Shown: positions 1 through 64,000, counted from the first letter of the stretch. The stretch is 64,000 nucleotides of DNA from Treponemataceae bacterium (GCA_963678065.2 CAXXVZ010000005.1:288001-352000), one strand, 5' to 3'. Made by a program: numbers and translations. The notes: generated by a model from the sequence alone, not told the origin.

Positions 1-83
1 TCCTGGAAGTGAGATCGTCCTCAGCCACCACTATCCGTGTGGGTTTTTTCCCCGCAAGTCCGCTTCCTGTCGCGATAGTCGCA

Positions 84-94
<11 letters not shown>
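1..94 (-). CDS. Response regulator receiver-domain protein, 5' end only (runs off the window)
   Basis: Not in the ORF track. TTG at 94 with GAGGT upstream overlaps the kinase stop and reads [39 protein letters not shown] is a typical receiver beta1/acidic pocket. Confidence 0.7.
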
Positions 95-5347
<5,253 letters not shown>

Positions 5348-5351
<4 letters not shown>

Positions 5352-7072
5352 GCCCTCTCCCCTGTGCCTGCCCCTGTGGTCATCGGTTCATTATAGGCTC
5401 GCCAGGAGGGCGAGTCCATGTTGGCTCCGACGAAAAAGGCCGCGTGGTTCGAGGTGAAAAGCGGCGGCGTCCTCGCGAGGATGGACCGTATCGCTGGAGA
5501 GGCGCCCATATCCCGTTTCAGGAAGGCGCGCACGGCATCCCTGTTCCATCCGGCTGGATGGACGAAGTCGCAATACAAGGAGAGATCCCCCTCGTAGAAC
5601 GAGAGCGTGGAGTGGTTTCGCGCCTCTTCGCCGGATGCGGGCATGTTGAAGATCGCGGCGTTGATGAAGCCGATCCGGTCCGCGCGGGATTCGAGGAAGT
5701 CCCGGGTGACGAGGGCCGATTCCCGCGTCTCCGCGGGTGTGCCGAAAAGTGCGTAGAGGTAGGTGCCGATGCCCGCGGCCTTAAGGTTGACGAGAATCGT
5801 GTCGATCTCCTCGATCCGCGTGCCTTTCCCGAGGGCGTCGAGGACGGACTGCTCCCCCGACTCGAGCCCGAGCTGCAGAAGGACACAGCCGGAACGGGCC
5901 AGGGCGCGGCAGAACCCGGAATCCGTAAGTTCGCGGGAAAACCGCGCGAAGCCGTACCAGGGAGCGCCGGGAGGCTCCGCGGCGAGTGCCCGGAGCCAGG
6001 CTGGAGCTATCTCGTTGTCGGTGAAGTGGAAGAGTCGGGGGCTGTATCTGGCCGCGAGCTCCCGCAGATGGCCGGCCGCTGCCGCGGGGGGAATGCCGCG
6101 GAAGGGGTTGTCCTCGGCCTTTTCCGGGCAGAAGGTGCAGCGCTTCCAGGGGCAGCCCGTGGAAAAGCTGTAGGGGATCGTGCGTCCGGGCGAGAAATAG
6201 CTGTCCAGGGGAAAATCCTCGTACGAGGGACAGGCCGCGGGGAAAGGGGCGCCGGAGGTACTGCCGGGGGCGTTGCCGGAATCGCCGGGGGCGGCGCTGG
6301 CGGAGGTCAGACCGGCGAGGTAGCCGGGAAGGGATTCCTCGCCCGGCCCGGGAAGGAAGGCGTCGACGAGGCCGCCGAAGCCAGCGCCGACGCCGGCGTC
6401 GATACGTCCCTGCCGGACCCAGGAGGTGACGAGTCCCCCGCCCATGACGATGCCGATCTTCGGGTGTTTAGCCCTGAGCCACCCCGCGATGGCGAAAGAG
6501 ACCAGGGCCTGACTCAGGAAAACGAGAGAGATGCCGACGGTCCGCGCGGGGAATGCCGCGAGCGTCTCGTCGATGCGCCTCGAGAAAAGGGGAAAAAAGA
6601 CATTGTCCTCATGCTCGCGGGCCGAGCGGAGAAGGTCCGCCGACTTGACCGGCGAAAGGAGCGTATCCTGGTAATCGGTCATGGTCAGGGTGGCAAAGGG
6701 CACTGAGCCGCGACTGCCCTCTGCCCTGGCCGCAGCCCCGACTGATGTCCGGGCAGTGGCCAGGGCAGCGGCCTTGAGGACCCGGTTCAGGTCGAGGACG
6801 GCGCGCACATAGCTGTCGAAGTTGCGGTATCCTGCCGGGTCGCGCAGGAGGGCGAGGCTGCGCTCCCGCCGGGCGAGGGCGCCCTTCGTCCATGTATCCG
6901 CAGTCAGGTTTCCGGCCACCCCGGAATCGGGGCCGAGAAGCCAGTCGAAGCCCTCCTGGTTGAGGTCGAGACAGCGGACGGGCTCGCCGGCAGCGCGCAG
7001 GCTTCCGGCGAGCCGGGCAAGGCCGGGAGGCGGTTCGGTGCTCCGCGCGACGGGCGGATAGATGAGGAGCAT
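5348..7072 (-). CDS. B12-binding-domain-type radical SAM protein
   Basis: CPWKRCTFC (CxxxCxxC), N-terminal [21 protein letters not shown] motif. Start placed at ATG 7072. Confidence 0.85.
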
Positions 7073-7121
7073 GGAAAACGATACTACCAAGCCCCGCGCG
7101 AAAGGTCTATGATCGATATAT

Positions 7122-8129
7122 ATGGAAAGAATCGTGACCTCGACTGTCCTCCCGAAAGACGGAGGCCTGCCTCTTCTCGTCTGGCTCGCGGAACGATTCC
7201 GCTACTGCGACGCTCCTGCCTGGGCTTCCCTCATCGGGGAAGGCCACCTTGAGGTGAACGGCGCGCCCGCAGAGGCCGGAACCATCCTCGCTGCGGGCGA
7301 CAAGGTCCGCTTCGCGCCCGATTCTTTCGAAGAGCCCGAGGTCGACACGGCGATCAGGACCGCTTACGAGAACGCGGACTTTCTCGTACTCGACAAGCCC
7401 GCGAACCTGCCCTGTCATCCAGGCGGCCGCTATTTCGCCAACACCCTCTGGGGCATCATGAAAAAGGAGGGAGAATCCTTCCACATCGCGACGAGGCTCG
7501 ACAGGGAGACCTCGGGTCTCCTCCTCGTCTGCAAGACCGCCGGGGCCAACCGCCACGCGCGCGAACTGCAGCGGGAAGGCCTCATCGACAAGCGCTACCT
7601 CGTGGCCGTCCACGGAGATTTTCCCGACCGGCTCGAGGCGAAGGGTTTCCTCGTTCACGACAGCCGGAGCGTCGTCAGGAAAAAGAGGCGCTTCGTCGCC
7701 GCGGCTGTGGAAACGGAAGGAAGGCCCGCGGGGGGCGACGATCCGCGGTTCCCCGACGCCAGCGCCGCCGGAAGGAACCCGACGGAGGACGGAGAGAGCT
7801 GCGAAACCTCCTTTGTCCGCATGAAAAAAGAGGCGGGTTTCAGCCTCGTCGAGGCGAAGCTCGCGACGGGCCGCAACCACCAGATCAGGGCGACCATGTC
7901 CAGTCTGGGATATCCCGTCGTGGGCGACAAACTGTACGGCCTCGACGAAGAATTTTTCATTCGCTTCCTCGAGGGGAGGCTTTCCCTCACCGACACCGAA
8001 GCCCTCATCCTGCCGAACCAGGCCCTCCACAGCGCATCGCTCTCCTTTCCGGGACTGCGCGGAGAGACCATAAGCCTGCGCTCGGATCCGCCCTGGCCCT
8101 TTCCTCCCCGAAGGGAAAGGCCTGAATGA
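7122..8129 (+). CDS. RluA-family RNA pseudouridine synthase
   Basis: LDKPANLPCHP, catalytic RLDRETSG, TGRNHQIR, GYPVVGDKLYG, LHS motifs. Confidence 0.95.
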   Translation: MERIVTSTVLPKDGGLPLLVWLAERFRYCDAPAWASLIGEGHLEVNGAPAEAGTILAAGDKVRFAPDSFEEPEVDTAIRTAYENADFLVLDKPANLPCHPGGRYFANTLWGIMKKEGESFHIATRLDRETSGLLLVCKTAGANRHARELQREGLIDKRYLVAVHGDFPDRLEAKGFLVHDSRSVVRKKRRFVAAAVETEGRPAGGDDPRFPDASAAGRNPTEDGESCETSFVRMKKEAGFSLVEAKLATGRNHQIRATMSSLGYPVVGDKLYGLDEEFFIRFLEGRLSLTDTEALILPNQALHSASLSFPGLRGETISLRSDPPWPFPPRRERPE

Positions 8130-8151
8130 CGAACGACCCGCGGAGGCATCC

Positions 8152-8943
8152 ATGAAGGCCCGGTCCGGCATCGTCGACCCGGAAGACATACTCCTCCTCG
8201 CATCCGACGCGGCGAGGCTCATGCTCGAGAGCGGAGGCGAGACCTACCGCGCGGAAGAGACGGCCGAGGCCATCTCCTCCGGCCTCGGCGGCGTCGAGAC
8301 AGAGTGCTTCGCCATCCCGACGGGAATCGTGCTGTCCTTCGCGGGGCCGGACGGCCGGATAAGGTCCATCGTCCGCCGCGTCAAGAAGCGCTCCATGAAT
8401 CTGGAAAAAGTGGCCCGGCTCGACGCCATGGCCCGCGATCTGCAGGGCGGCAGGCTGGACTACGCGGGAGCGGCCGCCTCCCTCGAAGCCACCGAACGCC
8501 TCGCGGAGAGGCCTCTGTGGGTGCAGCTGCTCGCGGCCGCCGCGACTGCGGGATTCTTCACCCTCCTCTTCGGGGGCAGCTGGAACGAGGGGCTCGTCGC
8601 CGCGCTCCTCGGCGCCATCCTCTCCCGCGGCGTCAAGTGGCTCACGCATCTCAGGCTGCCCGACTTTCTCATCAACCTCGCGGGAGGGGCCGTCGTCACC
8701 CTGGCGAGTCTCGCTGTCAACAGGATGGGGTTGATAGACAGGGTCGATCTGACCGTCATCGGCACCATCATGCTCCTCGTTCCGGGCGTGGCGATCACGA
8801 ACGCCATCAGGGACACCATCGCCGGCGATCTCGTGGCCGGACTCGCCCGCGGAGCCGACGCATTCACCGCGGCGGCGGCAATCTCCGCCGGCGCGGGCGG
8901 GGCCACCGCACTCTGGCGGCTCCTGACGGGGGGACGGGCATGA
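8152..8943 (+). CDS. Threonine/serine exporter family protein (ThrE, N-terminal-type subunit)
   Basis: ESGGETYRAEET and LLVPGVAITNAIRD motifs; hydrophobic C-terminal half. Confidence 0.9.
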   Translation: MKARSGIVDPEDILLLASDAARLMLESGGETYRAEETAEAISSGLGGVETECFAIPTGIVLSFAGPDGRIRSIVRRVKKRSMNLEKVARLDAMARDLQGGRLDYAGAAASLEATERLAERPLWVQLLAAAATAGFFTLLFGGSWNEGLVAALLGAILSRGVKWLTHLRLPDFLINLAGGAVVTLASLAVNRMGLIDRVDLTVIGTIMLLVPGVAITNAIRDTIAGDLVAGLARGADAFTAAAAISAGAGGATALWRLLTGGRA

Positions 8944-9380
8944 ACGCGCCGGGAATCTTCCAGAATCCGCTTCTCGCGCCTCTCTGGGCAGCTCTTGCCA
9001 CCTTCGGCTTCGCGACCCTCTTCGGTCTGGGGATCAGGGATTTACTTCTCGTCGCGGCGGGAGCAGCGCTAGGCTGGGCTGTCTCCGTGCCCGTGGCGAA
9101 CGTCACCGGGTCGGTCTCGCTCGGCGCATTCGCCGCCTCCGCGGTCATCGGTTTCTGGGGCGAGGCGATGTCAGCCATCACGAAACGCCCCGCCACGGTC
9201 TATACGGTCTGCGCCATCCTCCCCCTCGTGCCCGGCGGCGGGATGTACTACACCATGCTCGAGACGATCAACGGGGCGATCTGGAGTTCTTTCGAGATCG
9301 GGCTGCAGACCATGAAGACGGCGGGCGCGATAGCGGCGGGACTGGCCGCCTCGAGCGCCATCGCGCGGATCATCAAATAA
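8940..9380 (+). CDS. Threonine/serine exporter family protein (ThrE_2-type small subunit)
   Basis: ATGA overlap with the upstream gene, ILPLVPGGGMY motif, hydrophobic. True start 8940 lies inside the listed 8304 ORF. Confidence 0.88.
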   Translation: MNAPGIFQNPLLAPLWAALATFGFATLFGLGIRDLLLVAAGAALGWAVSVPVANVTGSVSLGAFAASAVIGFWGEAMSAITKRPATVYTVCAILPLVPGGGMYYTMLETINGAIWSSFEIGLQTMKTAGAIAAGLAASSAIARIIK

Positions 9381-9434
9381 TGCCAAGTCGGAGGTAGGCC
9401 TCCCGGAATCCCGTGTTATAATCGGCCACGCCCC

Positions 9435-10172
9435 ATGAACCGCATAATCATCTACGGCGACATCCACGGCTGTGTCGAGGAATGGACAGCACTGCGCAGG
9501 CGCCTCTCTCCGGATACGGGCGACCTCGAAATAGCAGTGGGCGACCTCGTCGACCGCGGCCCGGATTCCCTCGCCTGCATCCGTCTGGCGAAAGAATCCG
9601 GCATCACCTGCATCCGCGGCAATCACGAGCATGTCTATATCCGCTACGCCCGGCACGAAGAGAACAGGCGCATCCACGGAAAGCGTAACCCGATGATCCT
9701 CGCACCGGAAAAAGCCGATCTCTTCGGAACCTTCGAGTCCTCCGACCTGGGCTGGCTCGACAATCTGCCGCTCTACCTCCACATCGGGGCGCTCACCGTG
9801 GTCCATGGCGGCGTGTTGCCCCGCCTCAACCTGGGCCCCGCCACCCCGCGCCACATACTCGAAATCTGTCTGTGGATCCGCAATCTCGACGAGAGGGACA
9901 AGCCGGTCGGGCTCGGCGACCCGCGCAGCTGCCTGCGCTGGTCCGACAGGTACACAGGAACGAGCGGCTACGTGGTCTACGGGCACGAACCCTTCGAGAA
10001 GCCGAGAGTGCGCATGGACTCGCTCGGAATCGACACGGGATGCGTTTTCGGGGGAAGCCTGACCGCCGCCATCTTCGAGCGCGACGAAAAGGGTTTGCCC
10101 CTTCCCCTCTACTCGATCGTTTCGGAGCCCTGCCATCAGAGATCCGGATACGCCGAGCGCCTGGAGGAATGA
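9435..10172 (+). CDS. Calcineurin-like metallophosphoesterase (PrpE/ApaH-like)
   Basis: GDIHG, GDLVDRG, RGNHE, VHGG, VYGH, IDTGCVFGG motifs. Confidence 0.9.
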   Translation: MNRIIIYGDIHGCVEEWTALRRRLSPDTGDLEIAVGDLVDRGPDSLACIRLAKESGITCIRGNHEHVYIRYARHEENRRIHGKRNPMILAPEKADLFGTFESSDLGWLDNLPLYLHIGALTVVHGGVLPRLNLGPATPRHILEICLWIRNLDERDKPVGLGDPRSCLRWSDRYTGTSGYVVYGHEPFEKPRVRMDSLGIDTGCVFGGSLTAAIFERDEKGLPLPLYSIVSEPCHQRSGYAERLEE

Positions 10173-10248
10173 GGGGAGTAATAGGGGTCCGACGCTCAGG
10201 GATCCTCGAGGAGTCCGGATAGTCCGGGACGACTCCCCTGAGGACCGT

Positions 10249-11106
10249 TCAGGCGTATTCGAGTACGCTGCCGGAGCCCAGCTCCCGCAGGTCGAGCCTG
10301 TGCGACAGCCCGATCTTGGCGGGAAGGTCGGTGCAGTGGCAGGCGTGGACGGTGCGGATGCCCTTCGATTCGAGGAAGGTGGCCGTCGCCTCGATTTTTG
10401 CCCGCCCCGCGCCGAGAAGGTGGAAACCGCCCACGATATCGAGGATGGGGGCGTCTCCGGAAAGCGAAATCGCCCTCTCCACGATGTTCGCGATGCCGGA
10501 GTGGGAACAGCCGGTCACAATGACGTGCCCGTCCCCGACAGCGCACAAAAGAGCGCTGTCGTCTTCCAGCGGATCGGGCATGACGTGCCGCTCGGAGGAT
10601 TCGGGAGAGCCGATCCGGAATCCGACGCTTCCGCCATCTGAGGCGTGGACGCGGGGGATCTGTCCCATGAAGGTGAGGCCGCCCCCGAGGTCCACGGGCC
10701 CCGTGGAGGGAAGGTACTCGAAGACATCCGCGAAGTCCTCGGGCAGGAAATCCGCGCCGATATCCTCGCCGTTCTCGAGGATCTTCGGGAGGAAGACCGC
10801 AGGATGGGCGACGAGGAGGGGTTTGGGCCGGCCTTCAGAGTCGGCGTCCGCGAGTGTCTCGCGCATGAGCAGCGCGAGCGCGGGCAGTCCGCGGGTGTGG
10901 TCGGCGTGCCCGTGGGAGAGGATCACCGCGTCGAGATCGGTGAGGTCGATACCGAGGCTTTCCGCGTTCCGCAAGAAGACATCCGAGTAGCCGGCGTCGA
11001 AGAGAACCCTCCGTCCCCTCGATTCGATGAAGTAAGAAACCGCCGGTTCACCAAGAAAATAGCGGTCGATGAGCGTGTTGTTGTCGGCCAGGACTGTCAG
11101 TTTCAT
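10249..11106 (-). CDS. MBL-fold metallo-hydrolase
   Basis: LFDAG, SHGHADH, GCSHSG, GGFH, CHCT motifs. Confidence 0.9.
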   Translation of the reverse strand: MKLTVLADNNTLIDRYFLGEPAVSYFIESRGRRVLFDAGYSDVFLRNAESLGIDLTDLDAVILSHGHADHTRGLPALALLMRETLADADSEGRPKPLLVAHPAVFLPKILENGEDIGADFLPEDFADVFEYLPSTGPVDLGGGLTFMGQIPRVHASDGGSVGFRIGSPESSERHVMPDPLEDDSALLCAVGDGHVIVTGCSHSGIANIVERAISLSGDAPILDIVGGFHLLGAGRAKIEATATFLESKGIRTVHACHCTDLPAKIGLSHRLDLRELGSGSVLEYA

Positions 11107-11171
11107 ACTTATAGTCTAGGTCATGCGGGGCGGATTGACCAGAGAGAATAGTCGATGCGAAACTCGTCACC

Positions 11172-12407
11172 ATGCCCATCGTCCAGAAAAAATTCAGTCT
11201 CCTGTATTCAGCCTTCTTCGCCATCTTCGCCCTGTTCGGCACATCCATCACGATTGTCGGGGCGACGCTGCCCAAAATACTCGCCGACTTCCGCTGGGAC
11301 TACGGGACAGCGGGTCTCGTCATGGCCGCGGGTGCCATAGGTTATTTCCTTTCCACATATATGGCTGGACGTCTCTTCGGCCCTCTTGGCCCGCGCGTTT
11401 CCATCGCGATCGGCCTTGTTCTCGACACGGTGGGACTCGCGCTCTTCGCCGCGGGCCCCTCGCCCCTTCTGAACCTCCTCATGTATTTCGCCGTCGGACT
11501 CGGACAGGGATTCATCGAGGTGACCATCAACTGGTCCGTCCTCCGCATGGAGAGCGGGGCAGAGGGCAACGCGGGCCGGGCGATGAGCCTCATGCACGGA
11601 TCCTTCGCGATCGGGGCGGTCGTCGGCCCCTTCATCCTCGGCTGGCTCATCTCGGCCGACCTTCCCTGGGTGGCGCTGTACAGGGGCATCGCGGTACTCT
11701 TTGGGCTCCTCCTCGTCTCGGTGGCCATCCTGCCTCTCGGGCTTCTCGGAAGGGAGGCGCCTATTCGCGGCACAAGCCACGAATCCCGGCGCAGTGGCTC
11801 CAAAAACCGGGCCGTCCCCGACGGACCCTCCCGACACCCCGCCTACTGGATCGGCTTCGTCGCCCTCCTCCTCTATGTCGGTGTCGAGCTCGGCATCTCG
11901 AATTGGGCGGCGGAATTTTTCGTGTCCGTTTTCGGCGCTTCCGCGGCCACAGGCAGCTTCATGGTCTCGCTGTTCTGGACGGGACTCCTCGCCGGACGCT
12001 TCGGGATTCCCGTGCTCGCCAGAAAAGTGAGCCAACAGAAGATACTGATCGCGATCTCGATCCTCCTCGTGGGATCGAGCAGCCTCCTCGCCCTCCTTGG
12101 CTTTCTGGGGCCGGCATTCCGGGTCCCGGGCTACATCCTTGTCTTTTTCTCGGGGCTCGGATGCTCCTCGATCTATCCCATCGTCGTGAGCATCGTGGGC
12201 GAAACCTTCCCCAAAGCCCAGGCGAAGGCGGTGAGCTTCGCCTCGACCGGCGGCGGTCTCGGGTCCTTCGCCTTCCCCTACCTCATGTCCGTGATCGCGG
12301 GCGGACTCGGAATCCGCTTCGGCTTCGCGGCCTACGCCGTGTTCGCGGTCGCATCCCTCCTCGCCTGCCGCGCGCTCATCGCGGCCTCGACGAGAGAGAG
12401 AGCCTGA
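11172..12407 (+). CDS. MFS transporter (FucP-like sugar permease)
   Basis: About 12 hydrophobic segments, MSLMHGSFAIGAVVGP, LYVGVE..W motifs. Confidence 0.88.
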   Translation: MPIVQKKFSLLYSAFFAIFALFGTSITIVGATLPKILADFRWDYGTAGLVMAAGAIGYFLSTYMAGRLFGPLGPRVSIAIGLVLDTVGLALFAAGPSPLLNLLMYFAVGLGQGFIEVTINWSVLRMESGAEGNAGRAMSLMHGSFAIGAVVGPFILGWLISADLPWVALYRGIAVLFGLLLVSVAILPLGLLGREAPIRGTSHESRRSGSKNRAVPDGPSRHPAYWIGFVALLLYVGVELGISNWAAEFFVSVFGASAATGSFMVSLFWTGLLAGRFGIPVLARKVSQQKILIAISILLVGSSSLLALLGFLGPAFRVPGYILVFFSGLGCSSIYPIVVSIVGETFPKAQAKAVSFASTGGGLGSFAFPYLMSVIAGGLGIRFGFAAYAVFAVASLLACRALIAASTRERA

Positions 12408-12566
12408 TCGCGCCGGGCCACGCCACCCGCGCGGCCCCAGTCCCCGACGGGAGTGCCGCCAGCACCGATCCGGCCCGGATCAGGCTCGGCCCGGATCGGC
12501 ATTTCATCGATTCCGGCAAATTCCGCTTGCGCGATTCGAAAAACCGATTTATCCTGGCTTTGACCC

Positions 12567-12590
12567 GTTCGTGCACTCGCGTGCACGAAC
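12567..12590. promoter_or_regulatory. Palindromic operator 1 (LacI-type), GTTCGTGCAC-TCGC-GTGCACGAAC
   Basis: Perfect 10-bp inverted arms with central CG, just upstream of TATAAT (12597-12602). Confidence 0.65.
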
Positions 12591-12646
12591 CAAATCTATA
12601 ATAAAAGCAACATACCCGCCGAGAGCGGGTAAAAAAATGCCGACCG

Positions 12647-12660
12647 TGCACCCGTGTGCA
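12647..12660. promoter_or_regulatory. Palindromic operator 2, TGCAC-CCGT-GTGCA
   Basis: Second copy of TGCAC-N-CG-N-GTGCA, 75 bp downstream of the first core (12572-12585). Confidence 0.6.
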
Positions 12661-12697
12661 TGATCTGGATCGGCGACGATACGCTTCGGGAGGCGCC

Positions 12698-13885
12698 ATG
12701 ATCGAGGGAGGACGGGCTACATCGGGCAGGAAGATCCTGCGCTACGGCATGGTCGGAGGCGGGCAGGGAGCGTTCATCGGGGAAGTCCACCGCAAGGCAA
12801 TAAGCCTCGACGGCTCGGCCGAGCTCGTCGCCGGCTGCTTTTCGCGCTCCTTGGAGAACACGCGGACCACAGGCGCGGCCCTCGGAATAGCTGAGGACAG
12901 GCTGTACGCCTCCTTCGCGGAGATGGCAGAGAAGGAGGCCGGGCGCAGGTCGGGCCCCGGGGCCGACGGCATCGATTTCGTCGTCATCGTGACACCCAAC
13001 GCGGCGCACTACGCCGCCGCGAAAGCTTTTCTCTCGCGCGGAATACACGTCGTCTGCGACAAGCCTCTCACCTTCGAGGTGGCCGAAGCCGAGGAACTCG
13101 CCCTCCTCGCGAAGCGCAACAGATGCCTGTTCTGCGTGACCTACACGTACACGGGCTACCCCGCCGTCAAACAGGCGCGCGAGATGGTGAGGCGCGGCGA
13201 CATCGGCGAGATCCGCTTCGTGAACGCGGAGTATCCCCAGGAATGGCTCGCGAATCCCATCGAGCGCGAGGGATCGAAACAGGCCGCCTGGCGCACCGAC
13301 CCCGCCCTCACAGGAAAATCGAACTGCGTGGGCGACATAGGCTCCCATGTCGAGAACATGGTCTCCTACGTGACGGGGCTGAAGATCGCCTCGCTGTGCG
13401 CGCGGCTCGACACCTTCGTCCCCGGGCGTCCCCTCGACGACAACGCGACCGTGATGCTCGAGTACGAGGGCGGGGCGAAGGGACTGTACTGGGCGAGTCA
13501 GGTGGCCGTCGGCTGCGACAACGGCCTGCGCTTCCGCGTCTTCGGCTCCAAAGGCAGCCTCTCCTGGTCCCAGGAAAACCCTAACTACCTCGCGGTTTCG
13601 CGCCTCGACGGACCCAACCAGACCTGGTCGCGCGGCCGCGACAGCTTCTATCCGGAAGCCCAGGCCTACAGCCGCATCCCCTCAGGCCACCCCGAAGGCT
13701 ACTTCGAGGCCTTCGCCAACATCTACAGGACCTTCGCGTCCGCCCTCTCGGCGGTGAAGGAAGGTCGCGCCCCGACGGAAGCGGAGCTCGATTTTCCGGG
13801 TGTCGAGGCGGGAATCGGCGGCGTGCGCTTCATCGGGAAATGCGTGGAGAGTTCGCACAAGGGCGCGGTCTGGGTCGATTTCTGA
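12698..13885 (+). CDS. Gfo/Idh/MocA family NAD(P)-dependent oxidoreductase
   Basis: GMVGGGQGAFIG, VCDKP, GDIGSH motifs; GGGAGG RBS before ATG 12698. Confidence 0.92.
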   Translation: MIEGGRATSGRKILRYGMVGGGQGAFIGEVHRKAISLDGSAELVAGCFSRSLENTRTTGAALGIAEDRLYASFAEMAEKEAGRRSGPGADGIDFVVIVTPNAAHYAAAKAFLSRGIHVVCDKPLTFEVAEAEELALLAKRNRCLFCVTYTYTGYPAVKQAREMVRRGDIGEIRFVNAEYPQEWLANPIEREGSKQAAWRTDPALTGKSNCVGDIGSHVENMVSYVTGLKIASLCARLDTFVPGRPLDDNATVMLEYEGGAKGLYWASQVAVGCDNGLRFRVFGSKGSLSWSQENPNYLAVSRLDGPNQTWSRGRDSFYPEAQAYSRIPSGHPEGYFEAFANIYRTFASALSAVKEGRAPTEAELDFPGVEAGIGGVRFIGKCVESSHKGAVWVDF

Positions 13886-14003
13886 GGGAAACCCGCGCAG
13901 GCAGGCGGGGCTCGGGGAGAGCCCAGGCCGGTATGGCGCCGAACAGGAGGGTCGCGACGGCCCAGGTGTACGGACGCGGCAAAACGATACGGAGGAGAGA
14001 GAT

Positions 14004-14993
14004 ATGGCACGACCAGTCACGATTTTTTCAGGCCAGTGGGCCGACCTGAGCTTCGAGGATTTCTGCAAGAAAGCCGCCGGCTTCGGCTACGAGGGCATCG
14101 AGATCGCTTGCTGGGGCGACCACATGGATGTGAAGCGCGCCGCGACCGACCCGGCCTATGTGGCGGAGCGCAAGGCCATCCTCGCGAAGCACGGCCTCAA
14201 ATGCTGGGCGCTCGGAGCCCACCTCGCGGGCCAGTGCGTCGGCGATCTCTGGGACCCGCGTCTCGACGGCTTCGCGCCCGCCGACTGCAAAGGCAATCCG
14301 GCCAAAATCCGCGAGTGGGCCATACAGGAGATGAAGTACACGGCCCGCGCCGCGGCCAACATGGGCGTTTCGGTGGTCACCGGCTTCCTCGGCTCCGGAG
14401 TCTGGAAATACTGGTACTCCTTCCCCCAGACCTCGGAGGAGATGATCGACGCGGCCTTCCGCGAGATCGTCGAGCTGTGGAGTCCCATATTCGACGAGTT
14501 CGACGCCTGCGGCGTCAAGTTCGGCCTCGAAGTCCACCCCACGGAAATCGCCTTCGACTACTACACGGCAGAGCGCCTTTTCAAGGAATTCGCGCGCCGC
14601 CCGACCCTCGGCCTCAACTTCGACCCCTCCCACCTTCAGTGGCAGGGCATGGAGCCCCACCTCTTCATCCGCGACTTCTCTGACCGCATCTACCACGTCC
14701 ACATGAAGGATGTCGCGGTGACGCTGGACGGCAGGTCGGGCATCCTCGGCTCGCACATCACCTTCGGCGACACGCGCCGCGGCTGGAACTTCCGCTCCCT
14801 CGGACACGGGGACGTCGACTTCGAGGCCATCATCCGCGAGCTGAACGCCATCGGCTATAAAGGGCCGCTCTCCGTCGAGTGGGAGGATTCCGGAATGGAC
14901 CGCGATTTCGGCGCCGCCGAAGCCTGCGATTTCGTGAAGAACATCAACTTCTCACCGTCGAACCTCGCCTTCGACGAGGCCCTCAAGAAATGA
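14004..14993 (+). CDS. Sugar phosphate isomerase/epimerase family (xylose isomerase-like TIM barrel)
   Basis: LEVHP, NFDPSH, HVHMKD, SVEWED metal motifs; GGAGGAG RBS. Confidence 0.9.
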   Translation: MARPVTIFSGQWADLSFEDFCKKAAGFGYEGIEIACWGDHMDVKRAATDPAYVAERKAILAKHGLKCWALGAHLAGQCVGDLWDPRLDGFAPADCKGNPAKIREWAIQEMKYTARAAANMGVSVVTGFLGSGVWKYWYSFPQTSEEMIDAAFREIVELWSPIFDEFDACGVKFGLEVHPTEIAFDYYTAERLFKEFARRPTLGLNFDPSHLQWQGMEPHLFIRDFSDRIYHVHMKDVAVTLDGRSGILGSHITFGDTRRGWNFRSLGHGDVDFEAIIRELNAIGYKGPLSVEWEDSGMDRDFGAAEACDFVKNINFSPSNLAFDEALKK

Positions 14994-16486
14994 ACGAAAT
15001 CCTTGTACAGACCCGCGGCATAACCAAGGAGTTTTCCTCCGTGCGCGTCCTCGACAACATATCGATCGGGATCCGCGTGGGGGAGATACTCGGCCTCATC
15101 GGAGAAAACGGTGCCGGCAAGTCGACCTTCATCAAGATCCTGTCCGGAATTTACACGCCCACTTCGGGCGAGATCGATTTCGAGGGACGGAAGACCGAGA
15201 TCAGGGACGCGAAGGACGCCAAGCGCATGGGCGTCAGTCTCATCCCGCAGGAGTTCAACCTCGTCGAGACCCTGAACGTCTACGAGAACATTTTCCTGGG
15301 CGACGAGCTTCGTCGCCCGAGCGGCCTTCTCGACAGAGCCGGCATGATAGCGAAGACGAAGGAGCTCCTGGACGGCCTCGACGCAGGCGTCGATCCCGAG
15401 GCGAGCATCCGGAGCCTCTCGGTCGCGCAGAAACAGATGGTGGAGATCGCCAAGGCCGTCAAGGTCGACGCGCGCCTCCTCATCCTGGACGAGCCCACGA
15501 CCGTGCTCACCATGCACGAGATCGAGATTCTCTTCCGTCTCATGACGCGCCTCAAGGAAAAGGGCGTCACGATGATCTACATCTCGCACAAGCTCAAGGA
15601 AGTCAAGAAAATCTGCGACCGCGTCATGGTCCTCCGGGACGGGGAGTTCATCTGCCTCGAAGAGACCGGCGCCCTCGACATAAGCGAGATGGCGCGCAGA
15701 ATGGTCGGCCGTGAGCTCAACCAGATATTCCCGCCCAAAGTCGCGCCCCGTCCCGAGGTCGCTCTCAAGGTCCAGGGACTGACAGTTCCCGGAGTGATCG
15801 AGAGTGTGGGTTTTGAACTGCACGCAGGCGAGATACTCGGATTTTCGGGGCTGATCGGCGCCGGACGGACGGAAGTGGCCGAGACGATCATGGGCATCAG
15901 GAAGGCCGCCGCGGGCGGCATCTCGATGAATGGAAAACCGGTGACCCTCCGCAAACCCGCCGATGCGGTGAATGCGGGAATAGCCTATCTCTCCGAAGAC
16001 AGACAGGGCACGGGCGTCCTGACCTCTTTCGCCGTCCGGAAAAACGTCACACTCGTCTCGCTGCGCAACTACGCGAAGCCTCTCATCGACGCGAAAAAAG
16101 AGCTTGAGAAGACCAGGTATTATGTCGGGCAGTTCGAGATAAAGGCGCCCTCCCCCGACGCGCGGCTCGAGACCCTGTCCGGCGGGAACCAGCAGAAGGT
16201 ATCGCTCGCGAAGAGCCTGGACACCGCGCCGCGCGTCATAATCGTGGATGAGCCGACGCGGGGCGTCGACGTCAAGGCGAAGCGCGACATCTACGCCTAT
16301 ATCAACCGGCTTGCCTCCGAAGGCATCGCCGTCATGTTCATCTCGAGCGAGCTCGAGGAGATCATCGGCATGTGCGGCCGCGTACTCGTCATGAAGGAAG
16401 GCCGCATCGTCGGCGAGGTCGAGGGCGGGCGCATCAACGAAGAAGAGATCATGTTCTACGCGACAGGCATCAAGGGAGGCCTTTGA
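14990..16486 (+). CDS. Monosaccharide ABC transporter ATP-binding protein (RbsA/MglA-like, two domains)
   Basis: GENGAGKST, LDEPT, LSGGNQQK, DEPTRGVDV; ATGA overlap at 14990. Confidence 0.95.
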   Translation: MNEILVQTRGITKEFSSVRVLDNISIGIRVGEILGLIGENGAGKSTFIKILSGIYTPTSGEIDFEGRKTEIRDAKDAKRMGVSLIPQEFNLVETLNVYENIFLGDELRRPSGLLDRAGMIAKTKELLDGLDAGVDPEASIRSLSVAQKQMVEIAKAVKVDARLLILDEPTTVLTMHEIEILFRLMTRLKEKGVTMIYISHKLKEVKKICDRVMVLRDGEFICLEETGALDISEMARRMVGRELNQIFPPKVAPRPEVALKVQGLTVPGVIESVGFELHAGEILGFSGLIGAGRTEVAETIMGIRKAAAGGISMNGKPVTLRKPADAVNAGIAYLSEDRQGTGVLTSFAVRKNVTLVSLRNYAKPLIDAKKELEKTRYYVGQFEIKAPSPDARLETLSGGNQQKVSLAKSLDTAPRVIIVDEPTRGVDVKAKRDIYAYINRLASEGIAVMFISSELEEIIGMCGRVLVMKEGRIVGEVEGGRINEEEIMFYATGIKGGL

Positions 16487-16487
16487 G

Positions 16488-17456
16488 ATGAAAGTCATGT
16501 TTCCAAAAATCATAAAGGCCGAGAACGCGCTGTCACTTATGGCCCTCGTCGTGCTGTTCGTCATATCCTCGATCGCGAGTCCCTATTTCCTCCAGGTGCA
16601 GAACCTGCTCAACATAATGAAACAGGTTTCCTACTCCGGCATCATCGGCCTCGGCATGGCCTTCATCATCATCGCGGGAGGAATCGACCTTTCGGTCGGC
16701 TCCATGACCGCCTTCATCGGCGCGATCGCCATCCTCATCGTCAACGCGCTGGGCGGCGGAGCCGGCGCCATCGCAGTAGCATGGGCCGCCGCCCTGGCCC
16801 TCGGCGCGGCGGGCGGACTCTTCAACGGCTTCATAGTCACGAAGGGCCGCGTGGCGCCTTTCATCGTGACGCTCGGCACGATGGCCATTTTCCGTTCGCT
16901 CACCCTCTACATCGGGCACGGCGGCCAGTTCGTCTCGCAGAGCCCCCTGTACGGCAACATGGGCATGAGTTCGATTCTCGGCGTTCCGACCGCGGTATGG
17001 ATCTTCATAATACTGGCATTCCTCCTCTCGGGCCTCCTGAACCGCACCCGCTTCGGACGCTACGCCTGCGCCGTCGGCTCGAACGAGCGGGTGGCCAAAT
17101 ACGCCGCGATAAACGTCGACATGATACGGCTGGGTTCCTACGTGCTCACCGGAATCATGGTGGCCGTCACCGGCGTCCTTCTGTCGAGCCGGATGAATTC
17201 GGTCAACTCTTCCAATTCCGCCGTCAACTTCGAGATGGACGCCATCGCGGCTGTCGTCATCGGGGGGACACCGATGACGGGCGGCCGCGGGACGATCTGG
17301 GGGGTGGTCATCGGCGCGATCATCCTCGGCATGATCAACAACATGCTCAATATGCTCTCCGTGAGCGCCTACCTGCAGGGAACCGTGAAGGGCCTCGTCA
17401 TCATCGCGGCCGTCTTCATCCAGAGGGGCCAGTCGCCGAAGGGCGGGAGAGCCTGA
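16488..17456 (+). CDS. Monosaccharide ABC transporter permease (RbsC-like)
   Basis: GGIDLSVG, PFIVTLG, DAIAAVVIGGT motifs. Confidence 0.95.
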   Translation: MKVMFPKIIKAENALSLMALVVLFVISSIASPYFLQVQNLLNIMKQVSYSGIIGLGMAFIIIAGGIDLSVGSMTAFIGAIAILIVNALGGGAGAIAVAWAAALALGAAGGLFNGFIVTKGRVAPFIVTLGTMAIFRSLTLYIGHGGQFVSQSPLYGNMGMSSILGVPTAVWIFIILAFLLSGLLNRTRFGRYACAVGSNERVAKYAAINVDMIRLGSYVLTGIMVAVTGVLLSSRMNSVNSSNSAVNFEMDAIAAVVIGGTPMTGGRGTIWGVVIGAIILGMINNMLNMLSVSAYLQGTVKGLVIIAAVFIQRGQSPKGGRA

Positions 17457-17577
17457 TCGCCCACGTCATGGAGCCGGTCATCCGGCACAGGTGAATACGC
17501 CCGGAGCGCGCGGGCCGTCGGCTTGGCGCGCACGAGGCTTTTTCGCGATTTCGGATATCGTTTTAGAGGAGGCAGAA

Positions 17578-18543
17578 ATGAAGAAGGTATTGTTCATCAT
17601 GTTGGCGGCCCTCGTACTCATCGCCATGCCGGCGATGGCCCAGAAGGTAAAGATCGGTATCTCGATCCCGAGCGCCGACCACGGCTGGACCGGCGGTGTC
17701 GTGTACTATTCGCAGCAGGCCATCAAGGACATCACCGCGAAAGACAAGAACGTCGAGTTCACCTTGAGCCTCGCGGACTCGCCGCAGAAGCAGGTTTCCG
17801 ACGTCGAGGACCTCATGGTCAAGGGAATGAACGCGATCGTCGTCCTCGCATACGATTCAGCGACCGTCACCCCCGCGATCAAGAAAGCCAAGGAGAAGGG
17901 CATCTACATCGTATCCGTCGACCGCGGCCTCACCGAGCAGGTGCAGGACGTCTACATCGCCGGCGACAATCCCGGCCTCGGCCAGGTTTCCGCCGAATAC
18001 ATGGGCAAAGCCATGGGCGGCAAGGGCAAGATGGTCATCCTCGAAGGCATCCCCTGCGTCATCAATTCAGAGCGCGTGGACACCTTCCGGGACGTCATGA
18101 AGGCCAAGTTCCCCGGCATCGAGATCCTCGATTCCCAGCCTGCCGACTGGAGCGCCCAGAAAGGCCTCGAAGTCATGCAGACCTATCTCCAGAAATACAA
18201 GCAGATCGACGCCGTGTGGGCGCAGGACGACGACATCCTCATCGGCGTTCTCCAGGCCTACAAGGAGTCCGGCCGCAAGGACGTCAAGCTCATGCTCGGC
18301 GGCGCCGGATCCAAAGAGATGATCAAGACCGTCATGGACGGATCGAACCCTATGATCCCGGTCGATGTCACCTACCACCCCTCCATGGTCTACCCGGCCA
18401 TCCACCTCGCCCTCCTCGGAGTGCGCGGCCAGAACCTCCCCGGTTTCATCTCCCAGAAGATCCCCTCCAAGATCATCATCGCGTCCGAACTCATCACGAA
18501 GGAAAACGCGAAGAAGTACTACGATCCCAAGTCCATGTTCTGA
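17578..18543 (+). CDS. Monosaccharide ABC substrate-binding protein (RbsB-like)
   Basis: Signal peptide MKKVLF..AMA, VDR, GDN, DAVWAQDD, ITKENA; GAGGAGG RBS. Confidence 0.93.
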   Translation: MKKVLFIMLAALVLIAMPAMAQKVKIGISIPSADHGWTGGVVYYSQQAIKDITAKDKNVEFTLSLADSPQKQVSDVEDLMVKGMNAIVVLAYDSATVTPAIKKAKEKGIYIVSVDRGLTEQVQDVYIAGDNPGLGQVSAEYMGKAMGGKGKMVILEGIPCVINSERVDTFRDVMKAKFPGIEILDSQPADWSAQKGLEVMQTYLQKYKQIDAVWAQDDDILIGVLQAYKESGRKDVKLMLGGAGSKEMIKTVMDGSNPMIPVDVTYHPSMVYPAIHLALLGVRGQNLPGFISQKIPSKIIIASELITKENAKKYYDPKSMF

Positions 18544-18559
18544 TCCGCAGCATTTCAGT

Positions 18560-18593
18560 GCGGGACGCCCCTTTAGGGCGTCCCGCCTTTTTT
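18560..18593 (+). terminator. Rho-independent terminator
   Basis: GCGGGACGCCC/GGGCGTCCCGC 11-bp stem followed by C and six T. Confidence 0.85.
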
Positions 18594-18612
18594 CCGGCAG
18601 AGAAAAACGAGC

Positions 18613-19530
18613 ATGAATGACCTGTCCTTCCTGAAAAGCTGGCTCCACGCGCGGAATCCCATAGGGACGACCGACAGGGAACACGAGAAACTCATAGAGG
18701 AATTCGAGCAATTCTTCGCCTACATCTTCAACAACTCGAAAGACGGCATCAGCATTCTCGATCTGGACCTGACGATCCTGGGCGCAAACACGGCCCTCGA
18801 ATCCTGGTACAGCCACAAAACGCCGGTCGTCGGAAAAAAATGCCACTCCTGCTACCACGACCGCCCTTCTCCCTGCGAGAACTGCCCTTCCCTCGTCGCC
18901 ATCCGCACGGGCCGTCCCCAGATCGGACTCGTCTCCTACGACGCTCCCGGCAGCGAGAACGGGACGCAGGAGCTCTCGGTCTTCCCCCTCTTCGACAACA
19001 ACAAGATGCTGTTCGGCGTGATCGAATACGTGCGGGACATCACGGACCTCAACGAAGAGGAGCGCATCATCGAAAATCTGAAGCGCCGGATTCAGTTTCA
19101 GGACCAGACTCTCGCCGAGCAGGAAACCGCCCTCGAGGTCCTTCTCAGGCAAGGAGACAAGGCCGAAAAACGGCTGGCGGGCGATGTCGTGAACAACATA
19201 ACCCGCCTCGTCGATCCTGTCGTCGAGAGGCTGAAGCGGAAATTCCCCGAGGCTGGAGCTTCGGAGGAGATGGCGCTGCTCGAATCGAGGCTCCGCGACA
19301 TAGCTTCTCCGCTTCTCGGGAAGCTGGAACTCGCCCGATGCGGACTGACGCGAAGGGAAGAGGAGATCGCCTGTCTCGTCCTCGAAGGGAAATCGAGCAA
19401 GGAAATTTCGGCGCTCCTGTACATCTCGGCCAAGGCCGTCGATTTCCACCGCCTCAATATCAGGAAAAAACTCCGTCTGGACAATCAGGATATCAGCCTG
19501 CGGGCTTATCTGGCCGGGGTCACGCAATGA
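18613..19530 (+). CDS. PAS-domain LuxR-family transcriptional regulator
   Basis: N-terminal PAS (DGISILDLDL..VRDIT), C-terminal LTRREEEIA..GKSSKEIS..FHRLNIRKKL. Confidence 0.9.
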   Translation: MNDLSFLKSWLHARNPIGTTDREHEKLIEEFEQFFAYIFNNSKDGISILDLDLTILGANTALESWYSHKTPVVGKKCHSCYHDRPSPCENCPSLVAIRTGRPQIGLVSYDAPGSENGTQELSVFPLFDNNKMLFGVIEYVRDITDLNEEERIIENLKRRIQFQDQTLAEQETALEVLLRQGDKAEKRLAGDVVNNITRLVDPVVERLKRKFPEAGASEEMALLESRLRDIASPLLGKLELARCGLTRREEEIACLVLEGKSSKEISALLYISAKAVDFHRLNIRKKLRLDNQDISLRAYLAGVTQ

Positions 19531-19654
19531 ACTTTTCCACGCGGGCTATCACCGGTTTTTTGCCGGTGATGAACTCGCGCATCTCTGGTATGCCCGGAAT
19601 GACGATGCGCCCCGATACTGGGTGGACAATCCATTCCACATAGAGGAGCGTGCC

Positions 19655-20896
19655 ATGACGAGAGAAGACATCGTTTTCCAGCCGATCAAGGTGGGCCACC
19701 GCGTCGCGCCCAACAGATTCATGATCAACGCCATGGAGTGCTGCGACTCCGACGTCGAAGGGAACCCCACCGAGAAGACCTACCGCCGCTACCACAATCT
19801 CTTCGAAGGCGGAGCCGGCATCATCGACCTGGAGGCGATCACCGTCCAGTACGAGTCGAGATCGAGACAGTTCCAGCTCTCCGTGATGCCGCATAACCAG
19901 AAGGCGCTCGCCAAATTCGTCGCCGAGATGAAGAAAGTGAACGACAAGCCCCTCTTCATCTGGCAGCTGACTCATTCGGGCGAACTGAGCCACACGGGCT
20001 TCTCGCGCAAGGTCTGCGTGAAACCGCTTCCGGGATTCGGCGGCGAGGTCATCGACGAGGAATACGTCGAGAAAACCATCGAGCAGTTCGTGCTCTCGGC
20101 CAAAATCGCCCACGACTGCGGGGCCGACGGCATCGACTTCAAGAACTGCCACGGCTACCTCGACTCACAGATACTCAGGCCCTACAACGACCGGAAATGG
20201 AAGTACGGCGGCTCGTTCGAAAACCGGACGCGCTTCACCTACACGATCTACGAGCGGATCATGAAGGAGATCGGCGATCCGAACTTCATCGTCGGGTCGA
20301 AGGTATCGATATGGGAAGGCTTCCCTGGCGGCCAGGGCTCGGCGGGCCCCGACTCGCCCGTGATGGATCTCACCGAATCCCTCGCCCTCGTGAAGGGCAT
20401 GGAAGCGCGTGGCGCCTCCTTCATCATCGTGTCGGCGGGAAGCCCCTCGATCACTCTCGCCCTCTCCCAGCCCGACAGGAAGGTGCCCGACGACTGCTAC
20501 CTCCACTTCACCTTCCAGAAGGCTGTCCGCGACGTCCTCAAACCGGAAACCGTCGTGATAGGCTCGGGCTATTCGGTGCTCAACAACGGAAACAATCAAC
20601 TGCAGGCCCGCAACAAAGAAGAAAACACCCTGATGTACTGGGCCAACAAGAATATCGGCGACCATGTGACGGACATGGTCGCCATCGGAAGGCAATCCCT
20701 GGCCGACGGCCAGCTGCCGCGCAAACTCGCCGAAGGCAGGGAATCCGACATCCACTGGTGCACGGCCTGCGACAACTGCATCGAGCTTCTCATCCGTCAG
20801 AAAAACGTCGGCTGCACGACCTGGGACAGGGAGTACGGCCAGGCTCTCAAAGTCATCCGCGAACAGGAAGGCGCGCTCAAGGCGAAGCGGACCTGA
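19655..20896 (+). CDS. NADH:flavin oxidoreductase / old yellow enzyme family with C-terminal Fe-S motif
   Basis: NRFMINAME, QLTHSG, CHGYL, YGGSFENRTRF, CTACDNC..C; GAGGAG RBS. Confidence 0.9.
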   Translation: MTREDIVFQPIKVGHRVAPNRFMINAMECCDSDVEGNPTEKTYRRYHNLFEGGAGIIDLEAITVQYESRSRQFQLSVMPHNQKALAKFVAEMKKVNDKPLFIWQLTHSGELSHTGFSRKVCVKPLPGFGGEVIDEEYVEKTIEQFVLSAKIAHDCGADGIDFKNCHGYLDSQILRPYNDRKWKYGGSFENRTRFTYTIYERIMKEIGDPNFIVGSKVSIWEGFPGGQGSAGPDSPVMDLTESLALVKGMEARGASFIIVSAGSPSITLALSQPDRKVPDDCYLHFTFQKAVRDVLKPETVVIGSGYSVLNNGNNQLQARNKEENTLMYWANKNIGDHVTDMVAIGRQSLADGQLPRKLAEGRESDIHWCTACDNCIELLIRQKNVGCTTWDREYGQALKVIREQEGALKAKRT

Positions 20897-21001
20897 GCGA
20901 GAGCGCATAACCGAGGTCGGGAAAGTCGGTGATGACTGACCTGCGCCCGCCATGAGCCCGCCCGGGTCACGCCGCCACTATTTTCCATGGAGGTCGATAC
21001 G

Positions 21002-22420
21002 ATGGCAAAGATAGCGATGATCGGGGCGGGCAGCCTCGTGTTCTGCAAGACACTGATGGGCGATTTTCTCGCGACGCCCGCCCTGGCCGGGAGCGAGTAC
21101 GCTCTCATGGCCCTCACGCACGCGCGCCTCGACAAGATGAAGGACTTCGTGGAGCGCATGATCCGCGACAACGGCGTCGACGCGAGCGTGAGCGCGACGA
21201 CGGACCGCCGCGAAGCCCTGCGTGGAGCCGACTATGTCGTCGCCATGATACAGGTCGGCGGCGTCGAGGGCTTCAGGTACGACTACGAAATCCCCATGAA
21301 ATACGGGGTCGACAACTGTATCGGCGACACGCTGGGCCCCGGCGGCATTTTCCGGGCCCAGCGCCACATACCCGCGCTCCTGGAAATCGCGGCCGAGATG
21401 CGAGAACTCTGCCCGAACGCCATCCTCTTCAACTACGCGAACCCCATGGCCATGTGCTGCTGGGCCTTGGGCACCGTGGAAGGCCTCCAGTTCGTCGGCC
21501 TCTGCCACGGCGTCCAGACGACGATGGACCTCATCGCCTCGTACACGGGCAGGCCCAAGGACGAGATCGACTTCGTCGCGGCGGGCATCAACCACATGGC
21601 CTGGTTCCTCCGCCTCGAGCACTCCGGCGAGGATCTTTACCCGATCCTGAAAGCCAACTTCGAGAAGCCCGGATACTACGTGAACGAAAAAGTCCGGGGC
21701 GAGGTCATGCGCCACTTCGGCTATTTCATGACAGAGAGCACAGGTCACCTCTCGGAGTATCTTCCGTATTTCCGCAAGAACGCGAAGGCGCTCGCGCTCT
21801 ACTGCGACGAGCCGGCCTTCGGGGGCGAGACGGGCGCCTACTACCACTACTGCGCCATGATCGACGAGAAGTTCCGAAAGCTGGATCCGCTCTCCATCGA
21901 ATCGACGAAACTCGGAGAGCGCAGCGCGGAATACTGCTCGCACATCATCGAGGCCAAGGAGACGGGCAGAATCTTCCGCCTCAACGGAAACATCCGCAAC
22001 GACGGCTACATAACGAATCTGCCCGAGGGCGCCTGCGTCGAAGTGCCGATCTATGTCGACCGCACAGGCCTCCATCCGACCCACATCGGGGCCCTGCCCG
22101 CCCCTCTCGCGGCCCTCAACATGACGAACGTCCTCGTCCAGGGACTCTCCGTCGGGGCCGCGCTCGCGGGCGACACCGAGCTTCTGGTCCAGGCTGTCGC
22201 CATGGATCCGCTGACGGCGGCCGTCCTGACCCTTGATGAGATCCGCAGGATGACACATGATATGTTGGAAGCCCAGCGCCCCTGGCTTCCGCAGTTCGCG
22301 GGAAAAAGCGTCCGACGCGTGCCGGCCGTCTCCGTTCCGGCGGGCGTGGAGCGACAGGAGGTGCCGACCGATCCGGCCCTCGCCATCGCGAACCGCTTCG
22401 GGAAACTCGCCCGGGCTTGA
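21002..22420 (+). CDS. Glycoside hydrolase family 4 (alpha-galactosidase/alpha-glucosidase, MelA-like)
   Basis: IGAGS, GDTLGPGG, NYANP, GLCHG, GINH, TESTGH motifs. Confidence 0.92.
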   Translation: MAKIAMIGAGSLVFCKTLMGDFLATPALAGSEYALMALTHARLDKMKDFVERMIRDNGVDASVSATTDRREALRGADYVVAMIQVGGVEGFRYDYEIPMKYGVDNCIGDTLGPGGIFRAQRHIPALLEIAAEMRELCPNAILFNYANPMAMCCWALGTVEGLQFVGLCHGVQTTMDLIASYTGRPKDEIDFVAAGINHMAWFLRLEHSGEDLYPILKANFEKPGYYVNEKVRGEVMRHFGYFMTESTGHLSEYLPYFRKNAKALALYCDEPAFGGETGAYYHYCAMIDEKFRKLDPLSIESTKLGERSAEYCSHIIEAKETGRIFRLNGNIRNDGYITNLPEGACVEVPIYVDRTGLHPTHIGALPAPLAALNMTNVLVQGLSVGAALAGDTELLVQAVAMDPLTAAVLTLDEIRRMTHDMLEAQRPWLPQFAGKSVRRVPAVSVPAGVERQEVPTDPALAIANRFGKLARA

Positions 22421-23469
22421 CGACGAGGAGGCCCGCCATCGAAAAAACCCGGCGAGCGGATGTGGCCAGAATGGCCGGCGTCGCGGAATCGACCGTATCG
22501 CGCGCACTCAACGACTCTTCTCTCATCACGGACCCCATCAAGGAGAAGGTCCGCCGCGCGGCGGAAGAGCTCGGCTACATCCCGTCGCGGCAGGCGGCCC
22601 TGTTCGCGCGCAACCGGACCATGGTCCTCGGCTTCGTCGTCCCCTCGTACTCCTCGTTCCCGCCCTTCTCGCGCGCCTATTTTCCGGCGCTGCTCGACGG
22701 CGTCGTCCTCGCCGCGGACAAGCTCGGATACTCGGTGACCATCATCCTCGACAAGGTCGAGCGCGGGCACAAGGGCTACCACGACCTCATCCGCTCGCGG
22801 ACCGTGGACGGTCTTCTGTTCGCAGTCACGCCGGCCGATTTCCGCTCCTTCGAGCTCCTGTCGGGGGACAAGGTCGCCTTCGTCCTCATCAACAACTACC
22901 GTAAGGGGCTGTCCAGCGTCGACGCGCGGCCCGAAAGCGGCATGCGCAAGGCCTTCTCCCACGCGACCAATCTCGGCCACGCGCACATCGGCTACATCAC
23001 GGGCGACATGGCTTTCCGCAACGCCACCGACCGGCTCGAGTGCTTCCGCAGGCTCTGCGAGGAATTCGGCACACGGGGGAAGGTCACCGAGGGCGATTTC
23101 TCCAAAACTTCAGGGTACAAGGCGATGGCCCACATCCTCGACGGCGAGGATCCGCCGACTCTCGTCATGACGAGTTCGGACCGCGAGGCCCTCGGCGTGC
23201 TGCAGTACTGCGCGGAGCACGGCATCCAGGTGCCGCGGGACTTGAGCGTGATCGGATACGACAACCTCCACCCCGCCCAGGATATCTCTCCTCCCCTGTC
23301 GACGGTACACCACCCCATCACGGATCTGGGCCGCGCGGCCACGGTGCTTCTGACAGGCATCATAGAGGGCAGGATCGCGGGGCCGGTTCAGGAATTCCTC
23401 GACACGGACTTCGTCGTGCGCGAATCGACCTCTGTGCCACGGTCGATGTCATACGGAGGCGAGCGATGA
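22417..23469 (+). CDS. LacI-family transcriptional regulator
   Basis: ADVARMAGVAESTVSRALN HTH, VPRDLSVIGYDN, VRES. Confidence 0.93.
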   Translation: MTTRRPAIEKTRRADVARMAGVAESTVSRALNDSSLITDPIKEKVRRAAEELGYIPSRQAALFARNRTMVLGFVVPSYSSFPPFSRAYFPALLDGVVLAADKLGYSVTIILDKVERGHKGYHDLIRSRTVDGLLFAVTPADFRSFELLSGDKVAFVLINNYRKGLSSVDARPESGMRKAFSHATNLGHAHIGYITGDMAFRNATDRLECFRRLCEEFGTRGKVTEGDFSKTSGYKAMAHILDGEDPPTLVMTSSDREALGVLQYCAEHGIQVPRDLSVIGYDNLHPAQDISPPLSTVHHPITDLGRAATVLLTGIIEGRIAGPVQEFLDTDFVVRESTSVPRSMSYGGER

Positions 23470-24734
23470 ATGTGCGGATCGCCCTCGTGGGCACGGGGGC
23501 GATGGCGGAATACCACGTCAGGAAATTTTCGGCCATCCCGGGCGTCTCCATTCCGGCCTGCGCCGACCACCGGAGCAGCAGGGCGGAGGCCTTCGCGGCG
23601 AAATACGGAATTCCCCTCAGGTACGACAGGATCGACGCCCTGCTCGACGCGGCAGATCGCCGTGCCGGTCCGGAAGACTCCGGGCCAGGTCCTGGAATCG
23701 ACGCGATATCCTGCGCGGTCGTGGACAGCCACCATCCGAGGATCGCCATAGCCTGCCTGAAGCGCGGCCATCCGCTCTTCTGCGAAAAGCCGATGGCCCG
23801 CAGCCTCGCCGAGGCGGCGACAATGGCCGCGGCCGCGGAGTCGGCGGGAACGGCGCGGGAAAGTTCCTGCGGTCACTCACCGCTTCCCGTGGTCATCAAT
23901 TTCTCCAAACGCAATGCCCCCGCCCTCGTCGCCCTCGCAGAGCTCGTCAGAGGAGGCAGGCTCGGCCGCATCGAGGAGATCGACGCATCCTACCTGCAGG
24001 GCTGGCTGGTGACCGGCGCCTGGGGCGACTGGCGAAGCTCGACGACCCGGCGCTGGCGCCTTTCGCCGACAGAGAGCACGGCGGGGGTCCTCGGCGACCT
24101 GGGAAGCCATCTCGTCGACGCGATTCTGGCCGTGACCGGGGGAAAAATCGTCGATCCTGTCCTGGAGGATTCTCTGGCCTTCACGGAGGCCTACGCGCGC
24201 GGGATGCTCGGCCCCGCCCACGAATCCGACGCAGACGACCCCCTCCTCGGCCCGCGGAACATCCTCCCCGGGCAGTGGAATATCTCTCCCGAGCGACAGG
24301 ATAGATCCGAGGGCTCACCCTGCCCCGCCCTCGTCGAGTTCTCCGCGCAGGCCACGCTTTCCGGCGGCGGGACAGCGCGGATCAGGGCAAGCTGCGTCGA
24401 CCCCGACTCCGTCGACGCATTCTCTGTCGCGGTCCGGGGGGAACTTGGAATGGCGTCGCTCGATCTCAGGCGATCCCGGACGGCAGTCAGGCTCGAAACG
24501 GAGCGAGGAGAGGAGTGGGTCGAGGGTGCGCGTCTGCCCTCGACCTACGAAGCCTTCATAGCCCTCGTCCAGGAGAGGAGTGCCGGCGGCCCAGGCAGAC
24601 CGGCGGGCGTGGATCTGCCGGCATGGATGCGCAGCTGGTCGGCGCCCTCATTCCGGGAAGGGCTCGAAGTGCAGAGGCTGTTCGAGAGTCTCATGGATCA
24701 GGCGCGGGCGCGCCACGGGGGAGCCCATGAGTGA
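23466..24734 (+). CDS. Gfo/Idh/MocA family oxidoreductase (with several loop insertions)
   Basis: ALVGTGAMA, FCEKPM, GDLGSH; ATGA overlap with lacI. Confidence 0.85.
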   Translation: MNVRIALVGTGAMAEYHVRKFSAIPGVSIPACADHRSSRAEAFAAKYGIPLRYDRIDALLDAADRRAGPEDSGPGPGIDAISCAVVDSHHPRIAIACLKRGHPLFCEKPMARSLAEAATMAAAAESAGTARESSCGHSPLPVVINFSKRNAPALVALAELVRGGRLGRIEEIDASYLQGWLVTGAWGDWRSSTTRRWRLSPTESTAGVLGDLGSHLVDAILAVTGGKIVDPVLEDSLAFTEAYARGMLGPAHESDADDPLLGPRNILPGQWNISPERQDRSEGSPCPALVEFSAQATLSGGGTARIRASCVDPDSVDAFSVAVRGELGMASLDLRRSRTAVRLETERGEEWVEGARLPSTYEAFIALVQERSAGGPGRPAGVDLPAWMRSWSAPSFREGLEVQRLFESLMDQARARHGGAHE

Positions 24735-25692
24735 TATCCGCGTCGGAACCCTGGTGAAGGGGCTCGGGAATCCGGCCGCCGCGATCGCGTCGCTCTCGCC
24801 CGCCGGCTTCGAATCCTGGTCGATCATGTTCTGGGAAACGATCGGAGAGGGCGATCTTTCCCGCCTCGCGGATGAAATCCTTGCGGCCATCGGGAGCGCG
24901 CCCGAACTTCCGGGCGGAGGCCGGGCCGTCGTCAGCAGCCTCTCGATCTACGGAAACCCCCTCCGGGACGACGAGACGGGCGAAGAAATCAGGCGCTCGT
25001 GGCGGGCCCTCATAGACACTGCGCCTCGGTTCGCGACTTCGGCGCTTGCCTCGGCGGCGCCTCGGTTCGCGGAGGGCGGGCGGAACATTCCCCTCGTGTC
25101 CGGTTTCGCGGGAAGAATCGCGGGCGCGGGCGTGGAGGCCTCTCTGGGCCCCTGGCGGGAACTGTTCTCTGACCTCGCGGGACAGGCCGCGGGCCGGGAC
25201 GTCAGGCTCGCCTTCGAAAACTGCAGGATGGGCGATACCTGGAAAACCGGAAAGTGGAATATCGCCATAAATCCCGATGCCTGGGAACTCATGTTCGGCG
25301 CCCTCGGCGCGGAAAACATCGGACTCGAATGGGAGCCCTGCCACCAGGTCGAGGCCCTGGCCTCTCCTCTGCCTCAGCTCGGGGCATGGGCCCGCAGAAT
25401 TTTCCATGTGCACGGAAAAGACTCGCGCATAGACCGCGCCCTCCTCGCGGAGCGCGGTCTGTACGGAAAGAAAAAGTTCCACGCATCCTGCTTTCCGGGC
25501 AATGGGGACACGGATTGGCGGGCTGTTTTCCGCCTCCTCGAATCCTCGGGCTACCGTGGAACCGTGGACGTCGAGGGCTGGAACGACGACGAATGGTCGG
25601 GCGAGCGTGAGATCGAGGGGCAGACGAGGGCTCTCGCCCACCTGAGGGCCGCCCGGGCGGGCGATTCCTCCGCCTCCAGTGATCCGATTTGA
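24727..25692 (+). CDS. Sugar phosphate isomerase/epimerase family (TIM barrel)
   Basis: FENC, LEWEPCH, HVHGKD, PGNGDTDW, DVEG. Confidence 0.87.
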   Translation: MSDIRVGTLVKGLGNPAAAIASLSPAGFESWSIMFWETIGEGDLSRLADEILAAIGSAPELPGGGRAVVSSLSIYGNPLRDDETGEEIRRSWRALIDTAPRFATSALASAAPRFAEGGRNIPLVSGFAGRIAGAGVEASLGPWRELFSDLAGQAAGRDVRLAFENCRMGDTWKTGKWNIAINPDAWELMFGALGAENIGLEWEPCHQVEALASPLPQLGAWARRIFHVHGKDSRIDRALLAERGLYGKKKFHASCFPGNGDTDWRAVFRLLESSGYRGTVDVEGWNDDEWSGEREIEGQTRALAHLRAARAGDSSASSDPI

Positions 25693-25724
25693 CTCCGCCG
25701 GCCTCCAGAGCTTATGCTCATCGC

Positions 25725-26600
25725 ATGATACCAAGACTTCCATTCGGCCGGACAGGCCATGAGTCATCGCGCCTTCTTTTCGGCGCCGCTGCCCTCGCGA
25801 AAGTGAGCGAGGCCGACGCGGACAGGACACTCGGCCTCGTCCTCGACGCCGGCGTAAACCACCTCGACACCGCGGCGAGCTACGGACAGGCCGAGGAACG
25901 GATGGGCCCTTGGCTTTCCGCCCACCGCAACGAGGTTTTCCTCGCGACCAAGACGGAGCGACGGACGAAATCCGAGGCCATCGCCGAACTCGAGCGCTCG
26001 CTGCGGCTCCTGCGCACCGACCACGTCGACCTCTGGCAGATGCATGTTCTCGTGAGGGAAGACGAGTGGGAGACCGCCATGGGAGAGGGCGGAGCGCTCG
26101 AGGCCTTCGTCGAAGCCAGGCGCCGCGGCCTCGTCCGCTTTCTCGGGGTGACCGGCCACGGCAAGGCCGCGCCTTCCATGCACTTGCGCAGCCTCGACGA
26201 ATTCGACTTCGATTCGGTCCTCTTTCCCTGGAACTGGCAGCTCTCGGGGGACCCCGCCTACGCGGCGGCGGCGCGTACACTCGTCCACGTCTGTCGCAGG
26301 CGGGGCGTCGCGGTCCAGCTCATCAAGGCCTTCTGCCGCCGCCCCTGGGGCGACCGTCCCCGTACCCACCCGACCTGGTACGAGCCGATAGAAGAGCCCG
26401 CCGACATCGCGCGGGCCCTCGGCTGGGCCTGGCAGGTTCCGGGAGCATTCGTCAACAGCGCGGGTGACATCGACCTTCTTCCCTCGATCATCGACGCAGC
26501 ATCCGGCCAGACCCCCGGGGCCGACGAGGACAACGGACCCGACGACGAGGCCATGGCGGAGATGGCATCGCGCCTCGGAATGGAGGATCTCTTCGCGTGA
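25725..26600 (+). CDS. Aldo/keto reductase
   Basis: FGRTG, LDTAASYG, LATK, DLWQMH, GVTGH. Start at ATG 25725 follows a TTGACT-18-TATGCT promoter. Confidence 0.92.
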   Translation: MIPRLPFGRTGHESSRLLFGAAALAKVSEADADRTLGLVLDAGVNHLDTAASYGQAEERMGPWLSAHRNEVFLATKTERRTKSEAIAELERSLRLLRTDHVDLWQMHVLVREDEWETAMGEGGALEAFVEARRRGLVRFLGVTGHGKAAPSMHLRSLDEFDFDSVLFPWNWQLSGDPAYAAAARTLVHVCRRRGVAVQLIKAFCRRPWGDRPRTHPTWYEPIEEPADIARALGWAWQVPGAFVNSAGDIDLLPSIIDAASGQTPGADEDNGPDDEAMAEMASRLGMEDLFA

Positions 26601-27997
26601 GTCAGGATGGGACAATCCTCCTCTGTGCGATAAACGCGAAATGGATACACCCTTCCCTCGCCCTGCGCCTCCTCGCGGCCAACCTCGGGAATCTGGAGCC
26701 TCGCGCGAGGATACTCGAGTTCACCCTGAGGCAGCCTGTCTTGCAAAAAACCGAGGCCATCCTCGCCGCGCACCCTGAAATACTGGCCCTGTCCGTGTCC
26801 ATCTGGAACCACGCGGCTACGCTCGAACTTCTTCGGGAACTGCGCGCCCGCTGGAAGGAATCCGGACTGAAGCCCCCGACGGTGATTCTGGGAGGGCCCG
26901 AGATCTCGAACCTTCCTGATGCGGCCCCTCTCGCCGGGGAGGCCGACTGGGTGCTGCGAGGAGAGGGCGAACACGCCTTCCGCGAGCTGTGCGCGGCCAT
27001 TCTCGAAGGTCGCCTTCCGGTCGCCGGCGGCGCGATCAGCGCAGTCGGTGGGCGCTTCGTCGAGGCGGCCCCCGTCGCCCCCGAGTCGATACGGACGGGG
27101 TACGCTCTCTACACCGATGAGGACCTTGGCCGCAAACTCAGCTATGTCGAGGCCTCCCGGGGCTGCCCCTTCGGCTGCGAGTTCTGCCTGAGTTCCCTGG
27201 ACAGAAGCGTCCGCAATTTTCCCCTCGATCCCTTTCTCCGCGAGATGGAGGGGTTGATCGGGCGCGGCACCCGCACATTCAAATTCCTTGACCGCAGCTT
27301 CAACCTCGACATCGATCGCGCCCGCGCGATTCTGGAATTTTTCCTCGCGAGGATGAGGCCGGGACTCTGCGTCCACTTCGAGATGGTTCCATCCCGCTTC
27401 CCCGATGGACTGCGCGAGGTGCTGACGCGCTTTCCGCCGGATTCGCTCCGCCTTGAGGTCGGCATCCAGACCTTGAATCCCGCAGTCGCGGCGACGATCG
27501 GCCGCCCTTCCGATCCCGCGCGGGAGCTGGAAACCCTCGTTTTCCTCGGGCAAAGGACGAATGCCACCGTGCACGCCGATCTCATCGCCGGGCTCCCGGG
27601 GGAGAGCTTCGATTCCTTCGCGCGCGGATTCGACCTCCTGTGGTCCGCAAGGCCTTCGGAAATCCAGCTCGGCATCCTCAAGCGCCTGCCCGGGACGCCG
27701 ATCGCCCGGCACGACCTCCCCTTCGGAATGCACTATTCGCCCGATCCACCCTACGAGGTCATCGCGAGCGCCGCCATGGACGAGACCGGGCTGGGCGCGC
27801 TGAAGAATTTCGCGCGGTTCTGGGAGCTCATCGTGAACCGCGGACACTTCGACGATCTCGTTCCCCGGCTTCTGCCCGAGGGCGGGGCCGCGTTCGGGCG
27901 ATTTCTCGGAATCGCCGACGCGCTCGTCGGAAGGTTCGGCCGGAACTGGGGTATCGACCGGAAGGAACTCCGCGCCGCATTGGAGGGGATGTCGTGA
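26597..27997 (+). CDS. B12-binding-domain radical SAM protein
   Basis: AINAKWIHPSLAL, LGGPE, EASRGCPFGCEFC, DLIAGLPGE. Confidence 0.9.
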   Translation: MSQDGTILLCAINAKWIHPSLALRLLAANLGNLEPRARILEFTLRQPVLQKTEAILAAHPEILALSVSIWNHAATLELLRELRARWKESGLKPPTVILGGPEISNLPDAAPLAGEADWVLRGEGEHAFRELCAAILEGRLPVAGGAISAVGGRFVEAAPVAPESIRTGYALYTDEDLGRKLSYVEASRGCPFGCEFCLSSLDRSVRNFPLDPFLREMEGLIGRGTRTFKFLDRSFNLDIDRARAILEFFLARMRPGLCVHFEMVPSRFPDGLREVLTRFPPDSLRLEVGIQTLNPAVAATIGRPSDPARELETLVFLGQRTNATVHADLIAGLPGESFDSFARGFDLLWSARPSEIQLGILKRLPGTPIARHDLPFGMHYSPDPPYEVIASAAMDETGLGALKNFARFWELIVNRGHFDDLVPRLLPEGGAAFGRFLGIADALVGRFGRNWGIDRKELRAALEGMS

Positions 27998-28067
27998 AAA
28001 CCGACGATCCGACTCTGGCTCTGCCATCCGGGCCATGGGATAATGCACTGCAATGAGGAGTAGGACC

Positions 28068-28535
28068 ATGAAAAAAACCGGATTCTTCATCCGCCCATTC
28101 ACGCTGTTCCTGACATCGGCACTTGTCGCTCTCGTATTCTGCGCGCCGGCACCGGTTTCGGCGGAGGCTTACGCCTCGGCCGTCCTCGTCAGGCCCCTGC
28201 TCGTGACTACGGTCACCGGCAACGGAACGCCTATAGATTATCCCGACACGGACAAGGAAGAAATCACTGTCGCCGAGGTCACCCTGAATCCCGGCGCCGA
28301 GACCGGGTGGCACACGCACGCGAATCCGGTCTACGCCTACGTGCTTTCCGGGACGCTGGCCGTGGACTACGCCGACGGGACGGGGCGGACCTTCGCGACC
28401 GGAGAGGCCGTCATCGAAGTCGTCAATGCACCCCACAACGGAAGAGCCGTCGGCGCGGAAGCGGTCAAACTCATCGTTTTCTACACGGGAATACAGGGAA
28501 AGCCCAACTCGGAAAAAGTGGCGGCCTCAAAGTAA
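28068..28535 (+). CDS. Secreted cupin-domain protein
   Basis: Signal peptide, GWHTH, YVLSG, E..HNG cupin motifs. Confidence 0.85.
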   Translation: MKKTGFFIRPFTLFLTSALVALVFCAPAPVSAEAYASAVLVRPLLVTTVTGNGTPIDYPDTDKEEITVAEVTLNPGAETGWHTHANPVYAYVLSGTLAVDYADGTGRTFATGEAVIEVVNAPHNGRAVGAEAVKLIVFYTGIQGKPNSEKVAASK

Positions 28536-28603
28536 GGAAAAGTCGGCGGCCCGTGCCGATAGCTCTTCTGGACACTCATGGAATGAATCGGTAGGCTCGA
28601 AGT

Positions 28604-28627
28604 CTCCGGACCCGGTCGGGTCCGGAG
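28604..28627. terminator. GC-rich hairpin between the cupin gene and P5C dehydrogenase
   Basis: CTCCGGACCC-GGTC-GGGTCCGGAG inverted repeat; no immediate T run. Confidence 0.4.
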
Positions 28628-28768
28628 GGCCGGAGTTTCCGGTTTTCCATCCCACAATTACAGTCTTCTCCGAGTCCCCGGAACCTGCCCCGCCGTGCCG
28701 GAATGGCCCTGGGACCGATGGGCCGCGCGCGAAAGCCCGCGACCTCCCGTGTTTGGAAAGGAGAAATC

Positions 28769-30406
28769 ATGAACGAAACTATCTGCGGACTGCCGCCGCC
28801 GACAAACGCGACACCGCTCGCGTACGCGCCCGGAAGCCGCGAACGCGACTCGATCCGGGTCGAGCTTGACCGCGCCCTCGCCGCTTTGGTCGAAATTCCT
28901 GCCATCATCGGAGGAAAGGAAGTCTACACCGGCCGCATAAAACCGGTCCTCTGCCCCCACGACCGGACGAAGATCATCGCCCACTTCCATGAGGCGCGAC
29001 CGGAGGATGTCCGGGACGCGATCGAGGCCGCCTCGCGCGCGAAGGCCGAGTGGGAAGCCGTGGACTGGAGGGAACGCGCCGCGATATTCCGGCGCGCGGC
29101 CTCCCTCATCTGCGGCGAGCGTCGATTCGAACTGAACGCCGCGACGATGCTCGGCCAGTCGAAGAGCGTCTACCAGGCCGAGATCGACGCGGTCTGCGAG
29201 TCCGCCGACTTCTTCCGGCACTACGGCGGCTTCATGAAACGCATCTTCGAGGAACAGCCGGCGAGCCTTCCCGACGAGTGGAACCACCTCGAGTACAGGG
29301 CCCTCGAGGGCTTCATCTACGCGATTTCACCCTTCAATTTCACCGCCATCGGGGCGAACCTCGCCGCGGCTCCCGCCGTCATGGGGAACACCGTGATCTG
29401 GAAGCCTGCGACCGCCGCGGTCCTGTCGAACTACCTCCTCATGCGGATCTACCGCGAGGCGGGGCTGCCCGGGGGCGTGATCAACTTCCTCCCCGGCCAA
29501 GGCAGCGTCACGAGCGGAGGTCTCCTGCCCCACAGGGACTTCGCGGGACTCCACTTCACCGGCTCGAACCAGGTATTCGATTCCCTCCAGCGCGACATCG
29601 CCGCGGGGCTCGGGAACTACCGCAGCTATCCCCGCGTAGTGGGCGAAACCGGCGGAAAGGATTTCGCCCTCGTCCACCCTTCCGCCGACCCTGAGGTCGT
29701 CGTCGCACAGGCGATACGGGGGGCCTTCGAGTATCAGGGGCAGAAGTGCTCGGCCTTGTCGAGAATCTACATTCCCGCGTCGATGAAGGCATCGGTCCTC
29801 GACAGACTCGTCGAGGAGACCAGGACCATCAGGACCGGCGATGTCCGCGACTTCGGCGCATTCATGAACGCGGTGATCGACGGCGCGGCCTACGAATCGA
29901 TCATGGGCTACATCGAGCGGGCAAAAGCCTCGGCCTCATGCCGCATTCTCGCGGGAGGCAAGGGGGATTCCTCGGTCGGCTGGTTCATCGAGCCGACGAT
30001 CATCCTCGCGGAAGATCCCCGCGCGGAGTCGATGAGTTCGGAGATATTCGGCCCGGTCCTGACAGTGCACGTGTACGACGACAGCCGCGCGGAGGAGATC
30101 TTCGATCTGATCGATTCGACCTCGCCCTACGCGCTCACGGGAGCGTTCTTCGCGAGGGACAGGAAGGCGATCGAGCTGGCTCAGGCGAGACTCAGGAACG
30201 CCGCGGGGAATTTCTACATCAATGACAAACCGACGGGGGCCATCGTCGGGCGCCAGCCCTTCGGCGGCGCGCGGAGGTCGGGCAGCAACGATAAGTCGGG
30301 AGCTTCCCTGAACCTTCTGCGGTGGACGAGCCCGAGGGCGGTGAAGGAAAACTTTGCGCCGCTCCGTGAATGGCGCTATCCGTACATGAGGCCGGAAACC
30401 GACTGA
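28769..30406 (+). CDS. pruA: L-glutamate gamma-semialdehyde (P5C) dehydrogenase, monofunctional
   Basis: SPFNFTAI, FTGS, GETGGKDF, GQKCSA, EIFGP, NDKPTGA, QPFGG; AAGGAG RBS. Confidence 0.92.
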   Translation: MNETICGLPPPTNATPLAYAPGSRERDSIRVELDRALAALVEIPAIIGGKEVYTGRIKPVLCPHDRTKIIAHFHEARPEDVRDAIEAASRAKAEWEAVDWRERAAIFRRAASLICGERRFELNAATMLGQSKSVYQAEIDAVCESADFFRHYGGFMKRIFEEQPASLPDEWNHLEYRALEGFIYAISPFNFTAIGANLAAAPAVMGNTVIWKPATAAVLSNYLLMRIYREAGLPGGVINFLPGQGSVTSGGLLPHRDFAGLHFTGSNQVFDSLQRDIAAGLGNYRSYPRVVGETGGKDFALVHPSADPEVVVAQAIRGAFEYQGQKCSALSRIYIPASMKASVLDRLVEETRTIRTGDVRDFGAFMNAVIDGAAYESIMGYIERAKASASCRILAGGKGDSSVGWFIEPTIILAEDPRAESMSSEIFGPVLTVHVYDDSRAEEIFDLIDSTSPYALTGAFFARDRKAIELAQARLRNAAGNFYINDKPTGAIVGRQPFGGARRSGSNDKSGASLNLLRWTSPRAVKENFAPLREWRYPYMRPETD

Positions 30407-30527
30407 CCGGCCCGGGACGGCCGGACAGGACCGTGATGGGGCGGTGCCCGGACGGGGTGGTCGGGGCCGGAGGCAAAGGCTCTCCGGGCTCCGGCCCCGT
30501 TTTTCCTGGCAGTTCCCCTCCGCCGCG

Positions 30528-32360
30528 CTACTCGTCGTGCTCAGCCATGTAGTTCGCGGAGAGCGGAGAACGGAAGCGGAGGAAGAGTATCCCGACGATC
30601 GCGAGGTTGACGATGGAGGCCGCGGCGAAGCGGTTCCAGGCGGGAGATCCCGACGCGACCGAACCTACGTAGCTGTGGAGTTTGACACCTATCGTGTACA
30701 TCGAATCGTCGCCCAGGAACAGCAGCGGCACGAGAAACCCGTTCCAGGCCGCGAGAAAGGCTATCATCGCGGAGGTCGCGACGGCGGGCATGGCCAGCGG
30801 CAGGACGATCCGGAAAAACCGCGTGAACGCGGAAGCCCCCTCGAGCTCGGCCGCCTCTTCCAGTCCGGAAGGCAGCTTTTCCAGGAAGGCGGAGGTGGTA
30901 AAGAGGGAAAAAGGCGCGGCGTGGAAGAGATAGACGATCACGATGGGGATGTACGATTCGAGGAGCCCGAGGCTCCGGAACAGCACGTAGAGAGGGATGA
31001 GCGAGTGCATGCCGCCCGCCGCGCCGAGGGCCTGGATGCCCGCGAAAATTCCGGCCTTTCTGCCCGCGGAGAATGAGCGCAGCCTGAACGCGGCAGGGAG
31101 GACAAAGAAGGAAATGAGAAAGGCCGAGACCGCCGAGACGCCGAGGGTGTTGAGGAAGGCCCGGCCGAGGCCGTCTTCGGCGAAGATGAGGCGGAAATTG
31201 TCTGCCGTGAAAAACCTCGGAATCGCGGCATCGATGTAGGTCGAGGATAATCCGGAGAAGGAGAGCCAGAGCACCGCGTAGACCGCGAGGGCGCTCGAAA
31301 GAGCGACGAGTCCCGCGAGGGCGAGCCGGAAGGATTGCAGAACGAGGTCGCGAAAGCGGCCGGCCAGCGCAGACAGGGCCGCAGCCGGGAAGGCCCGCGG
31401 CGAAAGCCGGGACTTCGCCGGGCCCCCGATCGATCCGGACCGGGCCGAGCGCGCAAAGGCGAACCTCAGAGCGACGGCCGCAGCCACGATGCACAGGATG
31501 GCCGCCGCGAGGACGGCCGCGTAGGCGGCAGGGATGCCGTAATCGTCCGAAGCCCGGAAAAGATCGTACAGATAGACCTCGAGCGTCGTCGTCGCCCCGA
31601 CTACCGTGCGCCCGGTTATGCCGGACAAAAGGGGCGGCCCGCCCGCGGTGAGGAGAAAGGGGACGTTGAACTCCTTGAGCGCCTTCACGAAGCCGAGGGC
31701 GGCCACGGCGAGGAGGCTACCGGCCACCTGGGGGAAGTAGACCCGCGCCGAAAGGATCCCCGCGCCAGCCCCGTCGATGCGGGCAGCCTCTATCGTTCCC
31801 TTGGGAATCTTGCGCAGGGCCCCGTAGATGACGAAGACGGCCGCGGGCACGTTGAGCCAGGCGTCCACGAAGAGGGCCGCGGCGAAAGAGGCGGCCGGAT
31901 CGGTGAGAAGGTTCACGCGTATGCCGAAGAGGAAGTACAAGAGGGAATCACCCCCCGCTCCGTGGATGAGCATGCGCCAGACGGGCACGGCTATGAAGGC
32001 CGGCACGCCCCAGGGCACGAGGAGGATCGAATACAGGATTCTGAACCCTCGCCGGGCCTCGAAGAGGAGGGCCGCGAGGGAGTAGCCGAGCACGACGGAG
32101 AGGAGCGTGGAGGCGACCGACCAGGCGAGGGTGATTCCGGCCGACATGGCGAAGGCCCTGTCCCCGAGGATGTAGGAATAGTTGTCGAAGCCGGCGAAGC
32201 TGCGCTCGCCGAAGAAATCGTGGAAGAAGGAATCCTTGAGCGCCGAAAAAAACGGGAGGGCGCCCACGACCGCGAAGAGGAGGGCGAGGGGAACGAGCCC
32301 CCAGGCCGACCTGTTTTTTCTGCGCGTCACGGACAGCTTCTCCCGTTTCCCCTCCGACAC
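30528..32360 (-). CDS. Fused carbohydrate ABC permease (MalF-like plus MalG-like in one polypeptide)
   Basis: Two EAA loops (EAARIDGAG and EEAAELEGAS), FAGFDNY in the first half, AWNGFL in the second, joined by a basic linker. Confidence 0.88.
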   Translation of the reverse strand: MSEGKREKLSVTRRKNRSAWGLVPLALLFAVVGALPFFSALKDSFFHDFFGERSFAGFDNYSYILGDRAFAMSAGITLAWSVASTLLSVVLGYSLAALLFEARRGFRILYSILLVPWGVPAFIAVPVWRMLIHGAGGDSLLYFLFGIRVNLLTDPAASFAAALFVDAWLNVPAAVFVIYGALRKIPKGTIEAARIDGAGAGILSARVYFPQVAGSLLAVAALGFVKALKEFNVPFLLTAGGPPLLSGITGRTVVGATTTLEVYLYDLFRASDDYGIPAAYAAVLAAAILCIVAAAVALRFAFARSARSGSIGGPAKSRLSPRAFPAAALSALAGRFRDLVLQSFRLALAGLVALSSALAVYAVLWLSFSGLSSTYIDAAIPRFFTADNFRLIFAEDGLGRAFLNTLGVSAVSAFLISFFVLPAAFRLRSFSAGRKAGIFAGIQALGAAGGMHSLIPLYVLFRSLGLLESYIPIVIVYLFHAAPFSLFTTSAFLEKLPSGLEEAAELEGASAFTRFFRIVLPLAMPAVATSAMIAFLAAWNGFLVPLLFLGDDSMYTIGVKLHSYVGSVASGSPAWNRFAAASIVNLAIVGILFLRFRSPLSANYMAEHDE

Positions 32361-32407
32361 TCCCGGTCCGGCCCTCGTGTCTGCCGTCGGGCCGGAGCAG
32401 GAGTCGT

Positions 32408-33931
32408 TCAGAACTTCGCCTTGACGGACTTCAGCATCTTCACATTCTTGATGCCGGCGGGCACGAGGGCGGCGTTCTTGTCCCAGACCAGGGCGAGAGG
32501 GAACTCGTCCTCGCCGAGATTCGCGCCGTTCTTGTACATGGCGATGATGAGATCGTCGTTGTGGTCCATCTCTTTCGCGTTCAGCGTGACGGTGAATCCG
32601 TCCGCGGCGACGAAATCGACGGGATAGCCGGCGCGCGCGAGGGCGCTCTCGTAGGCGGGAATCGACTTGTCCTGCTTGTGCGGCGCGTTTTTCGGATCGT
32701 CGACATAGCCGAGGATGAGCCAGGCCGGGAAGCCCGTGTAGCTCGCGCTCACTCCTTTGCGCTCGAAGGTCACGGTCTTGCCGTGGCAGCTCACGCAGCT
32801 CTGGATCGTGGAGCGGTCGAGTTCGTGGCTCATCTTCCCCGAGAGGGAAATCCTGAAATCCTTGAAGTCCTTCTGCTTGACGACGATTTTCTTGACCATG
32901 CGCACGGAGAGGTGGCCGTCGATATTCGGATTGCCCGCTCCGACCTTGATCGTGCGCACGTAGCCGGGATCCTTGGGCAGGGCCTCGCCGTCCATCATAA
33001 AGGCGAGAAGCCAGGTTCCGTCCGCCTCGTCCATGACGAGGGAGCCGGGGTAGGTCATCTCGTAGCCGTCCATGGCGACGAAGGTCACGGAGTCCTTGTC
33101 CGAGAGCTTCGTGAAGCGCTCGACGAGTGCGCGCAGCTTGACGCCGCCGTACACATTCGTGTATTTCGTGCCGGCGCTCGTCGTGTAGCTGCCCTTCGCC
33201 TCCATGTAGAGCTCGGAGGAGCGCAGGTCGTCGAGGGAATACGAGGCCTTCGTCCCGTTTATGTCGAGGTCGACGGAGAAGGCTTCGGTCGCGGTCTTCG
33301 CGGGATCGGGGGCGAGGCTCGTCTCGATGGCGACGAGGTCGCGGACCCAGAGATTCTTGGGCGAGTCACCGACGGTCTGGGGAGCGCCCCATTTCCCGTT
33401 TTCCTCGGTGGCGAGGATGAGGGCGTCGGGGGCGAGATCCTTCGTCGAGAAGGTGGCCGTGTAGCCGTCCTTCGAGACGAGGGTTACATCGTAGCCGGCC
33501 TTCCATTTAGCCTCGTCGAAGGAGTAGGGGGCGGCCGAATCGGCTCCGTCGACCATCGCGATGATCCTGGACAGGGGGACGCCGCGGTACTCGAACTTCA
33601 CCCCTTTTTTCTCGACCTGCCGCTTCACGGCCCCTGCGTTGAAAAGCTTCTCGTAATACGAGGTCACGAGGCTGTCGGCCCGGAGGCCGAGAAGCTTGAT
33701 CGTCCAGCCCTCCGTTTCTCCGGACGCGGCGGAGACCGCGTCGGGCGTCGCCTGGGCGAAGGCCGCGGCCGGCACGAGGGCGAGCATGACGAGGGCCGCC
33801 AGGGCCGCCGCCGCTAGGCGAGCCGTCAGGCGAGTCGCGGGGCGCGCGGCACGGCTCAGGGAGCCGGGAACGGCCCGGCGCGGGGTGCTGCCCGACGAGC
33901 GGAGCGTTTTTTCCATCCTGATTCTTTCCAT
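32408..33931 (-). CDS. Secreted protein with three molybdopterin-oxidoreductase-like (Oxidored_molyb-type) repeats and one CxxCH
   Basis: AGGAGG RBS, signal ending AFA-QA, three repeats of YxG(V/F)..DG(Y/F)..(I/L)(L/I)A...(N/D)G..V(R/K); CVSCH in repeat 3. Confidence 0.7.
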   Translation of the reverse strand: MERIRMEKTLRSSGSTPRRAVPGSLSRAARPATRLTARLAAAALAALVMLALVPAAAFAQATPDAVSAASGETEGWTIKLLGLRADSLVTSYYEKLFNAGAVKRQVEKKGVKFEYRGVPLSRIIAMVDGADSAAPYSFDEAKWKAGYDVTLVSKDGYTATFSTKDLAPDALILATEENGKWGAPQTVGDSPKNLWVRDLVAIETSLAPDPAKTATEAFSVDLDINGTKASYSLDDLRSSELYMEAKGSYTTSAGTKYTNVYGGVKLRALVERFTKLSDKDSVTFVAMDGYEMTYPGSLVMDEADGTWLLAFMMDGEALPKDPGYVRTIKVGAGNPNIDGHLSVRMVKKIVVKQKDFKDFRISLSGKMSHELDRSTIQSCVSCHGKTVTFERKGVSASYTGFPAWLILGYVDDPKNAPHKQDKSIPAYESALARAGYPVDFVAADGFTVTLNAKEMDHNDDLIIAMYKNGANLGEDEFPLALVWDKNAALVPAGIKNVKMLKSVKAKF

Positions 33932-34037
33932 CGCTATTCCTCCTTGAAAATGTTGACCGACTTTTTCGCACACCGTGCCTGTGCGCTTCACGATTTACGC
34001 GCTCGCACCCGCGCGCGGGCTCTGTCCCTGCAGCCCC

Positions 34038-35648
34038 TTATTTCAGATTCTCCGCGATGAGCTTCGCGGCGGTTTTCTGCGTCGTCGCGACATCCATCTG
34101 CCCGGTGAGCAGAAAGCGCAAGAGCTTCCACATGACATTCTTGAAGGCGGCGTAGGATTCCGCGGGCGGAACGACAAGTCCCGTCTCGTAGCTGCGCATG
34201 AGTTGGGCGTAGTACTTGTTGTCGGTGCGGGCGGTTTCCATGGCCATGCGGCTCGCGGGCAGCTTGGAGAGCTTCGAGGTGAACGAGGCCTGAACGCCGG
34301 GCGATGTCATGTACTGGACGAGGCGGCGCGCGAGGACAGGCTTCGTCGTCCTGCGGCCGATGGCCAGTCCCTTGAAATCGAGGAGAGGCGCGAGAGCTTT
34401 GCCCGTCGCCGAAAGCACGGGATAGGGCGCGACACCGAAATCGATGCCGATCTTCGTGAACTCGGAAATGCTGTAGGAGCCCGACAGGATGAAGGCCGTC
34501 TTGCCCGAGGCAAACCAGGATATCATCGCGTCGCGCTCCGCCGGCTCGAGGAGGCCCCGCTTGTCGAGGTCGAGAAGGTAGGCGAGCGCCCTGGCCGTCG
34601 GCTCGTCGTCGACGGTGATCGATCCGTCAGGGTTCAGGATGGAGGGTTTGCCGAATCCCGCCATGAAGGGCAGGAGCCAGTAGGCCGAATACAGGTTCCA
34701 GGCCATGGGCGCCTTGAGGCCGGATCCGTCCGCCGCGCTGCTTGCGGCGATCTTCGTCGCCATGCGCTCCAGATCATCCGTCGTCCAGTCGTCGCGGACA
34801 GTCCCGCCTGTCAGTTTTTTGTTGTAGAACACGAGCTGGGCATCGAAATAGAAGGGTACGGCCCAGAATCTGCCCTCGTGGCGGAAAGCCTCGAAACCCT
34901 TGGGCACGAGGTCGTCGGTCCTGAGGTACTCCACCGACTGGATGACGCGCGCGGCGGCGAGGGCCGGGGCGTAGTCGGACTGGATCATGACGACGTCGGG
35001 GAGCGTGCCGCCGGCCCGCGCGACGGCGAGCAGCTTGGTCTGCGTGTTGGGAACATCCGTCACCCGCACGCTCAGCCCGTGCGAGGACGCAAAGCGGGCC
35101 ACTTCTTCCTTCAGCTCGGGCACGCCCTCCCAGGAAACCCATGCCTCGAGACTCTTCTCCGACAGGAGTTCGCCCGAGAGATCGACCCGCTCGACGGCCC
35201 GGAATCTCTCTGTCCCGACGACGAGGTCCCAGCCTCCCTTCGCCTCTGCGAGGTGGACCTCGAAAAGCCGCTCACCAAGGTCGTCGGATTCCCAGGCTTT
35301 TTTCCCCGTCGCGGAAGAGGCCTCGAGTCTCCAGACTTCGGCCATGAGGGGGCATATCTCGCCGAGCGCGACAGTTTTCTCGGGCGCAGGGGAAAGAAGG
35401 GAGGAGGCTGCGGCCGCACGCTGCTCGGGTTGCGCTGTGCGTTGCTCGGGTTGCGCCGCGTCCTGTCCCCGCGGCACGGCGAGGACGAGAGGACGGGCCA
35501 GGGATTTCAACTCCGCCGCGGTGACCGAGCGGATGATCTTTCCGCCCAGCCCGATGTCGAGGGCGCGAACGCCCGTCGGCAGAAAAAACAGGAAAAAGAT
35601 GATGCAGGCCTGAGCGCAGGCCGAGAGGAAGAGACTTCGCTCCCGCAC
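34038..35648 (-). CDS. MalE/CUT1-type substrate-binding protein with an extra N-terminal domain
   Basis: AAGGAGG RBS and GTG, signal peptide, then PDVVMI, WAVPFYFD..FYNK, FASGKTAFILSGSY, FGVAPYP. Confidence 0.85.
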   Translation of the reverse strand: MRERSLFLSACAQACIIFFLFFLPTGVRALDIGLGGKIIRSVTAAELKSLARPLVLAVPRGQDAAQPEQRTAQPEQRAAAASSLLSPAPEKTVALGEICPLMAEVWRLEASSATGKKAWESDDLGERLFEVHLAEAKGGWDLVVGTERFRAVERVDLSGELLSEKSLEAWVSWEGVPELKEEVARFASSHGLSVRVTDVPNTQTKLLAVARAGGTLPDVVMIQSDYAPALAAARVIQSVEYLRTDDLVPKGFEAFRHEGRFWAVPFYFDAQLVFYNKKLTGGTVRDDWTTDDLERMATKIAASSAADGSGLKAPMAWNLYSAYWLLPFMAGFGKPSILNPDGSITVDDEPTARALAYLLDLDKRGLLEPAERDAMISWFASGKTAFILSGSYSISEFTKIGIDFGVAPYPVLSATGKALAPLLDFKGLAIGRRTTKPVLARRLVQYMTSPGVQASFTSKLSKLPASRMAMETARTDNKYYAQLMRSYETGLVVPPAESYAAFKNVMWKLLRFLLTGQMDVATTQKTAAKLIAENLK

Positions 35649-35842
35649 GGGATCCTCCTTCTCAAGGGTGGAAGGCGCGGAGGTTTCCCCCGGCACCCGA
35701 TGGCTTCTCGTCCGTGGGCCGCCCTTTCAGGCGGCTGTTAGGTCCGGAAGCTCGAAGGATCGTATCGCTATTTTTATATCCGCAATCGCCTCGGGACCGC
35801 AAGTCCGCTCCCGCCTCACAGGCTGTCTGCGCTCTCCGGAAC

Positions 35843-37759
35843 TCAGTCCGCGGAATTCCCGATTTCTTCCTCGTCGCGCGGGGCGAAGTCTTCCAGCCAG
35901 CTTTTGGTCGCGGCTTCCGTCATGGGGCGGGCGTAGAGATAGCCCTGAATGTAGCGGGCCCCGTTCTCCAGGGCCCGTGACAGGATGCGCTTATCGCTCA
36001 CATGCTCCGCGACGATTTCGAGCCCCGACACTGAGCAGAAGGCCGCCATACCCCTGAGCAGGACAACGGCATCCTCGCGCTCCGCGGTCTCTTTCATGAT
36101 GGAGCCCGCGATCTTCACGGCGTCGAAGCCTGCCCCCAGAAGACTGGCATAGTTGGAGTACCCCGACCCGAAATCGTCGAGGTACACGAGACCTCCCGCC
36201 TCGTGCACAGAACGGATGAAGGTATCGACGCGCGAATGATCGCGGAATGTGTCATGCTCTGTGAGTTCCACGATGAGGCGCCCGGGCTTTCCCGCAGGTT
36301 TTTCCGGACGACCCGGGAGTTCTGTTCCTTCCGCTGTTCCGGAGAGCTCTCTGCAGCAGCGGCAGATCCGCTCGACGTATACGGGACGCTCGAGATCCTC
36401 GTACGTTATGTTGAAGCTCACCGGAAGCCCCGACTCCGAAGCCATAGCCCGGGCGCGGTCCAGGATGAACTCGGATATCCGCGGGCCGAGACCGAACTGC
36501 CGCGCCGCCGCAAGATATGGCTCCACCGATTCGAGGCCACTGGCCGTCCGCACGCGGGTCAGGGCCTCGATGAATCCCACACGGCTGGTGCGGGCATCCC
36601 AGACAGGCTGGAAAACCGCCTCGAAACCTCCCGAAGCCAAGGCTCTGAAAAGAACGGCCGCCCTGAGGGCGAGTTCCCCTCCCCCGTTGCCTTCGACCGG
36701 AGAATCGGAGAAAAACCACTTCCTTCCCGCGAAAAGACAATCCTCGAGGATGGAATAGGCCCCATCGAGGGCGAGGACCGCGTCCCCGCCCCGGCTGCGG
36801 AAGGCAGCGACGCAGGGGCAGAAGCGTGCCGGAGAGGATTCGAGGACACACTCGGTCTCGAAATGCTCCACGAGATTCCCGAGCAGCTCTCCGGCATCGG
36901 AGGAAGCGGGAAGCACAAAGACGAAATCCATATCCGAAATCCTGTACGGACCGCGCATCCCCCCGACACGGATACACTCTTTCAAAAGCCCGGAAACCCT
37001 GCGCGCCGCCTTTCCCGGCTCCATCGACAGCGCGATCTCCAGATCCCGGAGTGTCGCAAAGTGCATCAGGCAGAGTACATCCCCCGCGCCGATTTCGCCC
37101 CGCAGGAAGGCCGCCTGGTTCGGCAGCCCCGTCGTCTGGTCGATGTAGTGCCGGTCCAGGATGAAGCGGATCGACCTACCCTGCCGCCTTTCGTTCGCCT
37201 CCGCGATCTCGACCTGGAAAAGGATGGCTACCATCGCCATGCAGTAGGTCACGAGCGGAAATTCCATGTTCGCCCGGCCTATCCAGCCCGAATGACGTGC
37301 GAACCACAGAGACGTCACAAAAAGCGCGAGGCTCCCGCTCGCCCCGCGTCCCCAGCGCGAACCTCCGAGCAGGTAGGTGAAGGGCACGAAGCAGAAGAAA
37401 ATGACAATGTGGACGTTGCGCGAGCTTGGAAGGAAAAGCCCCGCAAAAATGCCTGCGAGGACAAAGGCGAGCACGAGGGATTGGGCCAGGACTGTCAGCC
37501 CTATCTTCCTGACAGTGAAGAAGATGGCAAAAATGGCGAGGAGGGCCGCCGCATAGCTCGCTGTGGCAGAAAAATCACCTTTTATACAGTCCGTGATGAA
37601 AAACGAGATCGGGAAAAGACTCGATACCGAGAGAGAGACGAGGGCCACTCTGAGAGAATCGCTTTTGTTGGACTCACGGATGCGTCCGAAAGCCGCCTCC
37701 GTGAGGAAATCGTGCTCGGGAATAGCCGCTTCCAGGTTTTCGGAAGAGTCTTTTTGCAT
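35843..37759 (-). CDS. Membrane-anchored EAL-domain c-di-GMP phosphodiesterase with degenerate GGDEF-like domain
   Basis: About 5 TM segments, DQTTGLPN, FQP..EALTR, ELTE, LDDFGSGYS, AEHV, QGYL. Confidence 0.88.
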   Translation of the reverse strand: MQKDSSENLEAAIPEHDFLTEAAFGRIRESNKSDSLRVALVSLSVSSLFPISFFITDCIKGDFSATASYAAALLAIFAIFFTVRKIGLTVLAQSLVLAFVLAGIFAGLFLPSSRNVHIVIFFCFVPFTYLLGGSRWGRGASGSLALFVTSLWFARHSGWIGRANMEFPLVTYCMAMVAILFQVEIAEANERRQGRSIRFILDRHYIDQTTGLPNQAAFLRGEIGAGDVLCLMHFATLRDLEIALSMEPGKAARRVSGLLKECIRVGGMRGPYRISDMDFVFVLPASSDAGELLGNLVEHFETECVLESSPARFCPCVAAFRSRGGDAVLALDGAYSILEDCLFAGRKWFFSDSPVEGNGGGELALRAAVLFRALASGGFEAVFQPVWDARTSRVGFIEALTRVRTASGLESVEPYLAAARQFGLGPRISEFILDRARAMASESGLPVSFNITYEDLERPVYVERICRCCRELSGTAEGTELPGRPEKPAGKPGRLIVELTEHDTFRDHSRVDTFIRSVHEAGGLVYLDDFGSGYSNYASLLGAGFDAVKIAGSIMKETAEREDAVVLLRGMAAFCSVSGLEIVAEHVSDKRILSRALENGARYIQGYLYARPMTEAATKSWLEDFAPRDEEEIGNSAD

Positions 37760-37872
37760 AGTTTGCCGATTTTAGCATCAAAGCGAAGGCGATGAGCAAA
37801 AAAAAATGAAATTTATCTTTCATCAAAAATGGATATTCTGGAGTATCTATAGAGAGGAAAAGTCCTTTCGAC

Positions 37873-40086
37873 TCAATAATCGGCAATCATCGCGATGAAT
37901 GCCTCCCCGACGCGGGGATCGAAATGTTTTCCGATCTGCGACTTGATGTGCTCGAGAGTCTTTTCGCGCGTCCAGGCCGCGCGGTATGGCCTGTCGCTGG
38001 TGAGCGCGTCCCACACATCGACGATGGCGAAAATCCTGGCCGCCATCGGTATGGCCTCACCGGCGAGCCCCTTGGGGTATCCCGACCCGTCCCACTTCTC
38101 GTGGTGGCCGTAGGGAATCTCGAGGGCGGGCCTGAGGTAGGCGACCGGAGAGAGCATCCCGACCGCAAAATCGGGATGGCGTTTCATGATGGCCCACTCC
38201 TCCTCGGTGAGGGGACCGGGCTTGAGAAGAACCGAATCGGGCACACCGACCTTTCCGATATCGTGGAGCAGTGCCCCGCGCTTCAGGTGCACGAGGGCTT
38301 CGCCCTCGATTCCCAGCTTCCGCGCGAGCGCCAGAGCGAGTTCGGTGACACGCCGCGAGTGGCCCTCGGTGTCCTTGTCCCGGAGGTCCATCGCGCGCGA
38401 CCAGCCCTCGATCGTGGCGTCGTAGGCCACGGCGAGCTCTTCCCGCGCCTTCTGTTCGTTGTGGTACATTGTCTTGTTGTCGATGGCGATGGCGGCCTGC
38501 CGGGCTATCGTCTCGAAGAATCCGAGCCATTCCGGCCCCGAGGACAAGGCAGTCCGCGGATAGATACCCATGGCCCCGAGCAGCTTGGACTGCACGATGA
38601 GGGGAGTACTGTGACACGCCGTGAACCCTTCGTCGCGGAGCAGCCTGGCAAAACCGGAATCGGGATCCAGATCGGAAAAATCGGAGACGCTCACGGTTTT
38701 CCGCTCCGATGCGGCGATGCCGATATATGGCTGACCCAGCGCGACGCGTTCGCCCGGCGGGCTCTTTGTGCGGAAACCCTTCGAGACGGCCAGACGCAGA
38801 TAGTCGCCGTCTTCGTCGAGAAGAAAGATGGATGCGGCGTCGGCCCGCAGAAGAGCCATCGCCTGGTCCAGAATGAGACCGAGGGTCGCGCCGAGGTCCA
38901 CAGCACCGCTTATCGACTCGTCGATGAGGGAAAGAGCTGTCAGCTTGCGCAGGCGATCCTCGGTCTCCTCCCGAAGTTCCGCGAGATGGAGGGCATTGGC
39001 GACGATGCGGGCGACGAGGAGGAGTATGTCGAGCTCGTCTGGCTCGGGCTCCGCCTTCCTGTTCACGACTATGTCCCCGAGATACCGGTTGTGGGCGTCG
39101 AGGGGGAGCCTGATCTGGATCGGCCCGGAACTGCCATCAGGAGAATGGTCCGAAGCGGGGAGGTCGACGATCCCGCCGGCCTTGGCCCGCGTGTCGTCGA
39201 ACCGCGCCGATTCGGTTCCATCCAGCTCTTCCAGCAGGGCGAGCGTGCCGGACAGTATTCCGTCCCGGCTCCGGTTATCGCGGAGGACGGCGCTGATTTT
39301 TACTTCCATTTCGAGCTCCCGCTCGGAAATGCTGCTCTCCGTGATGTCGCGGATGTAGCCTCCGATCATGGTCTCGTCGCCCATGACGATGGGGAATTTT
39401 CTGGATTCGAAGATGCGTCCGCGAAGCCTCTCGATATCCGTGACGATGCCTGAGCCGGCGAGGACGGCCTTGTCGCCCTGCGCACACTGCGCGGCCAAGG
39501 CAGCCGGCAGGAGATCGGTCACCATCCTGCCGAGTATTTCCGGCTCGGGCCTGCGGTAGTAGTTCTCCGCGGCCTTGTTTATCATGACGAAGCGGCCGGA
39601 ATGATCCTTTATGAAGACGACATCCAGATTCGCGTCCGCGAAGGCCCGGTACTTGGCCTCGCTCGCCCTGAGAGCCGCTTCGGCCTCCCGCGCTTCCTGC
39701 TTGCGCCGTCGCGCCTCGAGAGCATGCCGCACGGCCCGTCCGACGCGGGAAAGGTTGTCCTTGGAGACGTAATCGTAGGCACCGCGGCGGAGGACATCGA
39801 TGGCGGCTTCCTCGCCGATCTTGCCGGATACGATGATGAAAGGAAGATCGAGGGACTTTTCGTTCAGCAGCCCGAGAGCCTCGAGCCCTCCGAATCCGGG
39901 AAGAGACCAGTCCGAGAGGATGATGTCGGGCAGAGGGAGGTTTTTCAGGGCTTCAAGGTAATCGCTGCGGTTGTCGACCCTCCGGTGGACAGGGCTGAAT
40001 CCTTCTTCTTCCAGGCGCATGAGGAGGAGCTCCGCGTCGTCCGGACTATCTTCGACGATCAGAAGTCTGAGCGGAGTTCCCTGCAT
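37873..40086 (-). CDS. Response regulator with REC-PAS-GAF-HD-GYP architecture
   Basis: LLIVEDS, SDWSLP, PAS, GAF, LLHDIGK, HHEKWDGSGYP. Start could instead be TTG at 40113. Confidence 0.92.
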   Translation of the reverse strand: MQGTPLRLLIVEDSPDDAELLLMRLEEEGFSPVHRRVDNRSDYLEALKNLPLPDIILSDWSLPGFGGLEALGLLNEKSLDLPFIIVSGKIGEEAAIDVLRRGAYDYVSKDNLSRVGRAVRHALEARRRKQEAREAEAALRASEAKYRAFADANLDVVFIKDHSGRFVMINKAAENYYRRPEPEILGRMVTDLLPAALAAQCAQGDKAVLAGSGIVTDIERLRGRIFESRKFPIVMGDETMIGGYIRDITESSISERELEMEVKISAVLRDNRSRDGILSGTLALLEELDGTESARFDDTRAKAGGIVDLPASDHSPDGSSGPIQIRLPLDAHNRYLGDIVVNRKAEPEPDELDILLLVARIVANALHLAELREETEDRLRKLTALSLIDESISGAVDLGATLGLILDQAMALLRADAASIFLLDEDGDYLRLAVSKGFRTKSPPGERVALGQPYIGIAASERKTVSVSDFSDLDPDSGFARLLRDEGFTACHSTPLIVQSKLLGAMGIYPRTALSSGPEWLGFFETIARQAAIAIDNKTMYHNEQKAREELAVAYDATIEGWSRAMDLRDKDTEGHSRRVTELALALARKLGIEGEALVHLKRGALLHDIGKVGVPDSVLLKPGPLTEEEWAIMKRHPDFAVGMLSPVAYLRPALEIPYGHHEKWDGSGYPKGLAGEAIPMAARIFAIVDVWDALTSDRPYRAAWTREKTLEHIKSQIGKHFDPRVGEAFIAMIADY

Positions 40087-40260
40087 CCCGGCCCGATTCC
40101 CGACATCGGCCAACAGTTCCCCCTTGGCTATGAGTAATTTGAGTATCGCGCAGACAGGACATGAATGCAATGTTATTTGCAATTGCCGGACGCAAAAACA
40201 CCCTTGCATTCCCTCCGGTTTGGTTTACACTTTATCCATATTGCAGGGAAGGAGAAACGG

Positions 40261-41091
40261 ATGGCCCCCAGGATCAGGCCCCCCGCGGTCGCGGGTATGT
40301 TCTACCCCGCTTCAGCGGAAGGATTACGCAGAAGCATCGGACAGCTCCTCTCCGAGGCTGCCCGTGGTCTGGCGGATTTCGCCGGATTCCACGGAGCGCT
40401 CCGGGCATTGATCGTGCCCCACGCCGGTTATCCCTACTCCGGATCGACGGCCGCCGCCGCCTACAAATCCCTCGCGACTCTCGGCAGGGACATAAGGAGC
40501 GCGGCGATATTCGGACCTGCGCACCGCGTCGCCACACCCGGCCTGGCCCTCTCCTCCTGGGAGGCCTTCGCCACACCCCTCGGAGAGCTCCCCGTGGATC
40601 GCGCAATGACGGAATTGCTTCTGTCCCTTCCCTTCGTCCACACGAATGACGCGGCCCACGCGCGGGAGCACTCGATCGAAGTGCAGCTCCCCTTCCTGCA
40701 GACGGTCCTCCCCGGCATCACGATCCTCCCCATCGTCGTCGGCGGCGCCAGGCCGGCTGAAATCGCCGAGGCGATCGAAATGCTCTGGAACCAGGAGGGA
40801 ACCCTCGTCATCGTGTCGTCGGATCTGAGCCACTACCTTCCCCAGGAAGAGGCAGTCCTCATCGACTCCGCGACGGCCCTCCAGATAGAGGATCTCGACG
40901 CGCGTCTCGATCAGGAACAGGCCTGCGGGGCGGCGGCCATCAACGGACTCTTGATCGCGGCGCGGAACCGCCGCATGCATGCGCGGAAGATCGACATCCG
41001 CACATCCGCCGACACGGCGGGCGATGCCTCCAGCGTCGTCGGCTACGCCTCGTTCGGCTTCTGCGAAGGGAGCCACCCCGATGAGCGATGA
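40261..41091 (+). CDS. amrB: AmmeMemoRadiSam system protein B (MEMO1 family)
   Basis: RPPAVAGMFYP, PHAGYPYSG, EHSIEVQLPF, SSDLSHY, ACG, VVGY. Confidence 0.93.
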   Translation: MAPRIRPPAVAGMFYPASAEGLRRSIGQLLSEAARGLADFAGFHGALRALIVPHAGYPYSGSTAAAAYKSLATLGRDIRSAAIFGPAHRVATPGLALSSWEAFATPLGELPVDRAMTELLLSLPFVHTNDAAHAREHSIEVQLPFLQTVLPGITILPIVVGGARPAEIAEAIEMLWNQEGTLVIVSSDLSHYLPQEEAVLIDSATALQIEDLDARLDQEQACGAAAINGLLIAARNRRMHARKIDIRTSADTAGDASSVVGYASFGFCEGSHPDER

Positions 41092-41644
41092 TTTCGGCCG
41101 CCTTCTGACAGGCCTCGCGCGGAATGCCATCGCGGTGGAGCTGGGCATCGCTCCGCCTTGCGTCATAGACCGCGACGATCCCAGGCTCGACGGGCCCGGC
41201 GCCAGTTTCGTCACGCTGACAATCGGGGGGGAGCTCAGGGGCTGCATCGGGAGTCTCGAGGCGCGGCGGCCGGTCGGAGTCGATGTCGAGGAGAACGCCC
41301 TGGCCGCGGCCTTCGACGATCCGCGCTTCGATCCCCTCGGCGCGGCGGAATTCGATCTCGTCCGCGTCGAGATCTCCCTCCTGGAACCTGCCCGCCGCAT
41401 GGATTTTGACGGCGAGGCGGATGCTCTTCGCCGACTCGTGCCGGGGAGGGACGGCCTCATCCTCTCCTTCGGACAGAGGCGGGCAACCTTCCTCCCCCAG
41501 GTCTGGGAGACCTTGCCCGATCCGGGGGACTTCATGCGGCATCTCAAACTGAAAGCGGGTCTTCCGGCCGATTTCTGGGACGATAGGATCGCGCTGTCGC
41601 GCTACACGGTGCGGAAATGGAAGGAAGAGGCATGGCCAGAGTAG
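41081..41644 (+). CDS. amrA: AmmeMemoRadiSam system protein A (AMMECR1 family)
   Basis: FVTL..LRGCIG, DPRF, ATFLPQVW, LKLKAG. Confidence 0.93.
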   Translation: MSDDFGRLLTGLARNAIAVELGIAPPCVIDRDDPRLDGPGASFVTLTIGGELRGCIGSLEARRPVGVDVEENALAAAFDDPRFDPLGAAEFDLVRVEISLLEPARRMDFDGEADALRRLVPGRDGLILSFGQRRATFLPQVWETLPDPGDFMRHLKLKAGLPADFWDDRIALSRYTVRKWKEEAWPE

Positions 41645-42666
41645 AGGAAGAGTATCCGGCCCTCTGGTGGGAACCCGCGGGCGGAGGACGCGTTCAGTGC
41701 CTCCTGTGCCCCCACCAGTGCATCATCCAGGACGGGGAGCGCGGCTTCTGCACCGGCCGCATGAATTACGGCAGTCACATGAAACTCGACCGCTGGCAAT
41801 ACATCTCCGGCCTGTGCATGGACCCGATCGAGAAAAAACCCCTCTATCACTTTTATCCGGGTTCCCAGGCCCTGTCCTTCGGGACCGCGGGCTGCAACCT
41901 CGACTGCGCCTTCTGCCAGAACCACGGACTCTCGCGGGCCATGACCACGGACAGGCTCACAGACACGGCGACGCCGGAAGAAATAGCCGAAACCGCACAA
42001 TCCTACAACGTCCGCTCCGTGGCCTTCACCTACAACGAGCCCGTCATATTCGCGGAGTACGCCATCGCCGTCGCGAACGCCTGCCGCAAGGCGGGGATAC
42101 AATCAGTCGCCGTGACGGCCGGATTCATCAATCCGCAGCCGGCCAGAACCTTCTTCTCCGTGATGGACGCCGCCAACGTGGACCTCAAGGGCTTCACCGA
42201 GTCCTTTTACCGCGACAACTGCGGAGGCCACCTCATGCCGGTCCTCGAAACCCTCCTCATAATCCACCGCGAGACGACATGCCACCTCGAGATCACCAAC
42301 CTCCTCATCCCCGGGCTCAACGATTCGGCGGCCGAGATAAAGGCCATGTGCGACTGGATCGCGAGAGAGCTGGGGCAGGATGTCCCGCTGCATTTTTCGG
42401 CCTTCCACCCCGCCTGGCGCCTGAACAAGGTTCCGCAAACTCCGCCCGCGACTCTCACGAACGCGCGCCGCATAGCCAAGGACGCGGGGCTCAGGTACGT
42501 CTACACCGGCAACATCCGCGACCGCGAGGGGAGCACGACCTGGTGCCCTGGCTGCGGCCGGGATCTCGTCGGGCGCGACTGGTTCACGGTCAGGCACAAC
42601 GACCTGGAAGCCACGCAAGGCCGCTGCCCGCAGTGCGGGACGACGATTCCCGGACATTTCGCCTAG
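41632..42666 (+). CDS. amrS: AmmeMemoRadiSam system radical SAM enzyme
   Basis: CLLCPHQC, DPIEKKPLYHF, GCNLDCAFCQN, YNEP, C-terminal CPGC/CPQC. Confidence 0.93.
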   Translation: MARVEEEYPALWWEPAGGGRVQCLLCPHQCIIQDGERGFCTGRMNYGSHMKLDRWQYISGLCMDPIEKKPLYHFYPGSQALSFGTAGCNLDCAFCQNHGLSRAMTTDRLTDTATPEEIAETAQSYNVRSVAFTYNEPVIFAEYAIAVANACRKAGIQSVAVTAGFINPQPARTFFSVMDAANVDLKGFTESFYRDNCGGHLMPVLETLLIIHRETTCHLEITNLLIPGLNDSAAEIKAMCDWIARELGQDVPLHFSAFHPAWRLNKVPQTPPATLTNARRIAKDAGLRYVYTGNIRDREGSTTWCPGCGRDLVGRDWFTVRHNDLEATQGRCPQCGTTIPGHFA

Positions 42667-42855
42667 CCGCCGCTCACCCAAGCGATGTCCTCCGTCTGGT
42701 CCCGGCAAAATGCCCGGATCGAGGGCGCGGCTACGCTGCGGGCCGATCCGCTATAACACATATTTATTCAGCAATATTGACACCATATGCAATCTGCCGT
42801 ATCCTTCCGCAATCGCTTTCAAATCGACTGTAACCCGACTACAAGGAGATCGCAG

Positions 42856-43620
42856 ATGAAGAAATCCTGGTCTTCCGTCATGTCATTCCTCCTTCTCGCG
42901 GCCGTCATCATCAGCTCGGCGGGCCTCTCGTCCTGCGCCAAGAAAGCGCCGAAAAAAATCGTCGTCGCCTCCGACTGCACCTGGCCCCCGATGGAGTATC
43001 TCGACGAAAACAAGAATATCATCGGCTTCGGCCCCGACCTCGTGAAGGAGATCGCCAAGGTCGCCGGCTTCGAGGTCGAGATCAAGAACACCGCCTGGGA
43101 TGGCATCTTCGCCGGGCTCGCCGCGGGCAACTACCAGGCCATATCCTCCTCCGTGACGATCACCGAGGAGCGCAAGGCGACGATGGACTTCTCGGAGCCC
43201 TACGTCAACGCGGGCCAGGTTCTCGTCGTCCGCAAGGACACGGCGGGCGTGTCGTCGCTCGCTGACCTCAAGGGCAAGAAAGCCGGAGCCCAGATCGGCA
43301 CGACCGGCGCCATCGAGATCGGCAAGGTCAAGGGCGTCGAACTCAAGACCTACGACGAAGTCGGGCTTGCCTTCGAGGACCTCGCCAACGGCAACATCTC
43401 GGGCGTCGTCGCCGACTCCCCGATATCGGCCAACTTCGCCCTCCAGAATCCCAAGTTCAAAGACAAGCTCATGATCGTGGGTAAACCCTTCACCGACGAG
43501 TGGCTCGGCTTCGCCTTCAAGAAGGGCGACACCGCGACCCAGAAGCTCTTCAACGACGGACTCGCCAAGGTCAAGGCTTCCGGCAAGCTCGACGAACTCG
43601 CCAAGAAGTGGCTCCAGTAG
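42856..43620 (+). CDS. Polar/basic amino-acid ABC substrate-binding lipoprotein
   Basis: Lipobox LSSC, WPPME, WDGIF, TITEER, GAQIGTTG. Confidence 0.92.
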   Translation: MKKSWSSVMSFLLLAAVIISSAGLSSCAKKAPKKIVVASDCTWPPMEYLDENKNIIGFGPDLVKEIAKVAGFEVEIKNTAWDGIFAGLAAGNYQAISSSVTITEERKATMDFSEPYVNAGQVLVVRKDTAGVSSLADLKGKKAGAQIGTTGAIEIGKVKGVELKTYDEVGLAFEDLANGNISGVVADSPISANFALQNPKFKDKLMIVGKPFTDEWLGFAFKKGDTATQKLFNDGLAKVKASGKLDELAKKWLQ

Positions 43621-43621
43621 C

Positions 43622-44446
43622 ATGGCAAAAGGCTCCCCGCTCTCCGGCCGGGACGAGAGGCGCTCCGGCCAGACGACGATCAACGTCACCGACGGCACCC
43701 TCATCCCCTTAAGGGGCGAGGGTGGCCTCATCTCTTCCTGGAACATAGCCTTCTTCGGGGCCGTCGGACTTCTCGTCGCCCTGCCGCTATTCAGCCCCGA
43801 TCCCTACCTCCGCATACTCTCCTTCGTGCCTGACGGACTCGCGGCGACCTTCGGCGTCACGCTCAGCTCGATACTCTTCGCCCTCATCATAGGGCTCTTC
43901 GCGGGACTCGGGCGCATCTCGCACAACAAGACCGTCAACATGATAGCGACGGTCTACGTCGAGGTGATCCGCGGCATACCCCTCCTCGTGCAGCTCTTCT
44001 ACATCTACTACGCCCTGGGCCCCCTCCTCCGGATGCAGGGACCGCCGGCCGCTGTGCTCGCCATGTCGATCTGCTACGGTGCCTACATGGCCGAGATTTT
44101 CCGCGCCGGCATCCAGGCCATCCCCAAGGGACAGATGGAGGCCGCCCTCGCCCTCGGCCTGAGCCGGACACAGGCCATGCGCAGGATCATCATCCCGCAG
44201 ACCATCAAGATCATCCTGCCTCCCATCGGAAACGAGTTCATCGCCCTCCTTAAAGACTCCTCCCTCGTATCCATACTCGCCGTTTCGGACCTTCTGCGCC
44301 GCGGACGCGAATACGCCTCGACCTCTTTCCGCTACTTCGAGAGCTACACAGTCATCGCGCTGATCTACCTCGTCATGACGCTCTTTTTCTCGCGACTCGT
44401 CGCGCTCATGGAAGAAAGGATGGGGCACCGTGGAAAAGTTCGTTGA
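43622..44446 (+). CDS. Polar amino-acid ABC permease
   Basis: [36 protein letters not shown]. Confidence 0.95.
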
Positions 44447-45161
44447 AATAAAAGGCGCCATAAAAACCTTCGGGACCGTGCAGGCGCTCTGCGGCGTCGA
44501 TCTGTGCGTAAAAAAGGGCGAAGTCGTCCTCATCATCGGCCCCTCGGGCTCGGGCAAGAGCACACTCCTCAGGAGTGTGAACCGCCTCGAGCGCCTCGAC
44601 TCGGGCTCGATCGCGATCGAAGGCGAGAGCGTGACCGACGAAAAGGCCGACATCCGCCACATCCGCGAGGAAGTGGGCATGGTCTTCCAGAGCTTCAACC
44701 TCTTTCCCCACCTCTCGGTCCTGGACAACATCGCCCTCGCGCCCATCGTCGTTCTGAAAAAGTCCCGGGAAGAGGCGACGACGACGGCCCGCAGACTCCT
44801 CGCCAAGGTCGGCCTCTCCGAAAAGGAAAAGGCCTGGCCCGAGCAGCTCTCGGGCGGGCAGCAGCAGCGCGTCGCCATCGCGCGCGCCCTCGCGATGAGC
44901 CCCAAGGTCATGCTCTTCGACGAACCCACGAGCGCCCTCGACCCCGAGATGATCAAGGAAGTCCTCGACGTCATGACGGACCTCGCCCGCGAGGGCATGA
45001 CCATGCTCGTCGTCTCCCACGAGATGGGCTTCGCCCGCGCCGCCGCGAACCGCATCATCTTCATGGACGCGGGCCAGATCGTCGAGGAAGCCCCGCCGGA
45101 GACATTCTTCACTTCCCCGCGCGAGGAGCGGACGCGCAGGTTCCTGGAACACATACTGTAA
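44430..45161 (+). CDS. Polar amino-acid ABC ATP-binding protein (GlnQ-like)
   Basis: [28 protein letters not shown]. Confidence 0.95.
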
Positions 45162-45181
45162 GATCCGATGCGCCAGGAATG

Positions 45182-45214
45182 AAAACCCGTGGATAGAGAA
45201 ATCCACGGGTTTTT
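45182..45214 (+). terminator. Rho-independent terminator (potentially bidirectional)
   Basis: AAAACCCGTGGAT/ATCCACGGGTTTT 13-bp inverted repeat just after the ABC operon. Confidence 0.8.
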
Positions 45215-45456
45215 AGTCACCACCGCGTCGTATGTTACGGCGCCTGTTTCCCCGGTTTCGCCGCAAAGCCGCGTCAACAGAAGGACCGGCACGCGGGAGG
45301 AATTTGTCATCCTGACTAACCGAATCGCCTCTTTTGCGGTAGATTGTACTGACGAGACCTCCTTTGGGGGCCACATAGACGATCCGCCGGATCGCCCGGG
45401 CTGCCGATTCGCGTTCGACGCTGCAGCCGGATACAGAACACGGACAGGAGAACTGA

Positions 45457-48400
45457 ATGTCCTTCACCCTCATCCAGGAAAAACACATAGCCGAAATCGA
45501 TTCCCTCGCCCGACTCTACCGCCACGACGGGACTGGCGCCCGCGTCCTCTCGCTCACCAACTCGGACGAAAACAAGGTCTTCGGCATCAGCTTCCGCACG
45601 CCGAGCGCCGACTCCACTGGCGTCGCCCACATCATGGAGCACTCGGTACTCTGCGGCTCGCGCAAGTACCCGGTCAAAGAGCCTTTCGTCGAGCTGATAA
45701 AGGGCTCGCTCAATACCTTCCTCAACGCCATGACCTACCCGGACAAGACCTGCTATCCGGTGGCGAGCACGAACCTCGCCGATTTCTACAACCTCGTCGA
45801 CGTCTACCTCGACGCGGTCTTCTACCCCGCCATCACGGAGGAGACACTCGCTCAGGAGGGCTGGCACTACGAGCTCGACTCGCCCGACTCGCCCCTGACC
45901 TACAAGGGTGTCGTCTTCAACGAGATGAAGGGCGCCTACTCCGACCCGGAGGGCAGGCTGGGCGACGTCGTGCAACAGTCGCTCTACCCCGATACAGCCT
46001 ACGCACTCGATTCGGGCGGCGACCCGGCCGTTATCCCCGAGCTCAGCTATGAGCGTTTCAAAGCCTTCCACGATTCCTACTACCATCCGGCCAACTCCTA
46101 CATCTTCTTCTACGGCGACGACGATCCAGCCGGGCGCCTTCTCATCCTCGAGTCCTGGCTTTCTGATTTCGGCGAGCGGAAGGTCGAGTCTCTGCCAGGA
46201 CTCCAGCCACGACTCTCTGCGCCGCGGAGCGTCAGGGCGCCTTACGACTCGGGCGATTCGCCGGACGCGAAGTCCTACGTGACCGTGAATTGGTTATTGC
46301 CCGAGCGCGTGCCGGCTCGTGTGTCCGAAGCGATGCCCGCGGCCGGGGCCACTGCCGCAAGCCCGGAGAGCGCGCCTGCAGCCGAAGTCGAAGCTGCGAC
46401 AAAATCGCCCGGCGGCAGCGGCGACTCCGAGACGGCGCTCGGCCTCACCATCCTCTCGCACATCCTGACCGCCACCTCGGCATCGCCGCTGCGCAGGGTC
46501 CTCATCGAGTCGGGCCTCGGCGAGGATCTCGCGGGGGCCGGTCTCACGGACGAGCTCAGGCAGATGAACTACTCCGTCGGGCTGAAGGGCGTGGAGGCGG
46601 ACAAGACTGAGGCCGTGGAGAGCCTCATACTCTCGACCCTGCGCGATCTCGCGGATAAGGGCATCGACCCCGCGACGGTGAAGGCTTCCATGAATACCCT
46701 CGAGTTCGCCATGCGCGAAAAGAACACCGGCCGCCTGCCGCGCGGCATCGCGATCATGCTCGGGGCCCTCGGTGCGTGGATCTACGACGGAGACCCCGTC
46801 GCCGCCCTATCCTTCGAAGAGGATTTCGCGCGTATCAAGGCCGGCGTGCAGGCGGGCGGCTACTTCGAGAGTCTCATCGCACAGCACTTCCTCGATAACC
46901 CGCACAGGACGACCGTCGTCCTCGAGCCGGACCCAGAAGAAGGGGCGAGGAGAGAAGCGGCCGAAGCGGAGAAGCTCAGCCGGATCAAGGCCTCGATGTC
47001 GCCGGCAGAAATCGAAGCCGTCATGGAAGCCGCCCGCGCCCTGAAAGAAAAGCAACAGAGGCCTGACAGCCCCGAGGCCCTCGCGACCATCCCGGCGCTG
47101 AAACTCTCCGACATCGATCCGAAGGTCAAGATAATCCCGATCGAGGTCAGCGCCGTGGAGGAGGCGAAGCTCCTTTGCCACGACCTGCCCACGAACTCCA
47201 TCCTCTACTTCGACATCGGATTCGACCTCCATACCCTTCCCGAAAGACTCATCCCCTACGTCGGGATCCTCGGCCGCCTCCTTCTCGAGACAGGCACGGC
47301 CAGAGAGGACTTCATCTCCCTGAGCCAGAGAATCGGACGATCGACAGGCGGCATACAGGGAGGCACGGTGATTTCCTCGGCGCGGAACTCGCCGGTCTCA
47401 CAGGCCTGGTTCATGCTGCGGTCAAAAGTCCTGGCTGGCATGGAGGACGAACTCTTCGACATACTCGAGGATGTCCTCGGCACGGCGAGGCTCGACGACA
47501 GGGAACGATTCCTTCAGATCGTCCTCGAGGAGAAGGCGGGGAGCGAATCCGCCCTCCTGCCCTCGGGACACCGAGTCGTCAACTCGCGCCTCAGGTCGCG
47601 TTTCACCGAAGCCGACCGCATCGGCGAGAAGACCGAAGGGCTCGAATCTCTCTTCTTCCTCCGCAGCCTCGCAGAGCGGGCCGAGAAAGACTGGCCGGGC
47701 ATCCTCGCGGAGCTACAGGAGCTGAGGGCCGCCCTCGTCAACAGAAACGCCGCCCTCGTCAACGTCACGGCGGATGGCCCTCTCCTGGCCGCGGTGGAGC
47801 CGAAAATCGGAAAATTCCTGCGAGCTCTGCCCGGGGAACCCCTGATCGCGCATGACTGGAGCCGCGTCGAAGACGCCGGGGCCGCGCTGAAGACAGGCGC
47901 GAATGGCCCGGCGCGGAAAGCTCCGGCCGCTTCGGGCGGCGTCGGGACCGGAGCGGGACCACTCGGCGCTGCGGAGGCCCTCACCCTGCCTTCGCAGGTC
48001 AACTACGTCGGCAAGGCCGCGAATCTCTACAGCCTGGGCTACGCCCCGGACGGCTCGATCCACGTCATCAACAAGTACCTCCAGACGACCTGGCTCTGGG
48101 AGAAGATCCGCGTCCAGGGCGGCGCATATGGCGGCTTCAGCATCTTCGACAGGAACTCGGGCGTCTTCAGCTTCCTCTCCTACCGCGATCCGGGCATCGC
48201 CCCGAGTCTGCGGAATTACGACGGGACGGCCGGCTTCCTCAAAGCCCTCGATATCTCGGCCCCGGAACTCGAAAAGTCGATCATAGGGACCATAGGCGAC
48301 GTCGACGCCTACATGCTGCCCGACGCGAAGGGCTACACCTCGATGCTGCAGTATCTGACCGGCAACACGCCACAGGAGAGGCAGAAGACGCGGGACCAGA

Positions 48401-48555
48401 TCCTCGGCGCGAAAGCACGGGATTTCGTGGCCTTCGCGGAAATCCTGGAAAAGGCCGCGACCTCGGGCGAGGTTGTCGTCATGGGTTCGCCCGAAGCGAT
48501 CGAGAAGGCCGTGGCCGAAGGTATCGATTTCGGCACAGTTACGAAGGTCCTCTGA
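45457..48555 (+). CDS. Insulinase-family M16C metallopeptidase (presequence protease-like)
   Basis: Inverted zinc motif HIMEH, LNAMTYPDKT, GVVFNEMKG, IRVQGGAYGG, SYRDP. Confidence 0.93.
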   Translation: MSFTLIQEKHIAEIDSLARLYRHDGTGARVLSLTNSDENKVFGISFRTPSADSTGVAHIMEHSVLCGSRKYPVKEPFVELIKGSLNTFLNAMTYPDKTCYPVASTNLADFYNLVDVYLDAVFYPAITEETLAQEGWHYELDSPDSPLTYKGVVFNEMKGAYSDPEGRLGDVVQQSLYPDTAYALDSGGDPAVIPELSYERFKAFHDSYYHPANSYIFFYGDDDPAGRLLILESWLSDFGERKVESLPGLQPRLSAPRSVRAPYDSGDSPDAKSYVTVNWLLPERVPARVSEAMPAAGATAASPESAPAAEVEAATKSPGGSGDSETALGLTILSHILTATSASPLRRVLIESGLGEDLAGAGLTDELRQMNYSVGLKGVEADKTEAVESLILSTLRDLADKGIDPATVKASMNTLEFAMREKNTGRLPRGIAIMLGALGAWIYDGDPVAALSFEEDFARIKAGVQAGGYFESLIAQHFLDNPHRTTVVLEPDPEEGARREAAEAEKLSRIKASMSPAEIEAVMEAARALKEKQQRPDSPEALATIPALKLSDIDPKVKIIPIEVSAVEEAKLLCHDLPTNSILYFDIGFDLHTLPERLIPYVGILGRLLLETGTAREDFISLSQRIGRSTGGIQGGTVISSARNSPVSQAWFMLRSKVLAGMEDELFDILEDVLGTARLDDRERFLQIVLEEKAGSESALLPSGHRVVNSRLRSRFTEADRIGEKTEGLESLFFLRSLAERAEKDWPGILAELQELRAALVNRNAALVNVTADGPLLAAVEPKIGKFLRALPGEPLIAHDWSRVEDAGAALKTGANGPARKAPAASGGVGTGAGPLGAAEALTLPSQVNYVGKAANLYSLGYAPDGSIHVINKYLQTTWLWEKIRVQGGAYGGFSIFDRNSGVFSFLSYRDPGIAPSLRNYDGTAGFLKALDISAPELEKSIIGTIGDVDAYMLPDAKGYTSMLQYLTGNTPQERQKTRDQILGAKARDFVAFAEILEKAATSGEVVVMGSPEAIEKAVAEGIDFGTVTKVL

Positions 48556-48637
48556 GGCCTTTCGGAATGTACATGAACCGGCGGAAGTCGACGCTGGCAC
48601 GGACGGGGATCGCCCCCGCGCCGTGTGGGGGCGCGGC

Positions 48638-49366
48638 GTGATCGTTCTCGACGCGATCAGGGCCGAGCTGGGCGGCAACCCCGTCCTGAAGGGCATCTCC
48701 GTCGCGCTTGCGCCGGGAAAGGCAGTCGCTCTTCTCGGAGCGAACGGCGCGGGCAAGACGACACTTTTGCGCGCGCTCGCGGGACTCGTACCCACGACAG
48801 GAGGTAGTCTGTCGCGGAACGGACAGAGCTTTTGCAACACCGATCCGGGCTGGATATCCCTTGTCTCCTACGTCGCGGACAAAAACATGCTTTTCCCCGA
48901 GCTCTCGGCGCTCGAGCACTTCGAGGTCGCGAGGCGGCTCTGGGATATCGGCGCCGCCGAGACGCGGCGCCGGGAGGCCCTGCTCCTCGGGCTTCTTCGC
49001 ATCCAGGGAGAGGAAGCGGCGGCTCCCGTCCGGGAGCTCTCTTTCGGCTATCAGAAGCGTGTGGCACTCGCCCTCTCCCTCTTCGTGCCCGCGGAACTCT
49101 ACCTCTTCGACGAGCCCTCCACAGGACTCGACCTCGATTCCATCGGGATTTTCGAGTACATCGTCGATTTTCTCAGGCGGGCGGGCAAATACATCATCAT
49201 CTCGACACACAATGCGGACTGGATAAGCTCTCTGACGGACGCGCGGCTCGTGATCGCGGCCGGATATCTTGCCGGAACGGGCGGACCGGAGGGCGTCGGA
49301 CAGCAGGACAGAGATGTGGCAGCGGGCGGACTGCAGGCAGCGGAATGGCTTCGATCCGGAACCTGA
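48638..49366 (+). CDS. ABC transporter ATP-binding protein (exporter type)
   Basis: GANGAGKTT, divergent signature LSFGYQ, LFDEPSTGLD, STH; GTG start inferred. Confidence 0.85.
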   Translation: MIVLDAIRAELGGNPVLKGISVALAPGKAVALLGANGAGKTTLLRALAGLVPTTGGSLSRNGQSFCNTDPGWISLVSYVADKNMLFPELSALEHFEVARRLWDIGAAETRRREALLLGLLRIQGEEAAAPVRELSFGYQKRVALALSLFVPAELYLFDEPSTGLDLDSIGIFEYIVDFLRRAGKYIIISTHNADWISSLTDARLVIAAGYLAGTGGPEGVGQQDRDVAAGGLQAAEWLRSGT

Positions 49367-50421
49367 CGGGCGTTTTCGCCCTCATGAACCGGAAAATGGT
49401 GCACAGGGCCAGTTTCCGCTTCGGAATCTTCATCGGCTACGGATTCGGCGTGATGATCCTCCGGCTCCTCGCCAACGCCTGGACCGTGCTCACCGTATTC
49501 CGCCACCATCCCGACTACGACTACTCCGGCTTCTTCACCGCCTCTCTCGCTCTGGTCGCCTTCTACGGGATCTGCGTCATCCCACTCATCGGGGCGCGGT
49601 CGGCGAATGGGATACTGGGGCATCCGAGACTCTCGCATGTCTCAACCTGGAGGCTCGCGGTCGCGCACACGCTGTTCACGGTGTCGCGGCTCCCGTTCCT
49701 GATTCTCGCGGCCGCTCTTGCCCTGTACTCGGCGGGCTTCTCCGCGACCGCGGGTGTGGGCGCGGGAAGGATCGCGGAGGGCGCCGCGCTCTTCACGTTC
49801 TCCCTGGTCTGCTTCGCGATCGCGAACATAGCCTTCCACAGGATCTTCCACCGACTCTCGATCCGCCTGCCGGAGGCCGAGACGGTTTTGCTGGCCCTGG
49901 TGGTCCTCGCGGTTTTCCTGAATCCGCAGCCGGTATTCCGGGACGGAACCGTGACGCTCTCGGTGGCCGAAACGCTGCGGGGCGCAGGATACCCCGACTC
50001 CGGCGCGGCGACAGTCTTTCTCATTCAGCCAGTCCTCGTCCTCATCGACGCCATCGCCCTGTCGGCCCTGCATCTTCTCGGCAGGCTGGAAACCTTCGCC
50101 CGGAGGAAGGTTCTGAGGCAGGCATTCGCGAGGCTGGTCTTCGGCCGGCTGCCCCTGTCTCTGCTCGCGGGAACCGCCTTCGCCGAATGGTACATCTTCG
50201 CCTGGCCGGCCGAGACTTGGATAAAGGTACTTCTGGCCGGCGGGATAGCGCTCTACACGCTCGTGCGGGCCGCCGATGCCTTCGTCGGGGCGACTGGCGA
50301 CATCTTCGAGCTGTTTCGCCGCCGGGCCGACGCCCGCCTCTTCCTTCCGCCTGCCTTCACCTGCGCAGCCTTCCTCGTCGCTCCCATCCTCCTCCACCTC
50401 GTCTTCGCCAGCTTTGGCTGA
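49345..50421 (+). CDS. Hypothetical multi-pass membrane protein, probable permease partner of the upstream ATPase
   Basis: Many hydrophobic segments; overlaps the ATPase 3' end. Confidence 0.6.
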   Translation: MASIRNLTGVFALMNRKMVHRASFRFGIFIGYGFGVMILRLLANAWTVLTVFRHHPDYDYSGFFTASLALVAFYGICVIPLIGARSANGILGHPRLSHVSTWRLAVAHTLFTVSRLPFLILAAALALYSAGFSATAGVGAGRIAEGAALFTFSLVCFAIANIAFHRIFHRLSIRLPEAETVLLALVVLAVFLNPQPVFRDGTVTLSVAETLRGAGYPDSGAATVFLIQPVLVLIDAIALSALHLLGRLETFARRKVLRQAFARLVFGRLPLSLLAGTAFAEWYIFAWPAETWIKVLLAGGIALYTLVRAADAFVGATGDIFELFRRRADARLFLPPAFTCAAFLVAPILLHLVFASFG

Positions 50422-50425
50422 GGCG

Positions 50426-50649
50426 TCAGCATCGCCTGGATCGCGGAGAAAGCGAGGGCGATCCGGGCCAGGGCCGTATGATCCGGCCTGACTCCCCCGA
50501 TGCCCTCGAGAGTGCTCGTCTTGCCGGCGCTATCCGGTCTGAGGAGGGCGAGGATCTCGCCCCCGCCTGAGCTCGAAACCGATATCTTTCACCGCCGCAG
50601 GACTTCGGTAGGATTTGCGGAAACCGCTGACGTTTACGACCTTGTTCAT
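50426..50649 (-). pseudogene. Remnant of an ABC ATP-binding protein gene
   Basis: MNKVVNVSGFRKSY..AVKDIGFELRRG, frameshift in a G run, then EILALLRPDSAGKTSTLE (decayed Walker A); truncated. Confidence 0.7.
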
Positions 50650-50869
50650 TGTGTGTTGTTCCCCTCCGCGTGCAGGCAGTAGAAGGCTGAGCCCGAAATG
50701 CTCGCAAGAACGAAACAGGCGGGCTTCCTCACGCGCAAAGGCGACATAGCCGACAGCGCGACAGCGAGGTCGAGCGTCGGATTGTCCGTCCACGGCTTTT
50801 TCTGCGAAGCCTCGAGCATGCGCACAGCCTTCTCCTGTGCGAGGCAAGCCTCGAAGGAGGGTTCTTGCA

Positions 50870-51225
50870 CTTCGCCTCGCGGTAGGAACCGATGATGATG
50901 GAGACAGGTTCGAGGGCGGGAACATTCTCACAGATGATCTTGAGGATGACGGTCATGGGAACGGCGAATGCGAGCCCCGCAAAGCCCCAGAGAATGGGGA
51001 AACCTGGATCACGACATCGCGCGCCACTTTCCTGATTCCGGACGATATCCTGTTCTCGAATGCGATCCCGATTTTTTCGAAAAAAGGGATGTTCTCGAGG
51101 AGGAGAAAGACGGTGAAGAGGATGACCATGACGGCGTTCTGCACGAAGGCGAGAATACGCGGGATCCTGAGCTTTTCCAGGGCGACGACAACAGGCTCCA
51201 TGACGAAGGACAGGAGTGCCTCGAT
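50870..51225 (-). pseudogene. Internally deleted, frameshifted AI-2E-family transporter remnant
   Basis: LLSFVMEPVVVALEKLRIPRILA (N-terminal-like), VILFTVFLLLE (central-like), LWGFAGLAFAVP / MTVILKIICENVP (C-terminal-like) packed into about 350 bp. Confidence 0.6.
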
Positions 51226-51265
51226 GGCCGGTCCGGCGGCCCCTCCGCCCGCCTACCCCGTCGGA

Positions 51266-53071
51266 TCAACTCCCGGTCCGCGGGGGTCGACTGTCCGCGA
51301 GCTCCGCATACCGGTCCCTCACGCAAAAGAAGGCCTTTTTCCGGACGTCCTTGGTCCTGTCGACGAGACCTTTCAGATTGTACATTTTCTGCCGCGGATT
51401 GAGCCTGCGGGGTGTCTTGAAATCGTAGAGGAGCCACGGCGCGAGGCCCACTACCTTTGCGCTCCCGAGAATGACGTCGAATTGGTTGCGGTAGACTTCC
51501 TCCTGGTATTCCTCGGTCCACTGTTCGTCCGCGGCTCCGTGAAGTCCCGCGACTGCTTCCGCGCCGAATTCGCTCACGACCACGGGTTTGCCGTAATCCC
51601 GGGCAAGAAGGCCTGCGAGCCTGTCGTAGCCGTAGTAGTACCAGCCGAAATACTCATTGATTCCGAGTATGTCCACTTCCCTCGCGAGCCGGTCCGACAC
51701 AGTGAACTTCTCAAGGTCGACGAGGCAGGCGGCCGCGACCAGACGCGTGGGGTCGCGTCTGCGGGCCGTGTCGATCAGCGTGTTCATGAAGTGAAAGCGC
51801 TCGTCCGTGTCGGGATTCTCGTTGCCCACGGCCCAGACGATGACGCTCGCGCGGTTTCCGTCGCGCTTCATGAGTTCGACGAGCTGGTTCGCCGCGTTGT
51901 CCAGGGTCGCGGGGTTGTCGAATTCGAGCGACCAGTAGACCGGTATTTCCTCCCAGAGCATGATGCCGAGCCTGTCGGCAAGCCGGGAAACTTCCCCGGA
52001 GTGCGGATAGTGGGCGAGGCGCATGAAGTTGCAATTCATCTCCTTCGCGAGCGCGAGTGTGGAAAGCATCTCCGCTTCCGTGAGGGCGCGGCCGTTCTCC
52101 AGGCTCTCCTCGTGGGCCGTGACACCGCGCAGGAAGACGGGCTCTCCGTTGAGGAGCACTTTTCCGCCATCAACCTCCACGCGTCTGAATCCGACCCCGT
52201 CGCGGACGAGGTCTTCTTCCGCGCGGATCTCCACCTGATAGAGGCGGGGGTTGTCCGGAGACCACAGCTCAGGGCTGGCCGGTATAATCGCATCGAGGCG
52301 GCCGTCCGCGGTGGTCACAAACTCCGCGTCGACGAGGCCGGCGATTCCGAGCCGCACCGGACGCTCGCCGCGCGCGTTCAGCGCGAGCCTGAGCCTGACC
52401 GAATCGTCGCCGAAGGGACCGAGCGAGAGAGACCAGTCGTCGATGCGGATCGGCGGGACGAGGTAGAGCCCGACGGAGCGGTAGATGCCGCCGTAGTTGA
52501 ACCAGTCCGTGAAATCCGCGGGCACGGCGTCGCGGCGCCGCGCGTTGCTGACCCAGACGAGGAGGCGGTTGCCGCCATCACTTTCCGGGATGGAGGGTTT
52601 CAAGGCTGCCGTGATGTCGGCGCAGAAGGGTGTGAAGCCTCCCTCGTGACTCGCGACATGGATACCGTTCACGAAGACCATCGCGGCGTAATTGGCCGCT
52701 CCGACGCGCAGGATGACACGCTCGCCTTCCTTCCGCGGGACATCGCCGAAGGTCCTGAAAAACCAGAAGCTGCCCTCGTACAGGGAATACTTCTCTTCGC
52801 GGCAGTTCCAGCACGCAGGCAAGGCCATAGTGTCCCAGGCCTCGAACTCGTAGTCCTTCGGCGCGTTCCGGTCGAACTCGCCGCCGGCCTCGCGGTACCA
52901 GTGCGCCCTGACGCCGTTGTCGTAGATGTCGGGACTCGCGTGCCACTCCCCGTCGAGCTTCAGCGCGGGAAGTCTTCCCGGACAGAGCAAAGAGTCGGCG
53001 AGCGCGACATGGCTCTTCATGAGATCGTCTATCGGATTCGAATGCAGCTGCGAGTATCCGGGATTTTCCAT
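51266..53071 (-). CDS. Glycoside hydrolase family 2, beta-glucuronidase/galacturonidase-like
   Basis: HEGGFTPF, DWFNYGGIYR, RLAHYP, WAVGNE (acid/base), SEFG (nucleophile), NLKG. Confidence 0.9.
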   Translation of the reverse strand: MENPGYSQLHSNPIDDLMKSHVALADSLLCPGRLPALKLDGEWHASPDIYDNGVRAHWYREAGGEFDRNAPKDYEFEAWDTMALPACWNCREEKYSLYEGSFWFFRTFGDVPRKEGERVILRVGAANYAAMVFVNGIHVASHEGGFTPFCADITAALKPSIPESDGGNRLLVWVSNARRRDAVPADFTDWFNYGGIYRSVGLYLVPPIRIDDWSLSLGPFGDDSVRLRLALNARGERPVRLGIAGLVDAEFVTTADGRLDAIIPASPELWSPDNPRLYQVEIRAEEDLVRDGVGFRRVEVDGGKVLLNGEPVFLRGVTAHEESLENGRALTEAEMLSTLALAKEMNCNFMRLAHYPHSGEVSRLADRLGIMLWEEIPVYWSLEFDNPATLDNAANQLVELMKRDGNRASVIVWAVGNENPDTDERFHFMNTLIDTARRRDPTRLVAAACLVDLEKFTVSDRLAREVDILGINEYFGWYYYGYDRLAGLLARDYGKPVVVSEFGAEAVAGLHGAADEQWTEEYQEEVYRNQFDVILGSAKVVGLAPWLLYDFKTPRRLNPRQKMYNLKGLVDRTKDVRKKAFFCVRDRYAELADSRPPRTGS

Positions 53072-53103
53072 GCTGTCTCAGGCCTTCGTTGTGATGTTGT
53101 TCT

Positions 53104-54246
53104 TCATGCCGGTCTGCGGAAATATCCGATCCCGACCGTATTGCGGAATGTCCAGGCTCCCGCGTCTCCGGGAAAGAGGACGCAGTCGATCATGCCGATC
53201 GTCGCGCACCGGAACCATGTCGCGAAGCAATTCGAGTGCCCTTGTGGTTCCGAATAACCTTTGACCCAGCCGTCGAATCGCAGCCTCGCCTCGCGATCGT
53301 CCGCGGGGGACTCGTCCGCGAAGCCTCCGTCAGGATTCTGGAAGTCGAGGAGGTCCAGAAGTTTGCGTTCGAGCAGGGTCTCGATCTCATCGCGCCGCAG
53401 GCCGTACCTGTGCATATTGGCCAGCGCGTCGACGATGTCGACATCGAGGCAGGCGCTCGTGACACCGCCGAGCTCCCCGCGAGCGAGCGAGAGGCAGGCA
53501 TCGGTTATACGATCGAGATATTTCAGCGGACGGTCGAGATAGTAGTACAGGTGATAGCTGTGCATCGCACCCGCGAAAGCGAAGAGGAGTTCCTTCCGCG
53601 TCGCGAAGTTCCCGCCCCAGAATCCGGTCCCCGGATCCTGGATTTCGTCGAGCCAGTCGAGCAATTCGACGAGCCGTTCGGCCGCGGCCGCAACACCGTC
53701 TTCCATCATCGCGAGGTAGAAACCGCCGAGGTTGACGACGGCGTTGCCCTCCATCCATGGATCGTCCCAGCCCCGCTTCGCCATCCAGGATTTGAGGCCA
53801 CCGCGGTTCAGGTACGGCTCCATGAAGGCGAAGGGACGGGTCTCCCTCGATCCGATGGAGCGAAGGGCGCCCATGGAATAATTCGTCGCGTGGAAGTCGA
53901 TATACTCGCGCGTGTACGCGGGATCGGGTCTCTTGAAGCTGTCCTCGTCGCGCATGCCGGGAAGCCTGAACGCCCCGGACTCCGTCTGGAAGGAGTTGAT
54001 GAAGGCCGCCGTCCTGCCCGCATCGTATCCCGCCTCCGGCGAAAATCCGCCGAGGAGAACGAGGCAGTTCACGGCGTCATAGGTGGCCGGCAGAACCATT
54101 CCGGGCCAGACCTGCGGGTCGTGCAGTGCGCTGAAGCGGAAGGCCGTGTTGCCGCTGCCGGGAATGACCATCGATCCGAGCCATCCCAGCGAGGCTCTCC
54201 GCGATTGTGCGATCCGGCCACGGAGTTCCATTCTCTTCGCGCTCAT
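53104..54246 (-). CDS. Hypothetical protein with prenyltransferase/squalene-cyclase-like repeats (alpha/alpha barrel)
   Basis: Repeated QTESGAF, QDPGTGFWG and QNPDGGF motifs; ATGA overlap with the permease. Confidence 0.6.
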   Translation of the reverse strand: MSAKRMELRGRIAQSRRASLGWLGSMVIPGSGNTAFRFSALHDPQVWPGMVLPATYDAVNCLVLLGGFSPEAGYDAGRTAAFINSFQTESGAFRLPGMRDEDSFKRPDPAYTREYIDFHATNYSMGALRSIGSRETRPFAFMEPYLNRGGLKSWMAKRGWDDPWMEGNAVVNLGGFYLAMMEDGVAAAAERLVELLDWLDEIQDPGTGFWGGNFATRKELLFAFAGAMHSYHLYYYLDRPLKYLDRITDACLSLARGELGGVTSACLDVDIVDALANMHRYGLRRDEIETLLERKLLDLLDFQNPDGGFADESPADDREARLRFDGWVKGYSEPQGHSNCFATWFRCATIGMIDCVLFPGDAGAWTFRNTVGIGYFRRPA

Positions 54247-55076
54247 CCTTTAACACTCCCCGCGGCGAAACCCGCTATCACTTTTTTCTGGGTCAGCATG
54301 AAGACGAGTATGACCGGGAGGGAGACCACGGTGGACAGTGCCATGATCTCCGGGAAATTTACTTCGAGCTGACTGTCCAGGTTGAAAAGCGCGACGGGCA
54401 GCGTGTAGCTCTTCATCGACGTCGAGATGACGAGGACGGGGAACCAGTTATCCCAGTTGATGATGAAGCCGAGAAGGATCGCCGTCATGAAGACCGACTT
54501 GGCCATAGGCATGATGATGGAGAGGAATGTGCAAAGCTCTCCCGCTCCGTCCATCTCCGCCGACTCGATGACGGCTTTGGGGACCTTTACGAAAAATTCC
54601 CGGAAGAGGAAGTACTGGATCGGTCCGAGGGCGAGGAAAAGAACCATGCCCGCGCGGCTTCCGAGAAGGCCGATCCGGTACATGACGACGTAGACCGGCG
54701 TCATGAGGAGAATGTAGGGATACATGATGCTGAGAAGGAAGAGCCTCTCCACCATGCGGAATCCGGGCAGCATAGGTTTCCGGCTGATGGCGTAGGCCCC
54801 GAGCGAGGACACTGTGATGCCGATCAGCACGGAGAATCCCACGATGACGACGGAGTTAGCGAGGTAGGTCCCGAAAGGAATGCCCGCGAGGTTCCGGAGG
54901 GATTCGTATGCCGAGAAGGTTATGCGCTTCGGTATAAGGCGCAGGGTATCCGCGAATATGTCCCGCGTCGGCTTGAGCGAACTCGAAATCATCCACAGGA
55001 AGGGGAATACCATGACGAGGCTCACCGCGACCGAGCCGAGGTACGCGAGGGCGACAAGTGCGGGGTTCTTTTTCAT
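54243..55076 (-). CDS. Carbohydrate ABC permease (MalG-like)
   Basis: PFLWMISSSLK, ESAEMDGAG, WDNWFP. Confidence 0.93.
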   Translation of the reverse strand: MKKNPALVALAYLGSVAVSLVMVFPFLWMISSSLKPTRDIFADTLRLIPKRITFSAYESLRNLAGIPFGTYLANSVVIVGFSVLIGITVSSLGAYAISRKPMLPGFRMVERLFLLSIMYPYILLMTPVYVVMYRIGLLGSRAGMVLFLALGPIQYFLFREFFVKVPKAVIESAEMDGAGELCTFLSIIMPMAKSVFMTAILLGFIINWDNWFPVLVISTSMKSYTLPVALFNLDSQLEVNFPEIMALSTVVSLPVILVFMLTQKKVIAGFAAGSVKG

Positions 55077-55976
55077 TCAGGCGTTTCCTTCCGCCCTGTC
55101 GGCCGAGGCGATTTTCCGTGTCGCGAGAGTGAGGGCGACGACAACCGCGAAGAGCACGGTTCCCATCGCGGCGGCCTCGCCGTAGTCGCCTATCTTGAAC
55201 TTCGTGTAGGCGTAATAGGAGACGAAATTGGAGGCGTAGTTCGGCCCTCCCTGGCTCATGACGAGGGCTACGGCGAAGGTCTTGAGAAACTGTATGAGCG
55301 CATAGACGGCGTTCAGGCTGAAGGCCGGGCCGAGTTCGGGCAGAGTTATGCGGAACGTGCGCGCGAACCAGCCCGCGCCGTCGAGGTGGGCGGCCTCGTA
55401 CATCTCCCTGTCGATGAGCTGGAGGTTCGTGATGAAGATGATCGTGTAGAGCCCGACGTGTTTCCACAGCTCGACGAGGGCGAGGGCCGGAAGTACGGTT
55501 GACTTACCGGAGAGCCCGCCGAAAGCCGGCAGACCCAGGAGACCGAGCACGGCGTTCACCGCGCCGTAATTCGTGTTGTACATCCACTTCCAGACGACGG
55601 AGGTCGCCATGATGGGCACGACGACGGGCATGAAGACCGCGAGCTTGAAGACGACTCCGCCCTTCCCGATGAAATTCGATCCCATGAGGAGAGCCAGGGC
55701 CAGGGCGACGGCGAGGTTGAGCGGCACCGACACGGCGGTGAACCCGAGGGTTATGCGAAACGAATCGATGAAGTAGGAATCGCCGAAAATCGTCGCGAAA
55801 TTCGCGAAGCCGATGTATTCGGGGTGACCCGAAAGGGAGGTCGACGATTTGGTGAAGGACATCGCCACGCTCTGCACGATAGGAACGATCCCGAAGAGCA
55901 GGACGAGGAGCAGCATCGGGACAAGGAAGAGATAGAGCGTGAGGTTTTTTCTCACCGGAACCGGAATCGCGATCAT
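55077..55976 (-). CDS. Carbohydrate ABC permease (MalF-like)
   Basis: YIGFANF, YEAAHLDGAG, ITLP, GGP; ATG 55976 after AAGGGG. Confidence 0.93.
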   Translation of the reverse strand: MIAIPVPVRKNLTLYLFLVPMLLLVLLFGIVPIVQSVAMSFTKSSTSLSGHPEYIGFANFATIFGDSYFIDSFRITLGFTAVSVPLNLAVALALALLMGSNFIGKGGVVFKLAVFMPVVVPIMATSVVWKWMYNTNYGAVNAVLGLLGLPAFGGLSGKSTVLPALALVELWKHVGLYTIIFITNLQLIDREMYEAAHLDGAGWFARTFRITLPELGPAFSLNAVYALIQFLKTFAVALVMSQGGPNYASNFVSYYAYTKFKIGDYGEAAAMGTVLFAVVVALTLATRKIASADRAEGNA

Positions 55977-56050
55977 GTGAACCCCTTGAAGACTGATCAT
56001 CCCGCACGCGGCGGGTCGCCTGACCGGCGCGGACGCAAGTCCCGCGCGAT

Positions 56051-56119
56051 GTTCCCGCTGCGCACAGGCGTTGCCATCCTCCGGTATCGGGGCGATGGCA
56101 ACGCCGGCCACGCGGGAAC
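56051..56119. other. Large intergenic stem-loop after the binding-protein gene
   Basis: GGCGTTGCCATC (56067-56078) and GATGGCAACGCC (56094-56105), plus outer GTTCCCGC/GCGGGAAC arms. Confidence 0.6.
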
Positions 56120-56124
56120 GCGAT

Positions 56125-57408
56125 TTATTTCTTGGCGGCGATGTAGGCTCTCATGTCTTTTTCGGCCTTGGCGAGCGTCGCGTCGACATCGAGAGTCCTG
56201 TCGGACAGGAGCTTGAGAAGGGCCTTGTGGTAGATGTCCTCGATGCCGGAGTAGTAGCTGAAGGTCGACTCGGGGAAATCGTAGGCGATGGTCGGCTGTT
56301 TTCCGGTCGCGAAGAATTTGCCGTGGTCGGTGAGGGCGGAGAGATCGAGGTCGCTGCGGACCGCCGAGCCGATGTGTTTGAGCGAAAGCTGCTGGGCCTC
56401 TTTCGTGAGCATGAATTGCAGGAATTTGACGGCTTCGTCTCTGTTTTTGGCGTTGGCCGGAATGGCGGCGCCGCGCATGCCGGACATGACGACGGCGTTC
56501 CTGTCGCCCGCCTTGAACTGGGGCCAGGGGCCGAGGATGTAGTCGGCGTCGAGGACGTCGGGTTTGTCCCACTTGGACACGTTCCAGTCCCCGACGCGGA
56601 ACATCCCCGCCTTGCCGGCCTCGATGATCTGGTACATTTCGCCGAAGCTGTAATTGATCGTGTCTTTGGGAGCGTAGTTCCAGAACAGCCCGAGCACTTC
56701 CTTCACGATCTCCTTGTGGCGGGGCTCGTTGATGGTGATTGCGCCAGAGGGATCGATGACCGTGTATTTGACGCCCGTTCCGAAGGTAAAGAGGTCGATC
56801 ATGTGGACGAGATCGCGGGGATTCGCGGCTTCGAGGGCGAGGCCGAAGGTGTCGCCCTGCTTCTTGTTGCCGTCCGGGTCGCCCTTTGTAAAGAGCTCGG
56901 CGATGGCTTTCATTTCAGCCCAGGTCTTGGGGAAGGGTTTGCCCACGGCGTCGAGCCAGCTCTTGCGCACGCCGAAGGCCGCCTGAACGCGCTGGATGGG
57001 GAATATGAGGAGCTTGCCCTTGTACTCGGAGATGTCGAGGTCGGAGCGCGTGATGAAGGAAACGTCGCCCACGCCCTTGAAGGCGGAAGCGAGGTCGAGA
57101 ATTTTACCCGTCTGGTCTTCGACCTTGATGACGCGCTCGTAGTTGTTGAAGATGATGTCGGGCGCGGTGTTCGTATTGATCGACGCGATGGATTTTTCGA
57201 TCCACTGCTGGGTCGGATAGGTGACCGACTCGACCCTCACGTTGGGATTGGTCTTCTGGTAGAGAGCCGCCATCTCGTTGAACCAGGCGACGCCTTTGTC
57301 GCCCTGGTCGTGCCAGACCGTCAGAGTGACGGGCGCCGCTGCCAGACTGCCGATCACGGCCAGTGACATGACGAAAACAGCGACGAGCCGCACGGAGAGT
57401 TTTTTCAC
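56125..57408 (-). CDS. Carbohydrate ABC substrate-binding protein (CUT1)
   Basis: AAGGAGG RBS and GTG, signal peptide, TLTVW, APDI, PKTWAE, GKAGM. Confidence 0.92.
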   Translation of the reverse strand: MKKLSVRLVAVFVMSLAVIGSLAAAPVTLTVWHDQGDKGVAWFNEMAALYQKTNPNVRVESVTYPTQQWIEKSIASINTNTAPDIIFNNYERVIKVEDQTGKILDLASAFKGVGDVSFITRSDLDISEYKGKLLIFPIQRVQAAFGVRKSWLDAVGKPFPKTWAEMKAIAELFTKGDPDGNKKQGDTFGLALEAANPRDLVHMIDLFTFGTGVKYTVIDPSGAITINEPRHKEIVKEVLGLFWNYAPKDTINYSFGEMYQIIEAGKAGMFRVGDWNVSKWDKPDVLDADYILGPWPQFKAGDRNAVVMSGMRGAAIPANAKNRDEAVKFLQFMLTKEAQQLSLKHIGSAVRSDLDLSALTDHGKFFATGKQPTIAYDFPESTFSYYSGIEDIYHKALLKLLSDRTLDVDATLAKAEKDMRAYIAAKK

Positions 57409-57447
57409 AACTGCCTCCTTTACGATAGGCCACACTCTGGTGGCCAT

Positions 57448-57463
57448 ATGTAAAGCTTTACAT
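57448..57463. promoter_or_regulatory. Perfect palindromic operator ATGTAAAGCTTTACAT
   Basis: 16-bp palindrome between the divergent SBP and lacI genes. Confidence 0.75.
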
Positions 57464-57499
57464 GAGCTACTATGACCTTTCGGAAACACAATGTCAATA

Positions 57500-57515
57500 A
57501 TGTAATGCTTTACAT
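57500..57515. promoter_or_regulatory. Second operator ATGTAATGCTTTACAT
   Basis: 15/16 identical to the first; overlaps a TTTACA-17-TATTAT promoter pointing at lacI. Confidence 0.7.
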
Positions 57516-57580
57516 GGAATGAAACGTATAGTATTATGCTTTCCGAAGGCTGTCAAATTCTTTTTTTTGCGAGGCCGACC

Positions 57581-58648
57581 ATGAACATACACGATATCGC
57601 CCGCGAAGCCGGCGTATCGACTGCCACCGTCTCGCGCGTCATCAACAGCCCGGACCGGGTGGAAGAGAGCACGCGCGCCCGGGTGCTCGATGTGATCGAA
57701 GCGCACGCCTACACCCCGAACGCCCTGGCGCGGGGCCTTTTGCACAACCGGACGCGGACCATCGGAGTCCTCGCGGTCGACATCCTCAACCCCTACTACG
57801 CGACCGTCGTCCACGCGATCGAGCGGAACCTGAGCGCGCGGGGCAACAACATCCTTCTGTGCAACACGGGCGGAAGCCACGACGAAAAAGTCCGCTACAT
57901 CAGGACCCTCCTGGAAAAGCGGGTGGACGGCCTCGTGTTCGTCGGTTCGGTCTACAGAGAAAAGGACGGGGCCGACGAGATACTCGCGGCTGCACGCTCG
58001 ATTCCCGTCATCATGATCAACTCCGTCATCGAAGCGGAGAACATCCACTGCATCCTCTGCGACGACCGGCGGGGTATACGCGACGCACTCGACTTTTTCA
58101 CCGACGCTGGCCGGGAAAGAATCCTCTTCATCAACACGACGACGACGGCGAGCGCCCGACTCAAGGAGGACGAGTTCATCGCCCACCTCGCGCGGCGGGG
58201 CATCCGGACGCCGGGTGGCCCCGGCGGGAACGCCCCGCCGCAGGAAGGACTGCGCGGGAAATCGTGGATCATCGAAACTGCCCCCGACAGGCTCGCGGAA
58301 CTTCCCTTCGCGATCGCCGCTGCCCTGGAATCGGACGACTTCAACGCCATCCTCGCTTCGGACGACCTCTTCGCCAATGTGGCGGTGAACACTCTCCACT
58401 CCCTGCACCGCGACATCCCCGGCTCGATGTGGGTGATCGGCTACAACAACAGCTATGTCAGCGAACAGACCTTCCCCCGGCTCAGCTCGGTGGACAGCCG
58501 GATGACCGATCTCGGGGAGGCGACAGCGGAGCGACTGACGCGCATTCTCTCGGGCGACATTCCGGAAGACCGCGTAGTCCTGCTGGAGCCTGAGCTGATC
58601 CTGAAGGAATCCACGGGAACCGCGGACAAAGATTCCGGGAGCTTGTGA
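57581..58648 (+). CDS. LacI-family transcriptional regulator
   Basis: IHDIAREAGVSTATVSRVIN, YTPNALARGL, VIGYNN. Confidence 0.95.
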   Translation: MNIHDIAREAGVSTATVSRVINSPDRVEESTRARVLDVIEAHAYTPNALARGLLHNRTRTIGVLAVDILNPYYATVVHAIERNLSARGNNILLCNTGGSHDEKVRYIRTLLEKRVDGLVFVGSVYREKDGADEILAAARSIPVIMINSVIEAENIHCILCDDRRGIRDALDFFTDAGRERILFINTTTTASARLKEDEFIAHLARRGIRTPGGPGGNAPPQEGLRGKSWIIETAPDRLAELPFAIAAALESDDFNAILASDDLFANVAVNTLHSLHRDIPGSMWVIGYNNSYVSEQTFPRLSSVDSRMTDLGEATAERLTRILSGDIPEDRVVLLEPELILKESTGTADKDSGSL

Positions 58649-58674
58649 AAGGGACTTGTGGGGCTCGGGGCTCT

Positions 58675-59817
58675 TCAGCGACGGGGCAGCGCGCGACAGA
58701 ATGCATCCATGTCGTCACTGTCCTCGAGAACTCCGATCTCGATATGCGCCTTCTTTTGCCCAAATGGCGGAAGCATCTCGACCATGCCTCTCTCTTTTGC
58801 GGCGGCATAGCCCATGGGCTGACAGTTCCCCGGCTCCAGGCCCATCGCGTAATCCTGCTCCTCGCAGGCTTTCCATTGGGTAAAATACGGAAGCTCCTTC
58901 TTGTCGAACGCGACATACATCCCGAACTCCAGCATGGGATTCATGATCGCTACGCGGACTTTATCGTCTGAGTCAGGTACAAGATCATGGAAATACACGA
59001 GTTCGCCTGAACCTGCGCGGGGGCTCTCCATGCGCGCATAACCGCTCGCGTTCGCTTCCGAGTAAGGGTTGACTCCGGTGACCTTTGCGGAAATCGCCTT
59101 GAACTCGGTACCTTCGTCCAGCAGCGGATAGCCGGCATTGATGTGATACAGCAGCATGGCGGGCGATTCATACGGTGAGAGGTTCTCTATGGTGTCTGTG
59201 AGGAATATCTTGTTCACGCCGGCGACCGCTCTGATTTCACGGCTGAGTACGAGACATTCTCCGAAAGTCATCGCTTCCGAGACTCTGCCCGATACGGTCA
59301 TGGTGAATGTACCGTTCTCCCATTTTTCTTGCACGCAGACATTGTCGGCGCAGGTATTCGCAATGCGGCCGTGCAAGCCGAGATCCTGCTTCCCGAGAAT
59401 GCCCATGGTTTTCTCTGATGGCGCGCCCGTGTTGGACAGGCCGCAGGTTGTCAGAAGACCGCCGAAAAAGTTCCTGAGCCAACCGACACCCTGGCACTCG
59501 TAGTATGAGGGGGAAACGACGCCTGTCTTGGACATGAAGCTCATCGGTACGGACCTGAACGATGCCCGCGAGATATCCATTCCCCGGCCGGGAAGGACGG
59601 TGAACTCCAATCCGGAGCCGGTCCGGATGTCGACAGCCTCGACGCCTTTCGCTTTTCCGTCGGTCAGCTCATAGCGCCGCGCGCCCGCCAACTGCGAAAT
59701 TTCACCCATCCGCTTTGCCAGAAAAACCCGATCATTCACAAATTGGTAGTTCTTCAATTCACGACTCCCTGCACATTTCACGATCGCGCGTGGATTCCGA
59801 TCATTCGTACGAGCCAT
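58675..59817 (-). CDS. Aldose 1-epimerase-like protein (DUF4432 type)
   Basis: VLPGRGMDI, GGLLTTCGL, LHGR, LYHINAGYP, GLEPG. Confidence 0.85.
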   Translation of the reverse strand: MARTNDRNPRAIVKCAGSRELKNYQFVNDRVFLAKRMGEISQLAGARRYELTDGKAKGVEAVDIRTGSGLEFTVLPGRGMDISRASFRSVPMSFMSKTGVVSPSYYECQGVGWLRNFFGGLLTTCGLSNTGAPSEKTMGILGKQDLGLHGRIANTCADNVCVQEKWENGTFTMTVSGRVSEAMTFGECLVLSREIRAVAGVNKIFLTDTIENLSPYESPAMLLYHINAGYPLLDEGTEFKAISAKVTGVNPYSEANASGYARMESPRAGSGELVYFHDLVPDSDDKVRVAIMNPMLEFGMYVAFDKKELPYFTQWKACEEQDYAMGLEPGNCQPMGYAAAKERGMVEMLPPFGQKKAHIEIGVLEDSDDMDAFCRALPRR

Positions 59818-60934
59818 ACTGGATCGCGGCTTCCAGAAGTTCCTTCAAATTTTCATGCGGTGTTCCATTTGAAAGATAATCCGAGGTTGCCAGAATGAAC
59901 TTACCACGCTTTTTGAATTTCAGGATAAGCTCTTTTGCGCGATCATGGACCTCGCGACTTTTTGCCGTTCTCAGAAACTCGATCTGATCGATATTTCCCA
60001 GAATCGTCATATCCTGATCGAGTATCCGGATCGCATGGTCGACATCCGCGTCGCCGAAGGGTGGCGGTGTCAGCGTTTCGAGCGCGTCGATCCCAAGAAG
60101 ATTGTAAGCCCCGAACATACTATCGCAGTCCCCGCAATTGTGAAACAACACATACGCGCCATTGGCTTTGATGGCATCGATTACCCGCTTCTCATAGGGC
60201 AAGAGGTACTTGATGAAGTAATCGGGACCGACCATGCTTCCGTTGGCGATATTGCCCTCATAGGTGACTATATCGGAGACTCTGGCGAGCTGAATCGCCG
60301 CACGGACTGTTCTCTCGCAATAGTATTCCATCATGGCAAAGAAAAAATCCTGATTCACCAAGGCATCGCAGATCAGGTCATCCAGTTTTCTCAGCCTGCT
60401 CAGCGTGTTGAAGATGCTGGGCAGCCAGGGCGCGACGACACCGTCATCGCCCAGTTTCTCCTTCGTTCTGGAGACTCTCGAGCAATCGAAATCGGGGGCC
60501 GGAGGCTGGTATTTCAAAAAGCAGGCGAAATCTTCCTCGTCCTTGATGAAGTGTTCGGTTTCCGCGGAAACTTCCGTGAAAGCATTGACCCGGTCATGCT
60601 TCACGACACCGCGCAATTCCCGTTCCGGGGTTCTGATTGTCGTGATCACGCTTCGTTTGTTCCCGCCCGACGCCAGTTCTTCCGTCGAAACCGCCCAGTC
60701 CCCGGAAGTCGCGATCACAGGGGAGACCATGTCCATGGTGCAGGTTCTTATCATGCTGTCGAAGCCGAGATCTCGGTAGATCCCGTGCAGCCTTACATCG
60801 ATGATCTCATCGTCCAGCGAATAATTCTCCCCGAGGATTTCATTGATATAATTGAGCCAGATAAACGGCGAAACCGGGATGCGATCCGTCCGTTCGCCGC
60901 TGAATGTATTGAGGATCCGCTCCCGGCTTTTCAT
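59801..60934 (-). CDS. Uroporphyrinogen decarboxylase (URO-D/MtaA) superfamily protein
   Basis: SRERIL..DRIPVSP, FHNCG, LGNID, TPHEN. Confidence 0.85.
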   Translation of the reverse strand: MKSRERILNTFSGERTDRIPVSPFIWLNYINEILGENYSLDDEIIDVRLHGIYRDLGFDSMIRTCTMDMVSPVIATSGDWAVSTEELASGGNKRSVITTIRTPERELRGVVKHDRVNAFTEVSAETEHFIKDEEDFACFLKYQPPAPDFDCSRVSRTKEKLGDDGVVAPWLPSIFNTLSRLRKLDDLICDALVNQDFFFAMMEYYCERTVRAAIQLARVSDIVTYEGNIANGSMVGPDYFIKYLLPYEKRVIDAIKANGAYVLFHNCGDCDSMFGAYNLLGIDALETLTPPPFGDADVDHAIRILDQDMTILGNIDQIEFLRTAKSREVHDRAKELILKFKKRGKFILATSDYLSNGTPHENLKELLEAAIQYGSYE

Positions 60935-61018
60935 ATCGACATTCTCCTTTGCGCGGACTGCATCGTTCCGCGAAAATAGCCAGCAAGGCGATGACAGGAT
61001 GGAATCGCGGAAATTTTC

Positions 61019-62482
61019 TCATTCATTTTCAAACAATTTTTTTTCAATTTCCCCGTACTGCCGATATTTGATGTCATATTGTGCTTTTTCTTCCTGGTCG
61101 GGAACATATCGATGCGCGATCGTGATCAGGTTTTGTGTCTGGGCCAACGTCGAATAGACTCCGGCGCCGAGCCCCGCGAGCATGGCCGCCCCCGCGCAGG
61201 CTGTCTCCGCCGTAGCCGGAACGCATACGGTCAAACCGGTGACGTTCGCTATTGTGCTGCACCATCGCGCGCTGTTGGCGCCGCCGCCGAACAGGCGCAA
61301 TTGCCGGATGACCGACTCGTCCTGCTGCATGACTTCGATATTATGTCGAATCTGAAACGCGATTCCTTCGAACAGGGCCAGAATCATCTCACCGGCCTTC
61401 GTATTCAGATGGATTCCGTAATAGCATCCGGCGGATTCGTCATACCAGTTTGGAGAACCCGAACCGGCGAGATGCGGATAGAAAAACAAATTGTCCGTTC
61501 TGGCGCCGACTGCCATTTCATTCAGATCGTCGTAGCTTTTATCCGCAAAGAAGGTCTGCCGCAACCACTTCAGCGAAGATGCCGCCGTACCGACTACGCC
61601 TTCCGTCACCCACTTTCCCTCCAGAAGATCGGCAAAACAGGGAATCCTCATCCTTTCGTCGAGCATCGGCTTGTCCCACTTTCTGGTGATGGCGGCCGCC
61701 GTGCCGAGAGAGATTGTAGCGATGCCGCTGGCGATGCCCGCCCCGAGGGCCGCGCATTTCTGGTCCTGTCCGCCGACGGAAATCACCACGTCGGCGCTCA
61801 ATCCGAGTTCTTTGGCCACCTGGGGGAGGATCAGGCCCGCCTCGCTTCCCGCCGCTACGACTCTCGGCAATTTCGCTTCGTCGATCCCGAAATGCTTGAT
61901 CAAGGATTGTGACCAGCGCCGCTCATTGATGTCGAACATCATTGTTCCCGAGGCCATGGTATGATCCGTCACGGCGCGGCCGCACAGTTTTGCGACGATG
62001 TAGTCATGAGCCATCAGAAAATATGAAGCCCCATCGAAGAGCCCGGAGTGGTGTTTTTTCAGCCACAGCATTTTCGGGAGCACGTACGCGGCGTCCGCCC
62101 TTTTTCCGGTGATTTCGTATAACTCCCTCTCGCTGAACCGCGTCAGAATTTCCGCCACTTCGGCGGTCGCTCGTGAGTCAAGCCAGCTGATCGCATTCAT
62201 CATCGGATCGAAATTCCGGTCGACAGGCAGAAAGGCGATACCCTGCGAACTGACGCCGAGGCCGACGACGCGGTCGCCTGAGTTTTTGCTTTTTTCGAGC
62301 GCCGAAACGATCGACCTCTTGACCAGCTCCCACCACAGAAATGCGTCCTGCTCGATCCGGATCGAAGAGAGAAAAATCAGCGGGGACTCGATGTATTCCT
62401 GCCCCAGCTCGCACAGGCTTTCATCGTAGACGATGCTGCGGACGCCCGTCGTACCCAGGTCGATGCCGATGAGCAGCTTCAT
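61019..62482 (-). CDS. FGGY-family carbohydrate kinase (xylulokinase-like)
   Basis: IGIDLGTT, WLDSR, TDHTMASGT, GGQDQ, SLGT, GGGANS. Start could be GTG 62491. Confidence 0.92.
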   Translation of the reverse strand: MKLLIGIDLGTTGVRSIVYDESLCELGQEYIESPLIFLSSIRIEQDAFLWWELVKRSIVSALEKSKNSGDRVVGLGVSSQGIAFLPVDRNFDPMMNAISWLDSRATAEVAEILTRFSERELYEITGKRADAAYVLPKMLWLKKHHSGLFDGASYFLMAHDYIVAKLCGRAVTDHTMASGTMMFDINERRWSQSLIKHFGIDEAKLPRVVAAGSEAGLILPQVAKELGLSADVVISVGGQDQKCAALGAGIASGIATISLGTAAAITRKWDKPMLDERMRIPCFADLLEGKWVTEGVVGTAASSLKWLRQTFFADKSYDDLNEMAVGARTDNLFFYPHLAGSGSPNWYDESAGCYYGIHLNTKAGEMILALFEGIAFQIRHNIEVMQQDESVIRQLRLFGGGANSARWCSTIANVTGLTVCVPATAETACAGAAMLAGLGAGVYSTLAQTQNLITIAHRYVPDQEEKAQYDIKYRQYGEIEKKLFENE

Positions 62483-62487
62483 GGGTC

Positions 62488-63804
62488 TCACCTCTTTGCC
62501 AATTCCACGGCTTTGTCGACCAATCCATAGCCGAACTGTGCATCGAGGAGCGAAGTATCCGTCTCGTAACCACCTTCCTCCTGTGCTTTTTTCGTGTAGA
62601 CATAGCCGGGCAGGCAGCCATTGGCGAGCTCGTTGATGATGACAAGACCCGCGTCCACCCGACTCTTGATGTCGAGGCCGAATTCCATGAACACTTCGCC
62701 CGGCAGGCCGATGAGTTTCAGTTCTCCGATGCTGATCGCCTGCACTTCGGCCGGCTTCTCCGCTTCGAGAAGCTCGATCTTTCCGCCTTCTTGCAGCATG
62801 ATGACATAGCCCAGAAGGTCCTCGGCGCCGAGGAGTTTCAGATTCGCGTTCTGCACTTCCAGATAGGAGGCATTGCCTTCAAGTTTGTGCCGGTAGTCTG
62901 CTTCCGCTTCGCGGACACGCCCTTCCATAACCTGCCTCGCCGGCAAGCTGCGGACACCGATCGATATTTCTTCCGAAACGACCTTGATGCCAATGTCCCG
63001 GACAAACTTCAGCCCGCCGACAGCCGCGATGGCGGCGCTTCCGATCGTCCGGCCAACCCGTTCAGCTTCGTCGAAGGACTGCCCCTGTCTGAAATACCGC
63101 GTGCTCTGATCGCCCGATGTCCCCTGGGCGAAGAGCATGACGGCGGATGGAAATTTCTCTCCGATCGCCTTGCGGATGTAAGAGGGGTAATCCGCCGACA
63201 CGAGCGTTGAATCTTCATGAAGCACCGTGGGATGCAGGGCGTAGTTGACCAACACGGATCTGACCGTGCCGGACAGATCCCTCACCGCCACGACATAGGA
63301 ATACGGATCGCAGGGACCTTCCGGGTTTCTCCGGTTCCCGCCGATCCCCTGCTCTTTTCCGCAATATTCGCGGCCGAAGCCGATTTCCGCCTCGAAGGCC
63401 TTCGCCTTGGCCTCGATTATGATGCCGACTATCTTCCCGATGAGTCCGTCGACATATTCGGCGTCCTGCTCCACCCCTGCGAGGAGCGATTCGATATCCA
63501 GGCGGCCGGAAGCCCATGGCCCGGAATGCGTGTGGGAGCAACTTATCATGATGTTCGGGACGGGGATGCCGGTCAATTTCCGGACGCGTTCACGAACCGA
63601 CGAGACATGCTTTTTCGAGAAAAACAGAATATCCAGAGTTACGATGACAACCTCGGTCGTACCATGATTCAGATACAGGCAGCCCGCATACAGAGGATCA
63701 TGCGCTCCGGTATTGTGGCGGGAAAAATGCGGGTATCCGCCCAGCTCAAGTCCTTCCCGCGGTGTAATGTCGACGATAGCAGTACCGGCAGTCAGCCCCT
63801 TCAT
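62488..63804 (-). CDS. Neutral/alkaline ceramidase N-terminal-domain family protein
   Basis: DITP..LGGY, HDPL, SHTHSGP, NYALHP, SADYP, PGEVF, GGYE; GGAGG RBS. Confidence 0.85.
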   Translation of the reverse strand: MKGLTAGTAIVDITPREGLELGGYPHFSRHNTGAHDPLYAGCLYLNHGTTEVVIVTLDILFFSKKHVSSVRERVRKLTGIPVPNIMISCSHTHSGPWASGRLDIESLLAGVEQDAEYVDGLIGKIVGIIIEAKAKAFEAEIGFGREYCGKEQGIGGNRRNPEGPCDPYSYVVAVRDLSGTVRSVLVNYALHPTVLHEDSTLVSADYPSYIRKAIGEKFPSAVMLFAQGTSGDQSTRYFRQGQSFDEAERVGRTIGSAAIAAVGGLKFVRDIGIKVVSEEISIGVRSLPARQVMEGRVREAEADYRHKLEGNASYLEVQNANLKLLGAEDLLGYVIMLQEGGKIELLEAEKPAEVQAISIGELKLIGLPGEVFMEFGLDIKSRVDAGLVIINELANGCLPGYVYTKKAQEEGGYETDTSLLDAQFGYGLVDKAVELAKR

Positions 63805-63885
63805 CCTGAAACCTCCAATCCCGTAGGCGCTCCGCCATTGTCCTGTACCGGCGGCAATGGCGGCGACGCACTCGTCTGTCACATT

Positions 63886-64000
63886 TTACTTGAGCGAAGT
63901 TCCGACCTTGCGGGTGGCCTTGTCGAGATCCTTGAGGACTGAATCGACGTTTTCCTTGGTTACCAGGACCAGACCGGAGTCGTTTATCTTGTTGAACGAA
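63886..64000 (-). CDS. 3' end of a monosaccharide ABC substrate-binding protein (partial)
   Basis: Reads SFNKINDSGLVLVTKENVDSVLKDLDKATRKVGTSLK*; VTKENVD is typical of an RbsB-like C-terminus. A hairpin follows (63832-63863). Confidence 0.65.
   Translation of the reverse strand, partial: SFNKINDSGLVLVTKENVDSVLKDLDKATRKVGTSLK

Follow-up and report, generated by a model that had tools for sequence, protein, structure and literature searches.

We focus here on three co-oriented, closely spaced genes on the minus strand of a 64,000-nucleotide stretch of DNA from a Treponemataceae bacterium (the window), which encode a substrate-binding protein, a secreted three-domain protein, here called MID, and a fused MalF-MalG-type ABC permease (Table 1). 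This arrangement is as the initial annotation had described it, although its statement that the unit contains no regulator proved wrong, since a Moco/Wco riboswitch (RF01055) lies directly upstream of the binding-protein gene. The start of MID is taken from the database protein P0001.

Table 1. Features of the transporter unit and its surroundings, in positions of the window
Feature	Coordinates	Strand	Remarks
Second Moco/Wco riboswitch	28656..28779	+	Rfam 64.4 bits
L-glutamate gamma-semialdehyde dehydrogenase gene	28769-30406	+	convergent; TIGR01236 752 bits, cut-off 613.6
Fused MalF-MalG-type ABC permease	30528..32360	-	610 aa; two BPD_transp_1 stretches
Secreted three-domain protein MID	32408..33931	-	frame open from 33991
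MID D3	32411-32857	-	
MID D2	32861-33301	-	SUOX/PruR-like pterin-binding fold
MID D1	33314-33706	-	
Substrate-binding protein	34038..35648	-	536 aa from GTG 35648
Binding protein, MalE-fold core	34041-35156	-	
Binding protein, extra N-terminal domain	35157-35561	-	follows Sec signal peptide
Moco/Wco riboswitch aptamer (RF01055)	35639..35770	-	P3-less type; directly upstream of binding-protein gene
EAL protein	35843-37759	-	upstream of unit, same strand
Response regulator with HD-GYP domain	37873-40209	-	upstream of unit, same strand

The trio recurs far more often than chance would allow: of 67 related loci, 59 have it complete, 58 of these in identical order, and in the remaining eight a contig end falls within the unit. 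Neither an ATPase nor a glycosidase gene belongs to the unit, as had been noted for the window and as is now borne out in the 67 related loci. No flanking genes are conserved around it in these loci, and this holds for glycosidases and sugar regulators as well as for EAL, GGDEF and HD-GYP neighbours. Riboswitch, binding protein, three-domain protein and permease thus form a conserved, self-contained unit.

The riboswitch match before the binding-protein gene scores 46 bits against an Rfam gathering score of 36, and our own model of the element, R1, scores 102.7 bits on it. The third hairpin (P3) of the Rfam model is deleted here. The element ends at the GTG at 35648, the start already picked in the initial annotation, and the Shine-Dalgarno sequence GGAGGA sits in the 3' strand of P1 with this GTG next to it; the minimum free-energy fold recovers P1, P2 and P4 and places the Shine-Dalgarno sequence within P1. 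In the covariation analysis of 55 homologues, paired cells make up 90.8%, compensatory changes are seen in 17 of 23 pairs, and none of 500 shuffles reaches this level. RF01055 stands directly before the binding-protein gene in all eight loci scanned with Rfam, and R1 detects the riboswitch in 55 of the 56 related loci that include the 5' region (the sole miss being L040); 11 further loci begin within the unit and hence fall outside the 56 scored. The riboswitch-bearing loci include three Thermotogota MAGs and cover two phyla. Regulski et al. (2008, PMC2408646) tie the P3-less class of Moco RNA to tungsten-cofactor genes. The same source describes Moco RNAs as common before mod/tup/wtp transporters. 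It also places them ahead of genes for cofactor-using enzymes, among them putative sulfite oxidases of Syntrophomonas wolfei, whose RNAs are P3-less (PMC2408646), and the riboswitch alone is thus no proof of cofactor transport.

MID had been read as a three-repeat protein, and profile comparison agrees (hhalign probabilities of 99.7% for D1/D3, 88.8% for D1/D2 and 93% for D3/D2). Its AF2 model (pLDDT 90.4) has three domains in 440 mature residues. The suggestion that these repeats adopt the sulfite oxidase (SUOX) fold is clear for D2, whereas D1 and D3, related to D2 by profile, match solved folds weakly (Z about 4.5). Only the middle repeat matches Oxidored_molyb (Pfam; 57.7 bits against a cut-off of 24, ORF residues 269-378), and this is the sole such match in the genome. 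In structural alignment (VIA-align), D2 matches chicken sulfite oxidase 3hbg with a Z of 15.5 and an rmsd of 2.6 at 25-26% identity over 141 aligned residues, SorA 2blf with a Z of 15.2, and the PruR structures 7kp2, 7kom, 7kos and 7rkb with Z of 14.1-15.4, 7kp2 being the highest. At the level of sequence, D2 resembles solved SUOX proteins weakly (E ~0.04). Cysteine is absent from D2 of the window protein and of 44 of 45 homologues; the remaining homologue has one, in a non-conserved position. D2 further carries an invariant D-G-Y and a long hairpin (model residues 175-198) with a near-invariant YTTSAGT tip, and D3 bears a near-invariant Cys-His pair. As for export, 33 of 55 MID homologues have a lipobox and one has a strict S/T-R-R-x-F-L twin-arginine motif, the remainder having Sec-type signals. 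In the sulfite oxidase family the cofactor is inserted in the cytoplasm, and periplasmic members are exported folded via TAT; MID, with its Sec or lipoprotein export, could thus not bring cytoplasmically made cofactor outside. Giant surface proteins with SLH, PKD or Big_2 modules contain Oxidored_molyb-like repeats of the same family as well, and the SUOX-type fold may be a general extracellular module.

The binding protein is indeed of MalE type with an extra N-terminal domain, as about 135 mature residues precede the SBP fold (Pfam, ORF residues 194-483; SBP_bac_8 88.5 bits, SBP_bac_1 75.4 bits). Its AF2 model (pLDDT 94.5, pTM 0.92) is closest in fold to maltodextrin binders at 20-23% identity, with a Foldseek TM of 0.86 and 23% identity to Thermotoga maritima MalE 6dts. 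The N-terminal domain is conserved in 52 aligned homologues and gives a weak hhalign match to MID D2 (probability 46%, E 3.3e-5). Among NCBIfam models the binding protein matches MalE and GanS only, far below their cut-offs, and no ModA, TupA or WtpA match is found. The permease is a MalF-MalG fusion, as first proposed, with a MalF-like N half (NCBIfam, residues 54-300) and a MalG/GlcU-like C half (392-594), all of these matches falling below curated cut-offs; the fused form recurs as 47 ORFs of at least 560 aa in related loci. Against ModB/WtpB models it scores 33-60 bits, with cut-offs of 183-340, which reflects what permeases have in common in general. CUT1 systems typically share an ATPase, and three MalK/MsmK-type ATPase candidates are encoded elsewhere in the genome.

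Co-occurrence with moa/moe genes and tungsten-dependent AOR enzymes was surveyed, as the initial annotation had proposed. In a sample of 201 genomes of the order, most of which are MAGs, tungsten-type AOR enzymes are found in all 28 carriers of the unit versus 83 of the 201 overall, and none of the 118 AOR-negative genomes is a carrier. AOR-positive genomes with MoaC comprise 11 carriers and 48 non-carriers, those without MoaC 17 carriers and seven non-carriers, and the identical 17 carriers also lack MoeA; a Fisher p of 1.6e-5 makes the association look stronger than it is, because related genomes are not independent. MoaA is absent in all five high-quality carriers without MoaC and MoeA, all of which keep the riboswitch; in G035 and G047 its sole copy is the one before the transporter unit. 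Within genus g30 the unit occurs in four of four MoaC-negative genomes versus four of 11 MoaC-positive ones, and within g49 in three of three versus none of one. Outside the order, the unit is found in three Thermotogota MAGs and a Salinispira MAG, all AOR-positive and MoaC-negative. The seven AOR-positive, MoaC-negative non-carriers are apparent exceptions that dissolve: four have MoeA, G165 shows, at a contig edge, the riboswitch followed by the 5' part of the binding-protein gene, and in G025 and G107 the riboswitch precedes a gene for a TupA-like tungstate binder.

These absences are to be read with care, since moaC and moeA are neighbours at a distance of up to ~2 kb, and one assembly gap in a MAG can thus remove both. 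Furthermore, MoaE (PF02391) gives no match in this genome despite its MoaC and MoeA, and it was not detected in most other genomes with both proteins (2/32 and 5/48 positive), so that either a missing Pfam match may be misleading where this pathway is concerned, or the order has an unusual version of it. MoaC and MoeA are present in 11 of the 28 carriers, this genome included, and salvage is thus not obligatory for those. In this genome a TupA homologue (C4:612272-613009) lies beside moeA and moaC, and with this cluster present salvage would here supplement synthesis.

We propose that the unit is probably a riboswitch-controlled ABC importer of ready-made W/Mo pterin cofactor or a close precursor, a cargo that we infer from the conserved Moco/Wco riboswitch, the cysteine-less SUOX/PruR fold, and the restriction of the unit to AOR-positive genomes with enrichment where MoaC, MoeA and MoaA are absent. 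The initial annotation, which is partly supported overall, had envisaged an importer of its own kind whose periplasmic Moco-fold protein either scavenges a pterin or the Mo/W cofactor or redox-modifies its substrate, oxidising a sugar derivative ahead of import. The former alternative is the one that gains support, and the latter is not supported, as D2 is without the catalytic cysteine, export is by Sec or lipoprotein signals and no sugar genes accompany the unit. In the proposed mechanism, the aptamer would bind cofactor when the cell has plenty of it, which would close P1 and occlude the ribosome-binding site, and the importer would be made only under cofactor scarcity. Beyond the cytoplasm, exported MID would pick up cofactor that is free or has been released from proteins. 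Lacking the metal-ligand cysteine, it would bind this cargo reversibly and hand it on to the binding protein, which would dock on the permease. Energy for import would come from a MalK/MsmK-type ATPase encoded elsewhere, and the AOR-family tungsten enzymes would be the users of the cofactor taken up. Where MoaA, MoaC and MoeA are all missing, the organism is unable to insert the metal, and a metal-loaded cofactor is thus more likely as cargo than cPMP or bare molybdopterin. Free Moco, on the other hand, is very labile, which speaks against salvage. On a wider scale, we see it as an evenly balanced matter whether tungsten-cofactor auxotrophy is widespread among anaerobic spirochaetes and extends to some Thermotogota. 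Such organisms would have lost moaA, moaC and moeA while keeping AOR enzymes and the Wco-sensing riboswitch, and would live on ready-made, metal-loaded pterin cofactor obtained from their neighbours through this importer, with the tripled, cysteine-less SUOX-fold lipoprotein as capture protein.

Given the Oxidored_molyb match above cut-off and the identity of D2 to chicken sulfite oxidase, MID could instead be a cofactor-using periplasmic oxidoreductase, with the ABC system importing its substrate or product, such as an oxidised sugar derivative, and the riboswitch tuning the enzyme. The RNAs that precede cofactor-using enzymes, putative sulfite oxidases of S. wolfei included (PMC2408646), and the Cys-His pair in D3 would fit such a role, which we nevertheless regard as unlikely: D2 is cysteine-free in nearly all homologues, the export route is not that of a cofactor-loaded enzyme, 17 carriers lack MoaC and MoeA, and sugar-metabolism genes are not conserved nearby. 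The Shine-Dalgarno sequence within P1 moreover suggests a switch that is turned off by the cofactor, the wrong direction for an enzyme that uses it. Import of tungstate or molybdate, with MID in an accessory role as a binder of oxyanion or metal, would accord with the frequency of mod/tup/wtp transporters behind Moco RNAs (PMC2408646), with the riboswitch of the same class before TupA-like genes in G025 and G107, and with the sub-threshold ModB/WtpB matches of the permease. These matches are, however, of the general kind noted above, the binder has a MalE fold and matches no oxyanion-binder family among ModA, TupA and WtpA, a TupA homologue is already available in this genome, and oxyanion import would be useless to the 17 carriers without MoaC and MoeA, all of which makes this explanation decidedly improbable.

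The PruR structures among the best fold matches of D2, together with the EAL and HD-GYP genes that come next upstream on the minus strand, bring to mind the import or sensing of a non-molybdopterin pterin (monapterin, neopterin or a folate precursor) in the manner of PruR, possibly feeding c-di-GMP signalling. In PruR, however, the hairpin is truncated and the pocket short (PMC11194511), whereas the D2 hairpin is long. The riboswitch is moreover of the Moco/Wco class and not of a folate or other pterin class, the c-di-GMP-related neighbours are not conserved among the 67 loci, and the unit associates with AOR enzymes and moa/moe loss; a role of this kind is very improbable. We give hardly any credence to an ordinary CUT1 importer of sugars or oligosaccharides that has an accessory lipoprotein and for which riboswitch and phyletic pattern would be coincidental. 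The MalE-fold binder, the MalF/MalG-like permease and the CUT1-typical sharing of an ATPase are what such a system would show, but a riboswitch kept in all but one of 56 loci across two phyla, the absence of a conserved glycosidase or sugar regulator, and the limitation of the unit to AOR-positive genomes speak against this reading.

Among the closest known counterparts of the salvage importer proposed here is cobalamin salvage, where BtuFCD-type ABC importers stand behind a B12 riboswitch and some bacteria have B12-capturing surface lipoproteins. In both, a cofactor riboswitch would repress the ABC importer of the same cofactor, capture of the cargo would fall to an additional exported lipoprotein, and the system is found in auxotrophs and producers. 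Unlike cobalamin salvage, the unit has RF01055 and a type I, CUT1-like importer with a MalE-fold binder, a fused MalFG and no ATPase gene. We found no described bacterial importer of Mo/W pterin cofactor in the literature. Like PruR of Agrobacterium tumefaciens and other Proteobacteria (7kou, 7kom, 7kp2, 7rkb), D2 is exported, has the SUOX fold and is without the Mo-ligand cysteine; PruR is described as annotated 'molybdopterin-dependent oxidoreductase' yet not an enzyme, and as binding pterins at a site equivalent to the Moco site, in a sandwich of Asn-x-Tyr plus Trp (PMC11194511). PruR is, however, a single domain of ~170 aa paired with the DcpA cyclase-phosphodiesterase for signalling (PMC11194511), whereas MID has three domains, a long D2 hairpin, an ABC operon behind a Moco/Wco riboswitch and no conserved c-di-GMP partner. 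D2 shares the Moco-binding-domain fold, with PF00174 above cut-off, with the sulfite oxidase family (1sox/3hbg, SorA 2blf, YedY/MsrP 1xdq), but lacks the metal-ligand cysteine, and MID differs further in its tripled fold, its Sec/lipoprotein export signal and the absence of a dimerisation or haem domain. The unit resembles MalEFGK2 and other CUT1 systems in its binder, its MalF-/MalG-like membrane domains and a probably shared ATPase, and departs from them in the N-terminal domain of the binder, the permease fusion, the SUOX-fold partner gene, the riboswitch and the lack of sugar genes. Finally, the nematodes C. elegans and Haemonchus likewise use Moco enzymes and obtain the cofactor from outside; they are animals in which, in the available accounts, the transporter is not identified, whereas here the system is bacterial and its proposed parts can be named.

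The Mo/W cofactor is generally regarded as too labile for sharing. Its uptake is stated to be impossible in most organisms (PMC9026282). If the proposal is true, the unit would be the first bacterial Moco/Wco transporter and anoxic communities would be trading the cofactor as a 'vitamin'. With the parts of a riboswitch-gated importer named, the exchange of cofactor in anaerobic communities could be tested directly, and the importer would explain how AOR-positive genomes without moa/moe genes function. It would also correct the automatic labels 'molybdopterin-dependent oxidoreductase' and 'sugar ABC transporter', and the capture protein and binder would offer a handle for stabilising or delivering the cofactor.

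The second Moco/Wco riboswitch in the window belongs to the same regulon and lies outside the transporter unit. Its position before a cofactor-independent aldehyde dehydrogenase suggests a cofactor-sparing switch, akin to the way in which B12 riboswitches control B12-independent isozymes. The pairing of riboswitch and semialdehyde dehydrogenase recurs in three other genomes (L080, L082 and L084).

We read the unit as one that probably salvages the molybdenum or tungsten pterin cofactor, or a close precursor of it, because four lines of evidence meet here: a cofactor-sensing riboswitch, an extracytoplasmic protein with a pterin-binding fold that lacks the catalytic residue, a complete importer of the binding-protein-dependent type, and a distribution restricted to users of tungsten pterin enzymes and enriched in those unable to make the cofactor. 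Uptake of a pterin or of Mo/W cofactor was one of the alternatives raised in the initial annotation, and it is favoured by the riboswitch, by the fold of the middle domain of MID (the secreted three-domain protein of the unit; domains D1, D2 and D3) and by the frequency of the unit in genomes with AOR genes and without MoaC.

The G+C content of the window is about 64%, and choosing among overlapping open reading frames by high third-position G+C yields three consecutive minus-strand genes (see the table). The reading frames and domain matches thus agree with the initial description of a co-oriented binder, secreted three-repeat protein and fused permease. The top NCBIfam match of the binding protein is MalE, far under the cut-off of that model, and the Oxidored_molyb match in MID is confined to one stretch (residues 269–378 of the reading frame). 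A convergent aldehyde dehydrogenase gene lies downstream. The EAL protein and the HD-GYP regulator upstream are reminiscent of the PruR-DcpA pterin signalling pair; a functional link of this kind was dropped because such neighbours are not conserved in 67 related loci, around which a search for conserved flanking genes found none. A scan of 30300–36000 for promoters and terminators gave no useful result. Metatranscriptome contigs of 150–260 nt from three lake-water libraries of one study match pieces of all three genes at 97–100% identity, and one of them (35513–35745) crosses the junction between riboswitch and gene; these contigs are no proof of expression, since they carry neither level nor strand and DNA carry-over is possible.

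Features of the unit, its surroundings and related sites (window positions unless a genome, contig or locus is named)
Feature	Position	Strand	Evidence or remark
RF01055 riboswitch before binding-protein gene	35639-35770	-	Rfam 46 bits, gathering score 36
Binding protein	34038-35648	-	SBP_bac_8 88.5 bits, SBP_bac_1 75.4 bits, ORF residues 194-483
MID	32408-33931, frame open from 33991	-	Oxidored_molyb 57.7 bits, cut-off 24
D3 of MID	32411-32857		QSCVSCH at domain start
Permease, 610 aa	30528-32360	-	two BPD_transp_1 stretches; N-terminal half MalF-like, C-terminal half MalG/GlcU-like
EAL-domain protein	35843-37759	-	directly upstream of unit, same strand
Response regulator with PAS, GAF and HD-GYP domains	37873-40209	-	upstream of unit, same strand
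Second RF01055 riboswitch	28656-28779	+	Rfam 64.4 bits; Shine-Dalgarno in P1
L-glutamate gamma-semialdehyde (P5C) dehydrogenase	28769-30406	+	TIGR01236 752 bits; behind second riboswitch
Third RF01055 copy of the window's genome	G000:C3:1074233-1074390	-	upstream of AOR-family gene
TupA-like tungstate binder, MoeA, MoaC	G000:C4:608261-613009		one cluster of the window's genome
Second riboswitch of a Salinispira MAG	L058:11213-11330	-	about 3 kb downstream of unit, opposite strand

The trio is conserved elsewhere. A search with MID scored 8000 candidates, of which 173 proteins reached E ≤ 0.001; those that are named come from Spirochaetota MAGs and bear the annotation 'molybdopterin-dependent oxidoreductase'. 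Scanning one genome per species gave 67 loci (64 Spirochaetota and 3 Thermotogota records); by tblastn with the proteins of the window, 59 of them hold all three genes, and 58 have binder, MID and permease in this order on one strand. The permease of locus L042 lies upstream on the other strand, and in the remaining eight loci a contig end falls inside the unit. The initial observation that the unit has no ATPase also stands: ABC_tran genes near 16 loci (cluster c3) were rejected as its ATPase and assigned to an unrelated ECF system because CbiQ-type genes adjoin them and their strand is opposite to that of the unit. The window's genome contains three MalK-type ATPase candidates, all away from the unit.

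What the initial annotation did miss is a regulator. In the Rfam scan of the window, RF01055, the riboswitch for the molybdenum/tungsten cofactor, matched twice, once directly before the binding-protein gene; that copy ends at a GTG (35648) that is in frame with the binding protein and is also the start assigned initially. In the Rfam alignment this copy lacks the model's third hairpin (positions 58–72), which by its position we take to be P3 of Regulski et al. 2008; that paper places P3-less Moco RNAs almost exclusively in organisms with, and next to genes for, tungsten-cofactor metabolism (PMC2408646). All ten copies in our alignment are without an insertion at the P3 site. The 3′ strand of P1 includes the Shine-Dalgarno sequence GGAGGA, which a ligand-stabilized P1 would therefore hide, and this anatomy points to an off-switch in which the cofactor itself would be the stabilizing ligand. 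The riboswitch directly precedes the binding-protein gene in all eight loci scanned with Rfam and, using our own covariance model built from ten copies, was found in 55 of the 56 loci that hold the 5′ region (L040 is the sole miss), a count that leaves out 11 loci beginning inside the unit. Across the 55 aligned copies, 90.8% of cells pair and 17 of 23 pairs show compensatory changes; none of 500 shuffles, and no slid register, came near the observed covariation. One Salinispira MAG has a second riboswitch beyond the unit (see the table).

The AlphaFold2 model of MID, computed from a 68-sequence alignment, is confident (pLDDT 90.4) and divides into D1 (residues 9–139), D2 (144–290) and D3 (292–440). 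In this predicted model D2 matches the Moco-binding domain of sulfite oxidase (3hbg; Z 15.5, rmsd 2.6 Å over 141 residues, 25% identity) and SorA (2blf; Z 15.2), and equally well the PruR pterin-binding proteins (Z 15.4 to 7kp2, Z 14.1 to 7rkb with neopterin). As described in the relevant part of PMC11194511, PruR binds pterins in the Moco-equivalent site and lacks the Mo-ligand cysteine. At the sequence level the whole-MID profile has no match among PDB sequences at E 0.01, and D2 alone matches them weakly (sulfite oxidase E 0.037, SorA 0.056, PruR 0.17). The initial picture of a three-repeat Moco-fold protein thus holds for the fold of D2 and for the kinship of the repeats, D1 and D3 being repeats of one another by profile comparison (99.7%) and related to D2 (88.8% and 93%), but against solved folds D1 and D3 give only weak matches, to beta-grasp-like domains at Z about 4.5. 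Conservation within MID is highest in D2, which has invariant D-G-Y, G-x-x-R and G-H motifs and a long hairpin whose near-invariant YTTSAGT tip contains an invariant Ser. A search for single-domain relatives of D2 gave seven matches only, all pieces of the three-domain protein. D3 begins with an apparent CxxCH motif in the window's protein; a c-type haem site was dropped because the first Cys of CVSCH is Gly in about 10 of 24 aligned homologues, and cytochrome c assembly genes, present in 23 of 27 carriers of MID, do not discriminate. The Cys-His pair itself is near-invariant, starts a conserved helix with conserved DD and P-H-x-Q nearby, and may serve to bind a metal or a cofactor. The model of the binding protein is likewise confident (pLDDT 94.5, pTM 0.92); its predicted core has the MalE fold (TM 0.86, 23% identity to Thermotoga maritima MalE), and a packed N-terminal domain, conserved in 52 of 52 aligned homologues, bears a resemblance to D2 that is only suggestive (46% probability by profile comparison).

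Export in the unfolded state leaves a protein no means of taking along a cofactor that was made in the cytoplasm. This bears on the proposal, made initially, that MID is a redox-modifying Moco enzyme, a cofactor-using periplasmic enzyme coupled to sugar import, which was not borne out and is contradicted by at least two observations: cysteine is absent from D2 in 44 of 45 homologues, and of 55 homologues 33 have a lipobox and the others Sec-type signals, with a strict twin-arginine motif in only one. Judged from its sequence, MID is better read as a binding protein than as an enzyme, because it would be exported unfolded and has no cysteine for SUOX-type metal ligation. Its closest known relatives are PruR and the SUOX Moco domain; it differs from SUOX enzymes in lacking both the cysteine and a TAT signal, and from PruR in not being a single domain and in having no DcpA partner. 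The transporter is of the CUT1 type, and a plain sugar importer is contradicted by at least two observations, as are, each on its own account, the uptake of tungstate or molybdate and the uptake or sensing of another pterin.

Salvage of the cofactor also agrees with who carries the unit. In a sample of 201 genomes of the window's order, mostly MAGs and, where related, not independent of one another, the MID profile identified 28 carriers including the window's genome; G143, with a partial match (E 3e-4, 20 bits, about 100 positions), was left out. AFOR_N, which marks AOR-family tungsten enzymes, occurs in all 27 other carriers, and the window's genome has eight matches. MoaC is found in 10 of these 27 and MoeA in the same 10; moaC adjoins moeA, so one assembly gap removes both. 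Genomes with AOR and without MoaC comprise 17 carriers and 7 non-carriers, those with both 11 and 48, whereas no carrier occurs among AOR-less genomes, whether with MoaC (25) or without (93). Four of the seven non-carriers keep MoeA, so the pathway is probably present in them; in two others (G025, G107) the gene behind the riboswitch encodes a TupA-like tungstate binder. In G165 a contig edge cuts off the binding-protein gene after its 5′ end, which follows the riboswitch; this genome is therefore a carrier. Within genus g30 the unit is present in 4/4 MoaC-less against 4/11 MoaC-containing genomes, and within g49 in 3/3 against 0/1. Three Thermotogota MAGs and one Salinispira MAG from outside the order carry the unit, have AOR and lack MoaC; a Marispirochaeta isolate has both. 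None of the five high-quality MoaC-less carriers has MoaA and all five keep RF01055, the copy before the unit being the only one in G035 and G047; the others have further copies before glutamate-semialdehyde dehydrogenase and YdhY-like FeS plus AOR operons. Since MoeA is missing along with MoaC, a metal-loaded form of the cofactor is the likelier cargo.

The window's genome itself has a tupA-moeA-moaC cluster, beside which no RF01055 match was found, and here the importer would supplement synthesis. MoaE (PF02391) went undetected in the window's genome, whose completeness is 99.9%, and among relatives, many of which have MoaC, MoeA and AOR genes, it was detected in only 2/32 and 5/48; rarely found in the order whatever the carrier status, it was set aside as an uninformative pathway marker. 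This order has either a highly divergent molybdopterin synthase or a pathway that is incomplete in more genomes than MoaC would indicate, and absence calls for the cofactor pathway need closed genomes.

The other riboswitch copies would extend the regulon. The pairing of riboswitch and P5C dehydrogenase seen in the window recurs in three MoaC-less genomes (loci L080, L082 and L084); by analogy with B12-independent isozymes behind B12 riboswitches, this dehydrogenase may work independently of the cofactor and be produced at times of tungsten-cofactor shortage. In G099 and G065 (loci L081 and L083) the gene after the riboswitch encodes a YdhY-like ferredoxin whose twin-arginine signal is RRDFLK, and an AOR gene follows; this arrangement suggests that an AOR complex is exported and controlled by the cofactor. 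The part of Regulski et al. on exceptions (PMC2408646) treats as such two P3-less Moco RNAs of Syntrophomonas wolfei that lie before 'putative sulphite oxidase' genes; these may encode cysteine-less capture proteins of a related Firmicutes salvage system.

Cobalamin (B12) salvage can be riboswitch-controlled, and in this general respect the unit would work in a similar way. In the open-access literature searched, passages of PMC13144720 included, we found no published bacterial importer of Moco, Wco or molybdopterin, the sole uptake case being dietary uptake in nematodes; a 2026 review states that how pterins cross membranes is unknown (PMC13259868).

A library-wide profile search for MID-type domains returned 882 representative clusters at E ≤ 0.001, and because these include giant surface proteins that have the repeat in many copies next to SLH, PKD or Big_2 modules, the ligand does not follow from the fold alone. 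These giant proteins are an unexplored surface-protein family built of sulfite-oxidase-like domains. Seven of them (P0138, P0140, P0160, P0168, P0174, P0179 and P0191) are 1100–3100 residues long and combine 4–9 MID-related repeats with SLH, PKD, Big_2, CARDB, CBM96 or NosD modules.
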